DNA from: Deltaproteobacteria bacterium
GTDB lineage: Bacteria > Desulfobacterota > Syntrophia > Syntrophales > Smithellaceae
Direction of reading: 5' to 3'
NCBI GenBank assembly: GCA_022710585.1
Contig: JAKLGV010000005.1
Location: forward strand, 4,053 to 68,052
DNA length: 64,000 nt
Part shown: piece after piece, positions 1 to 64,000 of the stretch
Layout of the letters: the number at the start of each line of letters is the position of its first letter
Numbering within the stretch: position 1 is the first letter of the stretch
Position numbers and translations under genes: made by a program
The notes under the pieces: model-generated
The model's input: the letters and a program-made list of their open reading frames with translations, nothing else
Databases searched by the model: none
What the model was told of the DNA's origin: nothing

Positions 1-1
1 T

Positions 2-1147
2 TGCCGTTTGATGACAACCAATTTAACTCTGCAAGATATCAAAACAAGGCTCAGCGATTTAACCACAGCCTTGTATCATCATATCCCGTCGGGTGTTGGT
101 TCAACCGGATCGGTTAAATTATCGGGCAAGGATCAGAAAAAGGTGCTCGAAGAAGGAGCTGCCTGGGCGGTCAAAGCTGGATTCGGTTTGCACGAAGATC
201 TGGAGACAACAGAAGACGGCGGCGTCATTGCGGTAGCAGATCCGGAGCAGGTATCGGCACGGGCTCTGGAGCGCGGCAAGCAGCAACTGGGCACACTGGG
301 TTCGGGTAATCACTTTCTGGAAATCGAGGTTGTGCAGGAAATCTTCGATGAAGAAGCCGCGAATACGTTTGGTTTACACAAGGGACAGATTGCGGTGATG
401 ATTCACACCGGTTCGCGCGGATTGGGTTATCAGATTTGTGATGACTACCTGGCTTTGATGGTTAAGCACGCGCAGGAAACCGGGATCGCGCTGCCGGACA
501 GGCAACTGGCCTGCGCGTATCTTGATTCGGGCCGGGGAAAAAATTATCTGGCCGCCATGGCCTGTGGCGCCAATTATGCTTGGGCCAACCGGCAAATTCT
601 GATGCATAAAACCCGGGAAGTATTTGAGAAAACATTGCGGATGTCGCCGCGCGAAGTGAACATGAGGCTAGTTTACGATGTCTGTCACAACATTGCCAAA
701 ATAGAATCATTTAATATTTGCGGTGTGGTGAAAAAACTTTGTGTTCATCGCAAGGGCGCGACCCGCGCCTTTCCCGCCGGACATGAAGCGATTCCCGTGC
801 GCTACAGAGGTGTCGGCCAGCCGGTACTGATTCCCGGCGATATGGGAACCGGTTCTTATGTGCTGGTCGGGCAGGAAAAGGCAATGACGGAAACCTTCGG
901 CAGCGCTTGTCACGGAGCGGGTCGTGTGATGAGCCGGTCGCAGGCGATCAAAACCAGCCGCGGACGTTCGATTGCCCGCGAGCTTTCGGAGAAGGGTGTT
1001 TTGGTGATGGCCGGATCCAAAGGTACGCTCAGCGAAGAAATGCCGGAAGCGTATAAAAATGTGCAGGATGTTGTGCAGGTGATGCACGATTCGGGAATTG
1101 CCAAGAAGGTGGCGAAATTAAAATCCATTTCTTGTATTAAGGGATAA
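2..1147 (+). CDS. rtcB: RNA ligase RtcB, C-terminal ~380 aa (5' end outside window)
   Basis: Frame is open from the window edge. Motifs GSGNHFLEIE, HTGSRGLG and CHGAGR are typical of RtcB. The track start at 8 is an internal TTG. Confidence 0.9.
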   Translation, partial: CRLMTTNLTLQDIKTRLSDLTTALYHHIPSGVGSTGSVKLSGKDQKKVLEEGAAWAVKAGFGLHEDLETTEDGGVIAVADPEQVSARALERGKQQLGTLGSGNHFLEIEVVQEIFDEEAANTFGLHKGQIAVMIHTGSRGLGYQICDDYLALMVKHAQETGIALPDRQLACAYLDSGRGKNYLAAMACGANYAWANRQILMHKTREVFEKTLRMSPREVNMRLVYDVCHNIAKIESFNICGVVKKLCVHRKGATRAFPAGHEAIPVRYRGVGQPVLIPGDMGTGSYVLVGQEKAMTETFGSACHGAGRVMSRSQAIKTSRGRSIARELSEKGVLVMAGSKGTLSEEMPEAYKNVQDVVQVMHDSGIAKKVAKLKSISCIKG

Positions 1148-1216
1148 GTTCTTACTTCTGGCAATATTTTACGGGCTGATATAAGAGATGGAAATGACAG
1201 CCTAATGCAATTACAT

Positions 1217-1272
1217 GTAGGGCGCATTCCCCGAATACGCCGAAAAGGATTGTTCGGGGGAACAATCCCTAC
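1217..1272. repeat. REP-like double-hairpin element, copy A
   Basis: GTAGGG...CCCTAC frame encloses two 9-bp hairpins: ggcgcattc-ccc-gaatacgcc and ggattgttc-gggg-gaacaatcc. Same architecture as 23021-23080. Intergenic. Confidence 0.6.
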
Positions 1273-1328
1273 AAAAGATTTTTTCATGATATTATTAAGA
1301 AAGTGTGATGACTTAACGGGAGAGTTTA

Positions 1329-1637
1329 ATGACCGAAATCATTTTTGATGAAAATGAGGACTGGGAAAAAAGAATATTATGCAGCGATGAATCCTGTATC
1401 GGCGCCATCGGTCCAGACGGCAAGTGCAAGGAATGCGGAAAGGTATACGAGGGCAAATTACCGGATGATCGCGCCGAGAGAATTGTTGATAAAGCAGCCT
1501 CCGTAGAAAAACGAGAAAATGATATTCAGTCGGACGACGATTGGGATAACCGGGTTTTGTGTTCAGACGAATCATGCATCGGTGTCATCGGTTCCGACGG
1601 CAAATGCAAGGAATGTGGCAAACCACTATCATTATAA
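1329..1637 (+). CDS. Small Cys-rich protein with an internally duplicated CSDESCIG-x-IG-x-DGKCKECGK module (putative double zinc-ribbon)
   Basis: Two near-identical approx 25-aa modules, each with 4 Cys, in a 102-aa ORF. No family recognised. Confidence 0.55.
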   Translation: MTEIIFDENEDWEKRILCSDESCIGAIGPDGKCKECGKVYEGKLPDDRAERIVDKAASVEKRENDIQSDDDWDNRVLCSDESCIGVIGSDGKCKECGKPLSL

Positions 1638-1640
1638 ACC

Positions 1641-2537
1641 ATGCCGGTCCAACCAACCAAAAAAACTAAAATATTGCTTTTTGTTTTCCACTGCATCCCT
1701 CGCAGCGTGCGCAAGGGATTATTCCTGTCCTTATTTTATCTACTTTATTTTGTGGGCGTCAAAAACCGTTTAATCACCCTGCACAATCTTCAGCGTTCCT
1801 TTCCTGAAAAAAACACTGAAGAAATCATCAGAATTGCCAGAGGCGTTTATCGTCATTTTGCGATGGTGACGGCTGAATTTTTCGACCTGCCTTATATTAC
1901 AAAAGACAACATTCATAAATGGATGGAAGTTGAAGGTGTGGAAAATTTCCAGTCAGCCGACGCCAAAGGAAAAGGTCTTCTGACAATCGTTGCTCATTTC
2001 GGCAACTGGGAACTGATGACGATTGCTATTCCTTTTTTTCTCAAACCCATTGATATCGTTTACCGGCCTCTGGACAACCCCGTCATTGATAATGTCGCGG
2101 AATATGTGCGCACCATGCAGGGAAACACATTGATTCCCAAGGGTGGATCAGGCAAAAAGATTATGGAATTATTGAAGGATAATCATATCATCGGCATTCT
2201 CAGCGATCAGAATGTCGCTAAAAAAGAAGGCGTGTTTGTCGATTTTTTCGGACGTTCCGCCTGTACCGGCGCAGGGTTGGCCGTAATGGCGATGCGCTCC
2301 GGCGCTCCCGTGCTTCCCATTTTTATGGCGAAGCAAAAATCAGGAAAATATAAGTTCATTGTGAAACCGGCCATTGAAGCTGTTTGTACGGATGATTATG
2401 ATGCCGATTTAGTTGTAAACACCCAGCGTTTCACAAAAATCATCGAGGACGTTATCCGCGAATATCCCGATCAGTATTTCTGGTTCCACCAAAGATGGAA
2501 AACCAAGCCGTGGCAAAAAAGACAGAGTGAAATGTGA
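1641..2537 (+). CDS. Lysophospholipid / lipid A acyltransferase, LpxL(HtrB) family
   Basis: N-terminal TM segment, AHFGNWE (HX4E/D acyltransferase motif), and overall LpxL-like length and end (YPDQYFWFHQRWK). Confidence 0.75.
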   Translation: MPVQPTKKTKILLFVFHCIPRSVRKGLFLSLFYLLYFVGVKNRLITLHNLQRSFPEKNTEEIIRIARGVYRHFAMVTAEFFDLPYITKDNIHKWMEVEGVENFQSADAKGKGLLTIVAHFGNWELMTIAIPFFLKPIDIVYRPLDNPVIDNVAEYVRTMQGNTLIPKGGSGKKIMELLKDNHIIGILSDQNVAKKEGVFVDFFGRSACTGAGLAVMAMRSGAPVLPIFMAKQKSGKYKFIVKPAIEAVCTDDYDADLVVNTQRFTKIIEDVIREYPDQYFWFHQRWKTKPWQKRQSEM

Positions 2538-2566
2538 ATGGTTAATAGTGAATGGTAGATGGTGAA

Positions 2567-2601
2567 AACGGTGGATGCAATTTTTCATCCACCGTTTTTT
2601 A
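2567..2601 (+). terminator. Rho-independent terminator (possibly bidirectional)
   Basis: aacggtggatg / catccaccgtt 11-bp stem followed by a T-run. Lies between convergent genes. Confidence 0.7.
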
Positions 2602-2621
2602 TGAAAGTGTGAATATCCGGA

Positions 2622-3053
2622 TTAGAACTTATAAATCTTATCACCCGGGATAACGGTAAAATTCTTATTCATCAGAACATCGATTGCTTTTTCCGGGTTG
2701 TCGAAGCGGAAGATGATGACGGCGTTCTCGCCGCTTTTTTCGACAAAGGCGTAAAGGTATTCGACGTTGATGCCTTCTTTGGACACAACTTCCATGATGC
2801 TGTGCAGTCCGCCCGGTTTGTCGGGAACTTCCACAGCGACGACGGGGGTTTTGCTAACGCGGAAGCCGCTGTCTTTGAGAACCTTATTGGCTTTTTCCAC
2901 GTCATTGACGATCAGGCGCAGAATGCCGAAATCAACTGTTTCCGCTACGGATAATGTGCGAATATTGATATTGGCGTCTCTAAGAACGCGTGTTGCGTGT
3001 TCCAATGTGCCCGGTTTGTTTTCCAGAAAAACGGATATCTGTTCTACCTTCAT
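2622..3053 (-). CDS. ACT domain protein (two ACT repeats)
   Basis: ISVFLENKPGTL and EVPDKPGGL ACT-type beta-alpha-beta starts. Classic partner of PaaK-like ligases. Confidence 0.8.
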   Translation of the reverse strand: MKVEQISVFLENKPGTLEHATRVLRDANINIRTLSVAETVDFGILRLIVNDVEKANKVLKDSGFRVSKTPVVAVEVPDKPGGLHSIMEVVSKEGINVEYLYAFVEKSGENAVIIFRFDNPEKAIDVLMNKNFTVIPGDKIYKF

Positions 3054-3070
3054 CGTAACCCCCTTATAAT

Positions 3071-4369
3071 TTATATGTGACGTTTATCAATAATTTTCGC
3101 GTCCGCTTTTTGAAGCGTATTGGGCTGAACAAGCTTCACGCGGGCCGAGATGCCCAGAAAATCCTTCATATCCTTGATGATTCTTTGCTCTATTTTCTGC
3201 AATTGCTTGATGCTGCCGGAGTCGCTGAATATTTTATCGTTGACTTCGACCTGTAAATCCAGCGTGTCCAGAGCGCCGACTTTATCGATGATGACCTGAT
3301 AATTCGGCTCCAGCCCCTCGATATCCACGAGAATGGCTTCGATCTGTGACGGGAAAACATTAACGCCGCGGATGATCAGCATATCGTCGCTGCGCTTCAA
3401 AACCCGTTCCATCTTGATATGTGTGCGGCCGCAGCGGCAGGGTTCGGTAATCAGGCGTGAGATGTCGCCGGTGCGGTAACGGATCAGCGGGTTGGCTTCT
3501 TTGGTGAGTGTGGTGAAAACCAGTTCGCCCTCGGATCCTTCAGGCAGAACGTTGCCGGTTTTTGGATCAATGGTTTCGACAATGAAATGGTCTTCAAAAA
3601 CATGCATCCCATTGCGGCCTTCCGGACATTCTATTGCCATGCCCGGTCCGATCACTTCCGATAAGCCGAACAAATCCAGCGCCGTGATGCCGAAAGCTTT
3701 TTCAATGTCGTCGCGAATGGCATTATTCCATGGTTCGGCGCCGAATATCCCCACGCGCAGTTTCAGAGCTTTCAGGTCAACACCCATGGATTGCCCCACT
3801 TCGGCCAGATGCAGAGCATAGGAGGGCGTGGAACAGATGACGGTTGGCCCGAAGTCCTGTAAAATCATTAATTGTCTTTTGGCGTCGCCTCCGGACATCG
3901 GGATGACGCTGGCGCCTACTTTTTCCGCCCCATAATGCAGGCCGAGACCGCCGGTGAATAATCCGTAGCCAAAGGCGTTGTGGATAATATCATTTTTGGT
4001 AATGCCCGCGGCAACCAGACAGCGCGCGATCAGGTCCGACCAGGTGTCAATGTCGCGTTTGGTGTAGCCGAAAACAGCCGACTTTCCGCTGGTGCCGGAA
4101 GATGCATGCAGGCGGACAACACTGCTCATGGGGACGGCAAATAAACCGAAGGGGTAATTGTCGCGTAAATCTTTTCGGGTGGTAAAGGGAAGCTTTTTCA
4201 TGTCGGCGATGGATTTAATATCGTCGGGTTTGACTTTGGCGGCATCGAAGGATTTTTTATAAAAACCGACGGTGTGGTAAACACGCTCCAACACTTGCTG
4301 CAATCTTTTGACCTGCAGGGCCTTGATGACTTCGCGGGGCATGGTTTCAAATTCTTCATTGTAGATCAT
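3071..4369 (-). CDS. paaK: Phenylacetate-CoA ligase family adenylating enzyme
   Basis: 432 aa. SSGTSGK P-loop-like AMP-binding motif, YRTGD motif, PaaK-type N terminus. Confidence 0.8.
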
Positions 4370-4539
4370 GATGGAGCCTCCATGAATTATGGTAAATCAT
4401 AATAGTATTGACGGAAAGCTTAACAAAACTTTTTGCCTCTGGCAAGAAACTTTCCAATGTTTTGATGATCTTGAGTCAGGATGGGTTCCGATCGTTTTTC
4501 TGTGTGCCATAGCTTGTATAAGTGATGCTGTGTCGCCAC

Positions 4540-4583
4540 AAAAAAAGCGCCCATCATTTGAATTTTCGGCAAATGATGGGCGC
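4540..4583 (-). terminator. Rho-independent terminator of the lipoprotein gene
   Basis: 14-bp stem gcgcccatcatttg / caaatgatgggcgc with a 7-nt T-run on the minus strand. Confidence 0.75.
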
Positions 4584-4612
4584 CTGTTATGAGCTAAAGT
4601 ATTTCTGAAATA

Positions 4613-6304
4613 CTATGGAGTATATTTCCAGAAATCTTTATAGAATCCGGTTGGTGTCACTACCTTGTTTGTCTCTGAACCTGAGCAACCCCATCCTGTT
4701 CCTACGAAGTGACTCTTGCTGCCCAGAGAGAAACCGGCCGCTTCAGTTCGTTTGCCATTAATCTCTCCACCATTGTAATAGGCTTTCTGTGTCCACTTAT
4801 CAGTGGCTTGATCATATTCCCAGAAATCGCTGAAAGCAGTGCAGACTTTGCCGCACTCACAAGTACCGCCACAAGGATTATAACAGGGAACGTACCCCAT
4901 CCCGACATAGCCGTTGCTGCACTGGCAATATAGGGCTACGGCTTCAGCTCTCAAACCTCCAGCGAAATCGGCTTTCTTTGTCCAGGCATTTGTTGCCGGA
5001 TTGAATTCATAGAAATCTTGATAATATGTCGTACCGTTCATCCCGGTCCCAACGTAACCTTTGCTGCCTATGGACAGGCCAACGGCCTCAGCTCTTGCCG
5101 TACCGGCTGTACCGGCGAAATCAGTCTTCTTTGTCCAGAAACCAGTGGCCGGATCGAATTCGTAGAAATCTTTATAATAAGCTGTTCCATCAAATCCTGT
5201 TCCCACATATCCCTTACCTGTGGTGGCTGTTGCGATTGAGAAACCGACTGCATCAGCCCGCTCGTTCGCCGCCACGCCGTCCGCTACCGCAACACCTAAA
5301 GAATCCTTTTTTGTCCAGGTATTATCAGCAGGATTGTATTCCCAGAAATCATTGAAATAGTTTGTTCCATCAAATCCTGTTCCCACGTAGCCCTTGGTTC
5401 CGATGGCAAAACCCACGGCAGATTTTCGCTTTAATCCTTCGGGTAGTCTCTGCGTAGCTCCGAAATTGGCTTTCTGTGTCCAGGTATTAGCGGCAGAGTC
5501 ATATTCCCAGAAATCAGCGTAATATGTTGCGGTGTTGCCATTCCATCCCGTTCCCATATAGCCCTTGCCCGTACTCAAAATGCCAAAAGCAACCGCTTCT
5601 GAACGCGCTAATCCATTTACGCCACCGAAATCTGTCTTCTGTGCCCAGGCACCGCCTAAATTTGCCGTGACCGTTACAGTGTAATTCTGTGTCGAGGCAT
5701 CAGCCGCGGTGACTGTATAGATGACCGAGGATGAAAAATTATTGGGGGTTTCTCCGCTAACCTGAACCATTGAATCGACTTTAACATTGGCGCCGGTTGT
5801 CGTGAATGTTGCTACGAGGGCCGATAAATCTTTACCCCAGAGCACATTAACAGCGATCGTTTTTGCGGTTTGATCGATTACGACATCCTCAGCTTCGTCA
5901 CGCAAACTAAAAGAGAATGCTGTAATTTCTTTTGCCGATGATGCCGCAACATTTACTGTAACGGTATATGTTGCCGATGAGCCATTTTCAGCAATAACCT
6001 TATATTCTTTCGGCGAAGAAAAATTGTTTGCGGTCGTGCCACTTACCTGAACCGCATCACCCACTTTGACTTTTTCACCGGTTGTCGTGAATGTTGCCAC
6101 CAACGAGTTCACACTGGTGCCATAGGGCACAGTCACGGCAATGGTCTTTGCTGTGTCATTAATTGTTCCGGTGTTCCCGGCAATAGAGTAAGCCGTAATT
6201 GCCTTTGCCGATGATTCATCGTCATCATCGTCATTGCAAGCGGCTAATGCAAAGGCGCATATTAATACCATTCCAAGTATCAACCACAATTTTCGTTTCA
6301 TCAT
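4613..6304 (-). CDS. Lipoprotein with two Ig-like modules and about six Kelch/galactose-oxidase-like propeller repeats
   Basis: Lipobox LAAC followed by an Asp-rich linker. Two repeats of the form ITA(Y/F)S...TIAV.V..G...L.ATFTTTG..VKV..VQVSG...NNFSS...YTVT. Then repeated GYVGTG..G..Y..DF(W/Y)E(Y/F)(N/D)P..N.WT.K units. Confidence 0.7.
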   Translation of the reverse strand: MMKRKLWLILGMVLICAFALAACNDDDDDESSAKAITAYSIAGNTGTINDTAKTIAVTVPYGTSVNSLVATFTTTGEKVKVGDAVQVSGTTANNFSSPKEYKVIAENGSSATYTVTVNVAASSAKEITAFSFSLRDEAEDVVIDQTAKTIAVNVLWGKDLSALVATFTTTGANVKVDSMVQVSGETPNNFSSSVIYTVTAADASTQNYTVTVTANLGGAWAQKTDFGGVNGLARSEAVAFGILSTGKGYMGTGWNGNTATYYADFWEYDSAANTWTQKANFGATQRLPEGLKRKSAVGFAIGTKGYVGTGFDGTNYFNDFWEYNPADNTWTKKDSLGVAVADGVAANERADAVGFSIATATTGKGYVGTGFDGTAYYKDFYEFDPATGFWTKKTDFAGTAGTARAEAVGLSIGSKGYVGTGMNGTTYYQDFYEFNPATNAWTKKADFAGGLRAEAVALYCQCSNGYVGMGYVPCYNPCGGTCECGKVCTAFSDFWEYDQATDKWTQKAYYNGGEINGKRTEAAGFSLGSKSHFVGTGWGCSGSETNKVVTPTGFYKDFWKYTP

Positions 6305-6540
6305 TTTCTTCTCCTCATCATTTTTTTGTTTATTTGTTTTTTTTACAACAGGCTCAAACTTGATGCAGCCTGTTACTATTGAAATTGATTATTGATGGAT
6401 TTTCATTGAGGTGAATATACGTAATAATTAATCGTGTGTCAATAAAATATTGAGTTATCGAAATGTCACCAGTAGCGTTCCCGTTTAAATCGTGATAGTC
6501 AGTACATTAAGACGATCTTCTAAAAGATTAGAGAATTGTT

Positions 6541-7251
6541 ATGCGAAAAAAGGTTGTTAAAAAGAAAACCAATCTTCAAAAGACAAATCCTGTCCTGGCC
6601 GCTCAGTGGCATCCGACCAGGAACGGAGAGTTGACGCCCGGCGATGTCACACCGGGCTCCAATAAAAAAGTCTGGTGGCAGTGTCTGAGGGGACATGAAT
6701 GGAACACGACAGTCGGCAACAGAAACAACGGGCAGGGGTGTCCATATTGCGCCAATCAGAAAGTAAATCATGAGAACTGTCTGCTGACCGTCAATCCCCT
6801 GCTCGCCATGCAGTGGCATCCGGCAAAGAACGGCGATCTGACCCCGGGAGATTTGACGCCGTATTCCAACAAGAAAGTATGGTGGCAATGCGCGCATGGT
6901 CATGAGTGGAATACGACAGTCAGCAATAGAAGCAACGGACAGGGGTGCCCCTACTGTGTCAATCAGAAAGTCAACAAAGAGAACTGTCTGCAAACGGTGA
7001 ATCCTGCTCTGGCCGCGGAATGGCATCCGATAAAAAACGGTGATCTGACTCCAGGAGATGTAACGCCGGGCTCCAACAAGAAAGTGTGGTGGCAATGCGC
7101 GCGCGGACATGAATGGAGCACAACGGTCAATAACAGAAGCAATAAACACGGCTGTCCTCACTGCTACAAACTGGAAAGGACGCTGTATAAAAAATATAAA
7201 TTCAAATTAAGAAAAATCGGCTACCCCTATTCCGAGGGTAAATCTAATTGA
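6541..7251 (+). CDS. Protein made of three tandem treble-clef zinc-ribbon repeats (DUF4379-like)
   Basis: Three copies of NP.LA..WHP..NG.LTPGD.TP.SNKKVWWQC..GHEW.TTV.NR.N..GCP.C. Confidence 0.75.
   Translation: MRKKVVKKKTNLQKTNPVLAAQWHPTRNGELTPGDVTPGSNKKVWWQCLRGHEWNTTVGNRNNGQGCPYCANQKVNHENCLLTVNPLLAMQWHPAKNGDLTPGDLTPYSNKKVWWQCAHGHEWNTTVSNRSNGQGCPYCVNQKVNKENCLQTVNPALAAEWHPIKNGDLTPGDVTPGSNKKVWWQCARGHEWSTTVNNRSNKHGCPHCYKLERTLYKKYKFKLRKIGYPYSEGKSN
6586..7164 (+). repeat. Intragenic tandem repeat: 2 x 207 bp plus a 165-bp partial third unit
   Basis: 69-aa units start at 6586, 6793 and 7000 and are conserved at the nucleotide level. Confidence 0.8.
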
Positions 7252-7335
7252 TATGCAGTTGCCGTCTTTTTTGCTTGACGCCGTGCGCCATTTTTGACTA
7301 TCTTTTCAAAACGCATTACTTAAAGGCAACTGTTC

Positions 7336-8052
7336 ATGATTGAGGGGCTGGTAAATAATTTATCCGTGTATCTGGAAAGCTCTGTGCTTTTGGCTTTTCT
7401 TGCTTCCTATGTGGGCGGCGTTGTCATCAGTTTTACGCCCTGTACATATCCTTTAATTCCGGTGACGGTGGGATTTATCGGAGCGCATGGTTCATCATCA
7501 AGATTAAGAGGGTTTCTGCTGTCTCTTATTTACGTTTCAGGGATGGCCGTGACCTACGCGGCCCTGGGGGGTGTCGCGGCCTTGTCGGGCAGGATATTCG
7601 GTCAGATGCAGACGACGCCTCTGACCTATTTTATTATGGCCAATCTGTGCCTGGTGATGGGATTGTCCATGCTGGATGTTTTTAATATCGCGCTGCCGAT
7701 TCCTCAAAAACTGATGAGATATTCCGGTTCGGGCGATCAGAAAGGTTTTCTAAACAGTTTTCTGGTGGGAGCCGTTTCCGGCGTCGTCATCGGCCCCTGC
7801 ACCGCTCCCGCATTGGGCGTTTTGCTGGGTTATGTCGCGGTCAAAACAAATGTCTGGCTGGGCATGGGAATGCTGTTTGTTTTTGCTTTGGGTTTGGGAA
7901 CTTTGCTGCTTTTGATCGGCACATTCGCCGGTTTTATCGCGGCTCTGCCTAAATCAGGCGCGTGGATGAATAAAATAAAGTATGCGTCCGGATTGATATT
8001 GATTGGCGCGGCGGAATATTTCCTGTATGTTGCGGGAAGTCTATCCATATAA
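7336..8052 (+). CDS. ccdA: Cytochrome c biogenesis / thiol-disulfide transporter CcdA (DsbD TM domain)
   Basis: Polytopic membrane protein with the SFTPCTYPLIP and GPCTAP Cys motifs. Confidence 0.85.
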   Translation: MIEGLVNNLSVYLESSVLLAFLASYVGGVVISFTPCTYPLIPVTVGFIGAHGSSSRLRGFLLSLIYVSGMAVTYAALGGVAALSGRIFGQMQTTPLTYFIMANLCLVMGLSMLDVFNIALPIPQKLMRYSGSGDQKGFLNSFLVGAVSGVVIGPCTAPALGVLLGYVAVKTNVWLGMGMLFVFALGLGTLLLLIGTFAGFIAALPKSGAWMNKIKYASGLILIGAAEYFLYVAGSLSI

Positions 8053-8065
8053 TCATGAGGTTAAG

Positions 8066-8572
8066 ATGAAGAAAAAAATTGTATTCGTTTTGGCAGGTTT
8101 GTTTGTTATCATTTTGGTCGCCGTCGCTTTCGGTCAATATAAACCGGGAATGTTTTCCATGCGGCAGAAGATTCAGGCGCCTGATTTTTCGCTGAAGGAC
8201 ATTTCCGGAAAAACTTTCCGGCTCAGTTCTTTGCGGGGAAATCCGATCCTGATGTTTTTCGGTGCAACTTGGTGTGCCGCCTGCCGTGGTGAAATGCCCT
8301 ATTACAAGAATCTTTATCAAAAATATGGCGGGCAGGGATTGAAATTTGTCTATATTGATGTCAACGAATCTTCACAGAGAGTGGCCCGTTTTGCCAGAGA
8401 AAACTCGTTTCCCTATCTGGTGCTGGTTGATGAGTACGGTAGCGTAGCCGAAAATTATAACCTGATCGGTGTGCCGACCATTTTTCTTCTGGATAAGGAT
8501 CGAAATATCGTCGGAATCAGTCACCGGGTGGCCGATTTACATGTGGAGAGGTTTTTCCCGGCCATAAAATAA
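8066..8572 (+). CDS. TlpA/ResA-like periplasmic thiol:disulfide oxidoreductase
   Basis: Signal anchor MKKKIVFVLAGLF and WCAAC thioredoxin motif. GAGG RBS precedes the ATG at 8066, so the track start at 8003 is likely an over-extension. Confidence 0.85.
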   Translation: MKKKIVFVLAGLFVIILVAVAFGQYKPGMFSMRQKIQAPDFSLKDISGKTFRLSSLRGNPILMFFGATWCAACRGEMPYYKNLYQKYGGQGLKFVYIDVNESSQRVARFARENSFPYLVLVDEYGSVAENYNLIGVPTIFLLDKDRNIVGISHRVADLHVERFFPAIK

Positions 8573-8612
8573 TCGGCAGAATTGTTATAAAAAAACATTG
8601 CGAGGAAAGTAA

Positions 8613-8816
8613 ATGATGGAACAAAACTGGCTGCAGAATTTATCGAAATCAAATTCCGACAAATGGATTGGCGGCGTATGCGGGGGCCTGGGCGAAAGCT
8701 CTCCCGTTCCCTCCTGGGCATGGCGTCTGCTGTTTGTAACACTGGTGCTATGCTTCGGCACCGGCGTATTATTGTATATTTTGCTCTGGATTTTTCTTCC
8801 GTCCAAATCCAAATAA
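8613..8816 (+). CDS. PspC-domain small membrane protein
   Basis: WIGGVCGGLGE motif followed by one TM helix. Confidence 0.7.
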   Translation: MMEQNWLQNLSKSNSDKWIGGVCGGLGESSPVPSWAWRLLFVTLVLCFGTGVLLYILLWIFLPSKSK

Positions 8817-8820
8817 GGAA

Positions 8821-9492
8821 ATGACTATGAGATTGAAAAATGACATTTACGTTTACGAATGGACCAGTCCTTTTGAAAACAACTGCAATAGTTTTTACAT
8901 TGGCGGCGGCGTCAATGCCTTGATTGATCCGGGACTGACCGGCTACGTTCCCGATTTGCTCGACCGGATGTCCGCCGACGGCATCAAGAAAGAAGACATC
9001 CGCTATGTCATCAACACGCATTCTCATCCCGACCATTTTCAAGGTTCTGAAGTTTTTGATCAGGAAAAAGTCAAGGTCGGCCTGCATACCAGAGAAATCG
9101 AATTTCTAAAAGGGGAAGGGGGAGAACTTTACAGCCTCTTTGGAATCAATGTCCCCCGGATGTATGTCAATTTTCCGATGGAGGAAGGCGATCTGGCTTT
9201 GGGCGATCAGATATTCAAGGTTATTCTGGCTCCCGGCCATTCTCCCGGCTCCATCGGCCTTTACTGGCCCGGCGAAAAAGCGCTGTTCTGCGGCGATGTG
9301 ATTTTTGATCAAAGCGTCGGCCGCACCGATTTTCCCGGTGGAGACGGCGCCCTTTTAAAGAAAAGCATTCTAAATTTTGCCAAACTCGATCTGGAATGGG
9401 TTTTCCCCGGTCACATGGGCATCCTGAATGGGAAAGGTAACATCCAGAACAATTTTAATCTAATTATCAAGGGCATATTCCCCTACATTTAA
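8821..9492 (+). CDS. MBL-fold metallo-hydrolase
   Basis: HSHPDH zinc motif and a downstream GHSPGS. Confidence 0.85.
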   Translation: MTMRLKNDIYVYEWTSPFENNCNSFYIGGGVNALIDPGLTGYVPDLLDRMSADGIKKEDIRYVINTHSHPDHFQGSEVFDQEKVKVGLHTREIEFLKGEGGELYSLFGINVPRMYVNFPMEEGDLALGDQIFKVILAPGHSPGSIGLYWPGEKALFCGDVIFDQSVGRTDFPGGDGALLKKSILNFAKLDLEWVFPGHMGILNGKGNIQNNFNLIIKGIFPYI

Positions 9493-9516
9493 TTTCCATG
9501 CGGAGAACAACTTTTT

Positions 9517-11202
9517 ATGGCCAATGAAGGAAACAAAGTCATTTACTCGATGATCGGCGTGAGTAAGATTTATGAAAAGAAGCCGGTGCTCAAGGACATT
9601 TACCTGTCTTACTTTTACGGCGCAAAGATCGGCGTCATCGGTTTGAACGGTTCCGGCAAAAGCTCTCTTTTGAAAATCCTGGCGGGAGTGGACGCTGAAT
9701 TCCTGGGCAAAACTATTCTTTCGCCCGGCTATACCGTCGGCTACCTGGAGCAGGAACCGCGTCTGGACGACAATAAAACGGTGCGGCAGATCGTGGAGCA
9801 GGGCGTGCAAAGCACGATGGATTTAATCCACGAGTATAATGAAATCAACGAGAAGTTTGCGGAGCCGATGTCTGACGACGAAATGGCCAAACTCTGCGAA
9901 AGGCAGGGCAATGTCCAGGAGAAACTCGATGCCCTGGATGCCTGGGACATCGATTCCCGTCTGGAAATGGCGATGGACGCGCTCCGCTGTCCGCCCGGTG
10001 ACACACTGGTGAAAGTGCTCTCCGGCGGCGAAAGACGCCGTGTGGCCTTGTGCCGTCTGCTTCTGCAAAAACCGGACATCCTTCTGCTGGATGAACCCAC
10101 CAACCATCTGGATGCGGAGTCTGTCGCCTGGCTGGAGCATCATTTGCAGAAATACGAAGGCACGATCATCGCCGTTACGCACGACCGCTATTTTCTGGAC
10201 AACGTGGCCGGCTGGATTCTGGAACTGGACCGCGGACAGGGCATCCCCTGGCAGGGCAACTATTCCTCGTGGCTGGAGCAGAAAAAAAACCGTCTGAAAA
10301 ATGAAGAGAAGGCTGAAAGCGACCGGATCAAAACACTGGAACGCGAGCTGGAATGGATTCGCATGTCGCCCAAAGGCCGTCATGCCAAATCCAAGGCGCG
10401 CATCAATGCTTACGAAGAGCTGCTGGGAAAAACCATGGAAAGGGAATCCGGTACACGCGAAATATTCATCGCGCCGGGACCGCGTCTGGGCGATCTGGTC
10501 ATTGAAACGAAAGATGTCAATAAAGGTTACGGCGACAAATTGCTGGTGGAGGGCATGACTTTTTCTCTGCCGCCCGGCGGAATAATCGGTGTCATAGGCC
10601 CCAACGGCGCGGGTAAAACAACACTGTTCAGAATGATCACGGGTCAGGAACAACCGGATTCCGGAGCCATCCGCATCGGCGATACGGTCAAACTGGCCTA
10701 TGTTGACCAGAGCCGCGACTCCTTAGATCCCAATAAAAATATCTGGGAAATGATTTCCGACGGACAGGATGTTATTCCCATTGGCAACCGCCAGATCAAT
10801 TCCCGTGCTTATGTATCGCGGTTTAATTTTTCGGGAACCGATCAGCAGAAAAAAGTGGGAACGCTCTCCGGAGGCGAACGCAACCGCGTTCATCTGGCGC
10901 GCATGCTCAAGGAAGGCGGCAATGTGCTGCTTCTCGACGAGCCGACCAACGATCTGGACGTAAACACACTGCGCGCGCTGGAAGATTCGCTGGAAAACTT
11001 TGCCGGCTGTGTCGTCGTTATCAGCCACGACCGCTGGTTTCTGGACAGAATCTGCACGCACATTCTGGCGTTCGAGGGAGAAAGCAAGGTTCTTTTCTTT
11101 GACGGCAACTATTCTGAATACGAGGAAGATTACAGGAAACGATTCGGTTCAGCAGCCAATCAGCCCCACCGCATAAAATACCGCCAGCTCACCCGCAGAT
11201 AA
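9517..11202 (+). CDS. ettA: ABC-F translational throttle protein EttA
   Basis: 561 aa. Two ABC cassettes (GLNGSGKS, GPNGAGKT, LSGGE x2) with the EttA-type N terminus and linker. Confidence 0.92.
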   Translation: MANEGNKVIYSMIGVSKIYEKKPVLKDIYLSYFYGAKIGVIGLNGSGKSSLLKILAGVDAEFLGKTILSPGYTVGYLEQEPRLDDNKTVRQIVEQGVQSTMDLIHEYNEINEKFAEPMSDDEMAKLCERQGNVQEKLDALDAWDIDSRLEMAMDALRCPPGDTLVKVLSGGERRRVALCRLLLQKPDILLLDEPTNHLDAESVAWLEHHLQKYEGTIIAVTHDRYFLDNVAGWILELDRGQGIPWQGNYSSWLEQKKNRLKNEEKAESDRIKTLERELEWIRMSPKGRHAKSKARINAYEELLGKTMERESGTREIFIAPGPRLGDLVIETKDVNKGYGDKLLVEGMTFSLPPGGIIGVIGPNGAGKTTLFRMITGQEQPDSGAIRIGDTVKLAYVDQSRDSLDPNKNIWEMISDGQDVIPIGNRQINSRAYVSRFNFSGTDQQKKVGTLSGGERNRVHLARMLKEGGNVLLLDEPTNDLDVNTLRALEDSLENFAGCVVVISHDRWFLDRICTHILAFEGESKVLFFDGNYSEYEEDYRKRFGSAANQPHRIKYRQLTRR

Positions 11203-11306
11203 AAAAAATTAGAAGGAGTGATTTTTTCATCATAAGCAAAATTGTTGAAGAAAATTTTTTTTCTTTCTGCTGTTACCTGGGCAGGCTGAATTCTTCATTC
11301 AAGCCC

Positions 11307-12005
11307 TTGGATTCAATTGTGGCAATGAGTACGGGCGTCCCTGTTTCTGATGTGAACTGGGTATGCCATGAAAAGCCGCTCAATGATAAAGTGTCCCCGG
11401 CAGTTGCAGCAATAAAAAATTATTATTCAAATTTAAACCTTCACTTCTGGTGGTGGGCTTATCCTGGCGCGCAATCTCCCGAAACGGACAGAATCTTAAA
11501 GACAGCGGGATTTCGTCAATACGTAAAAGTTTCCTGTATGGCTGCAGATCTGAGTAATTTGCTGGCAGATGATGCCGCATCGGATCATATCAGAATAGCT
11601 CCTGTAAAAAATCAATCCGACTTGTTGGAGTGGAAAAATGTTTCTTTTGAAGGTTTTGAAATGCCCGCGCGCGCCCAAGATCCATATGAAAAATTTGTTA
11701 CGTCTTTTGATTTGAGCACAAAAACTCAGCAAAGGCTTTTTATCGCTTATTTCGATGAAAAGCCTGTCGCGTCTTCGATGCTTTTTGTGCATCAAAAAAC
11801 GGCTGGAATATATTACGTATCAACCCTTCCATCTTATAGAAATAAAGGATGCGGTTTGAAGATAACACAGGCGACTATGAAGGAAGCAAAAAACTCGGGT
11901 TTTAAAAAGGTGGTTTTACAGGCAACACCGATGGGAATGCCTGTTTATCAGAGGGTCGGTTTCCGTGAATGCTGCCGGGCGCAAATTTACAGGCTTCAAA
12001 AATGA
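11307..12005 (+). CDS. GNAT family N-acetyltransferase (start uncertain, see findings)
   Basis: YRNKGCGLK...VYQRVGF acetyl-CoA binding motif A near the C terminus. Confidence 0.7.
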   Translation: MDSIVAMSTGVPVSDVNWVCHEKPLNDKVSPAVAAIKNYYSNLNLHFWWWAYPGAQSPETDRILKTAGFRQYVKVSCMAADLSNLLADDAASDHIRIAPVKNQSDLLEWKNVSFEGFEMPARAQDPYEKFVTSFDLSTKTQQRLFIAYFDEKPVASSMLFVHQKTAGIYYVSTLPSYRNKGCGLKITQATMKEAKNSGFKKVVLQATPMGMPVYQRVGFRECCRAQIYRLQK

Positions 12006-12201
12006 AACACTGTCCATCGCAGTGTCAAAATGTTGTTTATTATTCCTGTGAATCTGAAAATCTATCAAGCTATCAAAATTAAACAATATTTTATTGACAA
12101 ACAATATTTGATTATTATAGTAGTACCAAAATTTAAATTTGATGGTTTCAGACGCGTACAATATAATATTTATTAATTAAAACGGAGGTTTATAAGATAA
12201 A

Positions 12202-13662
12202 ATGGAAAATAAAAATCGTAAAACATTTTTTATGTTTCTCATGGCGTTTTTAATCGCATTTTTCATTGTTTCTTTTGTGGAGGTATTAAGATCATCTTTT
12301 CTTGCTTCAGGAGCGCCGGAAATTCCTGCCGCTGTTGCGGTAGAAGGAATAACACCAGGATCTTTTTCGGATCTGGCAGAACGGGTTAAGCCGGCTGTTG
12401 TAAACATCAGCACGACAAAAGTCTTGCAGGGGAGAAGTTTAGGTAATCCGTTCGGGCGCTCTCCATTTCACGATTACTTTGGAGACGATTTCTTTAATCG
12501 TTTTTTCGGTGATATTCCGGAACGGAATTTCAAGCAAAGAAGTTTAGGTTCGGGATTCATCATCAGCAATGACGGATATATTTTCACAAACAATCATGTA
12601 GTTGAAAATACTGATAAAATTCTTGTAAAAATTTCTGACGGTAAAGAATACGAAGCAAAAATTATCGGCACCGATCCAAAGACGGATATTGCTTTAATCA
12701 AAATCAAACCGGATAATGGTCTTCCGACGGTTGAAATTGGTGATTCAGAAATATTGAGAGTCGGGGAGTGGGTCATTGCCATTGGCAATCCATTTGGTCT
12801 GGAGCAAACGGTTACGGCCGGCATTGTCAGCGCAAAAGGGCGTGTAATTGGGGCGGGAACCTATGATAATTTTATTCAAACCGATGCGTCAATTAATCCG
12901 GGAAACAGTGGCGGCCCTTTGTTTAATATGCAGGGCAAAGTGATTGGCATTAATACAGCAATTGTGGCTCAGGGACAGGGTATCGGATTCGCGATCCCGA
13001 TCAATATGGCTAAAAATATTCTGGATGACCTGAAAACAAAAGGGAAGGTAACGCGTGGCTGGCTTGGAATTTCAATTCAGGATATGTCTGAAGATATCGC
13101 CAAGAGTATGAATTTCAAGAGCAAAGAAGGTGTACTGGTCACAGATGTTTTTAAAGATGATCCGGCAGATAAAGCCGGTATAAAGGTTGGAGATGTCATT
13201 ACTGAAATAAACGGGAAGGCGATTAAAAGTACCCATGATTTACTTTTGACAACAGCGGCGCTTCACGTAGGTGAAAAAGCGGCCATAAAAGTCTTGCGCG
13301 ATGGCAAAGAAATATCTTTAAAAGCCGTTGTTGCTGAGCGGACGGATAAAACTGAAATGGCTCTTGCAAAGAAATCGCAAACATATTTTGGTATCAGTGT
13401 TCAGGAAATAACAAAGGATCTCGCCAAACAATTGGATGTAGCTCAAGGAGTTGGATTGATAGTAACTGATGTAGAAGATGGAAGCCCGGCAGAAAATGTT
13501 GGCATTCAGCCCCGTGACATCATTATTAAGGTCAATAAAGTTAAGGTAGCGACATTAAAACAGTATATGACAGAAATGTCAAAAGCTCAGGAAAAGAAAA
13601 GCGTTATCCTGCTTATCAAACGGGGAAACTCTAATTTCTTTATTGGATTGCATTTAGAGTAA
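12202..13662 (+). CDS. htrA: Periplasmic serine endoprotease, DegP/HtrA family, with two PDZ domains
   Basis: Signal anchor and catalytic triad contexts TNNHVV, DIALIK, GNSGGPL. Two PDZ-like segments. Confidence 0.9.
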   Translation: MENKNRKTFFMFLMAFLIAFFIVSFVEVLRSSFLASGAPEIPAAVAVEGITPGSFSDLAERVKPAVVNISTTKVLQGRSLGNPFGRSPFHDYFGDDFFNRFFGDIPERNFKQRSLGSGFIISNDGYIFTNNHVVENTDKILVKISDGKEYEAKIIGTDPKTDIALIKIKPDNGLPTVEIGDSEILRVGEWVIAIGNPFGLEQTVTAGIVSAKGRVIGAGTYDNFIQTDASINPGNSGGPLFNMQGKVIGINTAIVAQGQGIGFAIPINMAKNILDDLKTKGKVTRGWLGISIQDMSEDIAKSMNFKSKEGVLVTDVFKDDPADKAGIKVGDVITEINGKAIKSTHDLLLTTAALHVGEKAAIKVLRDGKEISLKAVVAERTDKTEMALAKKSQTYFGISVQEITKDLAKQLDVAQGVGLIVTDVEDGSPAENVGIQPRDIIIKVNKVKVATLKQYMTEMSKAQEKKSVILLIKRGNSNFFIGLHLE

Positions 13663-13675
13663 TTTAATACTTAAA

Positions 13676-13710
13676 ATTAAAAAGGCAGGCTTGCAAAAGT
13701 CTGCCTTTTT
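13676..13710. terminator. Bidirectional intrinsic terminator
   Basis: aaaaaggcag...ctgccttttt hairpin flanked by an A-run and a T-run, between convergent htrA and the acyl-CoA synthetase gene. Confidence 0.65.
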
Positions 13711-13727
13711 AATTTGTTCAATCTTGT

Positions 13728-13761
13728 CTCTCAAAATGTTTCACGTGAAACATTTTGAGAG
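13728..13761. repeat. Perfect 34-nt palindrome (17-bp arms, no spacer)
   Basis: ctctcaaaatgtttcac|gtgaaacattttgagag, verified base by base. No adjacent U-run on either strand. Confidence 0.8.
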
Positions 13762-13768
13762 GCTGCGA

Positions 13769-15946
13769 TCAACCATTCAGCCATTTTGAATACTGATACA
13801 TTTTGGCCAGGGCTTTAACCGCTTTCTCGGGAGTTATAAAGTTGACGCCTTTATACTGACAACCATTGACATCTTTTATTGTCTGAGTTTTATCATCACT
13901 CAAGAGATAAACCCCGATGATCGGCTTATTGTATTTTTCCATCAAGCGGACAGTTTGTTCAATGGTCTGTTTTTCAAAATCGTCAGTGTATTGTAAAGCA
14001 CCTTCTACAAAGGTGGAATCGTACTGACTGTTAACTGTTGCAGTGGATTCCATAATGGATTGTATCATTACCTTTCTTCCAATAAGCCCCATGTGAATGA
14101 TCGCGTCACATCCCGACCAAAGACTAAGCTCTTCCAGAATTTTCATGTATGTTTCTGTTTTCATGTCGCCAACCACATCAATTGGATTGGCATGACTCCA
14201 GAAAGGCGGCAGTAATTGATTAATCTTGGAAATTACTTCCTCTGAAAGCCTAGGCACATTCAAACCATTTTCCTCGCATAAATCGGAGGCCACAACACCC
14301 CATCCTCCGCCCAGCGTCAAAAGAGCGACATTTCCTCCCTTGGGCAAAGGCAAAGATGAAAACGCAGCCGACAGATCCAGCAATTCCATGGGATTCCTGG
14401 CCTGCACGATTCCGGCCTGTCGGCAGGCAGCCATAAATACTTTGATATCAGAAGCCATGGCTCCGGTATGGCTGGCTGCGGCGCTGGAACCAGCCTTCGT
14501 GCGACCTCCTTTTAAAACAATAACCGGCTTATGTTTACCAATACGCCTGGCCGTTTCGAAAAATCTTCGGCCATGTTTAATGCTTTCTATATACAGGACA
14601 ACGTTTTTTGTTTTTTCATCAACCTCAAATCCATCCATATAATCTTCGATGGTAACCATCGCTTCATTTCCGGAACCGCAATACGCTCTGATTCCGATAT
14701 CCTCTTTTGCCGCGAAAGCGAGCAATTGTGTTCCGAGATTACCGGACTGAGCGAGCAATGAAGTTCCTCCGGAAGGAGGACGAACATGGGAACCGATGCA
14801 ATACAACGATATGTGTGGATTACATATGCCCATCGTATTGGGGCCGATAATCAATATTCCCGCCCCCTGCGCTTTTTTGACCAGTTCTTCCTCTAAAATC
14901 TTTCCCTCAGCGCCCACTTCACTGAAGCCCGAAGTAATTATTAAAACGTTCTTGATTCCTTTTTTTTCAAATTGAGGTATGAGCGCTAAGATTTTATCAG
15001 CGGGAACCGTAACCACCGCAAGATCTACAGGATCAGGAATTTCCGTGACCGACGTATAAACCTTTCTGCCGGCGATTTCTTCCCCGGTGGCATTGACCAG
15101 ATAGATTGCTCCCTGATATTTTCCGGCGACAACGCCCGAATACATGATATGACCCCACTTGGTGATATTCGATGAGGCTCCTATAAAGGCAATTGATCGG
15201 GGATGAAATAATTTCCAGATGTGTTTTAAATCAACTTTACGGGCTGAATCTATTTTATCAGAGGCTTCCCCTAAAACAATTAATGCGTCAACCGCTGTAA
15301 TCTTGCCGTCAGCAGTAACCAGCAGCGGGTTAATATCTATTTCCTTGATTTCCGGTCTTTCCAAACCTATTCGTGATAATCCGACAAGAGTATTAACAAG
15401 AGCTTCTTTATCCGGCGCGCATTCTCCCCTGAAATCACCCAACAGTTTCTGGGAGTTCAACTCATCGATCATTTTGAGCGCTTCTTTTTTATCTATCGGA
15501 GCGACCCTGAAAACAACGTCACCAATGGCCTCTGTAAAGATACCTCCCAGACCAAACATTACAGTAGGACCAAAATGTTCATCATGGAAAAGTCCGGCAA
15601 CAAACTCCCTTTTTCCTTCCAGCATCGGTTGAATCAAAAATCCTTCCAGGTCATTGCCTGCTTCTTCCTTTATATATAGTGCTGCGGAGCGAACATCTTT
15701 GCTGCTTGTGAGATTGAGTTTTACCAAACCTCTTTCCGTTTTATGTGTAAGTTTTGAACCCAATCCTTTCATAACGACAGGATAACCTATTTTATCAGCG
15801 GCATAGACTGCTTCTTCTATTGTTTTAACGACTGTTTCCGCCACCACCGGAATACCGTATTCCTTCAATACTGCCTTGGATTCAGCTTCCGTCAAAGTAG
15901 TTCTCTGTTCAGCTTTTGCTTTTTCTACGATCTGTATTTTGGCCAT
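13769..15946 (-). CDS. ADP-forming (NDP-forming) acyl/acetyl-CoA synthetase, fused ATP-grasp plus CoA-binding/ligase domains
   Basis: 725 aa. N-terminal ATP-grasp (LTEAESKAVLKEYGIPV), then CoA-binding (PRSIAFIGAS) and succinyl-CoA-synthetase-like flavodoxin domains. Confidence 0.85.
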   Translation of the reverse strand: MAKIQIVEKAKAEQRTTLTEAESKAVLKEYGIPVVAETVVKTIEEAVYAADKIGYPVVMKGLGSKLTHKTERGLVKLNLTSSKDVRSAALYIKEEAGNDLEGFLIQPMLEGKREFVAGLFHDEHFGPTVMFGLGGIFTEAIGDVVFRVAPIDKKEALKMIDELNSQKLLGDFRGECAPDKEALVNTLVGLSRIGLERPEIKEIDINPLLVTADGKITAVDALIVLGEASDKIDSARKVDLKHIWKLFHPRSIAFIGASSNITKWGHIMYSGVVAGKYQGAIYLVNATGEEIAGRKVYTSVTEIPDPVDLAVVTVPADKILALIPQFEKKGIKNVLIITSGFSEVGAEGKILEEELVKKAQGAGILIIGPNTMGICNPHISLYCIGSHVRPPSGGTSLLAQSGNLGTQLLAFAAKEDIGIRAYCGSGNEAMVTIEDYMDGFEVDEKTKNVVLYIESIKHGRRFFETARRIGKHKPVIVLKGGRTKAGSSAAASHTGAMASDIKVFMAACRQAGIVQARNPMELLDLSAAFSSLPLPKGGNVALLTLGGGWGVVASDLCEENGLNVPRLSEEVISKINQLLPPFWSHANPIDVVGDMKTETYMKILEELSLWSGCDAIIHMGLIGRKVMIQSIMESTATVNSQYDSTFVEGALQYTDDFEKQTIEQTVRLMEKYNKPIIGVYLLSDDKTQTIKDVNGCQYKGVNFITPEKAVKALAKMYQYSKWLNG

Positions 15947-15999
15947 TTTTTCTCCCTACCGTAACATTGATTTCAAAGATCCTCTTTTACTCTATAAAA

Positions 16000-16611
16000 T
16001 TATGTCTTCACAGATGATACGACTTTCCAGAAAAAATCAAAAAAGCTGTTGATGTTATCGGCAAGTTTCCATTTCATCCCGTGGGCGTACCAATTTTGAA
16101 TATGTCTCTGAGTAATCATCATATAAAGATCAACAAAGTAATGGTTTTCAAGCTCAGAAAGAACCGCTCCACGTTTTCTTGCTTTCTCAACAACTTCACT
16201 TAATATGTCTACTTCCGTTTCTCTTTTATAGGATTTACTGGCCATAAAGCTCTTGGAAGGAACCGTTATAAATGCCGTAACGGCTAAATCAGGATTATTG
16301 TCAAAAAAATTCATGGTCACCCAGAAAAGTTTTCTGAACATTTCACGGATATCTTCCGTGCCCGCAAGATGCATCCGTAATAATGATGCCAGATCGAGTA
16401 ATTTTTCATCAATAATGGAAAAAAGCAGATCTTCCTTGGAAGAAAAATATTTATAAATGGTGCCTGTGCTGATTCCACTCTCTCCGGAGATGTCACGAAT
16501 ATTGACGGCGTGAAAATCTTTTCCGGAAAATTGCCTTAACACCACCGGGTATAAGCGATCTTTCAGTTTCGAAGGCATTATCGGTTTTTCCATAGCCATC
16601 CTACCGATCAC
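16000..16611 (-). CDS. TetR family transcriptional regulator
   Basis: HTH segment IRDISGESGISTGTIYKYFSSKEDLL. The GTG start at 16611 is uncertain; ATG alternatives lie at 16599 and 16593. Confidence 0.85.
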   Translation of the reverse strand: MIGRMAMEKPIMPSKLKDRLYPVVLRQFSGKDFHAVNIRDISGESGISTGTIYKYFSSKEDLLFSIIDEKLLDLASLLRMHLAGTEDIREMFRKLFWVTMNFFDNNPDLAVTAFITVPSKSFMASKSYKRETEVDILSEVVEKARKRGAVLSELENHYFVDLYMMITQRHIQNWYAHGMKWKLADNINSFFDFFWKVVSSVKT

Positions 16612-16637
16612 AAATTTTAATGTGGAAATAAAATATA

Positions 16638-16679
16638 AAACAATGTTTCAAATGTCAAGCAGATAATGAAACATTGTTT
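16638..16679. promoter_or_regulatory. 13-nt perfect inverted repeat in the divergent TetR/permease promoter region (candidate TetR operator)
   Basis: aaacaatgtttca (16638-16650) and tgaaacattgttt (16667-16679), with a 16-nt spacer. Confidence 0.45.
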
Positions 16680-16830
16680 CTTTAAATGATAATATGATAA
16701 TGATATCAATATAATGAAGATTAACATTTTTTCTGCCATGTGAATAAATATTTTATGCTTGACGAAAATATCAACCAGTAATAATGTTTTACCCGCCACT
16801 GAATCGTCTGTGAAACAATAGTAATCGCCT

Positions 16831-18105
16831 ATGAGTATTTCAATTATTACACTTGTTGTCGTTTTTTTTCTTATCGCCATCAGACAAATTGGAAACATAA
16901 AGCTGAAAATCTGGCAGATTATGCTGGGCGGCGCGGTATTTGTGATTCTTGCGGGAGAAATTACACCACGCCAGGCGTTTCAGGCGATAAATTTCGATGT
17001 GATTTTTTTTCTATTTGGAATGTTTATTATCGGACAGGCGATAGAAGATTCCGGCTATTTAACGCATCTCTGCTATAAATTTTTCGGAAAGGTCAAGTCC
17101 GTTGATCAATTGATTCTGGCCATTCTTTTCACCATGGGCGCCGGCTCCGCCATTCTGATGAATGACACGCTGGCCATTATTGGCACACCGATTATGATTC
17201 TGCTGGCAAAAAGAAATATGATTTCGGCTAAGCTTCTGCTGCTTTGTCTGGCGTTTGCCATCACAATCGGCAGCGTCACAAGCCCCATCGGCAACCCACA
17301 GAATCTCCTGATTGCGATGGGTGGCAATATCGAAAACCCCTTCATCGTTTTCACAAAATATCTGTTTATCCCGACAATTTTAAATCTTCTGTTCACCTAT
17401 TATCTCTTGAAGTTTTTTTACAAAAAAGATTTTCTCATAAAAAATCTCCAGGCGGGCGATGTCGAGATCACCCATCACCGGCTTTCCAGCGTTGCCAGAA
17501 TGTCCTTAATCCTGGTAATTGGTCTTATCCTCTTGAAAGTCGCTCTGGCGCTGTTGAATTTCTTCACCGATGTGAAATTTGATTTTAAGCTGACTTATAT
17601 TGCTCTTATCGGCTGTTCACCAATATTATTTTACCGATTTATGTCTAAAAAGAAAAAATACAGGTTTCATATATTAAGGAAGATAGATTGGTTTACAATT
17701 ATTTTTTTTGCATCCATGTTTGTCCTGATGCAAAGCGTCTGGACATCAGGCTTTTTTCAAAATGTCTTTTCCAGACTATCTCTGGATATGAAAAGCCTTT
17801 CCGTAATTATGATTCTATCCGTCAGCGTCAGCCAATTGATCTCTAATGTACCGATGGTCGCGTTGTTCCTGCCGCTTATTTCGTCTTCCGGAGCCGGTCA
17901 TCTTGAATTAATGGCCTTGGCAGCCGGTTCTACAATCGCGGGAAATCTTTTTATTCTTGGCGCGGCCAGCAACGTCATCATCATTCAGCACGCTGAAAAA
18001 GAAAAAAACGGCGAGACCATTACCTTTCTGGAATTCGCAAAAATCGGAATGCCCCTAACAGCGTTGAATGTTCTGGTTCATCTGCTGTTTTTCTGGATAT
18101 TCTAG
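16831..18105 (+). CDS. ArsB/NhaD-superfamily (SLC13/CitMHS-like) anion permease
   Basis: About 12 TM segments. GSVTSPIGNPQNLLIA and GSTIAGNLFILGAASNVII repeats are typical of this permease fold. Confidence 0.75.
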   Translation: MSISIITLVVVFFLIAIRQIGNIKLKIWQIMLGGAVFVILAGEITPRQAFQAINFDVIFFLFGMFIIGQAIEDSGYLTHLCYKFFGKVKSVDQLILAILFTMGAGSAILMNDTLAIIGTPIMILLAKRNMISAKLLLLCLAFAITIGSVTSPIGNPQNLLIAMGGNIENPFIVFTKYLFIPTILNLLFTYYLLKFFYKKDFLIKNLQAGDVEITHHRLSSVARMSLILVIGLILLKVALALLNFFTDVKFDFKLTYIALIGCSPILFYRFMSKKKKYRFHILRKIDWFTIIFFASMFVLMQSVWTSGFFQNVFSRLSLDMKSLSVIMILSVSVSQLISNVPMVALFLPLISSSGAGHLELMALAAGSTIAGNLFILGAASNVIIIQHAEKEKNGETITFLEFAKIGMPLTALNVLVHLLFFWIF

Positions 18106-18144
18106 TAATAAGCTTTTACGCGATAGGGTAGATTGTATGAATAA

Positions 18145-18546
18145 TTATTTTTTCTTTTTATTCTTCTCTATAACTTCATTCACACAAATGCCCCTGGCCC
18201 TCACGGTCAGATCGATGGCCTTCTTTTCGACGTCAGTGTACTGGCTGTAATTCAAATCTTCCTTTTTGGTGGTAACAATGGCGATATAATTTTCAAAAGA
18301 ACTTAAAACAGGCAGATTTTTACATAGGCATTGACAGAAAGCATCGTCACCAAATGACAGCATGCATTTTAAATACTTTTCTTTCAGAAGTGAATCGGCA
18401 AGTTCTTGAAGCTTCTCGCTCTTCTCGACGGAACTGGCCTGTTTCTTTACATCATTGGCTTTCTTAACCGTAGATTTCGTCCCATCCGCATATGATATGA
18501 ACGGAAAAATAAACAGCATCACCAACATTATTCTTAATATTTTCAT
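18145..18546 (-). CDS. Hypothetical exported protein
   Basis: Signal peptide MKILRIMLVMLFIFPFISYADG. Lys-rich, 5 Cys, no family recognised. Confidence 0.5.
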   Translation of the reverse strand: MKILRIMLVMLFIFPFISYADGTKSTVKKANDVKKQASSVEKSEKLQELADSLLKEKYLKCMLSFGDDAFCQCLCKNLPVLSSFENYIAIVTTKKEDLNYSQYTDVEKKAIDLTVRARGICVNEVIEKNKKKK

Positions 18547-18796
18547 TATACCCTCCTTAATTTTATGGTCATTGAAATATGGGCTTCATACTCTAAAATA
18601 TCGAAACAATCAATCTTTAAGGAACGGCTTGGATTTACTTTCAGACATGTTTTTAATGCTCATCAAATAAGGCAAGAATGACGTTCTCAGTCATTGCAGC
18701 ACGCCCGATTATCTCCACTATTTGTTAACGGCCTCTTGATATTTCTTCTATTTTAAGTTATCAGTGCGGCACATCACTTGAAGAGGAAAAATTCAG

Positions 18797-19948
18797 TTGT
18801 TGATCAATCCCTGTCCCAAACATAAACTGATTCGTGATTCCGTGAGAAGTTTTGCGGAAACAGAACTTGCCCCCATTGCTGCTGAGATAGATCGCAAGGC
18901 CGTTTTCCCTCGTGAGATTATCGAAAAAATGAGACCGCTGAATTTCTTCGGTCTTCAAGCTCCCCGTGAATTCGGCGGAGCCGCTTTGGATTCCGTCAGC
19001 GCGGCCATTGTTGTGGAAGAGCTTTCCCGGGTTTGTGCCGCCATCGGCTTATGTGTCACCGTCCACAACGGCGTCGCCCTATATCCTTTTATGAAGTTTG
19101 CCGGCAAGGATCAAAAAAATGAATATCTGCCCAAATTGACCAGCGGTGAATTTATCGGAGCTTTCAGTTTGACCGAGGCCAATGCCGGTTCCGATTCCGC
19201 CAGCGTTGAAACAACGGCGGTAAAAAGAAATAATGAATACGTTTTAAACGGCACGAAGATATTTGTCACCAACGGCGGCGTCTGTGATATCGCCTTGATT
19301 TTTGCCCTAACCGGTTTTGAGCCGGGCAAACCGCAGAGCAGCGTTTTTATTGTGGAAAGCAAATCTCCCGGATTTTTGCGCGGCGAGCTGGAGGATCTTT
19401 GCGGCATGCGCGCCAATCCGGTGTCGTCGCTCTTTCTGGAAGATTGTTGTGTTCCTGAACAAAATGTGCTGGGCAACATCGGCGACGGGATGAAAATTGG
19501 CTTGGCCACACTGGACAACGGCCGCATCGGTGTTGCCGCCCAGGCGCTGGGCATCGCCCAGGGGGCATATGAAGCGGCGGTCAAATATGCCAAAGAAAGA
19601 CAGCAGTTTAAAAAACCCATTGCCTCGCTGCAGACCATTCAGAATTATATTGCCGATATGGCTACTGAAATCACGGCGGGGCGCCTGCTTTTATATCGGG
19701 CCTGCTCGCTCAAAGATGGAGGCGCCCCTTTTGGATGCGAAGCTTCGATGGCAAAACTTTATTGCAGTACCGTTGCTTCCAAAGTTACTTCACTTGCTGT
19801 GCAGATACATGGCGGGTACGGATACAGCAAGGAATACGATGTCGAACGATATTTCCGCGACGCGAAAGTCACGGAAATTTATGAAGGCACCAGCGAAATT
19901 CAGCGAATGGTTATTGCACGCACCATACTGTCTCAATTAACTTTTTAG
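18797..19948 (+). CDS. Acyl-CoA dehydrogenase (short/medium-chain type)
   Basis: TEANAGSD, a C-terminal YEGTSEIQ catalytic Glu context, 383 aa. TTG start. Confidence 0.9.
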   Translation: MLINPCPKHKLIRDSVRSFAETELAPIAAEIDRKAVFPREIIEKMRPLNFFGLQAPREFGGAALDSVSAAIVVEELSRVCAAIGLCVTVHNGVALYPFMKFAGKDQKNEYLPKLTSGEFIGAFSLTEANAGSDSASVETTAVKRNNEYVLNGTKIFVTNGGVCDIALIFALTGFEPGKPQSSVFIVESKSPGFLRGELEDLCGMRANPVSSLFLEDCCVPEQNVLGNIGDGMKIGLATLDNGRIGVAAQALGIAQGAYEAAVKYAKERQQFKKPIASLQTIQNYIADMATEITAGRLLLYRACSLKDGGAPFGCEASMAKLYCSTVASKVTSLAVQIHGGYGYSKEYDVERYFRDAKVTEIYEGTSEIQRMVIARTILSQLTF

Positions 19949-19951
19949 GAT

Positions 19952-20791
19952 ATGATTTTGAAACTGGTCGTTTGCATAAAACAGGTTCCCAAAGTTACAG
20001 AGCTCCCGTGGGATGAAAAGACAGGCACCCTGCGGCGCGATCTTGCTTCGGGGATGATGAATCCGGCATGCAAGCATGCGCTGGAAGCTGCCCTGCAAAT
20101 CAAGGAAAACCATAACGCAAGCATTACCGTAATCACCATGGGACCACCCGCCGCTGAAGAAATGCTGCGTGAGGCGCTGGCCATGGGCGCCGATGAAGCC
20201 ATCCTGATTTGCGACTGGCTGCTGGCCGGCTCGGATACGTTTGCCACCTCGCTCGTCTTGAAAGAAGCGATAAAAAAGCAATGTCCGAAATTCGATTTGA
20301 TTTTGTGCGGGGCCTATACGGCGGACAGCGAAACGGCCCAGGTCGGCCCGCAACTGGCGGAAGAACTTGATTTGCCCGCCGCAGCGTATGTCGAAAAAAT
20401 GGAAATTACGGGAAAAACCTTGCGTGTCCGCCGGCTGGTGGATAATTTCCGTGAAACGCTGGAAATGGAATTTCCGGCTCTGGTGACTGTTTCCATGGAA
20501 AATTACAAACCGCGCTACACCAGCTTGGCCGGTCTGGAAAACGCCTTTGACCAAAAAGATGTTTCAGTTCTGGACGCGAAATCTCTGGGGCTCAGTTCTT
20601 CCTCCATTGAACAAAAAGGTTCACGCACCCGGGTGCGGAAAGTCTTCCTGAGAAAAGCGCAAAAAGGGAATGTGGTTTTACAGGGCGCAGCGTCCAATGT
20701 CGTCCATGAATTTTTGGACAGGTATCAAAGAAAAATCGGCACAGTAATCGGCAAATCCATTGAAGAAAAAAAACAGCATGACGACAAATAG
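19952..20791 (+). CDS. etfB: Electron transfer flavoprotein beta subunit
   Basis: MILKLVVCIKQVP N terminus and EtfB-type length. Confidence 0.9.
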   Translation: MILKLVVCIKQVPKVTELPWDEKTGTLRRDLASGMMNPACKHALEAALQIKENHNASITVITMGPPAAEEMLREALAMGADEAILICDWLLAGSDTFATSLVLKEAIKKQCPKFDLILCGAYTADSETAQVGPQLAEELDLPAAAYVEKMEITGKTLRVRRLVDNFRETLEMEFPALVTVSMENYKPRYTSLAGLENAFDQKDVSVLDAKSLGLSSSSIEQKGSRTRVRKVFLRKAQKGNVVLQGAASNVVHEFLDRYQRKIGTVIGKSIEEKKQHDDK

Positions 20792-21782
20792 ACGAAAAAG
20801 CATCTGGGTATTCGGCGATTACCGCAATTATTATCAAAATCGGGTCACCCTGCAATTGATCGCCCGGGCGGTGGCGCTGGCCAAAACGATTAACGCGGAA
20901 GTGTGCGCGTTGATTTTCGGTCACGAAATTGATGAGTGGATTATGGAATACACCGCTCACGGCGCCGATCGGATTCTCGCAATTGATGATCCCGCGCTGA
21001 AAAGCTACAGCACGGAAAAGTATCTGGCCATTATTGAAAGACTCGCCAGGGAGAGAGATCCGGAAATAATTCTGATCGGCGCGACAGATTTCGGCCGCGA
21101 ATTTGCGCCCCGTCTGGCCAAACGTTTAAAGACAGGCTTGTCCGCCGATTGCGTCGGACTGGATATTACCGAAGACGGCTTGCTGCTGCAGATCGCCCCT
21201 TCCTTTGGCGGCAATATGCTCGCGGAAATCGTCACGGAGTTTCATCGTCCTCAAATGGCGACTGTGCGCCCGGGAACCTTCAAGGAAATTCCACATGATT
21301 ATGAGAGGACCGCCATTGTTGAGAGGCTGCCCTTGATGAAGGGCTTGCCCAAACCCCGCGTTCGTCTTATTGAATATGAACGCTCCGTCGAGAAAGAACA
21401 TACGATCGAAAACGCTTCAGTCATCGTTTGCGGCGGTCGCGGCATGGGCAACAAGGAAAAATTCAAAAAGCTTCAGGAACTGGCCAGACTGCTGGGCGGT
21501 GATGTCGGCGCTACCCGGCCGGTGGTTTATGCCGGATGGGCTGAACATAACGTGCTGGTGGGTCAGGCCGGAAAACACATCAAACCGAAAATTCTTTTTT
21601 CCTTTGGCATCAGCGGCGCGATTCAACACACAGCGGGATTGGGTGAAGCGGATTTCATCGTGGCCATCAATAAAAATCCTCAGGCAACCATGCTGAAGAT
21701 GGCCGACGTAGCAATTGTCGGTGACGCCAGCGACGTTGTCAATAATTTAATCAAGGAACTTAAAAAACGCATCAGAGAATAA
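20778..21782 (+). CDS. etfA: Electron transfer flavoprotein alpha subunit
   Basis: GISGAIQHTAG FAD motif. The ATG at 20778 is preferred over the track TTG at 20760. Confidence 0.9.
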   Translation: MTTNRRKSIWVFGDYRNYYQNRVTLQLIARAVALAKTINAEVCALIFGHEIDEWIMEYTAHGADRILAIDDPALKSYSTEKYLAIIERLARERDPEIILIGATDFGREFAPRLAKRLKTGLSADCVGLDITEDGLLLQIAPSFGGNMLAEIVTEFHRPQMATVRPGTFKEIPHDYERTAIVERLPLMKGLPKPRVRLIEYERSVEKEHTIENASVIVCGGRGMGNKEKFKKLQELARLLGGDVGATRPVVYAGWAEHNVLVGQAGKHIKPKILFSFGISGAIQHTAGLGEADFIVAINKNPQATMLKMADVAIVGDASDVVNNLIKELKKRIRE

Positions 21783-21800
21783 ATTTTGAAGGAGTTATTT

Positions 21801-22913
21801 ATGATTAAATCAAGACTTTGCGACATGACCGGAATCAAGTATCCCATCATTCAGGCGGGGATGGGTCCCTTCAGCAACAACAACCTCGGCGTAGCCGCGG
21901 CCAACGCCGGTGTGCTGGGCTTATTCTCCACCAGCGGACTCTGCAATAAGGATTTTCTGCCGTTTATTTACAATGACTGGATCAAGAGTGCCGAGGCGAA
22001 TCCGGATGATGACATTCCCACCGCAATTGAAAAACTGCTCAAAAGAAGCTATCGATTGACCAAAGACACAAACGGAGTGTTCGGAATCAATGTCATGGTA
22101 TCCGCCGAACTGCTTTTCCAGGCCGAGCTGATTATCAATACGGCCATTCAGGTGGTGAAAGCCAATCCGGGCATGGAAAAAAACTTCAAGGTTATCTTCA
22201 CTTCCGCGGGTGATCCGGTGCCCTGGAAAGAGAGAATTAAAGGCGCGGGTTTTACCTGGATGCATGTCGTGCCGTCCGTCAAGGGTGCGCTGCGCTGCAA
22301 GAAAGCAGGCGTCGATGTCATCGTCGCTTCGGGACACGAGGGAGGCTTTCATACATCCTGGGAACCGGTTCACTCGATGATTCTGCTTCCTGCTGTTGTG
22401 GAAGCGGTTTCCGATGCCAAGACCCTGGTTTGCGGAGCCGGTGGCTTCTGCGACGGTAAAACCCTGGCTGCGGCTCTCGTGCTTGGTGCTGACGGCGTCC
22501 AGATGGGCACCCGATTCCTCGCCACGCAGGAAAGTGATTTTCCCCAGATTTGGAGACAGGGCGTTGTCGATGCGGGTGACAGAGGAACTCTGGTTGCCAG
22601 AGGTTTTGTCGGGCCGGCACGCTGGATTAAAAATCCGCGCAGTGAAGAACACGCTAAAAATACACTGCAGAAATCACCCGGATGTTATCTGGGAACACCG
22701 GATGATATGCTGTCGATCGACTTCAAATTAATAGAGTTTGAGATGGAATCCATGCAGGCCGCCTATGACGGCAACAAGGAGAAGGCACTGCTGGCAGCCG
22801 GTGAAGCGGCTCAGCGCATCAGCGACATGCCCAAAGTCAGCGACATGGTGCAGGGGATGATGAAGGAGACGGAAGACATTCTAAAAAGCGTGCAGACAAA
22901 GATGCTCGGGTAG
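21801..22913 (+). CDS. Nitronate monooxygenase / FabK-like FMN enoyl reductase family protein
   Basis: IIQAGMGP, GHEGGFH and VQMGTRFL motifs. GAAGGAG RBS precedes the ATG at 21801. Confidence 0.8.
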   Translation: MIKSRLCDMTGIKYPIIQAGMGPFSNNNLGVAAANAGVLGLFSTSGLCNKDFLPFIYNDWIKSAEANPDDDIPTAIEKLLKRSYRLTKDTNGVFGINVMVSAELLFQAELIINTAIQVVKANPGMEKNFKVIFTSAGDPVPWKERIKGAGFTWMHVVPSVKGALRCKKAGVDVIVASGHEGGFHTSWEPVHSMILLPAVVEAVSDAKTLVCGAGGFCDGKTLAAALVLGADGVQMGTRFLATQESDFPQIWRQGVVDAGDRGTLVARGFVGPARWIKNPRSEEHAKNTLQKSPGCYLGTPDDMLSIDFKLIEFEMESMQAAYDGNKEKALLAAGEAAQRISDMPKVSDMVQGMMKETEDILKSVQTKMLG

Positions 22914-23020
22914 CACCAATTCTAAATCAAAGGGAACCCCGGCGAAGGCCGGGCGCGCCTTGCATCTAAGCATCCCGTATCAAGTACGGGACAAGCTTTT
23001 GACAGATCCTAAATAGATAT

Positions 23021-23080
23021 GTAGGGGCTGTTCCCCGAACAGCCCGCAATATTCGGCGCGTTCAGGGGAACGCGCCCTAC
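23021..23080. repeat. REP-like double-hairpin element, copy B
   Basis: GTAGG...CCTAC frame with hairpins gggctgttc-ccc-gaacagccc and ggcgcgttc-aggg-gaacgcgcc. Same orientation and layout as 1217-1272. Confidence 0.6.
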
Positions 23081-23118
23081 TTTGTTTTAGAAATGGTATA
23101 AGGTTGAATAAATTAAAA

Positions 23119-23150
23119 CAAAAAGCCGGAGACCAACTCCGGCTTTTTTT
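23119..23150. terminator. Bidirectional intrinsic terminator
   Basis: agccggag-accaa-ctccggct stem-loop with a preceding A-run and a following T7 run, between convergent genes. Confidence 0.75.
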
Positions 23151-23206
23151 AATGAAAACGAAGAAATAAGCCGAAGTGGCGCGATCGGCTCGAAAACCTT
23201 AGCCTT

Positions 23207-23635
23207 TTATAATTCTTTAGCAAGCTTTTTTAAGGCATCATTACGATTTGTTATGAATTCTATGTCTGGTGCATTTTCAATTGAGATAGGCGACTTATAG
23301 GCTTTCTCCCAAGCCTTAAAGGCATCATTTGTAAAGAAACATTCAATTAAAGATCCTACGGTAATGCACAATTCAAATGTTTGTGGTCGAGCTTCAACAC
23401 TCCGCATTTTCCCTTTATATGATGCCTTGTCTAATTGCAAAGCGGCATCTAGTGCATCTGTTTCTAACATACTTAATGCACGTACAGCATCACGAAAGAT
23501 TGAGTTTTTAAATTCAATATTTCGCTGTCGCTTCCAAATGAACGTATGCTTAAGCCAAGATACGATAAACGGCGAAATTATTCCTGAAACAATCCCTGCT
23601 GGAATTGCAACTGAAACAACAAGCGTGAAATCCAT
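23207..23635 (-). CDS. Hypothetical small membrane-anchored protein (one N-terminal TM)
   Basis: 142-aa ORF with an N-terminal hydrophobic helix (VVSVAIPAGIVSGIISPFIVSWL). Very AT-rich. No family recognised. Confidence 0.5.
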   Translation of the reverse strand: MDFTLVVSVAIPAGIVSGIISPFIVSWLKHTFIWKRQRNIEFKNSIFRDAVRALSMLETDALDAALQLDKASYKGKMRSVEARPQTFELCITVGSLIECFFTNDAFKAWEKAYKSPISIENAPDIEFITNRNDALKKLAKEL

Positions 23636-23724
23636 TGCATATTCTCCCTTCTAACGAAAAGCTGAATCCGAGAAACTCAGCAGACTGCGATTCTCTCTGG
23701 TGCATCATAAACTATCAATATTAC

Positions 23725-24585
23725 TTAATAACGTTTACCAGTGGACAAATCTGTAAAGATTTGTGCGATTATATCAAAATCTCTGGTTGCATCAAAAATA
23801 ATCTTATTGCTAAATAAACCTAGACCGCCTTCGGAAAGTGCTACCTGATATGGATTTCTAGTAAGAGGTGTCGGACCAAAAACCTCCCATAAGTTAAGAA
23901 ACTTTGCTTTACTGTTTCCCAAAAGAATTCCATTTTTATCTCTAGCCGTTCTCAAATTAACTTTCTTCCCATCTTTGGTAACTGTTCCGTCTTCATATAT
24001 AAAAATATGATCATAATTCGTTAAGGCATCTACTTCTTTTGCTAATTCTTCTATTGAGCTACCTATATTTTTCATTCTCGCCTTAATCAACTGCAGTGAT
24101 CCAATTTCTTTAGCAATTGCATAATCTATGAATCCATTATTTCTTAATTGTGAAACGTAATATGCATATCGACTTTGAATTGTAAGTACTCGCAATACTT
24201 CATATGCTCTAGTAATCGCTTCTGCTTTTCTGACATAACGCCCGAAATCAGACACAGAGAAACCACCACCATCCTTAGTATGCGCACTCAAACTAATTGC
24301 GCTCGATCGCTGGAGACCTACTGTATCTGAAATTATTGAATAAAAATAAGTAAGACCAATAACATCATTGTATGAATATCTCTTGGATGAATTCATGAAA
24401 TATTCTTTGTTTAATAATATGTTATCTATATTAATTGGCAGGGCATTCTCAGCCGCACTAGCAAGACGACTATATCTAGAATCACTTTCCACGTTTGATC
24501 TGTTTTCAGTTAGCCATTCACCACAATGCTTACATTTCAGTGCGTCAGATTGAATATCTTCGGCACAAAACGGACACTTTTTCAT
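23725..24585 (-). CDS. Hypothetical protein with an N-terminal CPxC...CxxC zinc ribbon
   Basis: MKKCPFCAEDIQSDALKCKHCGEWL. TAGGAGG RBS lies 5 nt upstream of the ATG at 24585, so the track start at 24621 is an over-extension. The remainder is unrecognised. Confidence 0.55.
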   Translation of the reverse strand: MKKCPFCAEDIQSDALKCKHCGEWLTENRSNVESDSRYSRLASAAENALPINIDNILLNKEYFMNSSKRYSYNDVIGLTYFYSIISDTVGLQRSSAISLSAHTKDGGGFSVSDFGRYVRKAEAITRAYEVLRVLTIQSRYAYYVSQLRNNGFIDYAIAKEIGSLQLIKARMKNIGSSIEELAKEVDALTNYDHIFIYEDGTVTKDGKKVNLRTARDKNGILLGNSKAKFLNLWEVFGPTPLTRNPYQVALSEGGLGLFSNKIIFDATRDFDIIAQIFTDLSTGKRY

Positions 24586-24737
24586 ACGACCTCCTAACAT
24601 TTTATCCTGACGATGAAACAATTAGTGCCAAAATTGTTTATCTGTATTTTGTATAACAACTTCTATTAAAAATATTGAGAATTAATGTTTGTTTCCTAGC
24701 ATAAAAATAATAATTTGGAAAACAAGAAACAGGCCCA

Positions 24738-25499
24738 CTATTCAGGGGACGAAGTTCTGAAGTAACGAACGCCAAGGAACATAATAATGCAAGCAAATAT
24801 CATACGCAGGGTGTTATTGGAAATGAGATGGGCGAGGTTTCCGCCAAGATATGTGCCTACAATGATTCCGGGGATCAGCCCCCAGAGGATTGTTTTTTCA
24901 ACATTGCCCATCTTCCAGTGAGTGAAGGCGCCGATGGCGCCTGCGGGAACCATCACCAGAAGCGATGTTCCCTGAGCCAAATGCTGGGTGAAGCCGGTCA
25001 GGATCACCATGACAGGAATCATAATTGTGCCGCCGCCGATTCCCATCATGCCGGAGAGAAATCCGGTGAAGGTTCCTGTTATCAAAAGGATAATTATTTT
25101 TGCATAACCTGGGACAGTGCCGATAAAATTGGTCAGGTACGGTTTTAACAATAAAAGAACCGAGCAAAAAATAAGAAAAGCACCGAAATATTTTTTCAGT
25201 TTTGCTTCCGTCAGAACATTACAGTAGCGTGCACCAATCGGCGAGGTAATGACTGCTGTCAAAGCCAGAAGCGTGGCTGCCGTAAAATCAATCGCACCAT
25301 TTAAAGCGTAGGTTACTGCTCCTCCGATCCCCGTAAAAACCAGTGCCAGCAGGCTGGTGCCGTGAGCCTTGAGTTGGCTTAGTTTCAAAACTTCGACCAT
25401 CAGTGGAATCATAATCAATCCACCGCCAATGCCCAGGATGCCGCCGAATGCTCCGGTGATCAGTCCGATGATCAAGCTAGTGATGATTGTTGTTGCCAT
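24738..25499 (-). CDS. TauE/SafE family sulfite/anion exporter
   Basis: Two-fold repeated 4-TM architecture with the GGG.I.IP motif twice. Confidence 0.85.
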   Translation of the reverse strand: MATTIITSLIIGLITGAFGGILGIGGGLIMIPLMVEVLKLSQLKAHGTSLLALVFTGIGGAVTYALNGAIDFTAATLLALTAVITSPIGARYCNVLTEAKLKKYFGAFLIFCSVLLLLKPYLTNFIGTVPGYAKIIILLITGTFTGFLSGMMGIGGGTIMIPVMVILTGFTQHLAQGTSLLVMVPAGAIGAFTHWKMGNVEKTILWGLIPGIIVGTYLGGNLAHLISNNTLRMIFACIIMFLGVRYFRTSSPE

Positions 25500-26871
25500 G
25501 CATTTTTCCCCGTGCCAGCGATGCGAAAATTCCTCCCAAACAGAGAACGCTCAGAATGGAAAAAATAAGTTTGGTGCTTTTCAGAAAAAGGTGGTGGTTC
25601 GCCGGAGAAATCGGGTGGTTTCCCAGAATAATGGCAAAGACCAGCATCGTGATGCCCATGCTGAACATCTGGCCGGTCAGTCTCATTGTCCCGAGCGTAG
25701 CTGATGCTATGCCGTAATATTTAGTTTCGACAGAACTCATGGTGGCATTGACATTGGGTGAGGAAAAAAGCGCGAAACCGACTCCCAGCAAAATCAGGCA
25801 AAATAAAACGTAATTGACGCGTGTTGAGCTGTTCAAAAAAATCAAAAGGATCAGGCCAATGACGGTCATCAACATACCGATGGAAGCAATGATTTGTGGT
25901 TCAAAACGGTCCGAAAGTCTTCCTGCAAAAGGGGAAATGAATGCCTGAACGGCCGGCGCGGCAATAAGAACCGATCCCGCCTCGGCCGGCGTCAGAACTT
26001 TGATGTTTTGCAGATAAAGGCTCAGCAGAAAATTAATCACAAAAGTGGCGCTGTAATTAATCAGAGCGGCCAGATTGGAAAAAGCAAAGACCTTGTTTTT
26101 TACAAACAAATTGATATCAACCAACGGGAAGGGGCTTTTGAGTTGCTGAAAAACAAATAACACCAGAAAAATTATGCCGGTGCCGATTAAGAAAGCCGCA
26201 TTCAATGACGGCAGTTCGGAGAAACCGAACATAATGGAAAAAAGGGCAATGGCGTAAATAATAGAGCCGGTTAAATCGAATCCTTCATCTTCATGAGCAG
26301 ATACTTCTGATTCAATCTTTGATAAAGTAATATAAACAATCGTGGCTCCCAGAAAAACCGTAAAAAGAAATATGTATCGCCAGCCGAGATATTGCGTGAG
26401 CATTCCGCCGATAAAAGGTCCGACGGTTAAGCCTATATAAACGGCGGTGATATTAATTCCCAGTATCTTGCCGCGCTCTCCGGGCGGAAAAGCCGAAATG
26501 AGCATGGCCGTGCCGGTGCTGAAAATCATAGCCCCCCCGATACCCTGAATAGCGCGGGCGGCAATTAAAAAAGATTGCGTCGGCGACATGATACAAAACG
26601 AAGACGCCAAAGTAAAAATCATGGCGCCATAAATAAACATTCTTCTGCGTCCGTAAATATCAGCCAGGCGCCCCAGAGGAATCAGGGTGATGGCGGCCGT
26701 CAGAATGAAAGACGTTGCCACCCAACTGAGCCCCATGGCGGTCATGGACAATTCTTTGGCAATCGCAGGCAGGGCCACATTCACCGCGGAGCCCATAAAC
26801 GGCGTCAGGAAAGAACTGAGCGTTGTGACAAGCAGGACAGATAGTTGTTTTTTATTGGAAATGATTGCCAT
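25477..26871 (-). CDS. MFS transporter, DHA2 (14-TM, EmrB/QacA-like) type
   Basis: LGRLADIYGRRR motif A, 464 aa, about 14 hydrophobic segments. Confidence 0.85.
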   Translation of the reverse strand: MAIISNKKQLSVLLVTTLSSFLTPFMGSAVNVALPAIAKELSMTAMGLSWVATSFILTAAITLIPLGRLADIYGRRRMFIYGAMIFTLASSFCIMSPTQSFLIAARAIQGIGGAMIFSTGTAMLISAFPPGERGKILGINITAVYIGLTVGPFIGGMLTQYLGWRYIFLFTVFLGATIVYITLSKIESEVSAHEDEGFDLTGSIIYAIALFSIMFGFSELPSLNAAFLIGTGIIFLVLFVFQQLKSPFPLVDINLFVKNKVFAFSNLAALINYSATFVINFLLSLYLQNIKVLTPAEAGSVLIAAPAVQAFISPFAGRLSDRFEPQIIASIGMLMTVIGLILLIFLNSSTRVNYVLFCLILLGVGFALFSSPNVNATMSSVETKYYGIASATLGTMRLTGQMFSMGITMLVFAIILGNHPISPANHHLFLKSTKLIFSILSVLCLGGIFASLARGKMHGNNNHH

Positions 26872-26886
26872 TGAACCATTAAACGT

Positions 26887-28353
26887 CTAATCATTTAGCG
26901 GAAAATGTTTTTTGAAAAGTTCGGGAAAATAATCCTTGCCGCAGGCCATCATCAACGTGAGGGGCATAACTTTCTTTGCCTGCTTGAGCATTTTTTCTGT
27001 CAGGTCGCGGATATCCCACTGGGCGTGGGCGTCGGCGCGCAGGCGTGCCAGATGATACATTTCACGGGCGTTGAATTTCATCAAAACCCGTTTGCGGTGG
27101 GCGTTGGTCAAAACATAGGCGGCAGCCAGCGGCGCTTTTTGCCGGATTTGTTCGTAGGCGTTTTCTGTAAGTTTCATTATTTTCATGAATTTTTTCTGTT
27201 CGCCAACGGCCCGGATGGAAGGCGGAACCGTTACACCCAATTGCGGATTGTACTCCTGGGCGATAATGGTGGACATGCGATGCCGCTTTAACTGGGCGAA
27301 GCAGCTGGAACTTAAGATCAGTTCAAACTGCAAATCAACATTTTCCATTTCCCGCAATACCGCGTCGTGCGTCTGTAAATTCGCGAAGGCCGTTTTCATG
27401 AAAGACTTTTTTGTCGGCGCAGTCATTTTATCGGCCATGTTCAGACACATAGCATAAGGTATGTCGGATGAAGAGAACAGTAAAGCGGCGGCAATACGGT
27501 TATCGGCGTCGGGCGATGCATACGTCAGTTGCACATCGGATAATTTTTCGGAGCCGGTGTCGAATTCTTCCGACAAATCGACACACTGACGACGCAAATC
27601 TTTTCTGGTGAATTTATCGTAGTCCGTCGCCTGGGTGTACCGGATCAGAGAAGGCGCGATTTCTTTTGTCGCCGCGTAAAGCTGTTCACTGTATTCACGC
27701 GCCTCGGCCAGCGGCAGTGCGGCCAGTCGTCTGAGCATCAGCTCCAGATTGCGCGCGTTAATGGTCATCCCCAGTTGCGTTTGTGTGGCCATGGAGATTG
27801 CGTAGCGTGCATCTTCTTTGGCCCAGCCTTCCAGCATCGATTTGTTGGCCGGATTGGCGGCGAGTCCGTTATATTTATCAAGGATATAAGGCCTGAGCTT
27901 TTCATAGAGTTCATGATAATATTCATTTTGTGCGTCAACGGTGGAAGCAAACAAATCAGTCAGACGGACCTTTTTGATTTCTTCAGGCGTGACAAAGTCC
28001 TTGTTGAAAAGAACATAGCGCTGTGATTTTTCCGTGAAGGAACACAGACGGAACTTTTCAATTTCTTCAACCAGCAGACGGGAAACGCCTATGACGTCAA
28101 TATTAAAGACGGCATGTTCAGCTACCGAGCTGTGCCCCATTTCAAAAACAATGTTGCGATTGGATTGGCGCGCCTTGTCCACTTCCTCGCGGGCGATTTC
28201 ACGCAGTTCGTTGACGGGTTTGGGGCTGCGGCTGATGCGCGCGTAGGCGGCAGAAATGGTTTCGGGTGTTAAATCCTGCCTAAATCCGCTTTTATCTTTC
28301 AACTCACGTAAAAGGTCGCAATCCAGATTGTAGCCGGCAAGAAGAATTTTCAT
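26887..28353 (-). CDS. thyX: Flavin-dependent thymidylate synthase ThyX, tandem two-domain form
   Basis: N-half has HSSVAEHA...SFTEKSQRY. C-half has KRHRMS and NAREMYHLARLR. It is about twice the canonical ThyX length. Confidence 0.8.
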   Translation of the reverse strand: MKILLAGYNLDCDLLRELKDKSGFRQDLTPETISAAYARISRSPKPVNELREIAREEVDKARQSNRNIVFEMGHSSVAEHAVFNIDVIGVSRLLVEEIEKFRLCSFTEKSQRYVLFNKDFVTPEEIKKVRLTDLFASTVDAQNEYYHELYEKLRPYILDKYNGLAANPANKSMLEGWAKEDARYAISMATQTQLGMTINARNLELMLRRLAALPLAEAREYSEQLYAATKEIAPSLIRYTQATDYDKFTRKDLRRQCVDLSEEFDTGSEKLSDVQLTYASPDADNRIAAALLFSSSDIPYAMCLNMADKMTAPTKKSFMKTAFANLQTHDAVLREMENVDLQFELILSSSCFAQLKRHRMSTIIAQEYNPQLGVTVPPSIRAVGEQKKFMKIMKLTENAYEQIRQKAPLAAAYVLTNAHRKRVLMKFNAREMYHLARLRADAHAQWDIRDLTEKMLKQAKKVMPLTLMMACGKDYFPELFKKHFPLND

Positions 28354-28362
28354 GATATTGAC

Positions 28363-29211
28363 CTAAAGACTTTTTAATTCAACGCGTCCGAGCGTTCTGC
28401 CCAGAAACCGCTCGCCGATCGTCTGAAAACGATAGGGCAAATCGCTGACGTAAAAGGTGTAATCTGCCGGTTTGCCGTCTATATTTCCTATTTTCTTCTG
28501 ATCAATCAAGTCGGCGGCGATATCCGCCATCGCTTCCGCCGAATCGATCAGCTTTACGGAAGAGCCCATAATTTCCTGCAGCAGCGGCTTTAACAGCGGA
28601 TAATGTGTGCAGCCCAGAACCAGCGTGTCCACTTGTTCGGCGATCACCGGCTTTAAATATTCCTGAGCGATGAGTCTGGTTGCCGGATGATCAAACCAGC
28701 CTTCTTCCACCAGAGGCACGAACAAAGGACAGGCCTGTGAAAAAACCCTTGCGTCTCTGTCCAAAAGATGGATCGCGCGCGCGTAAGCGTTGCTGTTGAT
28801 GGTGGCCGGTGTGCCGATGACCCCGATCGATTTTGTTTTAGAATTCTGGACGGCCATCCGGGCGCTCGCGTCAATGACCTCGAGCACTGGCACAGATTCA
28901 ACGATGGTTTGAGAAGCAATGGCGGCAACCGGCACATGGGAAAGATCGACAATTGTCTGGTGAGCGACCGCCGCCATGGTGTTGCAGGCGACAACCAGCA
29001 TTTTTACGTCCTGCTTAATCAGAAAATCCGTGATTTGTGCCGCGTAGCGATTGATCGTTTCCACCGATTTGATGCCGTACGGCACCCGTGCGGTATCTCC
29101 GAAATAAATGATATTTTCAAACGGCAGGCGCTCCATCAAAGCGCGAACGACCGTCAGGCCGCCGATGCCGGAATCGAAAACGCCTATAGCGCGATGGGTT
29201 TGTGTGTTCAC
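28363..29211 (-). CDS. murI: Glutamate racemase
   Basis: GVFDSGIGGLTV, ACNT and GCTHYP catalytic Cys contexts. Confidence 0.9.
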   Translation of the reverse strand: MNTQTHRAIGVFDSGIGGLTVVRALMERLPFENIIYFGDTARVPYGIKSVETINRYAAQITDFLIKQDVKMLVVACNTMAAVAHQTIVDLSHVPVAAIASQTIVESVPVLEVIDASARMAVQNSKTKSIGVIGTPATINSNAYARAIHLLDRDARVFSQACPLFVPLVEEGWFDHPATRLIAQEYLKPVIAEQVDTLVLGCTHYPLLKPLLQEIMGSSVKLIDSAEAMADIAADLIDQKKIGNIDGKPADYTFYVSDLPYRFQTIGERFLGRTLGRVELKSL

Positions 29212-29332
29212 GGTCTATAATCTTCTTTTCCAGTTAAAAAGTTATGTTCCCAAAGTCAATTTCGGTGCAATGCTTATCACAACTAATCGGAACATGACAA
29301 GATTTCTTATTACGTATACGGAATGATTGAAA

Positions 29333-29932
29333 TCAATAAAATTTAATCAGGGCAGGAATGATTTTCAGTTCGTGGAGTTCCTTAATAACGACCAGCGCTC
29401 CCAACAGCCATATAAACAAAAGCGTATCAAACATATGCTGCCTGAATATTTTTGGTTTCACGATATATTCTTCAGGCTCTATCAGAAGGGCTGTATTGGG
29501 GAAAAATACGGGCACGCTTTTGAGATAATTTTCAAATTCACTTTTATGCTTTACGATCAGTTCCGCCTCCTCACTTTTGATGACGAAAGGGTAATACCCC
29601 GCGAAAGCTATTAAGATCAGAAGCGGTATGAAAAGCGTTTCTGTGGCAAACCCCACGCCCAGAGCTCCAACCAGGCTGAAAAAATACAGAGGATTTCTGC
29701 ACATAGAATAGGGACCCTGTGTGACCAGATGACCTTTTTTGTATCCGGCAATATAAACCGAGCACCACAGCCTTCCCATGGAAGCGATTCCAACCAGAAT
29801 CGCGCCCAGAAAAAACAGCAGCGATGTGACAAATGGCGCCTTATCTTCCCAGAGGCTTCTGGCAAAAAAAACCAGCCCCAGTAAAAAAAAGACAAATATT
29901 TTGGAAATAATGAGTCGTAATCTTTCAATCAT
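29333..29932 (-). CDS. Membrane methyltransferase, ICMT/PEMT family
   Basis: 4-5 TM segments and the LVTQGPYSMCRNPLYF signature. Confidence 0.65.
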   Translation of the reverse strand: MIERLRLIISKIFVFFLLGLVFFARSLWEDKAPFVTSLLFFLGAILVGIASMGRLWCSVYIAGYKKGHLVTQGPYSMCRNPLYFFSLVGALGVGFATETLFIPLLILIAFAGYYPFVIKSEEAELIVKHKSEFENYLKSVPVFFPNTALLIEPEEYIVKPKIFRQHMFDTLLFIWLLGALVVIKELHELKIIPALIKFY

Positions 29933-29962
29933 TTGTCAATGTTAAAAAATGCCGCTAAATCT

Positions 29963-31228
29963 TTAAACTTTGAATTTTTTCAATCCCTTGAAATCCAGCG
30001 TCGCGAAGTAGTCCTTGACGGTTTCGGCGCGGCGGATCTGCGCCACGTCGCCGTTTTCTCTCAAAAGCAGCTCCGCCGATCGAAGTTTTCCGTTATAGTT
30101 GAAACCCATGGCAAAGCCATGCGCGCCGGCGTCGTGAATCACTATGATATCGCCACTTTCCAGTTTGGGCAGTTTGCGGTCAATGGCGAATTTGTCGTTG
30201 TTCTCACAGAGCGATCCGGTGACGTCATAAACGACATTGTGTGGTTTGTTCTCCTTGCCCATCACCGTAATGTGATGGTAGGCGCCGTAAAGGGCCGGTC
30301 GCATCAGGTTCGCCATACAGGCATCCAGGCCGGCGAACTTTTTATAGGTATCTTTGATATGCAGAACGCGGGCTACCAGATAGCCGTAAGGGCCGGTGAT
30401 GTAGCGGCCGCATTCCGTAAAAAGCTTCAACGGCGCCAGACCATTGGCGACAATGATGTCGTTGTATTTTTTCCTGATGCCCTGGCTCATGATTTTCAGG
30501 TTAATTCGTTTTTGATCCGGTCGGTACGGAATGCCCACCCCGCCGCCGATATTGACGAATTCAAATCTGATTTTCAGCTTTTGTGAAATTTCCACGATCA
30601 GATTGAAGAGAATTTCAGCGGTTTCAACAAAATAGTAGGGATCAAGTTCGTTGGAAGCAACCATCGTGTGAATACCGAAACGCTTAACGCCTTTTTCTTT
30701 GCAGATTTTATAGCCTTCAAAAAGCTGTTCGCGGGTGAAACCGTATTTGGCTTCCTCGGGATGGCCGATAATATGATTTCCTTTTTTCAATCTACCCGGA
30801 TTGTAGCGAAAGCAAATCATCGAAGGCAGTCCGGCGTATTTTTCAAGATATGCGATGTGGCTGATATCGTCAAGATTAATGATGGCTCTTAATTTTTTGG
30901 CCAGCAGAAAGTCTTCTACGGGGGTGTCATTGGAAGAAAACATGATGTCTTCACCGGTAATGCCGGTTTTTTGCGCCATCATCAGCTCGGCAAGCGAACT
31001 GCAATCAGCGCCAAAGCGTTCCCTGCGCAGGATTTTCATCAGATAGGGATTGGGCGCCGCCTTGACGGCGAAAAATTCCTTGAAACCTTCATTCCAGCTA
31101 AAGACATCTCTGAAATCGCGGGCGTTTTCGAGGATGGCCTTTTCGTCATAAATATGAAAAGGCGTCGGATGCTTTTCTATTATCTTTTCGATTTGATTTT
31201 TTGTAAAAGGCAGCGGCTTTCCCGGCAT
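29963..31228 (-). CDS. PLP-dependent Orn/DAP/Arg decarboxylase family, probably diaminopimelate decarboxylase
   Basis: TPFHIYDE start, FAVKAAPNP PLP-lysine context, GGGVGIPY, C-terminal beta-barrel. Confidence 0.7.
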   Translation of the reverse strand: MPGKPLPFTKNQIEKIIEKHPTPFHIYDEKAILENARDFRDVFSWNEGFKEFFAVKAAPNPYLMKILRRERFGADCSSLAELMMAQKTGITGEDIMFSSNDTPVEDFLLAKKLRAIINLDDISHIAYLEKYAGLPSMICFRYNPGRLKKGNHIIGHPEEAKYGFTREQLFEGYKICKEKGVKRFGIHTMVASNELDPYYFVETAEILFNLIVEISQKLKIRFEFVNIGGGVGIPYRPDQKRINLKIMSQGIRKKYNDIIVANGLAPLKLFTECGRYITGPYGYLVARVLHIKDTYKKFAGLDACMANLMRPALYGAYHHITVMGKENKPHNVVYDVTGSLCENNDKFAIDRKLPKLESGDIIVIHDAGAHGFAMGFNYNGKLRSAELLLRENGDVAQIRRAETVKDYFATLDFKGLKKFKV

Positions 31229-31320
31229 TCCAATCTCCTCAATGCTAGCGTAATGTCATGTGGAAAAAGATTTACGGCAAAACTTGAAATTTATCAATAT
31301 TATTTTCCTAAGAATGGCTT

Positions 31321-32319
31321 TTATATGAAAGAATGAATTAAAAAATAGGTTGCTGAGGAAATACATGCAGAAATAGGTATGGTTAAAATCCATGCCCAGA
31401 TAATGTTGCCGGCAACTCCCCAACGCACGGCGGAGAGTCTTTTGGTTGCACCAACGCCGACGATAGCCCCGGTGATCGTATGGGTTGTGCTGACGGGTAT
31501 CCCAAATACGGATGCTCCGATGATGGCGCAAGCAGCGCCGGCTTCGGCACTAAAGCCGCCAATCGGTTGGAGTTTGGTAATTTTCGTTCCCATCGTCTTA
31601 ACAATGCGCCAGCCACCGAACATGGTTCCCAATGCGATGACCGTGTAACACATAATAATAATCCAATAAGGAATGTTGAAGCTGGAATCAATTAATCCCT
31701 TGCTGTAAAGCACAACTGCTATGATTCCGATCGTTTTCTGCGCGTCATTCATGCCGTGGCCCAGTGAATAGATCGCCGAAGAGATAAACTGTAATTTTCG
31801 ATAAAGTTTGTCGGAACGGGCCATGTTGGAGCGGCGGTTTAAATTGAGAGAAAGCGCCATAAAAAAGAATCCTAAAAACATACCGATAGCCGGCGAAAGA
31901 ACAATGAAGGCGGTCGTCTTGATAATTCCCGACCAGACAAGCGTGCCGGTGCCTGCCTTGGCAATACCCGCGCCGATCAGGCCTCCGATCAGGGCATGCG
32001 ATGAACTGCTGGGCAATCCGAAATACCATGTGATGAGATTCCAGATAATTGCACCGCTGAGAGCGGAAAAAATAACTAAATTATCAACAATTTCAATATG
32101 AATGATGCCTCTGCCGACCGTGTGCGCTACGGCTGTACCGATAAAAAAGGCGGCGATAAAATTAAAAAACGCCGCCCAGAGAACCGCATATTGAGGGGAT
32201 AAAACACGAGTGGAAACAATCGTGGAAATGGAATTCGAAGAGTCATGAAAACCATTTATAAAATCAAAAACAAGCGCAATAACAACAAGAAAAATGACAA
32301 ACGCCATTGAATCAAGCAT
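31321..32319 (-). CDS. Inorganic phosphate transporter, PiT family
   Basis: GFHDSSNSI and GMNDAQK signature repeats. Confidence 0.9.
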   Translation of the reverse strand: MLDSMAFVIFLVVIALVFDFINGFHDSSNSISTIVSTRVLSPQYAVLWAAFFNFIAAFFIGTAVAHTVGRGIIHIEIVDNLVIFSALSGAIIWNLITWYFGLPSSSSHALIGGLIGAGIAKAGTGTLVWSGIIKTTAFIVLSPAIGMFLGFFFMALSLNLNRRSNMARSDKLYRKLQFISSAIYSLGHGMNDAQKTIGIIAVVLYSKGLIDSSFNIPYWIIIMCYTVIALGTMFGGWRIVKTMGTKITKLQPIGGFSAEAGAACAIIGASVFGIPVSTTHTITGAIVGVGATKRLSAVRWGVAGNIIWAWILTIPISACISSATYFLIHSFI

Positions 32320-32932
32320 GTTTCAGGACGATCCCCTCCACGATGTTCGACACATCTTCGCAAACATCAATTGCTTCTTCCAGAAGCTGAAAAATATCTT
32401 TCCATTTCACAAGCTCGATGGCGTCTTTCTCGGTTTCGAAAAGATTGGCCATAATGGATCTTAACGTGATATCACCGGCATTTTCCAGCGTGTTAATTTC
32501 TACGCAGCCGGCCAGAATCATTTCGGAGTTTTTCATATTCCGCATGGCCTGAATAATGGTTTTCAATTTCTTGATGGCGTCATTCAGAATTTGCGCCTGT
32601 TTGATGATTTCATCAGAGGTTCTTTTCACCTTATATAAATGGATGCGGACGGCCGTGGCTTCAATCACATCCATGATGCTGTCCATTTTATTGACCAGTG
32701 CGTAGATGTCTTCACGATCAATGGGCGTGAGAAAAGTTTTGTGCATTTTTTCGTATGTCTTATGGGTAATGCCGTCGGCCTCGTGCTCAATTTCTTTGAG
32801 TTTGGCGACTCTTACGTCGGAATAATCCCGGGCTTGAGCCATGTCCAGAAAAAGCTTGCCGCCTTCCTCTATTTTATTGGCAAGCTCATCAAAAAGTTCG
32901 AAAAAATTTTCTTCTTTAGGGAACAGACGCAT
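32312..32932 (-). CDS. DUF47 / PhoU-like phosphate transport regulator
   Basis: 206-aa helical protein overlapping the PiT start by 8 nt. This is the typical PiT partner. Confidence 0.85.
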   Translation of the reverse strand: MRLFPKEENFFELFDELANKIEEGGKLFLDMAQARDYSDVRVAKLKEIEHEADGITHKTYEKMHKTFLTPIDREDIYALVNKMDSIMDVIEATAVRIHLYKVKRTSDEIIKQAQILNDAIKKLKTIIQAMRNMKNSEMILAGCVEINTLENAGDITLRSIMANLFETEKDAIELVKWKDIFQLLEEAIDVCEDVSNIVEGIVLKHA

Positions 32933-33018
32933 GAGATAAACCTCCTTGCGTTCCTTGGTTAATTAATGTTGTCAAAACCGTCATCAAAATGCTGGCAGTG
33001 CTCTAGCGAATTATTGGC

Positions 33019-33368
33019 GAAAATGCAAGGATTAAAACCGCAAAAAATGGGCAAAAATGGATTAAAACCTGTTATTTAAGCACTTTAGAGTAGATAATTT
33101 TTCCATCATTATCGGCATAAAAATTCTTTAAAAAAGCTTCCTTCTGAAAACCGCATGACTCATAGAATTTATGGGTGGGTTCGTATTGTTCCCGGGAGGA
33201 TGTTTCCGCATAGACCTGTTTGCCGCCACTTTGCAAAATAATCTTTTCTGTTTCGGCCATCAGCCGTTTGCCCAGACCTTGTCCCTGAAGGTCGTTAGAA
33301 ACAACAATCCAGTAGATGTCATAGCTGGAAACCGTGGCGGGAACAAGGCCGTAGCACGTGTATCCGAT
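33019..33368. repeat. Left copy of the 350-bp direct repeat
   Basis: Aligns to 39721-40070 at a constant offset of 6702 nt with about 8 mismatches. Confidence 0.9.
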
Positions 33369-33374
33369 AACCAC
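33072..33374 (-). pseudogene. 3' fragment (last 99 codons) of a GNAT acetyltransferase gene, duplicate of 39774-40259
   Basis: 99 of 100 residues align to the C-terminal 99 residues of the intact copy. The N-terminal 62 codons are missing. The apparent start is a fortuitous GTG at the repeat boundary. Confidence 0.85.
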
Positions 33375-33788
33375 CTGACTTTGACAGTTTCACAACCGGG
33401 ATGTGTAAGTAGGTGTAAAGGGGTGGGTTGATTTTGGGGTCGTTTTGTAGTGCCCTGCGTTTTTTTACATCCCCATAATCATTGTGTTTTTTGTCGGAAA
33501 CTGTCGAAGTCAGGAACAATTATACCTTGACACGCAACTTCTTTTTTATTAATAAAAACGCCAGCATTCACCAATAACAACATTTTTATTGAGTCATTTA
33601 ATAATAAAATGTTGTTAAGTTTTACAGATGTCCCCCATAAAATTTGTTTTTTGATGTTTAAAGGCAGTACAAGCTTTTATTACATGGTGCAGTGTAATGA
33701 GAAAATGACTGAGTAGTATTTACGCCGTTGAAACGGCTGGTTTCAAAGTAGTCTCACTGTATTTTAAAAAACTTTTGGAGGTATTTAT

Positions 33789-36383
33789 ATGCCTGGACGT
33801 TTCCTGATGTTCTTTTCGAGAAAACTTCTTCCTGTATTTTTATTCATCTTCATTATTCTTGGCGTGTTGATTTTTAATTCCATTGTGTATTCCGCCGATA
33901 AGCAAACCGTTATTTCCATCGAAGACAGTCCGGCCATGGTGTCTGTAAATCATGTAACCAACAGAGCGGTCATAACCCATGGGCATTCCAATACCGACTT
34001 AATTTCCATCGTTGATCTCAATACGGAAAAAGTCATCAGTGAAATACCGGTGGCGAAATTACCGTCAGGCGTGGCCATTGATACGACTGAAAATGTCGCC
34101 GTTATTACTCATGAGAATGAACGCCTGCTGACGTTTATTGATTTGAATGCAAACCATATTATTGCTGCTCTGGATATCGATACAAAACCCAAAAACATTG
34201 CCGTCAATTCTAAAACTCATATTGCGGCAGTTACCAGCGCTATCGACACAGACGTGTTCTTTATCGATATAAGCACGCGAACAGTTGTGGCCCAAACAGA
34301 TGTCGGAATAAAATCCGGCGACGTGGCAGTTGATCCTGAACGCAACATAGCTTTCGTTCTCAATAAAAACAAAAGCTACATCAATATAATTGATATGAGC
34401 AATTATACCCTTAGCGATTCCATAGCGTTGGATAAAAAACCACAGGCCATTGATATCAATCCGGAAACCAATACCGCCGTAACAACCAATTATCATGATG
34501 GCAGCATTACGATTGTAGATTTGTCAACAAAAAGACTTGTTACAAAAGCACTGGGTGCATTTCCACTGGATGTGGTGATTAATACCATTGACGACCGCGC
34601 GGCTATATTATGTGACAAAAATAAAACACTTCTCCTTTTGGATCTCAAAACAAATGAAATTATCAGAACCTATTCATTACCGCGCCATCCTAGAAGTGTA
34701 GCTGTAAACAGCATTCGCAATACAGCCATAATTGCTGACGACGAAACAGACAGCTTAACGATTATTTCCTTACCCCTTTCTCCAACTCTCCCGAAGGTTC
34801 AAATATTTTCACCGGTTGATAATGCTCAAATTTATTCCAAGGCAGTCCCTGTTTCCGGCACTGTGGAAAACAGCACAGACGTGATGGTTAATGATCTTAG
34901 CGCTTCCGTTAATGGCGGCACGTTTCTCGCAGATTTAATTCTAGGCTCAGGACAAAACACTATTGCCGCAATCGCGACTGATAAATACGGGCGCACCGCC
35001 TGTCATGATATTTTAGTTGATATACTTGTCGGGAAAATAACCGGAACCGTGACTAATGCCTTCACCGGCTGGTTGCTGCCTTCTTCCATTGTATCAATAA
35101 CGGATTCCAAGGGATATAACCAGACCATCAATACAAATGCCGATGGCTCATTTAATGCCGAACTTGCTGCCGGTCCTTTTTCCGGCGCGGTTGAAAAACC
35201 CTGGTATTTACCATATGCATTTAACGGGTCAGTCATCGTGGGAGGAACATCGACATTAGATATCTCCCTCACACCCGTACCACCATTAATAGGAAATATT
35301 CGTGTAACCGATATTACCGAAAGTTCCGCAAAAATAAATTGGACAACGGATCAAATCACCGGCGGCAGTGTGGAATACGGTAAAACAACTGCTTATGGAG
35401 GAATTGCTCCCGATTCTATTGAAAACACTTTTCACAGTATTGCTCTAAGCAATTTATCGCCGGCAACAACATATCATTTTCGTGTAAATGCTATTTCAGC
35501 AAATGGTTCTTCTGCTGTATCCAATGATGTTACTTTTAAAACGAAGGGAAATATTGAAATTACCATCAACGCACCGGCAGACGGCATCACGATAAATAAC
35601 AATAGCGTAATCGTGACAGGTTCAATAACTAACCCCGCTAATGTGGAAACCGGTATCACAGTAAATGGCATGCCTGTATCACTTAACAACAATCAATTTG
35701 CCGTCAACAATGTGCCACTTAATGCGGGACAAACTACCATAACCGTTACGGCAACAGATGTAAACGGAACTACCGTGTCCAAATCCATTTCCGTAAATGC
35801 AACCATTCCGGAAAAATTCATCGCGCTTAGCGCTTACCCGGAATCGGGAGTAGCGCCACTGGAAGTATCTTTAAAGATCAATGGCTCTTTCAGTATTATT
35901 AATCCTATTATTACAACTGCTGGACCTGGTGCAGTCGAACAACTCGCCTGTGACAATCCTGATGAATTCAAATACAAGCTGACATCGGAAGGGATTTATT
36001 ATTTTACCGCACAAGTAACCTGCCCGGACGGAAACCTTTATCAGGATACAAAGGCCGTCACTGTACTTCCCCTGGCACAAATTGATGCATTGCTGAGGGC
36101 AAAATGGGAAGCATTTTCCAGTGCCCTTGCCAATAAGGATATCTCGACAGCACTAACTATGATGCATCCTGTAAGCTCAGTACGTTATCAAACAATGTTT
36201 AATCTCTTGAAAGATCAATTGCCGGCTATTGTAGCTACTCATGCCAACCTAACCTTAGTATCCATAATTAATGAGGAAAGGGCGTGGTATGATTTGAGAG
36301 CATCAGAAAGCGAAGGACAATTTACCTATAGAGTTGTTTTTGTAAAAGACACAAATGGCTTATGGCGTATTCTGGAATTCTAA
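33789..36383 (+). CDS. Exported multidomain protein: YVTN-type beta-propeller, Ig-like, CarboxypepD_reg-like, FN3, Ig-like/PKD-like, and a C-terminal NTF2/SnoaL-like domain
   Basis: GGAGG RBS and a signal anchor. Repeated ..N.A.V(T/L)..........I(V/I)D(L/M)(S/N)T... blades. INWTTDQ...VEYGKTTAYG...TYHFRV FN3-like segment. C-terminal LRAKWEAF...WRILEF. Confidence 0.7.
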   Translation: MPGRFLMFFSRKLLPVFLFIFIILGVLIFNSIVYSADKQTVISIEDSPAMVSVNHVTNRAVITHGHSNTDLISIVDLNTEKVISEIPVAKLPSGVAIDTTENVAVITHENERLLTFIDLNANHIIAALDIDTKPKNIAVNSKTHIAAVTSAIDTDVFFIDISTRTVVAQTDVGIKSGDVAVDPERNIAFVLNKNKSYINIIDMSNYTLSDSIALDKKPQAIDINPETNTAVTTNYHDGSITIVDLSTKRLVTKALGAFPLDVVINTIDDRAAILCDKNKTLLLLDLKTNEIIRTYSLPRHPRSVAVNSIRNTAIIADDETDSLTIISLPLSPTLPKVQIFSPVDNAQIYSKAVPVSGTVENSTDVMVNDLSASVNGGTFLADLILGSGQNTIAAIATDKYGRTACHDILVDILVGKITGTVTNAFTGWLLPSSIVSITDSKGYNQTINTNADGSFNAELAAGPFSGAVEKPWYLPYAFNGSVIVGGTSTLDISLTPVPPLIGNIRVTDITESSAKINWTTDQITGGSVEYGKTTAYGGIAPDSIENTFHSIALSNLSPATTYHFRVNAISANGSSAVSNDVTFKTKGNIEITINAPADGITINNNSVIVTGSITNPANVETGITVNGMPVSLNNNQFAVNNVPLNAGQTTITVTATDVNGTTVSKSISVNATIPEKFIALSAYPESGVAPLEVSLKINGSFSIINPIITTAGPGAVEQLACDNPDEFKYKLTSEGIYYFTAQVTCPDGNLYQDTKAVTVLPLAQIDALLRAKWEAFSSALANKDISTALTMMHPVSSVRYQTMFNLLKDQLPAIVATHANLTLVSIINEERAWYDLRASESEGQFTYRVVFVKDTNGLWRILEF

Positions 36384-36403
36384 TGAAGGAGAGATGAAAA
36401 AAT

Positions 36404-37027
36404 ATGAAAAAAATTATTACGTTATTAATACTTATCATTCTTACAATTTCTTTACCTGCCGCATATGCCGGATCGATTTTTTATAACAAGCCTGAATTCA
36501 AAGGCAGGATTATTGACGCGGAAACAAAAGAGCCGATCGAAGGGGCTGTGGCTGTGGTTTTGTATGACAAGTGGGCGATGATAGGTGGTCCGGGCGGACC
36601 AAGTTCTTATACCTTTCATGCCAAGGAAACGCTGACGAATAATGAAGGAGAATTTTCACTTCCATCGTATTCTTCATTAACCTTATCCAGTATGGATGCC
36701 GGTGTTAGATTCATATTTTACAAACCAGGATTTATGGCAGGCTATGGTCCAGCAAATATAAGTCCGCTTTTGGAAGAGGCATATTTTTCCACCGGCAATG
36801 TTGGTGAGGAAATGGAGATAGCAGCAAAAACCTTCGACAAACGCAGTTATATTAAATGGAAAGGACCTGTGGGAATTGTGGAATTGAAGAAAGCAAGGAC
36901 TAGGGAAGAAAGATTACGATCAATGCCATCGCCACCAACTGATTTCACATCAAATGAACTTCCAATATTTATAAAAATTATAAATGATGAAGGCCATAAT
37001 CTTGGATTGAAGGGGGAATATAAATGA
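36404..37027 (+). CDS. Exported protein with a carboxypeptidase-regulatory-like (transthyretin-fold) domain
   Basis: Signal peptide ...PAAYA|GS and a GRIIDAETKEPIEGAVAVV motif. Confidence 0.6.
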   Translation: MKKIITLLILIILTISLPAAYAGSIFYNKPEFKGRIIDAETKEPIEGAVAVVLYDKWAMIGGPGGPSSYTFHAKETLTNNEGEFSLPSYSSLTLSSMDAGVRFIFYKPGFMAGYGPANISPLLEEAYFSTGNVGEEMEIAAKTFDKRSYIKWKGPVGIVELKKARTREERLRSMPSPPTDFTSNELPIFIKIINDEGHNLGLKGEYK

Positions 37028-39420
37028 TGGTTAAAGTTAAGAGCATTTTAAACTCATTGTTTATTGTTATAATTGCATTTAGTTTTTCTTCTCGGGTAAT
37101 GGCCTTGGCACCTGATACTCATAGTGCAATCAATAAGTACATTACTCAGAGAGAATATTTAGACGATTATTTAAAGAATCAATTAGGAATACCAGATGGC
37201 AAAGATACTTTTTTCAATAATAAAAAAGTATTTGACTTAGTAGCCAATGGCGGCGCAGAAGAAGATGCTGGCATACGCTCGATGAATCATTTTCTAAATC
37301 CGATCACTAATAAAGGTTTGAGCCTTAATTATTCAGCTTTGGAATGGGCTACAATGCCCTTATTTAATCAAAAGCTTTCACCTTTTGCTTCATGGAACGA
37401 TGTCCGTTATTACTATTTTAAAGCTCTAACCTCGGTAGATAAAACAACCAGAGATGACAATTTCGCTATGACATTTCAGGGCATCGGAAAGGTCATGCAT
37501 TTGGTGGAGGACATGTCGGTGCCGGCACACACGCGCAGTGACAAGCACCCCTCACTCTGGATTATCGGTGGCGACGATTATGAAAGATGGTCAAAAACAT
37601 TCATTAAAGATATAGCTCAAATTGTTAATGATAATCCAACGACATTTTTTGAATATAATGATACAGCCTTTTTAGTTTCAAAACTCTTTGATACAAATCA
37701 ATATATCGGAACAAATCCAGACATCACAATATCATCTAAAAGTATCGGTCTTTCGGAATATACAAACGCAAATTTCTTAAGTTTTGACACAATTTTTACG
37801 GACGATTTTTCATATCCTTCTTATAACCCCGGAATAACTGTAGAGCGATACGTTGAGAATGAAATACTATACTTAAGTAAGATTGGCGTTGGTGAAGACA
37901 TTAAATATTTTGCCCGTGCTAACAATTTTTATAATTATCTTCCGTCTGATTACAAGAAATTAGCATTACATTTGGATGATGATAAGATTTATAATAATTA
38001 TGCCCAATTTCTCATTCCCCGCGCCATTGGTTATTCCTCTCAGGTCTTAAAATACTTTTTCCGTGGGCAATTGGACGTGGTGCTGGTTGATGGAAATATC
38101 AAAGTCAAAAATGCTTCAGATGAAACTATTAGTAATGGTGAATTCAAGCTTTATTATGATAATGCCGCTGGCATGCGAACGCTATTAACAACCGCTAGTG
38201 CAAATACCCTTGCGCCCAATGGTGATCCACAAACCATTAACTTTACCCTGCCTGAAGGTGTAACAGCAAAATCATACATGCTTGTATATCAAGGTCAATT
38301 GGGTGAGGAACCTAACGCTGTGATCGGAAAATTTATTCCTGTCGATAACAATCTTCCAATAATCTATATAGAGGTAGGATCTCAGTGTATTGTGTGGGAT
38401 GTTGAAAATGGAAAATTTTACGATAAAGTTACTACAGATTCCAGCACACCTGAAAACCCCCAATATGCCGTGTTTCCTTGTGATCCGACAACTATATCAA
38501 TGTGGAAAGAACAACAGACTAAAACAACCATGCATAATGCGTCAATGTGGAAGTGTGGAAGGATGGAGCCACCGGCTAATGGTGCGGAGGAGCAACTGTG
38601 CCCATTTGCTCTTGATGCAGTAGGCGCAATGGATACTTATTCAAAAATATATGAGTCTTCTGATGTGTATCCTCAGTATAGTTATGGCTCAGAGGATATT
38701 CTTATCTATTCAAAAAACTCTAAATACGATGATGGCTTTTTACGGTCTAACAATTCTGATGTGTTAGAATTAAACTCTTCCGTCTGGTACAGGGTAAAGT
38801 GGGAAAGGCATATTTCTGGAGACTCCTTCGTGACGAGTGATTATTGGTGGGGGGCCGGGTGTAAACAGAGCTCCGACGTCCAAGAAAAGTACAGTATTTA
38901 TTCTGTGGGTGAACCTTTTGGAATACCCTTTTTTGAAATATACAATCATCAAATCTGGGAACGTGAATATTATGGTAAAGGTCAGGATGATTATCCTTAT
39001 TGTAGAGGAAGTTGGAATGCAACGAGGTTAGCTCCACATCGTAACTCAGTTATTTATAAATTAATATGGTCAGACAAACTGGTGTTGCACGTTGCGTATG
39101 TAACGGCGGTTATGAACAAAGAAGAAAATAATTATGATGTTATTTATGATGATGAATATGGTGGATTTTACAGCGGACCTGGTACTAGCGTGTTGCAACC
39201 AAGGATTCAGGGATTAAAGGTAAATTTAGACTATAAAAAGGACCGTCTAATAAAAGACGGTAAATACGACTTGGGACATATACCAGTAGCTCCAGCTAAT
39301 TTAAAAACTGCCATACAAGATTTAATAGATAAAAGGTATATGGATCTGGGGTTACCTGTGACTGATATTCCATACAATATGTTTATGGATGTTATTTTTT
39401 ACGAAGTGAAAAGTATATAA
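37024..39420 (+). CDS. Exported protein with a zinc phospholipase C / P1-nuclease-like N-terminal domain and a large unknown C-terminal region
   Basis: Signal peptide ...RVMA|LA. Motifs HSAINKY, EEDAGIRSMNHFLNP and VMHLVEDMSVPAHTRSD. The start overlaps the upstream stop (ATGA). Confidence 0.6.
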   Translation: MMVKVKSILNSLFIVIIAFSFSSRVMALAPDTHSAINKYITQREYLDDYLKNQLGIPDGKDTFFNNKKVFDLVANGGAEEDAGIRSMNHFLNPITNKGLSLNYSALEWATMPLFNQKLSPFASWNDVRYYYFKALTSVDKTTRDDNFAMTFQGIGKVMHLVEDMSVPAHTRSDKHPSLWIIGGDDYERWSKTFIKDIAQIVNDNPTTFFEYNDTAFLVSKLFDTNQYIGTNPDITISSKSIGLSEYTNANFLSFDTIFTDDFSYPSYNPGITVERYVENEILYLSKIGVGEDIKYFARANNFYNYLPSDYKKLALHLDDDKIYNNYAQFLIPRAIGYSSQVLKYFFRGQLDVVLVDGNIKVKNASDETISNGEFKLYYDNAAGMRTLLTTASANTLAPNGDPQTINFTLPEGVTAKSYMLVYQGQLGEEPNAVIGKFIPVDNNLPIIYIEVGSQCIVWDVENGKFYDKVTTDSSTPENPQYAVFPCDPTTISMWKEQQTKTTMHNASMWKCGRMEPPANGAEEQLCPFALDAVGAMDTYSKIYESSDVYPQYSYGSEDILIYSKNSKYDDGFLRSNNSDVLELNSSVWYRVKWERHISGDSFVTSDYWWGAGCKQSSDVQEKYSIYSVGEPFGIPFFEIYNHQIWEREYYGKGQDDYPYCRGSWNATRLAPHRNSVIYKLIWSDKLVLHVAYVTAVMNKEENNYDVIYDDEYGGFYSGPGTSVLQPRIQGLKVNLDYKKDRLIKDGKYDLGHIPVAPANLKTAIQDLIDKRYMDLGLPVTDIPYNMFMDVIFYEVKSI

Positions 39421-39448
39421 AGACTATAAAAGAAAAAAACATCGGGAA

Positions 39449-39712
39449 GTGGAGGAGATGACCCGACTGTCGCAATCCATTATTACAGAAATGGAGGAGA
39501 CCAGACAGCCCTCCCTGCCGTTTCTGGATCCGCTCAAAGTTTTAAAAACCCGGCGCCGGGAAGAAGAGGTCAGCGATACCGTTCAGATGCGGAATTTGCG
39601 GGAAGAGCAGTTGCATGCTCAATCGAGCGTGATGATTGATCTGGCGTCTCAAAAAAAATATGTGATTCCATCCCATGTCACCGTCAACCAGAAAAAACTC
39701 TACCAGCTCTGA
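39449..39712 (+). CDS. Doubtful small ORF (87 aa, charged, GTG start), possibly a gene remnant
   Basis: ORF only. Host-like GC, no RBS, no recognisable family. Confidence 0.2.
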   Translation: MEEMTRLSQSIITEMEETRQPSLPFLDPLKVLKTRRREEEVSDTVQMRNLREEQLHAQSSVMIDLASQKKYVIPSHVTVNQKKLYQL

Positions 39713-39720
39713 CTATCTAA

Positions 39721-40070
39721 GAAAATGCAAGGATTAAAACCGCAAAAAATGGGCAAAAATAGATTAAAACCTGTTATTTAAGCACTTTAGAGTAGATAAT
39801 TTTTCCATCATTATCGGCATAAAAATTCTTTAAAAAAGCTTCCTTCTGAAAACCGCATGACTCATAGAATTTATGGGTGGGTTCGTATTGTTCCCGGGAG
39901 GATGTTTCCGCATAGACCTGTTTGCCGCCACTTTGCAAAATAATCTTTTCTGTTTCGGCCATCAGCCGTTTACCCAAACCATGTCCCTGAAGGTCATTGG
40001 CAACAACAATCCAGTAGATGTCATAGCTTGAAACCGTGGCGGGAACAAGGCCGTAGCACGTGTATCCGAT
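39721..40070. repeat. Right copy of the 350-bp direct repeat
   Basis: See 33019-33368. Confidence 0.9.
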
Positions 40071-40259
40071 GACCTGATTTTCCATTTCCGCAAACAGAAA
40101 CCGGTAGGAGCTCGCATCCTGCTGTTCCAGTTTTTCTTCGGCCAGTTGGATGGCAATTTCTATTTCCTCTTCGGAAAAGAAGCCGCTGAATTCAACCAGG
40201 CGGGCAATGGCTTCAACATCCGCAGGGGCTAATTGTCGGCGAAAGGCAATGGTTTTCAT
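39774..40259 (-). CDS. GNAT family N-acetyltransferase (last gene of the aminomutase operon)
   Basis: VANDLQGHGLGKRLM motif A, 161 aa. Confidence 0.85.
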   Translation of the reverse strand: MKTIAFRRQLAPADVEAIARLVEFSGFFSEEEIEIAIQLAEEKLEQQDASSYRFLFAEMENQVIGYTCYGLVPATVSSYDIYWIVVANDLQGHGLGKRLMAETEKIILQSGGKQVYAETSSREQYEPTHKFYESCGFQKEAFLKNFYADNDGKIIYSKVLK

Positions 40260-40282
40260 AAATATTTCAGTCTAAAGATATA

Positions 40283-41266
40283 TTATTTTAATGCGTTATC
40301 AACAATCAACCCGATAGCTTCAGAATACTTAATATCCGCCCGGGCAAGGGCCGCGGCAAAACCGGCATCCGGCGACAGGCAGGGATTTGTGTTGACCTCC
40401 AATACCCAGGGATTGCCGTTGCCGTCAACCCGGAAATCCACGCGGGCATATCCGCGCAAAGAAAAAACATCCCAGCACTGCAGAGCCATGTCGCTCAGCG
40501 CTGATATTAATGGAGCATCCTCGTCTGGAAAATCGAATTTCCGGATTGTGTTGTTGTACTCAAAGGAATCCGCGTGCCATTTGGCCCTGTAATCAACGAT
40601 TTTCAGTTTATCCGGACCATAATCCTGAAACAGCATTTCGGCGATGGGCAACACTCTGGCGCCGGTCTTGTCTGATAGGAGGGCAACGTTGAATTCGCGG
40701 CCTTCGATGTAAGCTTCGGCATAGCAGGAGCCGCCCAGTTTTTCCTCGCGAAGCCTCATTTCTTTTATGAGGCGCTCTTTTCCCGCGTAAGGAATGAGCG
40801 AGTTTTCATCAAGACCGATGGAAGCATGTTCCCAGGAGGACTTGATTAAATATGATCCGCCCTCATCGCGTTGCGAGGCGAAGCCGTTCTGCTCCAACCA
40901 GTCCGGAGTGGCGATGCCGGCGAAGCGCATCATTTTTTTGGCCAGCGGCTTATTGGATGTCTGGAACACGGCTTCCGTGCCGCACCCGGTATAGGAAATT
41001 TTCAGTGCGTCAAGAACCGCCGGAGCAAAATGAATCAGACTGCCTCTGGCGTTCAGCGTTTCCACGATGTTGAAAACGACCGCCGGCTTTAGCAATTGCA
41101 GCATGGCGATGTTTTGATTCAGATTGAGTTCAAACGGCAAAAGGGCAGGTTCATAATTCAGTGCGCGCAGGGCTTCGGCGATGGCTTGAGCCTGAACCAG
41201 GCAATCCAGTTCATCATCCGGAGCATCCGGCGTAATCTCGCTGTGTAAAATGACAATTTTTTTCAT
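40283..41266 (-). CDS. ATP-grasp ligase, D-Ala-D-Ala-ligase-like
   Basis: Pre-ATP-grasp N domain, central KSSWEHASIG and YIEGREFNV, C-terminal RVDFRVD...PWVLEVNTNPCLS Mg/ATP motif. Confidence 0.8.
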   Translation of the reverse strand: MKKIVILHSEITPDAPDDELDCLVQAQAIAEALRALNYEPALLPFELNLNQNIAMLQLLKPAVVFNIVETLNARGSLIHFAPAVLDALKISYTGCGTEAVFQTSNKPLAKKMMRFAGIATPDWLEQNGFASQRDEGGSYLIKSSWEHASIGLDENSLIPYAGKERLIKEMRLREEKLGGSCYAEAYIEGREFNVALLSDKTGARVLPIAEMLFQDYGPDKLKIVDYRAKWHADSFEYNNTIRKFDFPDEDAPLISALSDMALQCWDVFSLRGYARVDFRVDGNGNPWVLEVNTNPCLSPDAGFAAALARADIKYSEAIGLIVDNALK

Positions 41267-41293
41267 CTGAATCTTTTCCGGTCTCGCCGGTGC

Positions 41294-42292
41294 TTATTTT
41301 TTTACGCGCTTCAGGGCGGATTTCAGAATGGCGCTGATCAGTTTATGATAGCTCATGCCTATTTTATTGCATAAGATGGGCAAATCCGAGCGTACGGGAT
41401 TGAGTCCGGCCAGAGAATTGACTTCCATAAAATGGGGGATGCCGTGAACATTAGATCGCAAATCAATGCGGCCGGCATCTTTTAAATCCAGTCCGCGCCA
41501 GGCCATCAGGGAAATTTCCATGGCTTTTTGCGCCTCCTCATCGTTGACCAGAACATACTCCACCAATTTGTCGTAGTGCTCTTTGTTTTCGTAGGAGTAG
41601 GCGTTCTTTTCCGCGTCGGGTTTGAGAATGACTTCCATGGCCCCCAGCGCCCGCGCGTCTTTACCCGTTCCCAGAATACCCACTGTAAATTCTCGTCCGG
41701 GAAGATACGTTTCCACCAGCACCGGCTGACGAAAATCCTTGAGAAGCTGTTTGCAGACCTTTTCCAGATTTTTCCGCGATGTTATTTTGGAAAGCGCCGT
41801 AATGCCTTTGCCCGTTCCCTCGGCCACGGGCTTGGCAAAAAGGGGAAAGGGAAGATGAACCATGTCTATATCTTTGACGTCGCTCACCACGGTAAAGTCA
41901 GGCGTGGGGATTCCCAGATCGCGCAGAATCTGTTTGGTGAAGCCTTTGTGCAGCGTCACAGCGTTGCCCAGAGGATCGGAAAACGTATAGGGAATGTTGA
42001 ACGCTTCCAGCAGGGCCGGCACCTGCGCCTCGCGGCCGAAACCGTACAGGCCTTCCGCGATGTTAAAAACCAGATCCCAGCGGTCTCCTTTCGCGAGCCG
42101 ACGGGTCAGAGCCTTGATGTTGCCGATACGATCGGTTTGAAAGCCGCCATCCAGAATGACCCTTTCAATGGCTTCAATGGTGTCGGGGAGATCGAATTCA
42201 GCGGTTTCTTCGAGACCGTATCCTTCTTTCAGGTAATCTTCGCGCAGATCATAGGTGAGGCCGATTTTGAGTTTGTTGCGGACACGACTCAC
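41294..42292 (-). CDS. ATP-grasp ligase, D-Ala-D-Ala-ligase family (second paralogue)
   Basis: PLFAKPVAEGTGKGI, YLPGREFTVGILG and RIDLRSN...PHFMEVNSLAGL motifs. Confidence 0.8.
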   Translation of the reverse strand: MSRVRNKLKIGLTYDLREDYLKEGYGLEETAEFDLPDTIEAIERVILDGGFQTDRIGNIKALTRRLAKGDRWDLVFNIAEGLYGFGREAQVPALLEAFNIPYTFSDPLGNAVTLHKGFTKQILRDLGIPTPDFTVVSDVKDIDMVHLPFPLFAKPVAEGTGKGITALSKITSRKNLEKVCKQLLKDFRQPVLVETYLPGREFTVGILGTGKDARALGAMEVILKPDAEKNAYSYENKEHYDKLVEYVLVNDEEAQKAMEISLMAWRGLDLKDAGRIDLRSNVHGIPHFMEVNSLAGLNPVRSDLPILCNKIGMSYHKLISAILKSALKRVKK

Positions 42293-42330
42293 GATGGATT
42301 TACCTACCCCCTGCCATAAGATTGCGGTGA

Positions 42331-43641
42331 TTAATGAATGTCTTTCAACATGGCGTGATTATCGGGGTAGCGGTACGTGTTGCCTTCGTAATTGCGCAGC
42401 AGCAGGTCGCCGTTTTCCCAGCCGATGGCGTATTCGGGAAGCAATGGAATTTTGCCGCCGCCGCCCGGGGCATCTACAACATAGGTAGGTACAGCGTAAC
42501 CCGTGGTGTGGCCGCGCAGTCCCTGAATAATTTCCAATCCCTTGTTGATCGGCGTCCGGAAATGGGAGGAGCCGGGAATGGGATCACATTGATAGAGATA
42601 ATAAGGACGCACCCGGATTTGCAGTTGCCCGTGGACCAGTCTGGTCATCGTGGCCACATCATCATTGACGTTGGCCAGTAGAACGGTCTGGCTGCCCAGC
42701 GGAATACCGGCATCGGCCAGACGAATGCAGGCGGCGCTCATTTCCGGCGTCAGTTCTTTGGGATGGGTAATATGAATGCTCATCCAGAGCGGATGGTATT
42801 TTCTCAGCATGGTGGTCAGCGCCGGCGTGATGCGCTGCGGCAGTACAACCGGGACCTTGGTACCGATGCGCACCATTTCGACATGGCGGATTTTGTGCAG
42901 ACGCGCCAGCAGCCATTCCAGCTTCTCGTCGGAAAGCGTGAGCGGGTCGCCGCCGGAGAGCAGCACGTCGCGGACATTTTTATTACCGGCGATATAATCG
43001 ATGGCTGTATTCCATTTTTCGTAATTCAAGGACCGGTGGGCGCTCCGTTCGATGATTCGGGAGCGGGTGCAGTAACGGCAGTACGTCGAGCAGGTATCGG
43101 TCACCAGAAACAGCACGCGGTCGGGATAGCGGTGGATAATACCCGGCACGGGAGAATCCACATCTTCGCAGAGCGGATCTTCCTCTTCACCCGCGGTGTG
43201 CAGACATTCATCCACCACCGGCACCACGCAGCGTCGCAGCGGATCGGCGGGATCGTCGGCGTCCAGCAGACTGGCGTAATAAGGTGTAATGGAAACGGGC
43301 AGCGCGCCGGAATGATGCATCATGGCCTGACGCTCGTTGTCCGAAAGATTGATGATCTGCGAGAGTGTGTCCACATCCCGGATGGCGTTGTGCAACTGCC
43401 AGCGCCAGTCGAACCACTCCAGGCGGGTAATATCGGGATATTGGTTTGTTCGAAAGATACGGGATCGGGCGGAATCTTTAAAAGGAAATAAGGCACTGCT
43501 TGACTTTTGTTTGACCGCGTAAGGCTGCGCGATCTCGGAGCTGAATAACAAAAAGTCACTTACATTATTTTTAGCATGAACAAGACCGGTCAACTGACCA
43601 GGAGGTTCCTCCTCCTCATTAAACAGGGTCTCGCTTTCCAT
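42331..43641 (-). CDS. kamA: KamA-family radical SAM/PLP aminomutase with lysine-2,3-aminomutase-type substrate residues
   Basis: CSTYCRYC cluster motif, HRYPDRVLFLVTD, YQCD and VVDAPGGGGK. Near-colinear with Clostridium subterminale LAM. Confidence 0.85.
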   Translation of the reverse strand: MESETLFNEEEEPPGQLTGLVHAKNNVSDFLLFSSEIAQPYAVKQKSSSALFPFKDSARSRIFRTNQYPDITRLEWFDWRWQLHNAIRDVDTLSQIINLSDNERQAMMHHSGALPVSITPYYASLLDADDPADPLRRCVVPVVDECLHTAGEEEDPLCEDVDSPVPGIIHRYPDRVLFLVTDTCSTYCRYCTRSRIIERSAHRSLNYEKWNTAIDYIAGNKNVRDVLLSGGDPLTLSDEKLEWLLARLHKIRHVEMVRIGTKVPVVLPQRITPALTTMLRKYHPLWMSIHITHPKELTPEMSAACIRLADAGIPLGSQTVLLANVNDDVATMTRLVHGQLQIRVRPYYLYQCDPIPGSSHFRTPINKGLEIIQGLRGHTTGYAVPTYVVDAPGGGGKIPLLPEYAIGWENGDLLLRNYEGNTYRYPDNHAMLKDIH

Positions 43642-43709
43642 TCGTGCCTCCTTGATGCGGGTGTCCCTCCCCCAAAATAAATTTTCACAAAAAAATCTGT
43701 TGATTTACG

Positions 43710-43737
43710 AATGTACTCATACAAAAATTTTTGTCAA
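43710..43737 (-). promoter_or_regulatory. Candidate sigma70 promoter of the kamA-like operon
   Basis: On the minus strand: TTGACA (43737-43732), 16-nt spacer, TACATT (43715-43710). AAGGAGG RBS at 43655-43649. Confidence 0.4.
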
Positions 43738-44175
43738 CAATTTTTTGCACTTTTGCCGAAAAAAAATGAAAAAATTTTGCCGAGGATGACGTCAAAAAAA
43801 ATTTTCATGCCCGTCATCCATTTTATCCCGGAGACAAACTCAAAATTTTGACGATGAACGGCTCTCTTGCTAAAGCGTCGATATCGCTGTAACCCGCATG
43901 AACATTGACTCAGAGAAGAATCATTACCAAAGAATGCGCCGGATCACTTCATCAGTGGTATCCGTCTGCGCGTTATGAGAAACGGAAACGTCTGATGCTG
44001 CCGTTTAACGCCGACCGGCAGCATATCGAACGAAAGAAAAGCGCTTGGTTCGTGATGCCCATATTTTTCGCTCCGGGAAAAATCAATGGTCAGGGAAAAT
44101 TTTTTCTAGTATGATACGGATAATCATCCGGCGAAACCGTAAAATCGTCCGCCCATTCCACTATGGAGTTGATTA

Positions 44176-44949
44176 ATGCCCGAATTACCTGAAGTCGAAA
44201 CGCTGTGCCGCCAGTTGCGCCGGAAAATTTCCGGCGGGAAGATTCTGGACAGCAAAATTTACGACCAAAAGCTCACCGGCATTAAAAATCTCAAGGGATG
44301 CGTCGTCTCGGCAGTGGAGCGCAGGGGAAAAACCATCACGATTTTTCTCGCTGAAGGACCATGCGCGCTCATTCATCTGCGCATGACGGGGCGGTTCTTC
44401 TGGCAGAAGGATTCATCAAGGCCGAAGCACAGTCGATGGAAAATGACCTTCAAGGACGGCCACGTATTTCTCGTTGATCCCCGACGTTTCGCGACCATCA
44501 ACGTTCAAAAGGCAACGCCGGAGAAAATTCAAAACGACCTTATCACCGATTTCGACGAGAAAACTTTCTTCGAAAAACATGCTGGGCGAAGGGTGAACAT
44601 TAAAAACCTGCTGATGGATCCGCGGGCCATAGCCGGCATCGGCAACATTTACGTCTGTGAGATTCTCCATCGCGCGGGCATCTCGCCGCTCAAGTCGGCT
44701 TTGGATTTATCCGGAGAAGAATGGAAAAAAATTTTTACCAACGCCCGGCGCATTCTAAAAAAGGCGATTGAAAAGAGAGGCACTTCCATTTCCGATTGGC
44801 GGGACCTGTATGGCAGGAAAGGTGAAAATCAGCATGAGTTGAAAGCCTACGGTCGGGACGGGAAACGCTGTCTGGTTTGCGGCGGATCCATCCGCCGGAT
44901 CAAACAGGGCGGACGCAGCACTTTTTATTGTCCAGATTGCCAGACATAA
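44176..44949 (+). CDS. mutM: Formamidopyrimidine-DNA glycosylase
   Basis: MPELPEVE N terminus and a C-terminal CxxC...CxxC zinc finger. Confidence 0.9.
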   Translation: MPELPEVETLCRQLRRKISGGKILDSKIYDQKLTGIKNLKGCVVSAVERRGKTITIFLAEGPCALIHLRMTGRFFWQKDSSRPKHSRWKMTFKDGHVFLVDPRRFATINVQKATPEKIQNDLITDFDEKTFFEKHAGRRVNIKNLLMDPRAIAGIGNIYVCEILHRAGISPLKSALDLSGEEWKKIFTNARRILKKAIEKRGTSISDWRDLYGRKGENQHELKAYGRDGKRCLVCGGSIRRIKQGGRSTFYCPDCQT

Positions 44950-45044
44950 GATTCAATAAAAATCAGCATAATCCTATAAATATTCATTAGTTAAGTTAAA
45001 GGTAGGACATGTTCCTGATCTGCACCATGTTATTTTTAATATAA

Positions 45045-45118
45045 TTGACAGAATCGAAGTCATTTTGTATGAAACATTTCTGATTTATGCCAAGAATGTC
45101 ATATATCAGAAATGACAT
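45045..45118 (+). promoter_or_regulatory. Candidate fdhA promoter plus nested inverted repeats in the leader
   Basis: TTGACA 45045-45050, 17-nt spacer, TATGAA 45068-45073. IR catttctgat (45075-84) / atcagaaatg (45105-14). IR atgtcat (45096-102) / atgacat (45112-18). Confidence 0.35.
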
Positions 45119-45147
45119 CAATTCGATGATGGAAAGGTGAGTATGTT

Positions 45148-47850
45148 ATGAGTGATACATTTATTTTGAATGGAAAAGAGACGCCCTTCAAACAGGGGCA
45201 AATGATTCTGGATGCCGCAAAAAACGGCGGCATAGAAATTCCCACACTTTGCTATTTAAAAGGATCAGCGCCGACCGGCGCCTGTCGTGTCTGCTGCGTT
45301 GAGGTGAAGGGAGCGCGGTCGCTGGTGGCGGCGTGTTCGACGCCGGTTACACCCGGCATGGAGGTGACGACGGACAGCCAGGCGGTTCACACGGCGCGAA
45401 AACTGAACATTGAACTGCTGCTTTCCGCCGGCAAACACAACTGCATTACCTGCGAAGCCAACGGCGATTGCCGTCTGCAGGATCTGGCCTATTTTTATAA
45501 GATCACTGCTCCGCGCTTCGCCGAAAGTGAACAGCGCTATCCGACAGAGGATGTCAATCCATTAATCGTTCGCGATTTCAGCCGCTGCATTCTTTGTGGA
45601 CGTTGCGTGCAGGCCTGCAACGAAGTGGTCGTGAATCGCGCCATCTCGCAGGGCTATCGCGGCAAAAAAAGCAAGGTCGTTACCGGTGGCGATAAAGCGT
45701 ACAATGATGAAATTAGCGAATGCGTTTTCTGCGGGCAGTGCGTTCAGGTTTGTCCGGTCGGCGCTCTGACGGAGAAAAAAGCCAAAGGTCTGGGACGTCC
45801 CTGGGAAACTCAGAAAATCCGCACGACCTGTCCTTACTGCGGCGTCGGTTGTCAGCAGTTACTTCATGTCAAAGATGGTAAAATCATCAAGGTCACAGCC
45901 GTCGAAGACGCCCAACCCAATCAGGGACGGCTTTGTGTGAAGGGCCGTTTTGCGTATGACTTCATCTATTCCGAGGAAAGATTGAAGACCCCGCTGATTC
46001 GCGAGAAGAATGGGGAGTTCCGCGAGGCCTCCTGGGATGAAGCTCTGGATCTTGTCGCCACAAAATTCAAGGAGATCATCAAGAAAGACGGGCCGGACGC
46101 CATTGCCGGTGTCAGTTGCGCCCGCAGTATCAACGAAGATTCCTATCAGATGCAGAAATTTTTCCGCGCGGTAATCGGTACGAATAACATCGATCACTGC
46201 GCGCGTACCTGACACGCTCCCACCGTCGCCGGTCTGGCGACTTCATTCGGTTCGGGCGCGATGACCAATTCTTTCGCCGATTACGCGAAGGCCAAAATGA
46301 TTATTCTTGTCGGCACCAATATTACCGAAGCGCATCCGGTCGCCGGCACTTTTGTTAAAGACGCGGTGCTGGCCGGCGCCAAGCTGATTGTCATTGATCC
46401 GCGGCGCACCGAGATGGTTGATTTTGCCGATATGTTCATTCAGCTCAAAGTCGGCTCCGACGTGGCGCTGATCAATGCGTTGATGAACGTCCTGATTACG
46501 GAAAATCTTTACGATAAAAAATATGTGGATTCCTGCACAGAGGGATTTGAGGAATTAAAGAAAAAGGTGATGGAATACACGCCGGAAAAGGTCGCCAAGA
46601 TCAGCGGCATTTCTGCCGATACGATCCGCGAGCTGGCTCGTACGATGGCTTCGATCAAACCGGCGATGCTGATGTACACGCTCGGCATTACCGAACACAT
46701 CTGCGGCGTGAACAACGTTATGTCCTGCGCCAATCTCCAGATGCTGCTGGGCAATGTCGGCGTTGACTGCGGCGGCGTCAACCCGCAGCGCGGCCAGAAC
46801 AACGTTCAGGGCGCCTGCGACATGGGCGCGCTGCCCAATGTTTTCCCCGGCTATCAGCAGGTGGCCAATGCGGAAGCCCGGGCGAAATTCGAAAAGGCTT
46901 GGAACGTCAAATCGCTTCCGGACAAACCCGGCATGATGATGCCGACGATGATGAAAAATCTGACCACCGGAAAAGTCAAAGGCTTCTATGTCTTTGGCGA
47001 GAATCTGGCCAACACAGAGCCGGATATTAAACATGTTGAGCATGAACTGCAATCGGCGGAATTTCTGGTCTGCCAGGATATTTTCCCGACGGAAACAACA
47101 CGCTTTGCTCACGTGATTCTGCCGGCCGCCGCCTGGAGCGAAAACGACGGCACCTTCGCCAGTTCAGAACGGCGCGTCAACCGCGTGCGCACGGCCAGTG
47201 TGCCGCCGGGCGATGCCAAACCCAACTGGTGGATCTTCAAAGAGCTGGCCAAACGTTTCGGTCACGAATGGGCATCCAACAGCGCTCAGGAAATCTGGGA
47301 TAACGAAGTATCCGTTCTGGCGCCTTCCATGGCTGGAATCAAATATGCCCGTCTGGAAGGTGACGGTTTGCAGTGGCCTTGCCCCAGCGCAGATCATCCG
47401 GGCACCCCGACACTGCACAGAGGCGGCAAGTTCACCCGCGGTCTGGGTATGCTCAAAGCCATCGATTACATACCGCCCGCGGAAGTTCCCGATAAGGAAT
47501 ACCCGATGGTGCTTTCCACCGGCCGTCGCCTGTATCATTATCACACCAGGACGCAGACCGGACGCTGCGAGGGGATCAACGATCTGCTGGGTGAGGAAAC
47601 GGCTGACATCGCCATGGCCGATGCCGAAGCTATGGGCATTGAGAACGGCGAGAAGATTCTAGTGAAGTCCCGCCGCGGCAAAGTTGAGGTCAAGGCCCGC
47701 GTCACCAAGGAGGTTCCGCAAGGCCTGGTCTGGATGGCTTTCCATTTCCGCGAAGGTTGCGCCAACTGGCTGACCAATCCGGTTTATGATCCGATTACGC
47801 AAACGGCTGAATACAAGGCCTGCGCGGTGAAGATTGAAAAACTGAAATAA
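45148..47850 (+). CDS. fdhA: Formate dehydrogenase alpha subunit (Mo/W-bis-MGD) with a NuoG-like 2Fe-2S/4Fe-4S N-terminal extension. Selenocysteine at TGA 46210-46212.
   Basis: The two track ORFs (45148-46212 and 46261-47850) are in the same frame. The junction reads [30 protein letters not shown], the canonical FDH active-site Sec/Cys context. TTCPYCGVGC is the MopB 4Fe-4S motif. Confidence 0.9.
46213..46241 (+). other. SECIS-like recoding hairpin
   Basis: 17-nt stem-loop gtcgcc-GGUCU-ggcgac (46225-46241) starts 12 nt after the UGA. The loop resembles the GGUCU apical loop of E. coli fdhF SECIS. Confidence 0.7.
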
Positions 47851-47860
47851 TTTGGAATTC

Positions 47861-47896
47861 AAAATGTCCCGCTGTAAAAAGCGGGACATTTTTTTG
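47861..47896 (+). terminator. Rho-independent terminator after fdhA
   Basis: aatgtcccgc / gcgggacatt 10-bp stem plus a T-run. Confidence 0.8.
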
Positions 47897-47954
47897 CTAG
47901 ACAATATGCTATTTATAGCACATAAAAAAAGTTGATAAAGGAGCAACAGGGTTT

Positions 47955-48545
47955 ATGAATATCTGCACCTATTCCTATGATGAATATCTCCAAAAGGTGA
48001 AGACCTTTCATGGAAATCTCGCACCGGGACTGATTATCGGCGGTTTTATCGTTGATCTGGCGATGAAAAATCTGCCCGAAGGTGAATTTTTTGATGCGAT
48101 CAGTGAAACGCCGGTTTGTCTGCCCGACGCCGTGCAGATTCTCACACCCTGCACCATCGGCAACGGCTGGCTTTCCATCGTTAACTTCGGCCGTTTTGCC
48201 GTAACGCTCTATGAAAAATACAGCGGCAAAGGCGTGCGCGTTTATCTGGACACGGAAAAATTAAATAACTGGCCGGAAATCCGCGACTGGTATTTTAAAA
48301 AGAAGAAAAAACACGAACAGGATAAAGACCTTTTGATGGCGCAAATCAAAGAGGCGGGACACAATCTGCTGAGTGTGCAGATGGTTCAGGTCGAACCGGA
48401 AAAAGTCCGCCGCAAGAAAATGGGGCCGGTGGGCATTTGTCCGGTGTGCGGCGAGGCCTATCCTTCAAAACATGGCGAGAAATGTCTGAATTGCCAGGGG
48501 GAAACGCCGTATTCGGAAGTAAAAGTTGTGAAAACAACAAAATAA
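47955..48545 (+). CDS. FmdE-family protein with a C-terminal zinc ribbon
   Basis: FHGNLAPGLIIGG and TPCTIGNG FmdE motifs. CPVCGE...CLNCQ at the C terminus. Confidence 0.75.
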   Translation: MNICTYSYDEYLQKVKTFHGNLAPGLIIGGFIVDLAMKNLPEGEFFDAISETPVCLPDAVQILTPCTIGNGWLSIVNFGRFAVTLYEKYSGKGVRVYLDTEKLNNWPEIRDWYFKKKKKHEQDKDLLMAQIKEAGHNLLSVQMVQVEPEKVRRKKMGPVGICPVCGEAYPSKHGEKCLNCQGETPYSEVKVVKTTK

Positions 48546-48579
48546 AAAATATAAAAAATTCTAAAATAAAGAAACTGAG

Positions 48580-49353
48580 ATGTTAAAAAAAGGGAAAGTA
48601 CTTGCCAGTCTTTGTGAAAATATTTTGGCGAACGCCGCGAATGTGAAAGTCGCGGATCTGCGCATCGGTTTGGGTTACGCCGGGGTGAAACTGGATAACG
48701 GTGCGACCGGTATTGCCGCGGTTTTGTTTGACGCTTTTCCGCATGGCTGCACGGTAATGCCAGCGGCGGGAAGTTTTGCCGGGTCTCCAGCTTCGGATTT
48801 ACTAGAATATCTTGTTAACGGGAAAAATCCTCTGGAGATTGCCTTGGGTTTGGCCTGCGCCAACGCGTTGATTCAGCCGCCTGAAAATTCCGGTGATGAT
48901 CGGGAAGCGACAACTTACCTTGATTTGAAACCCGGTGAAAAAGTGGCGATGGTTGGCTTGTTTTCACCTCTGGTGGAAAGAATTCGCGCCACCGGCGCCA
49001 TATTAACAATCATTGAAAAAAATCCTCAGCGACTGGAATTGCTTTCACCGGAGGACAAACAACAGGTGTTGAAAAATTGCGATGTCGCGATTATCACCGC
49101 CACAACCCTTTTGAATAAAACATTTGAAGAAACGGTCAATCTGCTGGGCAGGCCCCGCGTAGTTGCTTTGCTGGGGCCCTCCACGCCGCTGGTTCCGGAA
49201 ATTTTCCGAAATACTCCTGTAACACATTTGGGCGGCGTTGCCGTTATCGATTCCGCCAAAGTTTTGCAAATCATTTCCGAAGGCGGCGGCACGCCGGCAC
49301 TTCGGCCCTATCTGCGATTTGTTAATATCCTCAATAAAAATTCCAAAAACTAA
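48580..49353 (+). CDS. DUF4213/DUF364 putative metal-chelation (Rossmann-like) protein
   Basis: VADLRIGLGYAGVKLDNGATGIA N-terminal domain. The context with Mo/W genes is typical. Confidence 0.6.
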   Translation: MLKKGKVLASLCENILANAANVKVADLRIGLGYAGVKLDNGATGIAAVLFDAFPHGCTVMPAAGSFAGSPASDLLEYLVNGKNPLEIALGLACANALIQPPENSGDDREATTYLDLKPGEKVAMVGLFSPLVERIRATGAILTIIEKNPQRLELLSPEDKQQVLKNCDVAIITATTLLNKTFEETVNLLGRPRVVALLGPSTPLVPEIFRNTPVTHLGGVAVIDSAKVLQIISEGGGTPALRPYLRFVNILNKNSKN

Positions 49354-49368
49354 TCTCTCGGATATCTG

Positions 49369-49409
49369 ATTATGTTATATTTGACATAATCAAGTAATTT
49401 TTGTATATC
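49369..49409 (+). promoter_or_regulatory. Candidate modA promoter with an overlapping 7-nt inverted repeat
   Basis: attatgt (49369-75) / acataat (49384-90). TTGACA 49381-86, 17-nt spacer, TATATC 49404-09. Confidence 0.35.
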
Positions 49410-49470
49410 CCTTGTGACAAAAAAGAGTTTCACGATCATGTGAAGCAACAAAACGAAGGAGGAAGTACAT

Positions 49471-50238
49471 ATGAAGAACATTTTTAAGAATTTATTTTGG
49501 GTTTTGGCTATATTGATGCTGTTTACCATGTCTGCCCTGGCTGCAGAGAAAAAACAGGCTGTTGACATTAATATCTCCGCCGCCGCCAGCATGAAAGATG
49601 CGGTGACCGAACTGGAGAACAACTTTACGGCGAAAAATCCCGCCGTCAATTTCCAGAACAATTTTGGGGCGTCAGGCGCGATTGCCAAGCAGATTGAAAA
49701 CGGCGCACGGGCCGATCTGTTTATTTCGGCCAATCTGCAATGGATGGACTACCTAAAGGAAAAGAAAATCATGGACGAGAAAAACATCAGTACCTTTGCC
49801 TTCAACACCCTCGTGTTTGTCGGAAAGTCCGATTTGAAAGTGAAGAAACTGGAAGACATAATCGGTCTGGACAAGATTGCCATCGGCAGCCCCAAGAGTG
49901 TTCCGGCAGGCGAGTATGCCGAGAAAGCTTTTCAGAAAGCCGGCATCGACAAGAAACTGGAAAACAAACTGGTCATGGCCAAAGATGTGCGGGCCTGTCT
50001 GATGTACGCTGACACAGGCGAAGTGCAGGGCGCTTTTGTTTACAACACGGATGCCGCGATGGCAAAAAATGTGAAGGTTCTTTTTACCGTTGATCAGGAT
50101 CTTTATCCGAGGGTGACCTATCCGATGGGACTCACGCTCGGGGGAAGCAAAAAAGCGGAAGTTGCCGCATTCTATAAGTTCCTCAAGAGTGACGAGGCTA
50201 AAAAAGTTCTTGCCAAGCATGGCTTTGTATTGAAATAA
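49471..50238 (+). CDS. modA: Molybdate/tungstate ABC transporter substrate-binding protein
   Basis: Signal peptide. AAASMKDA...FGASGA...ADLFISA ModA pattern. Confidence 0.85.
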   Translation: MKNIFKNLFWVLAILMLFTMSALAAEKKQAVDINISAAASMKDAVTELENNFTAKNPAVNFQNNFGASGAIAKQIENGARADLFISANLQWMDYLKEKKIMDEKNISTFAFNTLVFVGKSDLKVKKLEDIIGLDKIAIGSPKSVPAGEYAEKAFQKAGIDKKLENKLVMAKDVRACLMYADTGEVQGAFVYNTDAAMAKNVKVLFTVDQDLYPRVTYPMGLTLGGSKKAEVAAFYKFLKSDEAKKVLAKHGFVLK

Positions 50239-50244
50239 TGATGC

Positions 50245-50931
50245 ATGCCCGCGTTTAGTCCATCAGATTATCAGGCCATTTTCCTTTCGGTCAAGGTGGC
50301 GGTCATTGCGACACTGCTGTCTTTGCCGTTTGGTTTCGCCGTGGCTTACGTTATGACCTACAAAAGATTCAGGGGGAGGATCGCCATGGATGTACTGGTT
50401 AACCTCCCCCTGACATTGCCGCCTGTCGTAGTCGGGTATCTGTTGTTACTGCTGCTGGGACAAAACGGTCCGGTCGGCAAGTGGGTACTGCAGCCTCTGG
50501 GCATCAAGCTCATCTTCACCTGGAAGGCGGCGGTCATCGCCACGGCGGTCGTCGGTTTTCCTCTGATGGTCAGATCCATTCGCACTGGCATGGAAGCCAT
50601 CGATGAAAAGCTGATTCAGGCGTCGCGCACGCTGGGTGCCGGATGGCTGGACACCATTGTCACCGTGATCGCTCCGCTGTCTGTCCGCGGCATCATGGCC
50701 GGCAGCATTCTCATGTTCGCCCGGGGACTGGGTGAATTCGGCGCCACGATTATCGTGGCAGGAAACATCCCCGGTGTCACGCAGACCATTCCACTGGCCA
50801 TTTATGAATACGTCAGTTCCCCCAAAGGCGACGTGATCGCCATGTCGCTTTGTCTGGTTTCGATTACGCTCTCGGTGATCGTGCTCATTTTCCACGAATG
50901 GCTGAGCCGTCGTGTGGTCAGGGTGGATTGA
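50245..50931 (+). CDS. modB: Molybdate ABC transporter permease
   Basis: 5-6 TM segments and the EAA-loop ASRTLGAG...VIAPL. Confidence 0.9.
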   Translation: MPAFSPSDYQAIFLSVKVAVIATLLSLPFGFAVAYVMTYKRFRGRIAMDVLVNLPLTLPPVVVGYLLLLLLGQNGPVGKWVLQPLGIKLIFTWKAAVIATAVVGFPLMVRSIRTGMEAIDEKLIQASRTLGAGWLDTIVTVIAPLSVRGIMAGSILMFARGLGEFGATIIVAGNIPGVTQTIPLAIYEYVSSPKGDVIAMSLCLVSITLSVIVLIFHEWLSRRVVRVD

Positions 50932-50932
50932 T

Positions 50933-51985
50933 ATGGAATTGACATTTGCCGCGCAAAAACAACTGGACAAGTTTTTTCTGGACATGGATTTTACGGTTGA
51001 AGGCGAGCGGATCGGAATATTCGGTCCGTCCGGATGCGGCAAATCCACGCTGGTGGGCCTGATTGCCGGGTTGCACAGACCGGACAGTGGACACATTCTG
51101 ATCAATGGTCAGCCTGTGTTTGACAGTGGCAAAAAAGTAAATGTTCCCGCCGAGCACAGGCACATCGGCATGGTCTTTCAGCGTCCTCATCTTTTTCCCC
51201 ATCTGAGTGTCAAGGCGAATCTTTTATACGGCTACAAACGCTGCGAACGTGATCAGCGAAAAATCACGCTAAAGAATCTGGTGGATGTTTTGCAGATCGG
51301 CGATCTGCTGAATCGGGGCGTCAATAATCTGTCCGGCGGCGAGAAACAGCGGGTGGCCATCGGTCGCGCCGTGCTGTCCAATCCCCGGATGCTGATCATG
51401 GACGAGCCGCTTTCGGCGCTGGATGACAGTCTCAAGTTCCAGATCATTCCTTTTCTTAAGAAGTCCTGCGAGGCCTTTGCGATTCCCTATCTCTTCATTT
51501 CCCACTCCCTGACGGAAATGAGGATCATGGCGGAAAGGGTGCTGAACATGACCGATGGACGCGTTGCCGGTCTGATGACAGCGGAAGAACTTGCCCGAAG
51601 CTTGATGGGGAAAGGTCCCGCCCCCTACATCAATCTGCTGAAGTTGAAGAGAGCGCGTCGTCTTGACGGCATGTCCGCCTATAATTTCGGAGATACCCAA
51701 TTATTGATTTCCGGAGACAGCCGGGAAGAAGCTCTTGTTGAACTTCCATCAACGGATATCATTCTCTTTAAGCGTCACCCCGAGGCAACCAGCGCACGCA
51801 ATCTCTTGCATTGCCGCGTCAGTGAAATCTTTGAAGCCGGCACGAGAGTTGGCATCGAGCTTGCCTGCGGCAAGGATAAACTGGTTGCGGTTATTGTCAA
51901 AGAATCTGTTCAGGATTTGCAGATTGGCAAAGGGGTGGAGATTTTTGCCGCCATCAAAGCGACGGCTTTCAGGCCTTTGGGCTGA
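50933..51985 (+). CDS. modC: Molybdate ABC transporter ATP-binding protein with a C-terminal Mop/TOBE domain
   Basis: GPSGCGKST, LSGGEKQR, LIMDEP. The ATG at 50933 lies 1 nt after the modB stop; the track GTG at 50912 is an over-extension. Confidence 0.88.
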   Translation: MELTFAAQKQLDKFFLDMDFTVEGERIGIFGPSGCGKSTLVGLIAGLHRPDSGHILINGQPVFDSGKKVNVPAEHRHIGMVFQRPHLFPHLSVKANLLYGYKRCERDQRKITLKNLVDVLQIGDLLNRGVNNLSGGEKQRVAIGRAVLSNPRMLIMDEPLSALDDSLKFQIIPFLKKSCEAFAIPYLFISHSLTEMRIMAERVLNMTDGRVAGLMTAEELARSLMGKGPAPYINLLKLKRARRLDGMSAYNFGDTQLLISGDSREEALVELPSTDIILFKRHPEATSARNLLHCRVSEIFEAGTRVGIELACGKDKLVAVIVKESVQDLQIGKGVEIFAAIKATAFRPLG

Positions 51986-52111
51986 GATCCAAATGTATCT
52001 GGATACAGAAAGGTCTGTACGGCAATGACCTCAGGCCGGTCGCCCCCTTTTTCAGTTCACATTTCAGATTAAATTTGTTACAAAAGACATCGTTCGGTCA
52101 TGGAGGTCAAT

Positions 52112-52492
52112 ATGAATATTGTCATGGAAACCGAGTTGGTTCCCGGCAGCCTGTTTGAAAAACTCCGGAAGACGAATTCGGGATCAGTCATCTTCCACTA
52201 TGCGGTTGTTAAGAGCCAGGCAGGTGAAAGGCCGTCATCGGGCATCCGATTTGAACGCGGTGGAGATATGGAGGCGGAAATGTCGGCGATTGAAGCCGAC
52301 ATCCGCGGACGTTGGCCTGTTGACGATATCCTGCTGGTTCGTCGGCTTGGATACCTTCGGGTGGGTGATTTGATTTCTCTGGTCGCCGTGAGCGCCGGGG
52401 CGAGCAGTGCTGCGTTTGAAGCATGTCAATATGGCCTGGCTTGCATACGAAAAATGGCCAGTATTAAAAAAACCGAACTTTTTCTGGATTGA
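52112..52492 (+). CDS. MoaE-like molybdopterin synthase large-subunit family protein (divergent)
   Basis: Size and the pattern ...RWPVDDILLVRRLGYLRVGDLISLVAVSA...AFEAC...I..K..IKKTE resemble MoaE. GGAGG RBS precedes the ATG at 52112. Confidence 0.5.
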   Translation: MNIVMETELVPGSLFEKLRKTNSGSVIFHYAVVKSQAGERPSSGIRFERGGDMEAEMSAIEADIRGRWPVDDILLVRRLGYLRVGDLISLVAVSAGASSAAFEACQYGLACIRKMASIKKTELFLD

Positions 52493-53754
52493 AGAGGCAT
52501 CTCATGTTTTTTAAGGTTAAGTCATCTGAAGACGTTTTTGAGATTTTGAGAGGATTCGACTCCGTTCCCACTGAAAAAATCTTCATCGGCGATTCGCTCA
52601 ACCGTGTCCTGGGAGAGGGTATTACGTCCGGGGAAGATATGCCGAATTTTTCAAGATCGTCGGTGGATGGTTATGCTGTTCAGGCTAAAGACACCTTTGG
52701 CGCCTCCGACAGCCTTCCGGCCTTTCTGGAACTGGCCGGTGAGGTCGAGATGGGCAAGGCTTCCCAAAACATTGTCGGTCCGGGAACAGCGGTCAGAATT
52801 CCGACAGGCGGCATGATTCCGGAAGGCGCTGATGCTGTGGTGATGATCGAATACTGTCACAGTGTGGACGAAAAGACGATTGAAGTGAGCCGTTCTGTGG
52901 CGCCCTTAGAAAATATCATCAGCCGCGGCGACGATTTCCGCAAAGGATCTGTTCTCTTTAATAAGGGCACGGTTCTCAGACCCCAGGATATCGGACTGCT
53001 CGCGGGACTGGGAGTGAAGAATGTCTTGGTGTATCAAAGGCCGAAAGTCGGTATTATTTCAACAGGCGATGAGATTGTTCCCATCGATCAAAAGCCCGGA
53101 CCCGGACAGATACGGGATATCAACAGTCATACCTTGAGCGCTTTTTGCAGCCAGTCCGGCGCGATTCCTGTGAACATGGGATTATGCAAAGATGATTTTG
53201 ATGAAATGAGGAAAGTCGTGGGCGATGCGCTTCGTACCTGTGATACGGTATGGATTTCAGGCGGGAGTTCGGTCGGCACGAGGGATATGACGCTAAAAGT
53301 TTTTGAGTCTTTTTCAGATGCCCGGATTCTCGTTCACGGTATTGCGATCAGCCCCGGAAAACCGACCATCATTGCCCGAGCAGGCAACAAGTCCCTGTTC
53401 GGACTCCCCGGACATGTGGCGTCGGCGATGATTGTTGCGGAAATATTTCTGGATCCTTTCTTAGCCTGGTTATCGGGAGAGGAAAAGGGCGCGGGGGATC
53501 ATCGTTTTTATCTGAACGCTAGGCTTGAACGAAACATTGAATCGGCAAGCGGCAGAGACGATTATATCCGGGTCAAGCTTAAAAAGCGTGATGATCAGAT
53601 GTTTGCCGAACCGATTTTCGGAAAATCAGGTTTGATATCCACGCTGGTCGAGGCACAGGGTCTGGTCAAAATCGATAGAAATACGGAAGGGCTTTACAAG
53701 GATCAGATCGTCCGGGTCATGCTCTTAAAACCCTATAGGACGGGAGAGATATAA
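52489..53754 (+). CDS. moeA: Molybdopterin molybdenumtransferase MoeA
   Basis: SSVDGYAV, PTGGMIPEGADAVV, ISGGSSVGTRD, PGKP motifs. ATGA overlap with the upstream gene. Confidence 0.88.
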   Translation: MKRHLMFFKVKSSEDVFEILRGFDSVPTEKIFIGDSLNRVLGEGITSGEDMPNFSRSSVDGYAVQAKDTFGASDSLPAFLELAGEVEMGKASQNIVGPGTAVRIPTGGMIPEGADAVVMIEYCHSVDEKTIEVSRSVAPLENIISRGDDFRKGSVLFNKGTVLRPQDIGLLAGLGVKNVLVYQRPKVGIISTGDEIVPIDQKPGPGQIRDINSHTLSAFCSQSGAIPVNMGLCKDDFDEMRKVVGDALRTCDTVWISGGSSVGTRDMTLKVFESFSDARILVHGIAISPGKPTIIARAGNKSLFGLPGHVASAMIVAEIFLDPFLAWLSGEEKGAGDHRFYLNARLERNIESASGRDDYIRVKLKKRDDQMFAEPIFGKSGLISTLVEAQGLVKIDRNTEGLYKDQIVRVMLLKPYRTGEI

Positions 53755-55695
53755 ATGAAAAGAAATGTTTATCTGGCCATGAAGAGCCTTGAGGACGCCA
53801 AAAATATCTTTTCCGGATTATGGCAGGAAAAGAAGACGCTGCCGGAACAGATCCCTGCGGAAAACGCGCTGGGCCGCGTAACGGCGGAACCCGTCTATGC
53901 GGGAATCTCCGCTCCGACGTATCACTCGGCGGCCATGGATGGCATTGCTGTGAAAGCGGAAGCAACTTACGGGGCCACGGATCAAACGCCGAAAATTCTC
54001 AAAACCGGCGAGGATGCCGTGTGGATTAACACGGGCCATGCCCTGCCTGAAGGATATAACGCGGTGATCATGGTGGAAAAAATCCATGAGCGCGACGAAA
54101 GTCATATCGAGATTATGTCGCCCGCCTATCCCTGGCAAAACATCCGGAAAGTGGGCGAAGATATCATCGCCACGCAACTTCTGTTTCCGCACAACCACAT
54201 CATCCGTCCCTACGATCTGGGTGCGCTGGTTGCGGCCGGTGTTTTCAGCGTCAGCGTTTACAAAAAACCGAAGGTCATGATTATACCGACCGGCACGGAA
54301 ATTATCAGTCACCGGGATGTTGCCGATTTCGGCCAACTGAAAAAAAATCAGATCATCGATTCGAACTCCATTACGCTGTCGGGCCTTGTCCGGGAGGCGC
54401 ATGCGGAACCGCATGTTCTGGATATCACCCCGGATGACGAAAGCGCAATACGGAATGTTCTTTTGCAGGCGTCGAGTTCCGACGCGGATCTGATTCTTAT
54501 GATCGCCGGCTCGTCGGCAGGCTCCAGAGATTACACATCCGCCATCCTGTCGGACATCGGCGACGTGCTGGTCCACGGCGTTGCCATGATGCCGGGCAAA
54601 CCGACCATCCTCGGCGCTGTCAACGGAAAACCGGTCATCGGCATTCCCGGCTACCCCGTTTCCGCCATTCTTGCTTTTGAGCAATTTGCCAAGCCGCTTC
54701 TTTTAAGTCTTCAGGGCATGCCGGCTCCGAAGACTCACACGATTGCCGTCCGGGCATCCAGAGCGATCCCGTCAAAATTGGGATCGGAGGAATTTGTGCG
54801 CGTGAACATCGGCCGGGTGGTAAACCTGACTGTGGCTACGCCGCTTCCCAGATCGGCGGGATCGATCACCACCCTGACAAGGGCGGAAGGCATTATCCGC
54901 ATTCCATCTTTTTCTGAAGGTATCAATCAGGATGAAGAAATACAGGCCGAACTGCTGGTGGACGAAGAGGAATTGAAAAATACCATCGTCGTGATCGGCA
55001 GTCATGATATCACGATCGATATCCTCGCGGATGAAATCAGAAACGCCACGGGCCGGAATATCAGGATTTCGTCGGGAAACGTGGGAAGCCTTGGCGGCTT
55101 GATGGCGATTAAAAAAGGGATCTGCCATTTTGCCGGCTCCCATCTGCTCGACACGCAGACGGGCGAATATAATATTTCGTACATCAAGCGCTATCTAAAA
55201 GGCATCGGGATCAGTCTCTTTCATCTCGTTCGCAGAGATCAGGGGTTGATCATTAAAAAAAACAATCCGAAAGGCATCAGGGGAATCACGGATCTCACGC
55301 GCGACGATATTTCATACGTCAACCGGCAGGCAGGATCGGGTACGCGCATCCTGCTGGACTATAACCTGGCCCGTTCAGGAATCAAAGCCGGGTCCGTCAA
55401 GGGCTACGACGATGAAGAGTTTACACACATGTCGGTGGCCGTCGATGTATTGAGCGGTGCCGCTGATTGCGGCATGGCCATTTACGCAGCAGCAAAAGCC
55501 CTTGATTTGGATTTCATTCCGATGGATACGGAACAATATGATCTGGTGATCCCGACGGACCTTCTGAAGGATGAAAACATTCAGGCCGTTCTCAGTACAA
55601 TCCGCTCTCAGAAATTTCGCGACCGCGTCACGGCACTCGGCGGTTATGATCCGTCCAGAAGCGGCGAACTGGCCGCGGAGATAACGCCGGGGTGA
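53755..55695 (+). CDS. MoeA fused to a C-terminal periplasmic-binding-protein-like (molybdate-binding type) domain
   Basis: N-terminal 410 aa is MoeA-like (AAMDGIAV, IAGSSAGSRD, PGKP). The C-terminal ~230 aa is PBP-like (IGSHD...GNVGSLGGLMAIKKGICHFAGSHL). Confidence 0.8.
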   Translation: MKRNVYLAMKSLEDAKNIFSGLWQEKKTLPEQIPAENALGRVTAEPVYAGISAPTYHSAAMDGIAVKAEATYGATDQTPKILKTGEDAVWINTGHALPEGYNAVIMVEKIHERDESHIEIMSPAYPWQNIRKVGEDIIATQLLFPHNHIIRPYDLGALVAAGVFSVSVYKKPKVMIIPTGTEIISHRDVADFGQLKKNQIIDSNSITLSGLVREAHAEPHVLDITPDDESAIRNVLLQASSSDADLILMIAGSSAGSRDYTSAILSDIGDVLVHGVAMMPGKPTILGAVNGKPVIGIPGYPVSAILAFEQFAKPLLLSLQGMPAPKTHTIAVRASRAIPSKLGSEEFVRVNIGRVVNLTVATPLPRSAGSITTLTRAEGIIRIPSFSEGINQDEEIQAELLVDEEELKNTIVVIGSHDITIDILADEIRNATGRNIRISSGNVGSLGGLMAIKKGICHFAGSHLLDTQTGEYNISYIKRYLKGIGISLFHLVRRDQGLIIKKNNPKGIRGITDLTRDDISYVNRQAGSGTRILLDYNLARSGIKAGSVKGYDDEEFTHMSVAVDVLSGAADCGMAIYAAAKALDLDFIPMDTEQYDLVIPTDLLKDENIQAVLSTIRSQKFRDRVTALGGYDPSRSGELAAEITPG

Positions 55696-55734
55696 TTAAG
55701 AAAGATTCCCAAAGAATTTTTGGAAGGTTATTGA

Positions 55735-56343
55735 TTGCTGCCCAAATCCTTCAAAGAATGGCTGCTGATCCTGCTGATTATCGCTACCTTCGGTTACTTT
55801 ATCTATGAAAAAATGGAGCAGAAGCATATTGCCGGCATTGGACCGGTCGAGGAGCAGCCGATACAGGAGAGAACCCAGGCGCCTGTCATACAAAACGCGG
55901 ACTACACCATAGAGCCGGTCGCGCGATATGCCATTCGCGCCAAGGTGCTATCCACCGAACGCTACCGGTTTGGACGAATGTCTGATTTGTCGCCCGTTGA
56001 TTTCGCGCTGGGATGGGGACCGATGTCGCATAATGACATCGTCGAAAAACTGAATGTCCGTCAAAGCGACCGCTGGTATTATTACAGTTGGAAAGGCAGT
56101 CCGCCCATTGATCCTGCCGATATTGTCCGTGCCTCCGCCAATACGCATCTGATGCCCGCCAACGACAGCGTGAGATCCAGCCTCTTCAAGGTTCGCGCCG
56201 GCGAAATCGTCAATCTTAAAGGCTACCTCGTCAACGTCAGGCACCGCGACGGATGGACATGGAAAACATCTCTCACCCGGGAGGACAGCGGTGGAGGCTC
56301 GTGTGAATTGATGTGGGTGGAAGAAGCGATGGTCGAGAACTGA
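55735..56343 (+). CDS. Hypothetical membrane-anchored protein
   Basis: TTG start with a GGAAGG RBS and one N-terminal TM. No family recognised. Confidence 0.45.
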   Translation: MLPKSFKEWLLILLIIATFGYFIYEKMEQKHIAGIGPVEEQPIQERTQAPVIQNADYTIEPVARYAIRAKVLSTERYRFGRMSDLSPVDFALGWGPMSHNDIVEKLNVRQSDRWYYYSWKGSPPIDPADIVRASANTHLMPANDSVRSSLFKVRAGEIVNLKGYLVNVRHRDGWTWKTSLTREDSGGGSCELMWVEEAMVEN

Positions 56344-56362
56344 AAAAATGAAATGCTACGTC

Positions 56363-58138
56363 CTATGTGAGAAGGTAGCCGTTTTCCTGAAATAATCTCA
56401 GGCAGGCATCGGCCACCACACTGTCATAAAGAATTCCCCTGTTTTTCTCAATTTCCGCAAGGGCTGCTTCAATGCCGAGCGAAGCGCGGTACGGACGATG
56501 AGACGCCATCGCCTCTACGACATCGGCCACGGAGAGAATTCGGGCTTCCAGAATGATTTCCTCCCCTTTAAGTTTTCTGGGATAACCGGATCCGTCCATT
56601 CTCTCATGATGTTGATAAACGATCTGCGCCAGAGGCCACGGGGATTCCACATCCTTCAGCATTTCATATCCGCTCTGCGCGTGTTCTTTAACCAGCAGGA
56701 ACTCGATGTCCGTTAATTTGCTGGGCTTGGTCAATATCTCGGCGGGCACGGATATTTTCCCGATATCATGGATGATGCCCGCCATCCGGATTCCTTCGAT
56801 GATTTCTTTATCCAGCCCCATCTCCTTGGCGATGGCGCAGGCCAGATTGGCCGACTTGGCCTGGTGACCGGCTGTGTATGGGTCTTTGGACTCCAGGGCG
56901 GAAACCAATACCTGAATGGTGGTGTTGGTCGCCCTCTTGAGACTTTCGAGGCTATGCTGAAGCTGTTTTTCAGCCTTCTTGCGAAGCGTGATATCCTCCG
57001 CCAGACCTTCATTATAGAGCGTATGGCCCTGTTCATCCGTCACCGTTCTGGCATTAAGAATCACCCAAAAAACGCTCCCGTCCTTCTTGATGAATTCAAC
57101 CTCAAACCCTTCGACGGATCCTTTTTCTGCTATAATTTCCAGAAATCTGTTCCTGTCTTCAGGACGAAAATAAAGCTCGGTGCTGACATCTTTGATGGAA
57201 TCGATTAATTCCTGAGGGGATGCATACCCGGCCATCCGTGCAAAGGCCTTATTCACCGTGACGATATGTCCTCCAAGGGTGACCTGGTATATGCCTTCCA
57301 TGGCGTTTTCAAAAATATTGCGGTATTTGGCCTCGCTTTCCCTGATTAAATTTTCAGCGTTTTTGCGCTCCGTGATGTCGCGTGAAATTCCTCTGAAGCC
57401 GGCCGGGTTGCCTGATGCATCCTTCACTAAGGACACGGATACTTCGATGTACCGTCTGGTTCCATCTTTTCTGAGCAGCTGCCAGTCGAATTCTTTTGAG
57501 GGTTCTCCTGTATTGAAAACCTTATTAAACGTATGAAACAGTTTTTTGGCGTATTTCTCATCTGTAAACTTCCGGTAATTCATCCCCATCAATTCCTCGC
57601 TGGAATAACCGAGGGTCTTGCGCATGGACTCGTTGAAAAAGGTAAATCTCCCGGACAGATCAACTTCGTAATATCCGTCTTCGATATTTTCCAGGATGGT
57701 TCGATACTTTTCCTCGCTCTGACGAAGTTCTTGTTCCGCCTGCTTTTGTTTGTTTCTAATTCTTGCGTCTTCCAGTTCCCTGGCGATGGCCGGGCAAAGA
57801 AGCGACAATTTGCCCTTCATGAAATAATCGTGCGCGCCGTTGCGCATACATTCCAAGGCGGTTTCTTCACCGATGGTTCCCGATATGACTATTAAAGGAA
57901 TGTCAAGGTTGGCTTCCTTGGAAATGGCAATCGCTGCCGGCGCGTTGAAGGTCGGCATATTATAATCACAGAGAATGATATCCCACTGTTTTTCCCGGAG
58001 CGCTTTTTTCATATCTGCGGCGGTGTCTATCCGTTCATAGACGGGATTGTACCCGCCCTTCTTCAGTTCGCGGATGGTCAGCAGAACGTCATCTTCCGAA
58101 TCATCGATCATTAAGGCCCGCAGCATTGTTTCCGGCAT
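56363..58138 (-). CDS. Response regulator: REC plus two PAS domains plus an HD-GYP phosphodiesterase domain
   Basis: REC with DDSEDD...D...K. Two EKYR/AKYR-initiated PAS modules. HDIGK and HHERMDGSGYP. Confidence 0.88.
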   Translation of the reverse strand: MPETMLRALMIDDSEDDVLLTIRELKKGGYNPVYERIDTAADMKKALREKQWDIILCDYNMPTFNAPAAIAISKEANLDIPLIVISGTIGEETALECMRNGAHDYFMKGKLSLLCPAIARELEDARIRNKQKQAEQELRQSEEKYRTILENIEDGYYEVDLSGRFTFFNESMRKTLGYSSEELMGMNYRKFTDEKYAKKLFHTFNKVFNTGEPSKEFDWQLLRKDGTRRYIEVSVSLVKDASGNPAGFRGISRDITERKNAENLIRESEAKYRNIFENAMEGIYQVTLGGHIVTVNKAFARMAGYASPQELIDSIKDVSTELYFRPEDRNRFLEIIAEKGSVEGFEVEFIKKDGSVFWVILNARTVTDEQGHTLYNEGLAEDITLRKKAEKQLQHSLESLKRATNTTIQVLVSALESKDPYTAGHQAKSANLACAIAKEMGLDKEIIEGIRMAGIIHDIGKISVPAEILTKPSKLTDIEFLLVKEHAQSGYEMLKDVESPWPLAQIVYQHHERMDGSGYPRKLKGEEIILEARILSVADVVEAMASHRPYRASLGIEAALAEIEKNRGILYDSVVADACLRLFQENGYLLT

Positions 58139-58395
58139 AGATTGTTTCCCTTAAATTAAAATGAATTGACGCGCAATGGTTTTGAATTCGTACGGAGTTC
58201 ACTTAGTATTTTTACAAATAATTGTCAACCATTCCGGCATAAACGAACCACGCGGCAACGCTGCCGGCAATACGAAACGGGGTCGGGTTTTCCCGTTGCC
58301 CGGGCCGACGCCATCTCGACAGCAAAGTTTTTAATGTCTTCCATGATTTTCTATCCCGTATTGCTTTTTTATATTAAGTTGTTATTATATCAGCG

Positions 58396-58878
58396 ATGAG
58401 TAAAGAGAAATTTCCGACAACACCGGCCGTTTTAGTCCTGAGGGCGCAAGACGCTGATTTTACTCTGCATCATTATCCCTACGAGGAAAGAGGCGGAACG
58501 AAAACAGCAGCCGCAAAATTGATGGTGGATGAGCACCGGATCATCAAAACCCTGATTATGGAGGACGAATCAGCCAGGCCGCTGATTATCCTGATGCACG
58601 GGGATAAGGAGGTTTCCACCAAATCGCTGGCCCGTGCCATCGGCGTCAAAGCGGTTTCGCCATGCCATCCGGCGACGGCGGAAAAACATACCGGCTATAA
58701 AGTCGGCGGAACTTCTCCTTTCGGCACCAGGAAGGCGCTGCCTGTTTATATGGAGCAGACCATTGCCGATTTGCCGGAAATTTTTATTAACGCCGGCGCT
58801 CGCGGTATGCTGGCGAGAATGCCGGCATCGGAAGTGGTTCGTATTTTGAAGCCTGTCACGGTGAGTGTTGCCATATGA
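58396..58878 (+). CDS. ybaK: Cys-tRNA(Pro)/Cys-tRNA(Cys) deacylase YbaK
   Basis: 160 aa. The TPAV..L......F..H.Y N terminus and GYKVGGTSPFG motif are typical of YbaK/EbsC. Confidence 0.85.
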   Translation: MSKEKFPTTPAVLVLRAQDADFTLHHYPYEERGGTKTAAAKLMVDEHRIIKTLIMEDESARPLIILMHGDKEVSTKSLARAIGVKAVSPCHPATAEKHTGYKVGGTSPFGTRKALPVYMEQTIADLPEIFINAGARGMLARMPASEVVRILKPVTVSVAI

Positions 58879-58927
58879 GTTGCCTCTGGTCGGGAAAGCA
58901 GAGATAAGATAATGAAAGGGAATCACC

Positions 58928-59485
58928 ATGTCCGATGATGTTATTATACGCTGTCTCAATTGCGGAACCAAAAACAGAATACCAAAACACAAACTGCAGG
59001 GAAGGTCACTCTGCGGCAAATGCGGCGCTTCGCTGGAAGAGCTCATCATCCCCTGCCTCAAATGCGGAACGAAAAACAGAATGCCGGAAAATCGCCTCAA
59101 TCAAAAGCCTTTATGCGGCAAATGCCGTGAACCGCTGATTATTCCGCAGCAGAAAGTTTTTCCGTTTGAAGTTACCGACCAGACCTTTGCCCGCGAAGTG
59201 CTGGGCTCCGACTCCTCCGTCCTGGTGGATTGCTGGGCGCCGTGGTGCGGTCCGTGCAGGACACTGTCTCCGGTTATTGATGAGCTGGCGTCTGATTATG
59301 CCAACGGCGTCAAAGTGGTTAAACTCAACGTCGATGAAAATCCGCTGACGGCTTCCCAATACGGCATCCGCAGTATTCCCACACTGCTTTTCTTTAAAGA
59401 AGGCAAAGTCGTGGATCGAGTCACCGGAGCGCTGCCGAAAGAAGAAATTGAACAGCACCTGCTCTCCATCATCACAACCAATTAA
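58928..59485 (+). CDS. Thioredoxin with two N-terminal zinc-ribbon modules (Trx2-like)
   Basis: WAPWCGPC active site. Two CLxCGTKNR-x10-CGKC modules upstream. Confidence 0.88.
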
Positions 59486-59500
59486 ACGGGCGATCATTTC

Positions 59501-60028
59501 ATGAAAAAAGACAAACTTTCTCTGGCGTATCAATGCAAGATTTTTGATGTATGGGAAGAAGAATTCGCATTACCGAACGGCAAGACAACCCGACAGAGCT
59601 GGATTAACCATCATCCCACCGTGGCGATTGTCGCCGTCAACGACAAAAACGAACTGCTTTTGATCAAACAATACCGCAACGCCGTGAAGAAAGATCTGCT
59701 GGAAATTCCCGCCGGTTCGCTGGATGGCGCCGAAGAATCTCCCCTGGTCTGCGCGCAGCGCGAACTGGCCGAGGAAACCGGTTTCCAGGCCCGCACCATC
59801 ACCAAACTTTTCGAAGGTTATCTGCTGCCCGGATATTGCAACGAATACATGTATTTTTTCCTGGCAAGAGACTTAAACCATGCGCCTCTGACGCCCGACG
59901 ACGATGAGTTCATCGAAACAATTCCTGTCAGTTTTTTTCAGGCGCGAACTTTCATCGACCAAGGCGATATCATCGACGCCAAAACAGTTTTGGGCATTCT
60001 GCTGGCCGAGCAACATCTAAAGCTCTAA
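59501..60028 (+). CDS. NUDIX hydrolase (ADP-ribose pyrophosphatase-like)
   Basis: Nudix box GSLDGAEESPLVCAQRELAEETGF. Confidence 0.85.
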   Translation: MKKDKLSLAYQCKIFDVWEEEFALPNGKTTRQSWINHHPTVAIVAVNDKNELLLIKQYRNAVKKDLLEIPAGSLDGAEESPLVCAQRELAEETGFQARTITKLFEGYLLPGYCNEYMYFFLARDLNHAPLTPDDDEFIETIPVSFFQARTFIDQGDIIDAKTVLGILLAEQHLKL

Positions 60029-60278
60029 GAATTAAAATTATTTTGATGCCGGGAATTAAAAAGGAGGCTTGTGTACCTCTGTTCCACGTTTTAATGAGAT
60101 AAGTCAGACATCTATATTCTCTCTTGCGAGGGATGCGAAAACCCTTGAAACAATTCAATTTTATTCTTGCAATGTTTTTAAGAAGTTGTATGATTCTTCT
60201 CGCTTAAACAATATTCGATATTACAAGCTGCGCTGCCATTTGTTGTCTAGTTTGACGGATGCGCGATAATGGATTGAC

Positions 60279-63053
60279 ATGGCTAATCAAACCCCTGAAC
60301 AGATAGCACGGGATGAAATCGACAATCAGTTAATTGAATGCGGCTGGATTATCCAGAACAAGAAGCAAATCAACCTGCAAGCCGGACCCGGTGTTGCCGT
60401 AAGAGAATATCAAACTGCCGTTGGCCCCGCCGATTATGTTTTGTTTGTTGATGGCAAGCCCATCGGCGTTATTGAAGCCAAGAAAGAAGAAGAGGGCGTT
60501 AACTTAACCACTCATGAAACTCAATCCAAGGATTACGCGGACAGCAAACTGAAATACCTCGATAACGATCCACTTCCTTTTGTTTATGAAAGCACCGGTA
60601 CTTTAACCCGATTTACCGATTACCGCGATCCCAAGCCACGTTCCCGTCCCGTTTTTACTTTTCACCGTCCGGAAACCTTTCGGGCACGGCTGAAACGCGA
60701 CAAATCGCTGCGAAAAAGAGTGTTTGATATTCCGTCGCTGTCAATCACCGGCCTGCGCGAATGCCAGATCATTGCGATTAATAATCTGGAAACATCGTTT
60801 CGCGCCAATCAACCCAGAGCACTCATTCAAATGGCCACCGGTTCGGGCAAAACCTTTACCGCCATCACGGCTATTTATCGTCTGCTGACCTATGCCAAAG
60901 CCAATCGGGTCCTTTTTCTGGTGGATACCAAAAATCTTGGCGAGCAGGCCGAACAGGAATTCATGGCCTACGTTCCCAATGACGACAACCGCAAGTTTTC
61001 CGAGCTTTACGGCGTGCATCGCCTGAAATCCGGTTTTGTGCCGACCGACAATCAGGTCTATATCAGCACCATTCAGCGGTTATATTCCATTCTGAAAGAT
61101 AAAGAGCTGGACGAAAACGAAGAAGAAACAAATCCGGCTGAAATTCGCTGGGAAGGCCGCGAGCCGGTTCCTGTCGGCTACAACGCCAAACTGCCCGTTG
61201 AGTTTTTCGACTTTATCGTCATTGATGAATGTCACCGCAGCATTTACAACCTCTGGAAACAGGTTCTGGATTATTTTGACGCCTTCTTAATCGGTCTGAC
61301 CGCCACGCCCGACAACCGCACGTTTGGTTTCTTCAATCAGAACATCGTCAGCGAATACACGCACGAGCAGGCTGTGACCGACGGCGTCAATGTCGGGAGC
61401 GACGTATATCTGATCGAAACAAAAATCACCCAAAAAGGCGCCCAAATCTGGAAAGGCCAGTATGTAGATCGCCGCGAAAAACTCACCCGTAAGAAACGCT
61501 GGGAACAGTTGGATGAAGATGTGGCTTACACAAACACCGAGCTGGATAACGATGTGGTTAATCCCAGTCAGATTCGCACAGTCATCCGCACGTTCAAAGA
61601 ACATCTCCCGGAAATGTTTCCCGACCGCATCAATGAAAAAGGTGAGCTGGAAGTTCCCAAGACATTAATCTTTGCCAAAACCGACAGCCACGCCGACGAC
61701 ATCATTCAAATGGTGCGGGAAGAATTCGGCGAAGAAAATAAATTCTGCAAGAAGATTACCTATAACAGCGATGACCCCAAAAGCACACTGGCGCAGTTCC
61801 GCAACGATTATCACCCGCGCATTGCCGTGACCGTGGATATGATTGCCACCGGCACCGATGTCAAGCCGCTGGAGTGCCTGCTTTTCATGCGGGATGTCAA
61901 AAGCCGCAACTACTTTGAGCAGATGAAAGGCCGGGGCACGCGCACCATCAATCTTGATGATTTAAGAAAAGTCACGCCGCAGGCCCAGTCCACCAAAGAC
62001 CATTATGTGATTGTTGATGCCGTGGGTGTCACGCAAAGTCTGAAAACCGACAGCCGCCCGCTGGAGCGGAAACCGGGCGTGCCGCTGAAGAGTTTGCTGG
62101 CCGCGATTACCGTAGGAGCAAGAGACGAAGACCTGTTTACCTCTCTGGCTAACCGTCTGGCGCGATTGGACAAGCAGATTACAGAGAAGGAAAAGAAAAC
62201 CTTTACCGAAAAGGCAAAGGGCAAAACCATCCCGCAGGTAGTTAAGGAACTGCTCAATGCTTACAACCCCGATACTCTGGAAAGTCTGCGCCAGAAAGTG
62301 GAAACGGAAAACCCGGATGCAGCACCACACAAGAAAGAAGAAAAATTTCAATACCTGACCACCGAACTGCGCGATCAGGCTGCCGCCACCTTTCATGGCG
62401 ATCTCAACGATTACATTGAAAACGTGCGCAAAGTTCACGAGCAGCTTATCGACACAATCAATATTGACGAGGCCACTCATATAGGCTGGGAAAAAGACAG
62501 CAGGGAAAAAGCCGAAGCGCTGGTGAAAGACTTTGCCGCCTGGATTGTGGAACATAAAGACGAAATCACCGCGCTGCAAATTTTCTACAGCCAGCCTTAC
62601 CGCAGACGCGAACTGACTTACAATATGATTCGTGAGCTGGTGGATAAAATTATCGCCGACAAACCTACGCTTGCGACGCTGGGAGTGTGGCGTGCCTATG
62701 AAGTTTTAGAGGGTGCGAGCGGGCAGCCGAAAAACGAACTGGTGGCGCTGGTTTCGTTGATTCGCAAAGTGGCCGGGATTGATTCCAAACTGACGGCTTA
62801 TGACAAAACCGTGGACAAAAACTTTCAGAACTGGGTTTTCAAGAAACAGGCGGGAACTTTGAAATTCAATGAAGAGCAAATGCAGTGGTTAAGAATGATT
62901 AAAGATCATATTGCCGCATCGGTTTCCTTCAGCATCGAAGACCTGGACTACACCCCCTTTGACTCGCAGGGCGGAAAAGGCAAAATGTGGCAGCTTTTCG
63001 GAAATGAGACGGAAAATATTATCAATGACCTGAACGAAGCATTGGCGGCGTAG
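60279..63053 (+). CDS. hsdR: Type I restriction enzyme R subunit (EcoEI-like C terminus)
   Basis: N-terminal nuclease region (ADYVLF...IGVIEAKK), helicase motifs QMATGSGKT and DECH, EcoEI_R_C-like tail. Confidence 0.9.
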   Translation: MANQTPEQIARDEIDNQLIECGWIIQNKKQINLQAGPGVAVREYQTAVGPADYVLFVDGKPIGVIEAKKEEEGVNLTTHETQSKDYADSKLKYLDNDPLPFVYESTGTLTRFTDYRDPKPRSRPVFTFHRPETFRARLKRDKSLRKRVFDIPSLSITGLRECQIIAINNLETSFRANQPRALIQMATGSGKTFTAITAIYRLLTYAKANRVLFLVDTKNLGEQAEQEFMAYVPNDDNRKFSELYGVHRLKSGFVPTDNQVYISTIQRLYSILKDKELDENEEETNPAEIRWEGREPVPVGYNAKLPVEFFDFIVIDECHRSIYNLWKQVLDYFDAFLIGLTATPDNRTFGFFNQNIVSEYTHEQAVTDGVNVGSDVYLIETKITQKGAQIWKGQYVDRREKLTRKKRWEQLDEDVAYTNTELDNDVVNPSQIRTVIRTFKEHLPEMFPDRINEKGELEVPKTLIFAKTDSHADDIIQMVREEFGEENKFCKKITYNSDDPKSTLAQFRNDYHPRIAVTVDMIATGTDVKPLECLLFMRDVKSRNYFEQMKGRGTRTINLDDLRKVTPQAQSTKDHYVIVDAVGVTQSLKTDSRPLERKPGVPLKSLLAAITVGARDEDLFTSLANRLARLDKQITEKEKKTFTEKAKGKTIPQVVKELLNAYNPDTLESLRQKVETENPDAAPHKKEEKFQYLTTELRDQAAATFHGDLNDYIENVRKVHEQLIDTINIDEATHIGWEKDSREKAEALVKDFAAWIVEHKDEITALQIFYSQPYRRRELTYNMIRELVDKIIADKPTLATLGVWRAYEVLEGASGQPKNELVALVSLIRKVAGIDSKLTAYDKTVDKNFQNWVFKKQAGTLKFNEEQMQWLRMIKDHIAASVSFSIEDLDYTPFDSQGGKGKMWQLFGNETENIINDLNEALAA

Positions 63054-63055
63054 GA

Positions 63056-64000
63056 TGGTTAAGAACAAAAAAATACCGAATGGCTGGGAAAGAGTTAAAA
63101 CTGATTTAATAGGTAATCTGCTGCGAGGTATTTCGTATAAGAAAGGCGATGCTATTAATGAGCCCCAAGAAGGCTATTTGCCCATTTTACGAGCAAATAA
63201 CATTAATGGTGAATTGAATTTCAGTGATTTGGTTTATGTGCCAAAGAAATATATTGAAGATTTTCAAATTATTAAAGCTGGTGATATTGTTTTTGCAATG
63301 TCAAGCGGTAGTAAACACTTAGTTGGGAAATCTGCTGTTGCAAAGAATGATTTTGATGGAAGTTACGGTGCATTTTGTTCTTTGTTAAGAATAAACGATT
63401 TAATTAATAAAAAATATATCGCTTATATTTTTAAAGGTAATTCCTACAGGAAACTGATTTCTGAAATTGCAAAAGGAACAAATATTAATAATCTGAAAAG
63501 AGAACACATTTTAGATTTTGAAATATCTCTTCCTCCCCTACATGAGCAGAATCGAATTGTCGCCAAGATAGAGGAACTGTTCAGCAGTTTGGATAAAGGC
63601 ATCGAAAGCCTCAAAACGGCGCAACAACAACTCAAAGTCTATCGCCAATCCGTCCTCAAATGGGCCTTCGAAGGCAAACTGACATGCACTAAAGACATTA
63701 AATGGTTAAAATTGGGAGAATTCTGTGATGATGTTGAATATGGCTCGGCTGCAAAATCAAAAAAGCAGGGTAAGATTCCAGTATTAAGAATGGGAAACAT
63801 TCAAGGTGGACGATTTGATTGGTCTGATCTTGTTTACACAGATAATGATGACGAAATAAAAAAATACTCACTTGTTAAAGATGATGTTCTTTTCAACAGA
63901 ACAAATAGTTCCGAATTGGTTGGCAAGACGGCCCTATATAAAGCGGAGAGACCTGCGATCTTTGCGGGTTATTTAATTAGAATAAAATATAAAAAAGATA
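63056..64000 (+). CDS. hsdS: Type I restriction-modification S (specificity) subunit, partial (runs off the window)
   Basis: Open frame from the ATG at 63056 to the window end; absent from the track because it has no stop. First target-recognition domain, conserved central helix LPPLHEQNRIVAKIEELFSSLDKGIESLKTAQQQLKVYRQSVLKWAFEGKL, then the start of a second TRD. Confidence 0.85.

What the first reader, a model, noticed from the sequence alone, without database searches (positions are those of the whole stretch)
33019..40070. 6.35-kb AT-rich insertion bracketed by a 350-bp direct duplication of a gene 3' end, with no recombinase
Seen: 33019-33368 and 39721-40070 are direct repeats at a constant 6702-nt offset. 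I count about 8 mismatches, 7 of them in the last ~110 bp on the gene-internal side. The right copy belongs to an intact 161-aa GNAT gene. The left copy is only its last 99 codons plus 53 bp of downstream sequence, and it looks like an ORF only because of a fortuitous GTG. Allowing a 3-nt indel, weak homology continues for about 11 nt past the boundary (33369-33382 vs 40071-40081). DNA between the repeats from 33.4 to 39.4 kb is visibly AT-rich. Hand counts of single 60-nt lines give 25-42% GC, against about 55% in the adjacent kamA-like gene. That stretch encodes three exported proteins. The segment 39449-39712 next to the right repeat returns to host-like composition. Inference: foreign DNA was captured either by a Campbell-type single crossover or by an element that targets a gene 3' end and brings a replacement end. 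No integrase, transposase, short target-site duplication or terminal inverted repeat is visible, so the mobilisation route is unexplained.
Basis: partly seen in the sequence, partly recalled or inferred. Interest (0 to 1): 0.75.

Follow-up and report, generated by a model that had tools for sequence, protein, structure and literature searches.

The report
Decayed IS1634 transposon, 354-bp target duplication
The 6.35-kb insertion is real, but it most likely arrived on an IS1634-family transposon, a kind known to duplicate unusually long stretches of its target, and worn-down remains of that transposon sit at both edges, so it is a fairly ordinary mobile-element scar.

Summary
33019-33372 and 39721-40074 are 354-bp direct repeats with 9 mismatches, bracketing 6.35 kb that about 40 related Smithella/Smithellaceae species lack; in those, the GNAT gene is followed directly by DUF47-PiT.

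The claim of "no transposase, no inverted repeats" is wrong.
- One nucleotide from the left repeat lies a 141-bp mini-IS (33374-33514) with 18-bp terminal inverted repeats, CCTGACTTYGACAGTTTC.
- The "host-like" ORF at 39449-39712 is a twice-deleted remnant of an IS1634-family transposase (39441-39710).
- Intact relatives (1867-1873 bp, 557-aa transposase), some annotated from Smithella, carry the same repeats. At seven independent sites they are flanked by perfect direct repeats of 33-143 bp.
- Long, variable duplications (8-514 bp) are a published oddity of IS1634 and IS1549.

Best explanation (confidence about 0.7): an IS-cargo-IS composite transposon or cointegrate inserted across the GNAT 3' end and made a target duplication of at least 354 bp. 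Both IS copies then decayed. The missing right-hand IS end is the main weakness.

The mismatches cluster at the inner end because a homologous-recombination tract ends inside the right repeat. The cargo is a conserved surface/secreted-protein module that includes a phospholipase-C-like protein.

New member of a known kind; modest interest.

The parts
33019..33372 (-). Left copy of the 354-bp direct repeat: a pseudogene fragment holding the last 99 codons and stop of the GNAT gene plus 53 bp downstream. On its left it runs on into the native DUF47 upstream region.
   Evidence: The copy is identical in strains W, L008 and L009. In L007 and L010 it is a mosaic of left-type and right-type SNPs.
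33374..33514 (+). Mini-IS (IS-A): a 141-bp derivative of an IS1634-family element that keeps only the ends. IRL is 33374-33391 and IRR is 33497-33514 (18 bp, 1 mismatch). It corresponds to IS positions 1-86 fused to about 1803-1871 at the subterminal TGTAGTGCCC motif (33446-33455).
   Evidence: the motif has only 2 hits in the window, against 0.18 expected by chance. L073 has the same ends and the 13-bp subterminal direct repeat; intact IS copies carry identical inverted repeats; alignment to the left and right ends of intact IS copies.
33518..39430 (+). Cargo: the upstream (likely promoter) region plus three genes. p864 (33789-36383) has a YVTN beta-propeller and Ig/FN3 domains. p207 (36404-37027) is a small exported protein. 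p798 (37024-39420) has an N-terminal zinc-phospholipase-C-like domain.
   Evidence: The module is conserved elsewhere (L066, L068, L069). Homology to L066 starts at 33518, 3 nt after the IRR of the mini-IS. Fold evidence for p798.
39441..39710 (+). IS-B remnant: two in-frame fragments of an IS1634-family transposase gene, corresponding to IS positions about 257-427 and 1639-1738. Gene callers report it as an 84-87-aa ORF (39449-39712). It lacks the first 256 nt, including the IRL; the middle 1.2 kb; and the last roughly 133 nt, including the IRR.
   Evidence: residues 2-55 match residues 45-98, and residues 45-86 match the C-terminus, of IS1634-family transposases; tblastn. NF033559 scores of 152-355 bits for the relatives against a cut-off of 100; 75-85% nucleotide identity to intact IS copies.
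39711..39720 (.). Orphan nucleotides between the end of transposase homology and the right repeat. They are probably filler at a secondary deletion junction. Depending on the reference IS, the unaligned stretch starts at 39707.
39721..40074 (-). Right copy of the direct repeat, forming the 3' end of the intact GNAT gene plus 53 bp downstream.
   Evidence: In strains L007-L009 a recombination tract with 7-10% divergence ends inside this copy.
39774..40259 (-). Intact 161-aa GNAT acetyltransferase gene, the last gene of the conserved kamA / ATP-grasp / ATP-grasp / GNAT cluster. It stays intact because the duplication spans its 3' end.

Best explanation
The 6.35-kb insert is the decayed remains of an IS1634-family transposition event. 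Two directly oriented IS copies bracketed a three-gene surface/secreted-protein module, either as a composite transposon or as the equivalent IS-donor-IS cointegrate. This unit inserted across the 3' end of the GNAT gene in a Smithella lineage.

Like IS1634 and IS1549, and like intact relatives of this IS clade, the transposition duplicated a long stretch of target DNA, at least 354 bp. Because the duplicated stretch spans the gene's end, one complete GNAT gene survives on the right and a 3' fragment remains on the left.

Shown:
- The empty site in relatives.
- The IS end 1 nt from the left repeat.
- The transposase remnant at the right edge.
- The family assignment.
- Long perfect duplications around intact relatives.

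Inferred:
- The two remnants were once complete IS copies that moved as one unit.
- The left IS collapsed to a 141-bp mini-IS by deletion between its subterminal 13-bp repeats.
- The right IS lost its 5' end, middle and 3' end. The 3' deletion removed the right inverted repeat and possibly part of the right duplication, so the original duplication may have been longer.
- The island then spread among strains by homologous recombination. One crossover fell inside the right repeat, which explains why 8 of the 9 mismatches sit at its inner end.
For: 1. Ancestral empty site. About 40 Smithellaceae species have GNAT followed directly by DUF47-PiT, with no cassette homologues within 10 kb either side.

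2. Left junction. An 18-bp terminal inverted repeat, CCTGACTTYGACAGTTTC, starts at 33374, 1 nt after the left repeat ends. The 141-bp element aligns to both ends of intact 1867-1873-bp IS copies.

3. Right edge. 39441-39710 aligns at 75-85% nucleotide identity to internal and C-terminal parts of the same IS and at 76-86% amino-acid identity to transposase fragments P0122 and P0124.

4. Family. The intact relatives' 557-aa ORFs score 344-355 bits on NCBIfam NF033559 (IS1634 family transposase, cut-off 100). NCBI names close homologues 'IS1634 family transposase [Smithella sp.]'.

5. Long duplications in this clade. Seven independent insertion sites of intact relatives carry perfect direct repeats of 33, 48, 51, 71, 74, 96 and 143 bp that abut the inverted repeats directly. 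Two are inside 124-kb and 227-kb contigs.

6. Literature. IS1634 and IS1549 produce long, variable-length direct repeats of 8-514 bp (PMC2266710). An IS1634-family composite transposon, Tn6097, has been shown to transpose (PMC3281130).

7. Cargo boundary. Homology between the cargo and an independent copy of the module (L066) begins 3 nt after the IRR of the mini-IS, as expected if the IS sat just upstream of the module in the donor.

8. Mismatch pattern. Between strains the cassette and left repeat differ by 0.0-0.2%, while the GNAT 5' part and the adjacent ATP-grasp gene differ by 7-10%. The switch falls inside the right repeat.
Against: - The right-hand IS end (IRR) is missing. The right repeat abuts a truncated transposase gene plus 10-14 orphan nucleotides, so only one of the two transposition junctions is intact and a secondary deletion has to be assumed.
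- One unexplained nucleotide (A, 33373) lies between the left repeat and the IRL.
- 354 bp is longer than any duplication I measured for intact relatives (33-143 bp), although it is within the published range.
- Most IS1634-family members make 5-6-bp duplications, and the proven composite Tn6097 made 6 bp.
- The window's own transposase remnant is too short to hit the family HMM directly. Its assignment rests on close relatives.
- No second or intact copy of the composite unit was found anywhere.
- Several short metagenome contigs with intact IS copies show no duplication. In some of these the left and right flanks match different long-contig insertion sites, which points to mis-joins across a multi-copy IS, but I did not prove it.
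Confidence: 0.7

Rival explanations
1. Two-step hybrid. The IS-flanked unit first inserted inside GNAT of another strain with an ordinary short duplication. Later a fragment [GNAT 3' end - IS - cassette - truncated IS] circularised by illegitimate joining (39720 to 33019). It then integrated into an intact GNAT gene by a single homologous (Campbell-type) crossover, which created the 354-bp duplication.
For: This model explains both junctions without a later deletion. The left junction is an IS end, and the right junction is an illegitimate joint inside the transposase gene. Homologous recombination is clearly active at this locus: recombination tract boundaries lie in the repeat and the left copies are mosaic.
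Against: It needs three rare steps: disruptive insertion, illegitimate circularisation, then uptake with a single crossover. The long-duplication model uses a property directly observed at seven sites for this IS clade. No circular joint and no GNAT-disrupted allele turned up in any assembly. A crossover between diverged alleles should spread mismatches over the whole repeat, not leave 1 mismatch in the distal 250 bp.
Confidence: 0.12
2. The 354-bp duplication arose independently of the IS, for example by replication slippage, unequal crossing-over or end-joining capture of foreign DNA. The mini-IS and the transposase fragment are unrelated later arrivals or passengers.
For: The right junction carries no IS end. 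IS fragments are common debris next to this cassette family; L067 has what I take, from memory only, to be a fragment of a different transposase downstream of the p798 homologue.
Against: The IS terminus lies 1 nt from the repeat boundary, and the cargo's homology to L066 starts 3 nt from the other IS terminus. Two such coincidences are very unlikely. Remnants of the same IS clade sit at both edges in the same orientation.
Confidence: 0.08
3. A site-specific integrative island that targets the GNAT 3' end and carries a replacement gene end as its attachment site, and whose integrase has since been lost.
For: The geometry fits: an intact gene on one side and a displaced 3' fragment on the other.
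Against: There is no integrase or recombinase domain, and no room for one. The insert is filled by three cargo genes plus IS remnants, and the precomputed Pfam annotation of 22-50 kb shows none. There is no tRNA or tmRNA in the window. 354 bp is far longer than the attachment-site cores I know of (from memory, not checked here). The identical distal 250 bp does not look like a diverged element-borne gene end.
Confidence: 0.03
4. Assembly artefact: the duplication or the insertion is a mis-join.
For: Many assemblies break at the repeat. Two short contigs, L004 and L005, join GNAT directly to DUF47.
Against: At least four independent assemblies from different studies and assemblers span both repeat copies, with identical junctions and consistent copy-specific SNPs.
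Confidence: 0.01

Closest known systems
IS1634 (Mycoplasma mycoides) and IS1549 (Mycobacterium smegmatis): IS1634-family insertion sequences that create long, variable-length direct repeats
   Same: The transposase family is the same: NF033559 scores of 344-355 bits for intact relatives. Element size is about 1.87 kb; IS1634 itself is 1872 bp. Target duplications are long and variable, 33-143 bp in relatives and 354 bp here, within the published 8-514 bp range (PMC2266710).
   Different: The host is a syntrophic deltaproteobacterium (Smithella). Here the duplication flanks a 6.35-kb IS-cargo-IS unit rather than a single IS. Both IS copies are reduced to remnants and the right terminus is lost.
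Tn6097 of Paracoccus ferrooxidans: a composite transposon bordered by two copies of ISPfe2 (IS1634 family)
   Same: Two IS1634-family copies mobilise a block of passenger genes, and transposition was demonstrated experimentally (PMC3281130).
   Different: Tn6097's IS copies are convergent and intact, its core is 14 kb, and its duplication is 6 bp. Here the copies are in direct orientation and decayed, and the duplication is 354 bp.
Insertion-duplication (Campbell-type) integration of a circle carrying a chromosomal fragment
   Same: The final geometry is the same: the homologous segment is duplicated on both sides of the insert, with one intact gene and one truncated copy.
   Different: In a Campbell event the repeat boundaries are set by the cloned fragment, not by a transposon terminus. 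Here the inner boundary coincides with an IS end to within 1 nt, and the IS clade is seen making such duplications itself.
MITEs and other internally deleted IS derivatives
   Same: The 141-bp element at 33374-33514 keeps both terminal inverted repeats and has lost the transposase gene. The apparent cause is recombination between the 13-bp subterminal repeats seen in L073.
   Different: No other copy of this mini-element was found in the 64-kb window. Whether it is mobilised in trans is unknown.

Membership tests
IS1634 family insertion sequence | DDE transposase of the IS1634 type (NCBIfam NF033559; large, about 550 aa) | tested here: met
   Met through close relatives. The window's remnant (39441-39710) is 76-86% identical in amino acids to P0122 and P0124, and 75-85% identical in nucleotides to IS copies whose 557-aa ORFs score 344-355 bits against a cut-off of 100. 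The 89-aa remnant alone gives no HMM hit.
IS1634 family insertion sequence | Element of 1.5-2.0 kb bounded by terminal inverted repeats, with the weakly conserved terminus C-----YT | tested here: met
   Intact relatives are 1866-1875 bp with 18-bp inverted repeats CCTGACTTCGACAGTTTC (C at position 1, T at 7, T at 8). The same repeat pair bounds the window's mini-IS.
IS1634 family insertion sequence | Target-site duplication directly abutting both ends. The family norm is 5-6 bp; the IS1634/IS1549 subset makes long, variable ones of 8-514 bp. | tested here: inconclusive
   The left end is met: the repeat ends 1 nt before the IRL. The right end is not testable because the IRR is deleted. Relatives meet the long-duplication pattern at seven sites, 33-143 bp, all perfect.
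Composite transposon or IS-mediated cointegrate | Two copies of the same IS flanking the passenger DNA | tested here: met
   Remnants of the same IS clade lie at both edges in the same orientation. They cover non-overlapping parts of the IS: 1-86 plus 1803-1871, versus 257-427 plus 1639-1738. Both are degenerate, so identity of the two copies cannot be checked.
Composite transposon or IS-mediated cointegrate | The unit is found at more than one location, or is shown to move as a unit | tested here: not met
   All 22 contigs read that carry the exact p798 protein (10 of them shown with context) are consistent with this one locus. The nearest other cassette (L066, 70% amino-acid identity) has no IS end upstream. 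Mobility itself cannot be tested with these tools.
Site-specific integrative island (integrase plus att repeats at a gene 3' end) | Tyrosine or serine recombinase encoded in or next to the island | tested here: not met
   No recombinase domain in the insert or in 22-50 kb of the window. No tRNA or tmRNA target in the window.
Campbell-type insertion-duplication by homologous recombination | A circular donor carrying the duplicated chromosomal fragment, with the 39720|33019 joint | not testable with these tools
   I did not search the collections directly for the 39720|33019 joint. None of the roughly 50 contigs read for this locus shows it, but free circles would need read-level data or PCR.

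The most novel reading that the evidence does not exclude
This Smithella IS1634 clade may routinely make long, variable target duplications: 33-143 bp at seven sites, and 354 bp or more here around a 6-kb composite. Three consequences would follow. An insertion that straddles a gene end does not disrupt the gene. The island acquires built-in homology arms that could explain its near-identical spread across strains with diverged flanks, and possibly its precise loss (contigs L004 and L005). And the many natural insertion sites, which show a preference for duplications that start with A and end with T, could help explain how long duplications form; the 2008 review cited above states that no mechanistic model had been proposed.
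Probability: 0.3. Interest if true: 0.5.

Novelty: new member of a known kind. Interest (0 to 1): 0.3.

Why it matters
It resolves an apparent puzzle, foreign DNA with a 350-bp gene-end duplication and no recombinase, into a known though uncommon mechanism. It also shows how easily decayed IS remnants are missed: an 18-bp inverted-repeat pair, and an 87-aa ORF that is really two fused transposase fragments.

It adds a deltaproteobacterial clade to the few IS1634-family elements documented to make long, variable target duplications, with eight natural examples spanning 33-354 bp.

It illustrates how a long duplication can let a transposon land on a gene's end without inactivating the gene. For Smithella biology, it marks a strain-variable module of surface and secreted proteins, including a phospholipase-C-like protein, acquired by an important syntroph of anaerobic digesters.

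Tried and rejected
- **tRNA/tmRNA or structured-RNA target.** No tRNA in the window and nothing meaningful in Rfam.
- **Integrase, recombinase or defence annotation.** Pfam and NCBIfam scans of all insert ORFs and their neighbours found none.
- **Empty-site allele in JGI metagenomes.** An exact-flank pattern spanning the repeat gave 0 hits. The pattern was validated on L004 and L005.
- **L004 and L005.** These two short contigs join GNAT directly to DUF47 and carry right-type SNPs internally and the left-type base at repeat position 314. At least L004 comes from a data set whose sister sample's assembly breaks at the repeat. I could not tell a real excision or never-inserted allele from a mis-join.
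- **Origin of the orphan ends.** blastn and tblastx of 33373-33517 and 39421-39720 against related Smithella loci found nothing. The answer came only from an HMMER search of the 87-aa ORF.
- **Polarity of the repeat mismatches.** Comparison with outgroup GNAT genes was uninformative, because both alleles occur among relatives.
- **Dating the insertion from repeat divergence.** Rejected, because the mismatches reflect a recombination tract boundary.
- **Composition as proof of foreign origin.** Only moderate, because ordinary genes in the window reach similar GC3.
- **Original papers.** The IS1634 and IS1549 papers (PMC93511, PMC106989) are not held. Their content is cited only through PMC2266710.

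Full report
**1. Observation**

A repeat search and a pairwise alignment confirm a direct repeat at 33019-33372 and 39721-40074. It is 354 bp long at an offset of 6702 nt and has 9 mismatches. Eight of the mismatches lie in the 104 bp on the gene-internal side.

The right copy is the 3' end of an intact 161-aa GNAT gene (39774-40259, minus strand) plus 53 bp downstream. The left copy holds only the last 99 codons plus those 53 bp.

Between the repeats lie three large plus-strand ORFs of 864, 207 and 798 aa, each with an N-terminal signal-like segment, and a small ORF at 39449-39712.

The cassette is 39.1% GC with GC3 of 0.33-0.38. The window overall is 46.6% GC, and most other genes I checked have GC3 of 0.47-0.65. 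Some ordinary genes elsewhere in the window are nearly as AT-rich, so composition is only supporting evidence.

**2. Not an artefact, and a true insertion**

Exact-protein look-ups place the locus in anaerobic-digester and wastewater metagenomes.
- At least four independent assemblies span both repeat copies with identical junctions and consistent copy-specific SNPs.
- Many other assemblies break at the repeat and leave the cassette as a stand-alone 6.0-6.8 kb contig.

A scan of one genome per species identifies the organism as Smithella (Smithellaceae). About 40 related species have the order kamA - ATP-grasp - ATP-grasp - GNAT - DUF47 - PiT - DAP decarboxylase, most with only about 90-140 bp between GNAT and DUF47. 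None has a homologue of the cassette proteins within 10 kb either side.

**3.

*The small ORF is a transposase remnant.* An exhaustive HMMER search with the 87-aa ORF shows that it is two fused fragments of a DDE transposase.
- Residues 2-55 match residues 45-98 of full-length proteins of about 550 aa.
- Residues 45-86 match their C-terminal region, at 76-86% identity to P0122 and P0124.
- These relatives, and the 557-aa ORFs of intact elements, match NCBIfam NF033559 (IS1634 family transposase) at 152-355 bits against a cut-off of 100.
- NCBI annotates close homologues as IS1634 family transposases of Smithella.

*The left edge holds the ends of the same IS.* A contig carrying a similar remnant (L073) showed the ends of the element. 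The same 18-bp terminal inverted repeat, CCTGACTTYGACAGTTTC, occurs in the window at 33374-33391 and, inverted, at 33497-33514. These are the only two hits in 64 kb.

Intact elements recovered from metagenomes are 1866-1875 bp long and carry these same inverted repeats. Against them:
- Window 33374-33455 aligns to IS positions 1-86.
- Window 33446-33514 aligns to positions about 1803-1871.
- The two parts are fused at the subterminal TGTAGTGCCC motif, which is a 13-bp direct repeat in L073.
- Window 39441-39610 aligns to IS positions 257-427, and 39610-39710 aligns to positions 1639-1738.

The insert therefore carries a 141-bp 'ends-only' mini-IS at its left edge and an end-less, twice-deleted transposase remnant at its right edge. 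Both are in the same orientation.

**4. The junctions**

- *Left junction.* The left repeat ends at 33372 and the IS inverted repeat begins at 33374.
- *Cargo boundary.* Homology between the cargo and an independent copy of the same gene module (L066, 64-70% amino-acid identity for the two large proteins) begins at 33518, 3 nt after the other end of the mini-IS.
- *Right junction.* Transposase homology stops at about 39706-39710, some 14 codons before the expected stop codon. It is followed by 10-14 orphan nucleotides and then the right repeat at 39721. The right IS terminus is missing.

**5. Does this IS clade make long duplications?**

Yes. At seven independent insertion sites of intact relatives, the DNA directly abutting both inverted repeats is a perfect direct repeat. 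The lengths are:

| Locus | Duplication (bp) | Note |
|---|---|---|
| L125/126/128 | 33 | |
| L127 | 48 | |
| L077 | 51 | |
| L112 | 71 | |
| L122/123 | 74 | inside a peroxiredoxin gene |
| L102 | 96 | 227-kb contig |
| L103 | 143 | 124-kb contig; also L079/L106 |

All seven duplications end in T and six of seven begin with A. In the window, the native base just past the right repeat (40075) is T.

The literature records the same behaviour for the family's name-giving members. [quoted passage not shown] An IS1634-family composite transposon, Tn6097, has been shown to transpose, though with a 6-bp duplication (PMC3281130).

**6. Best explanation (confidence about 0.7)**

An IS-cargo-IS unit, either a composite transposon or the topologically equivalent replicative cointegrate, inserted across the 3' end of GNAT and generated a target duplication of at least 354 bp. 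Because the duplicated segment includes the gene's end and 53 bp beyond it, an intact GNAT gene remains.

Later events, all inferred:
- The left IS collapsed to a mini-IS by deletion between its subterminal repeats.
- The right IS lost its 5' end, its middle and its 3' end.
- The 3' deletion removed the right inverted repeat and may have trimmed the right duplication, so the original duplication may have been longer.

**7. Why the mismatches cluster**

Between the window and strains L007-L009, the whole stretch 31.5-39.5 kb (left repeat, IS remnants and cassette) differs by 0.0-0.2%. The stretch 40.0-41.5 kb (the 5' part of GNAT and the adjacent ATP-grasp gene) differs by 7-10%. The switch falls inside the right repeat.

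The left copies in L007 and L010 are mosaics of left-type and right-type SNPs. Homologous recombination and gene conversion therefore shape the repeats, and the 9 mismatches do not date the insertion. The pattern suggests that a nearly identical island has moved between diverged GNAT backgrounds, with one crossover inside the repeat.

**8. Empty-site contigs**

Two short contigs, L004 and L005, join GNAT directly to DUF47. They carry right-type SNPs internally and the left-type base at repeat position 314. That is what recombination between the repeats, a never-inserted strain, or an assembler mis-join would each produce.

At least L004 comes from a data set whose sister sample's assembly breaks at the repeat. 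An exact-flank scan of JGI metagenomes found no further example. This question stays open.

**9. Rivals**

- *Two-step hybrid (0.12).* Short-duplication insertion in another strain, then circularisation of a [GNAT' - Tn] fragment and Campbell-type integration. It explains the odd right junction without a later deletion. It needs more rare steps and ignores the clade's demonstrated long duplications.
- *Duplication unrelated to the IS (0.08).* This requires two boundary coincidences.
- *Integrase-based island (0.03).* It lacks any recombinase, any room for one, and any tRNA target.
- *Assembly artefact (0.01).* Excluded by multiple spanning assemblies.

**10. Cargo (in passing)**

- p864 combines a YVTN beta-propeller, similar to an archaeal surface-layer protein, with Ig-like and FN3 domains.
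- The N-terminal roughly 440 residues of p798 are modelled with high confidence. The model matches Clostridium alpha-toxin and Bacillus cereus phospholipase C, and a set of His/Asp/Glu/Trp residues is invariant across 27 homologues.
- The three-gene module recurs in other bacteria. In one case it sits directly upstream of a complete type II secretion operon.

**11. Verdict**

The inference that this is an insertion is right. The proposed mechanisms, and the 'no transposase' premise, are not. This is a new member of a known kind: an IS1634-family element with a long target duplication, here in composite and decayed form. Interest is modest (0.3), mainly for IS specialists and as a natural data set on an unexplained transposition oddity.

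Noticed in passing
window 37024-39420 (p798); homologues P0002-P0120: The 798-aa exported protein has no Pfam, NCBIfam or PDB sequence match. Its N-terminal roughly 440 residues are modelled with high confidence, and the model matches Clostridium perfringens alpha-toxin and Bacillus cereus phospholipase C (Foldseek probability 0.98-1.0). H33, E80, D81, H89, W124, D126, H159, D163, H169, H175 and E187 are invariant in 27 homologues. It is probably an undescribed family of secreted zinc-phospholipase-C-like proteins, with 299 hits at E <= 0.001.
   Followed up: partly
L068:363-15039; L069:6564-11872; L066: The module (Ig-like surface protein, one to three small proteins of about 200-220 aa, and an 800-aa PLC-like protein) is a conserved gene cluster in other bacteria. 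In L068 it lies directly upstream of a complete type II secretion (gsp) operon. In L069 the small-protein region is expanded to three tandem genes of about 207-214 aa, and the middle one is similar to the N-terminus of p798.
   Followed up: partly
window 22901-24738: A 1.8-kb stretch of low GC (0.38) holds two ORFs with no convincing Pfam domain (about 286-298 aa and 142 aa). It is absent from strain L007, where the TauE gene is followed directly by the NMO gene. This is a second strain-variable indel in the window.
   Followed up: no
window 40072-40080 versus 33374-33382: The native GNAT sequence just past the right repeat (CCTGATTTT) matches the IS terminus (CCTGACTTT) at 8 of 9 positions. 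It could be chance or a preference for targets that resemble the IS end. It is not seen at the L077 insertion site.
   Followed up: partly
window 39500-41500 versus L007, L008 and L009: The GNAT / ATP-grasp-2 segment is 7-10% diverged between strains whose flanks are 0.0-0.2% diverged. In L007 and L009 the block extends through ATP-grasp-1 and into kamA. A further 5% block lies in the DAP decarboxylase gene at 30.5-31 kb. This is a mosaic of homologous-recombination imports. In addition, species L035 has DUF47 and PiT 98-99% identical to the window while GNAT is only 74% identical.
   Followed up: partly
L067:2597-2701: Downstream of the 70%-identical p798 homologue lies a short ORF, MAEIELSVLKGQCLSGRIPDMPTMQAQVAAWEKERN. 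From memory it looks like the C-terminal part of an IS630-type transposase; I did not test this. Copies of this cassette seem often to sit next to IS debris.
   Followed up: no
window 40283-43641: kamA-like radical-SAM aminomutase (closest NCBIfam model: lysine 2,3-aminomutase AblA, 496 bits against a cut-off of 525) plus two D-Ala-D-Ala-ligase-like ATP-grasp enzymes plus a GNAT form a cluster conserved across Smithellaceae. The cluster is also found in some Bacteroidales, Krumholzibacteriia and Nitrospinota MAGs. It may be a pathway for a beta-amino-acid peptide or an acetylated compatible solute, and I know of no characterisation of it.
   Followed up: no
L080/L105 and L083: Some short metagenome contigs show IS - 143 bp - IS or IS - 124 bp - IS. 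The 143-bp case is the long duplication of L103 collapsed by the assembler. Long IS duplications can therefore look like tandem IS arrays in short-read assemblies.
   Followed up: yes

Follow-up and report, generated by a model that had tools for sequence, protein, structure and literature searches.

The locus studied here lies on the minus strand of a 64,000-nucleotide stretch of DNA from a Deltaproteobacteria bacterium, referred to below as the window. It encodes a lysine 2,3-aminomutase-type enzyme, two ATP-grasp ligases, and a small N-acetyltransferase. The question it raises is what these four enzymes would make together. The first-pass annotation read them as a candidate pathway for a beta-lysine conjugate. 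On balance, we lean towards the reading that the operon represents a widely conserved set of biosynthetic genes whose product is a small beta-lysine conjugate. No published description of the four-gene cassette or of such a conjugate was found in the open-access literature searched.

Operon Structure and Upstream Region

The operon is composed of four ORFs, all on the minus strand. The KamA gene (42331-43641) encodes a 436-aa radical SAM/PLP enzyme of the lysine 2,3-aminomutase type. The AG1 gene (41294-42292) has a GTG start and encodes a Ddl-derived ATP-grasp ligase of 332 aa, and the AG2 gene (40283-41266) encodes its 327-aa paralogue. The GNAT gene (39774-40259) encodes the N-acetyltransferase, 161 aa in length. 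The gaps of 38, 27, and 23 nucleotides given in the first-pass annotation are borne out by these coordinates. A scan for minus-strand terminators gave no convincing candidate within the four-gene block.

The single sigma-70-like promoter and the AAGGAGG ribosome-binding site annotated upstream were both found. The promoter, TTGACA-16-TACATT (43710-43737, minus strand), scored 10/12 in the promoter scan. Its -35 and -10 hexamers, and an A/T-rich block upstream of them, are kept in eight Smithella-like relatives, which argues that it is more than a chance match. The Shine-Dalgarno sequence (43648-43654, minus strand), read directly from the DNA, is 6 nucleotides upstream of the KamA ATG, and its AAGGAG is likewise kept in relatives. 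No salt- or lysine-sensing riboswitch was found upstream of the operon.

Two repeats had also been noted in this region, and both are present. The arms of the inverted repeat ggatgacg/cgtcatcc occupy 43784-43791 and 43812-43819; copies of the direct repeat TTTTGCCGA are at 43751 and 43775. Considered as regulatory features, neither is conserved in relatives. The 540-nucleotide A/T-rich spacer holds 16 inverted repeats of at least 8 nucleotides, ggatgacg/cgtcatcc among them, and this repeat is probably due to chance.

The Aminomutase

KamA aligns colinearly with Clostridium subterminale lysine 2,3-aminomutase (LAM; PDB 2A5H, residues 7-371) at 53% identity (E = 1e-133), in agreement with the near-colinearity reported at first pass. 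The radical SAM CxxxCxxC motif is formed by C184, C188, and C191, which align with C125, C129, and C132 of LAM. The PLP-binding lysine (K337 in LAM) is K397, within GGGGK, and the carboxylate-binding R134 of LAM corresponds to R193. The two aspartates that bind the epsilon-ammonium group in LAM, D293 and D330, are D353 (YQCD) and D390 (VVDAP). The retention of the cluster motif, the GGGGK lysine, and both aspartates extends beyond the window, as none of the KamA residues listed varies in any of the 67 cassette copies.

The best-scoring family model for KamA is TIGR03820 (KamA/AblA) at 496 bits, which is under the equivalog cutoff of 525.4. KamA does exceed the cutoff of the general KamA-family model, TIGR00238 (361 against 199). 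Three other assignments were rejected. KamA reaches 262 bits on the EpmB model (cutoff 369), identity to E. coli EpmB is 32%, and the neighboring genes are fpg and the ATP-grasp genes, with neither efp nor epmA adjacent. On the glutamate 2,3-aminomutase (Eam) model, where 650 bits are required, it scores 419. Eam carries Lys and Asn where LAM has D293 and D330; KamA has Asp at both of these diagnostic positions. The arginine 2,3-aminomutase (BlsG type) model gives 392.5 bits, short of its cutoff of 600. Judged from these scores and residues, KamA is LAM-type and groups with LAM/AblA, as anticipated, and not with EpmB or the glutamate aminomutases.

KamA departs from AblA in its score under the equivalog cutoff and in structural respects. 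The zinc-site residue C268 of LAM is D328 in KamA and is D, N, or S across cassette copies. With neither C268 nor the C-terminal Cys motif, the inter-subunit zinc site is absent. The protein ends 5 residues past the position aligned with LAM 371, and its match to the 127-position LAM_C domain covers positions 1-60 only. It also carries an N-terminal extension of approximately 60 aa.

The ATP-Grasp Ligases

AG1 and AG2 are 25-28% identical to one another and 21-26% identical to Ddl/VanA, their nearest relative in sequence and fold. AG1 matches Pfam PF07478 while missing all Ddl cutoffs. On the best Ddl model AG1 reaches 148 bits and AG2 100 bits, where 243 is required, and both fall well short of every Ddl or Van HMM cutoff.

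The equivalents of K97, K144, E180, E187, K215, R255, D257, E270, and N272 (DdlB numbering) are kept in both ligases. This catalytic core is invariant across 74 AG1 and 53 AG2 sequences, with the sole exception of one AG2 in which E187 is replaced by D. With no ATP-grasp catalytic residue lost, the same acyl-phosphate chemistry as in Ddl would be expected.

The D-Ala-binding residues differ. At Ddl positions E15/S150/Y216/S281/L282, AG1 has A/T/E/S/D and AG2 has D/A/W/A/G, so that E15, S150, Y216, and L282 are replaced in both. In AG1 numbering, Y216 corresponds to E238 and L282 to D303; in AG2 numbering, Y216 corresponds to W230 and Ddl G276 to C296. The acidic E238 and D303 gained by AG1 are invariant and would suit a cationic substrate. 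Replacement of the D-Ala-binding residues beside an intact catalytic set indicates that AG1 and AG2 are not cell-wall Ddl enzymes, and their genes are linked to KamA rather than to mur or fts genes. The two proteins look catalytically complete, are not D-Ala-D-Ala ligases by these residues, and appear to be members of the pathway rather than bystanders.

AG1 was also considered as a cyanophycin synthetase, a family with a two-domain architecture (ATP-grasp plus Mur-ligase-like), and rejected. The match is local, limited to residues 109-208 in the ATP-binding segment (E = 1.9e-9), and scores 36 bits where the cutoff is 877.

The N-Acetyltransferase

The GNAT matches Pfam PF00583. It is RimI-like, at 57.1 bits on the RimI (S18 N-acetyltransferase) model, under the cutoff of 86.4. 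It was rejected as AblB (TIGR03827), on which it scores 20.5 bits (cutoff 205) with 161 aa against a model of 266 positions. It is approximately 50% identical to PDB 2R7H over 155 residues (E = 1.5e-41), and the two very likely belong to the same family. The structure was deposited as a 'putative D-alanine N-acetyltransferase of GNAT family'. No functional study of 2R7H was found, and this title seems to have been guessed.

Conservation of the Cassette

Co-occurrence was counted among the 80 closest ligase loci, with the judgeable cases as denominators. Of 53 loci, 39 have all four genes together and 44 have KamA and both ligases. Taken singly, KamA accompanies the ligase in 63 of 72, AG2 in 59 of 66, and GNAT in 44 of 55. 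The cassette is found in Thermodesulfobacteriota, Planctomycetota, Bacteroidota, Acidobacteriota, Gammaproteobacteria, and others. The gene-neighborhood check proposed at first pass thus came out in favor of a conserved set, and the order KamA-AG1-AG2-GNAT is constant across many phyla, with the ligase genes between KamA and GNAT in nearly all loci. The GNAT gene is missing from about one fifth of loci, and KamA with both ligases is also found without it. GNAT is therefore an accessory member of the cassette and not part of its core, and acetylation is not obligatory.

Natural fusions join the same genes. One protein (P0254) is a KamA-AG1 fusion and another (P0241) is an AG1-AG2 fusion; double ATP-grasp proteins make up approximately 30 of the 150 best representatives. 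Together with the intact catalytic and replaced D-Ala-binding residues, the fusions place the two ligases within the pathway rather than beside it as cell-wall enzymes.

A deacetylase gene is located inside or directly beside the cassette in 15 loci and is absent from the window. Its product is an HDAC-fold domain fused to an N-terminal GNAT-like domain. The HDAC-fold domain matches acetylpolyamine amidohydrolase structures (6PHR, E = 1.6e-73; also 3Q9B and 3MEN), and the match implies that the substrate carries a terminal aliphatic amine that is acetylated. The GNAT-like domain, and the position in or beside a beta-lysine cassette, set this gene apart from acetylpolyamine amidohydrolase. The four window proteins gave zero matches to PADLOC defence-system models.

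Proposed Pathway and Product

In the proposed pathway, KamA would convert L-lysine into beta-lysine by the radical SAM/PLP mechanism of LAM. AG1 would take the beta-lysine and, by way of an acyl-phosphate, form one amide bond, and AG2 would form a second. The GNAT would then acetylate a free amine that remains, most plausibly the terminal one of the epsilon type, and so cap or neutralise the product. The order of the steps is inferred from the arrangement of the natural fusions, KamA-AG1 and AG1-AG2. The product is most likely an N-acetylated beta-lysine conjugate, expected to be a cytoplasmic amide or peptide of two or three components. The cassette has no dedicated co-substrate gene. The conjugate could serve as a compatible solute or as another abundant small metabolite. 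Besides marine organisms, the cassette's hosts include organisms from peat, groundwater, freshwater, and digesters, which weakens a purely osmolyte role.

Several known systems share parts of this scheme. AblA/AblB (KamA/YodP of B. subtilis) also begins with a LAM-type aminomutase having the same catalytic and lysine-binding residues and ends with a GNAT acetyltransferase; here, two ATP-grasp ligase genes lie between the two, and the GNAT is a RimI-like protein rather than AblB. In the beta-lysylation of EF-P by EpmB/EpmA, a KamA-family aminomutase likewise feeds beta-lysine to an ATP-dependent ligase, but the ligases here are ATP-grasp enzymes and not LysRS paralogues, and KamA is closer to LAM than to EpmB. 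Ligation of a beta-amino acid by an ATP-grasp enzyme has a precedent in carnosine synthase. Ngg combines a GNAT with an ATP-grasp domain to make the osmolyte NAGGN, so that Ngg/AsnO, like the proposed pathway, yields a small N-acetylated peptide solute. The ATP-grasp subfamily probably differs from that of Ngg. The present cassette also has two separate ligases and no amidotransferase, and an aminomutase supplies a beta-amino acid.

Alternative Explanations

The ligases might instead act repeatedly, in the manner of cyanophycin synthetase or RimK, and build a beta-lysine polymer or oligomer that serves as a nitrogen store or polycation, with acetylation and deacetylation priming, capping, or mobilising it. 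Two distinct ligase sites often lie in one protein, as in two-site polymer synthetases, and a DAP-decarboxylase-like (lysA-like) gene is found near the cassette in Syntrophales. The weak similarity of AG1 to cyanophycin synthetase would also fit, but its restriction to the ATP-binding segment and its low score count against a polymer, and neither a cyanophycinase-like nor another depolymerase gene is conserved in the cassette. Some Thermodesulfobacteriota copies stand behind sigma-54-type promoter matches and beside an NtrC-type activator; such activators, however, are numerous and control many processes, and the promoter of the window copy is of the sigma-70 type. We consider a polymer unlikely. 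It is rather improbable that the target is a protein or other macromolecule to which the ligases add beta-lysine, or amino acids onto beta-lysine, with the GNAT acetylating the adduct. Such a system would resemble RimK, LysX, or tubulin-tyrosine-ligase (TTL) chemistry, or an ATP-grasp alternative to EpmA. RimK-, LysX-, and TTL-type ATP-grasp enzymes do act on proteins, but AG1 and AG2 resemble Ddl rather than any of these types. The best GNAT family matches, RimI and a RiPP N-acetyltransferase, agree with modification, as does a small conserved ORF (approximately 80-125 aa) upstream of KamA in 11 Thermodesulfobacteriota loci. A conserved carrier or target gene was found neither in the cassette across phyla nor in the window, where the gaps are 23-38 nucleotides, and the optional deacetylase belongs with the polyamine (small-molecule) type, not with the protein-deacylase type.

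A small beta-lysine conjugate also has to be weighed against two further readings. The operon could be an ordinary ablA/ablB pair making N-epsilon-acetyl-beta-lysine, with the Ddl-like genes as passengers, for example cell-wall D-Ala-D-Ala ligases. The presence of both KamA and a GNAT would allow this, and comparative work filed the LAM of Syntrophus aciditrophicus as ablA clustered with 'ablB' (PMC2821294). The GNAT, however, falls far below the AblB cutoff and is shorter than its model, and the ligases lack both Ddl-level scores and the D-Ala-binding residues. Passengers would also be hard to reconcile with ligase genes that hold their place between KamA and GNAT nearly everywhere, form fusions with KamA or with one another in some genomes, and can accompany KamA where GNAT is missing; we regard this reading as very improbable. 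Least credible is a catabolic or salvage role, either lysine fermentation via beta-lysine or recycling of acetylated amines. Clostridial lysine fermentation does begin with LAM, and a deacetylase is present in some loci. However, no gene for beta-lysine 5,6-aminomutase, 3,5-diaminohexanoate dehydrogenase, or a cleavage enzyme accompanies the cassette, and ligases that spend ATP are biosynthetic.

Duplication of the GNAT 3' End

The first-pass annotation held that the GNAT gene was duplicated by a neighboring insertion. The duplication is real, although longer than the 303 nucleotides initially detected. The direct repeat is approximately 354 nucleotides in length, and its two copies differ by 9 mismatches. 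The right copy (39721-40074) comprises the last 301 nucleotides of GNAT and 53 nucleotides downstream. The left copy (33019-33372) is an orphan GNAT 3' fragment beside PhoU_div and marks the far edge of the insertion. Between the copies lies a 6.3-kb insert of low GC. Relatives without this insert have the gene order GNAT, PhoU_div, PHO4. The arrangement of repeat and insert is identical in two independent assemblies.

Operon organization, promoter, and leader

The cassette is composed of four minus-strand genes that fill window positions 39774-43641. From 5' to 3', these encode a KamA-family radical SAM protein (42331-43641, 436 aa), the Ddl-like ATP-grasp ligases AG1 (41294-42292, 332 aa, GTG start) and AG2 (40283-41266, 327 aa), and a small GNAT N-acetyltransferase (39774-40259, 161 aa). 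The gaps between them are 38, 27, and 23 nucleotides, as the first-pass annotation had it, and the AAGGAGG ribosome-binding site it reported is located 6 nucleotides 5' of the KamA ATG. The closest homologues are named Smithella, Smithellaceae, or Syntrophaceae, which assigns the window to a member of the Syntrophales.

A promoter-like site, TTGACA-16-TACATT, is located at 43737-43710 (minus strand). It had been proposed as a sigma70-like promoter, and an alignment of the sequences upstream of the operon in eight Smithella-like relatives supports this: both the -35 and -10 hexamers are kept, and an A/T-rich block 5' of the promoter is also conserved. The 8-nucleotide inverted repeat that had been pointed out upstream of KamA is not conserved in the same eight relatives and is one of 16 such repeats within a 540-nucleotide A/T-rich spacer. 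It was rejected as an operator because of this lack of conservation and is treated as chance.

The sigma-70-type promoter of the window differs from the arrangement in some Thermodesulfobacteriota (including L015, L017, L018, L022, L026, L028, L031, L042, and L080 of the numbered related loci). In these loci, the region 5' of the cassette contains TGGCAC-N5-TTGC promoter-like matches, a gene for an NtrC-type sigma-54 activator, and a short conserved ORF (77-125 aa) that matches no Pfam family.

An E-value scan of 39400-44300 for riboswitches and leader RNAs found no Rfam family at threshold and none matching the operon leader. A match to the Rfam family 'Betaproteobacteria toxic sRNA' at 39432-39502 (minus strand), within an inserted segment and outside the operon, scores 27.8 bits against a gathering threshold of 50 (E = 0.013) and is most likely chance. 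RNAalifold predicted zero pairs in an automatic alignment of the 5' UTRs of nine relatives. A short candidate hairpin-like sequence of the GGGAGG.../...CCC type abuts the Shine-Dalgarno sequence in the 5' UTR (approximately 43655-43675, minus strand). Candidates of this kind recur in relatives with differing stems (example, GGAAGC-CT-GCTTCC).

The aminomutase

The best family for KamA is the lysine 2,3-aminomutase (LAM) equivalog, with a score of 496 bits that is under the cutoff of 525.4. It falls far under the glutamate (419 versus 650), arginine (392.5 versus 600), and EpmB (262 versus 369) models. KamA is colinear with, and 53% identical to, the LAM of C. subterminale (2A5H, E = 1e-133), and is 32% identical to E. 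coli EpmB. The LAM-type active site noticed earlier in the window is shared by the family: without exception, 67 copies linked to the cassette in other genomes retain the cluster cysteines, the PLP lysine K337, R134, D293, and D330 (LAM numbering). Canonical LAM has a zinc ligand, C268, and a Cys-rich C-terminal tail, both of which are missing from the cassette-linked copies; most of these copies have an N-terminal extension of approximately 40-100 residues (approximately 60 in the window). Judged by sequence, the cassette KamA is a distinct LAM subfamily, and its substrate is almost certainly lysine.

The ATP-grasp ligases

AG1 and AG2 match only Ddl-type models and structures, far under every curated cutoff. 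When 74 AG1 and 53 AG2 sequences were placed on E. coli DdlB, the ATP, Mg, and catalytic residues K97, K144, E180, E187, K215, R255, D257, E270, and N272 were found to be kept in both families, with the sole exception of one E187-to-D change in AG2. The D-Ala-binding positions are replaced, and differently in each. AG1 has A at E15, T at S150, E238 at Y216, and D303 at L282, while AG2 has D at E15, A at S150, W230 at Y216, C at G276, and G at L282. AG1 and AG2 also have derived residues in common relative to Ddl, such as Asp at the V18 position and Asn at I60, and are 25-28% identical to each other. They are classed from these alignments as old paralogues of a single lineage. Each is probably a functional amide ligase whose substrate is new and differs from that of the other; for AG1, a cationic substrate would suit its invariant acidic residues.

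An AlphaFold model of AG1, built from a shallow alignment and of low confidence (mean pLDDT of 59), retrieves only Ddl in Foldseek. The single-sequence structure model of AG2 has a pLDDT of 38 and is unusable.

The acetyltransferase

The window GNAT is RimI-like but is under the RimI cutoff. By family score it is not AblB. It is approximately 50% identical to PDB entry 2R7H, deposited as a 'putative D-alanine N-acetyltransferase', for which no functional study was found. An assignment of 2R7H to Desulfovibrio G20, close to Dde_3044-3047, was dropped; Dde_3047 is a phosphatase.

Distribution and conservation of the cassette

The AG1 family comprises 660 clusters at 50% identity (E < 1e-30). Relatives of AG1 are present in at least 594 of 185,579 species-representative genomes, searched with a 14-sequence alignment; a 41-sequence alignment was too divergent to serve as the query. 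In a plasmid collection, only paralogues of about 30% identity were found, on rhizobial plasmids and in unrelated contexts.

Gene content was judged in the 80 closest loci. KamA is directly upstream of AG1 in 63 of 72 judgeable loci, AG2 is downstream of AG1 in 59 of 66, and a GNAT is present in 44 of 55. KamA and both ligases occur together in 44 of 53 judgeable loci, and all four genes in 39 of 53. Failure of the four genes to co-occur in other genomes had been set beforehand as a refutation of the proposed beta-lysine pathway, and these counts and the shared gene order show that this refutation fails. The core of the cassette is KamA, AG1, and AG2, and the GNAT is a frequent accessory.

The order KamA-AG1-AG2-GNAT is found in Thermodesulfobacteriota (Syntrophales, Desulfatiglans, Desulfobacterales, and Desulfobulbales), Planctomycetota, Bacteroidota and Ignavibacteriales, Acidobacteriota (Aminicenantes and Thermoanaerobaculia), Gammaproteobacteria, and a number of candidate phyla. 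In Spirochaetota loci, KamA and both ligases occur without the GNAT. Two Polyangiaceae (Myxococcota) loci contain AG1 alone, and a Kofleriaceae locus contains AG2, GNAT, and AG1 without KamA. Fusions also occur: P0254 joins KamA to AG1, P0241 joins AG1 to AG2, and approximately 30 of the best 150 representatives are double ATP-grasp proteins.

Mirror-tree correlations among the four cassette proteins are significant and are given little weight, as they could equally stem from shared species history. The AG2-GNAT distance correlation is the strongest of the cassette pairs (r = 0.68), which hints at a shared portion of the product as the target of AG2 and the GNAT. A second cassette subtype seems to exist, with L018, L026, L029-L031, L034, L042, L055, L058-L060, and L063 among its examples. 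In these loci, AG2 is approximately 35% and the GNAT approximately 30-41% identical to the window proteins, but KamA and AG1 are 55-65% identical.

Optional partner genes

An optional fifth gene of approximately 600 aa is present in 15 loci (L016, L021, L032, L034, L036, L037, L045, L050, L058, L063, L076, L079, L081, L082, and L085), in most cases between AG2 and the GNAT and in the remainder directly beside the cassette. Its product joins a GNAT-like N-terminus to an HDAC-fold domain, and the best PDB relatives of the latter domain are acetylpolyamine amidohydrolases (6PHR, E = 1.6e-73).

In three planctomycete loci (L043, L046, and L075), KamA and AG1 are separated by a gene for a CxxCxxCC protein (PF03692, YkgJ-like, putatively Zn/Fe-binding). 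P0251 is an AG1 homologue with this domain fused at its N-terminus, and the CxxCxxCC protein might be a redox or metal partner of the radical SAM enzyme. The Smithella-like loci L001 and L007 have a small DMT_6 (PF04342) membrane protein of 115-116 aa between AG2 and the GNAT. This protein, absent from the window, may be an exporter of a cationic product.

Proposed pathway and alternatives

In the proposed pathway, which needs the fewest assumptions, KamA would convert lysine to beta-lysine, AG1 would carry out a first ligation, AG2 would carry out a second, and the GNAT would N-acetylate the product. The fusion orders suggest the sequence KamA, AG1, AG2. A small N-acetylated beta-lysine amide or peptide is the product we favor, by a modest preference.

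The ligases could instead work repetitively to give a beta-lysine polymer, which we consider unlikely, as no depolymerase gene is linked. In the fuller form of this idea, to which we give the same small chance, the fused or paired ligases of anaerobes from many phyla would be a template-independent polymerase making a beta-lysine polyamide, serving as a cyanophycin-like nitrogen store or a polycation, with the GNAT and the polyamine-type deacetylase as an on/off switch. Ranked next, and likewise improbable, is the modification of a macromolecule by the ligases, against which stands the lack of a conserved target or carrier gene.

That the locus is a plain AblAB pair with passenger Ddl genes is very improbable: the Ddl sites are altered, fusions exist, and the GNAT is not AblB. 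Catabolism of lysine, in which downstream fermentation genes are missing, has the least chance of all and is close to negligible. A role as a defense system was rejected; PADLOC gave no matches.

Relation to known beta-lysine metabolism

Few fates of beta-lysine are established for bacteria and archaea, namely acetylation to an osmolyte, attachment to EF-P, fermentation, and incorporation into a few antibiotics. The cassette adds two dedicated amide ligases to these fates. It is rated as a combination of known enzyme families and known beta-lysine chemistry without a described product. AG1 relatives range over syntrophs, sulfate reducers, planctomycetes, and Bacteroidota, a breadth that points to a widespread, as yet unnamed metabolite or polymer among anaerobes of environmental importance.

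Through the cassette, a function would be assigned to a large set of proteins that now carry the annotation 'D-alanine--D-alanine ligase', 'ATP-grasp domain protein', or 'hypothetical', and likewise to the orphan structure 2R7H. Annotations that assign N-epsilon-acetyl-beta-lysine synthesis may need revisiting where the GNAT was taken for ablB. A full-text search of open-access papers found no description of the four-gene set, and earlier work elsewhere is possible. In a comparative study from 2010 (PMC2821294), the LAM of Syntrophus aciditrophicus was classified as 'ablA clustering with ablB'; if that locus is a copy of the cassette, its ligases were passed over.

Neighboring features

The first-pass annotation had the GNAT duplicated by an adjoining insertion, and this is borne out. 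The 3' 301 nucleotides of the GNAT and 53 nucleotides downstream (39721-40074) are repeated at 33019-33372. This direct repeat of approximately 354 nucleotides has nine mismatches, clustered toward its inner end, and the two copies bracket a 6.3-kb insert (approximately 33373-39720) of low GC content (37-42%). The insert contains three genes on the plus strand (864, 207, and 798 aa), of which the first encodes a surface-type protein with beta-propeller, fn3, and CarboxypepD_reg domains; no integrase gene is evident in it. It is present in two independent assemblies, two other contigs break at the repeat, and relatives lack the insert. The arrangement resembles a single-crossover (Campbell-type) integration or else a duplication-insertion.

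In relatives, the GNAT is followed by PhoU_div and PHO4, which is the ancestral arrangement, and in one relative (L001) by a decarboxylase gene three genes downstream of the cassette. Its counterpart in the window is a diaminopimelate-decarboxylase-like gene at 29963-31228, on the same (minus) strand as the cassette, which scores 291 bits with the lysA model against a cutoff of 297.9. This neighborhood is possibly lysine-supply synteny, or a coincidence.

On the plus strand at 45148-47850, two neighboring ORFs (354 and 529 aa), split by gene callers, make up one molybdopterin formate-dehydrogenase-like gene. They are separated by an in-frame TGA at 46210-46212, within the context ...NNIDHCART-TGA-HAPTVAGL.... 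This TGA is probably a selenocysteine codon (HCART-U-HAPT).
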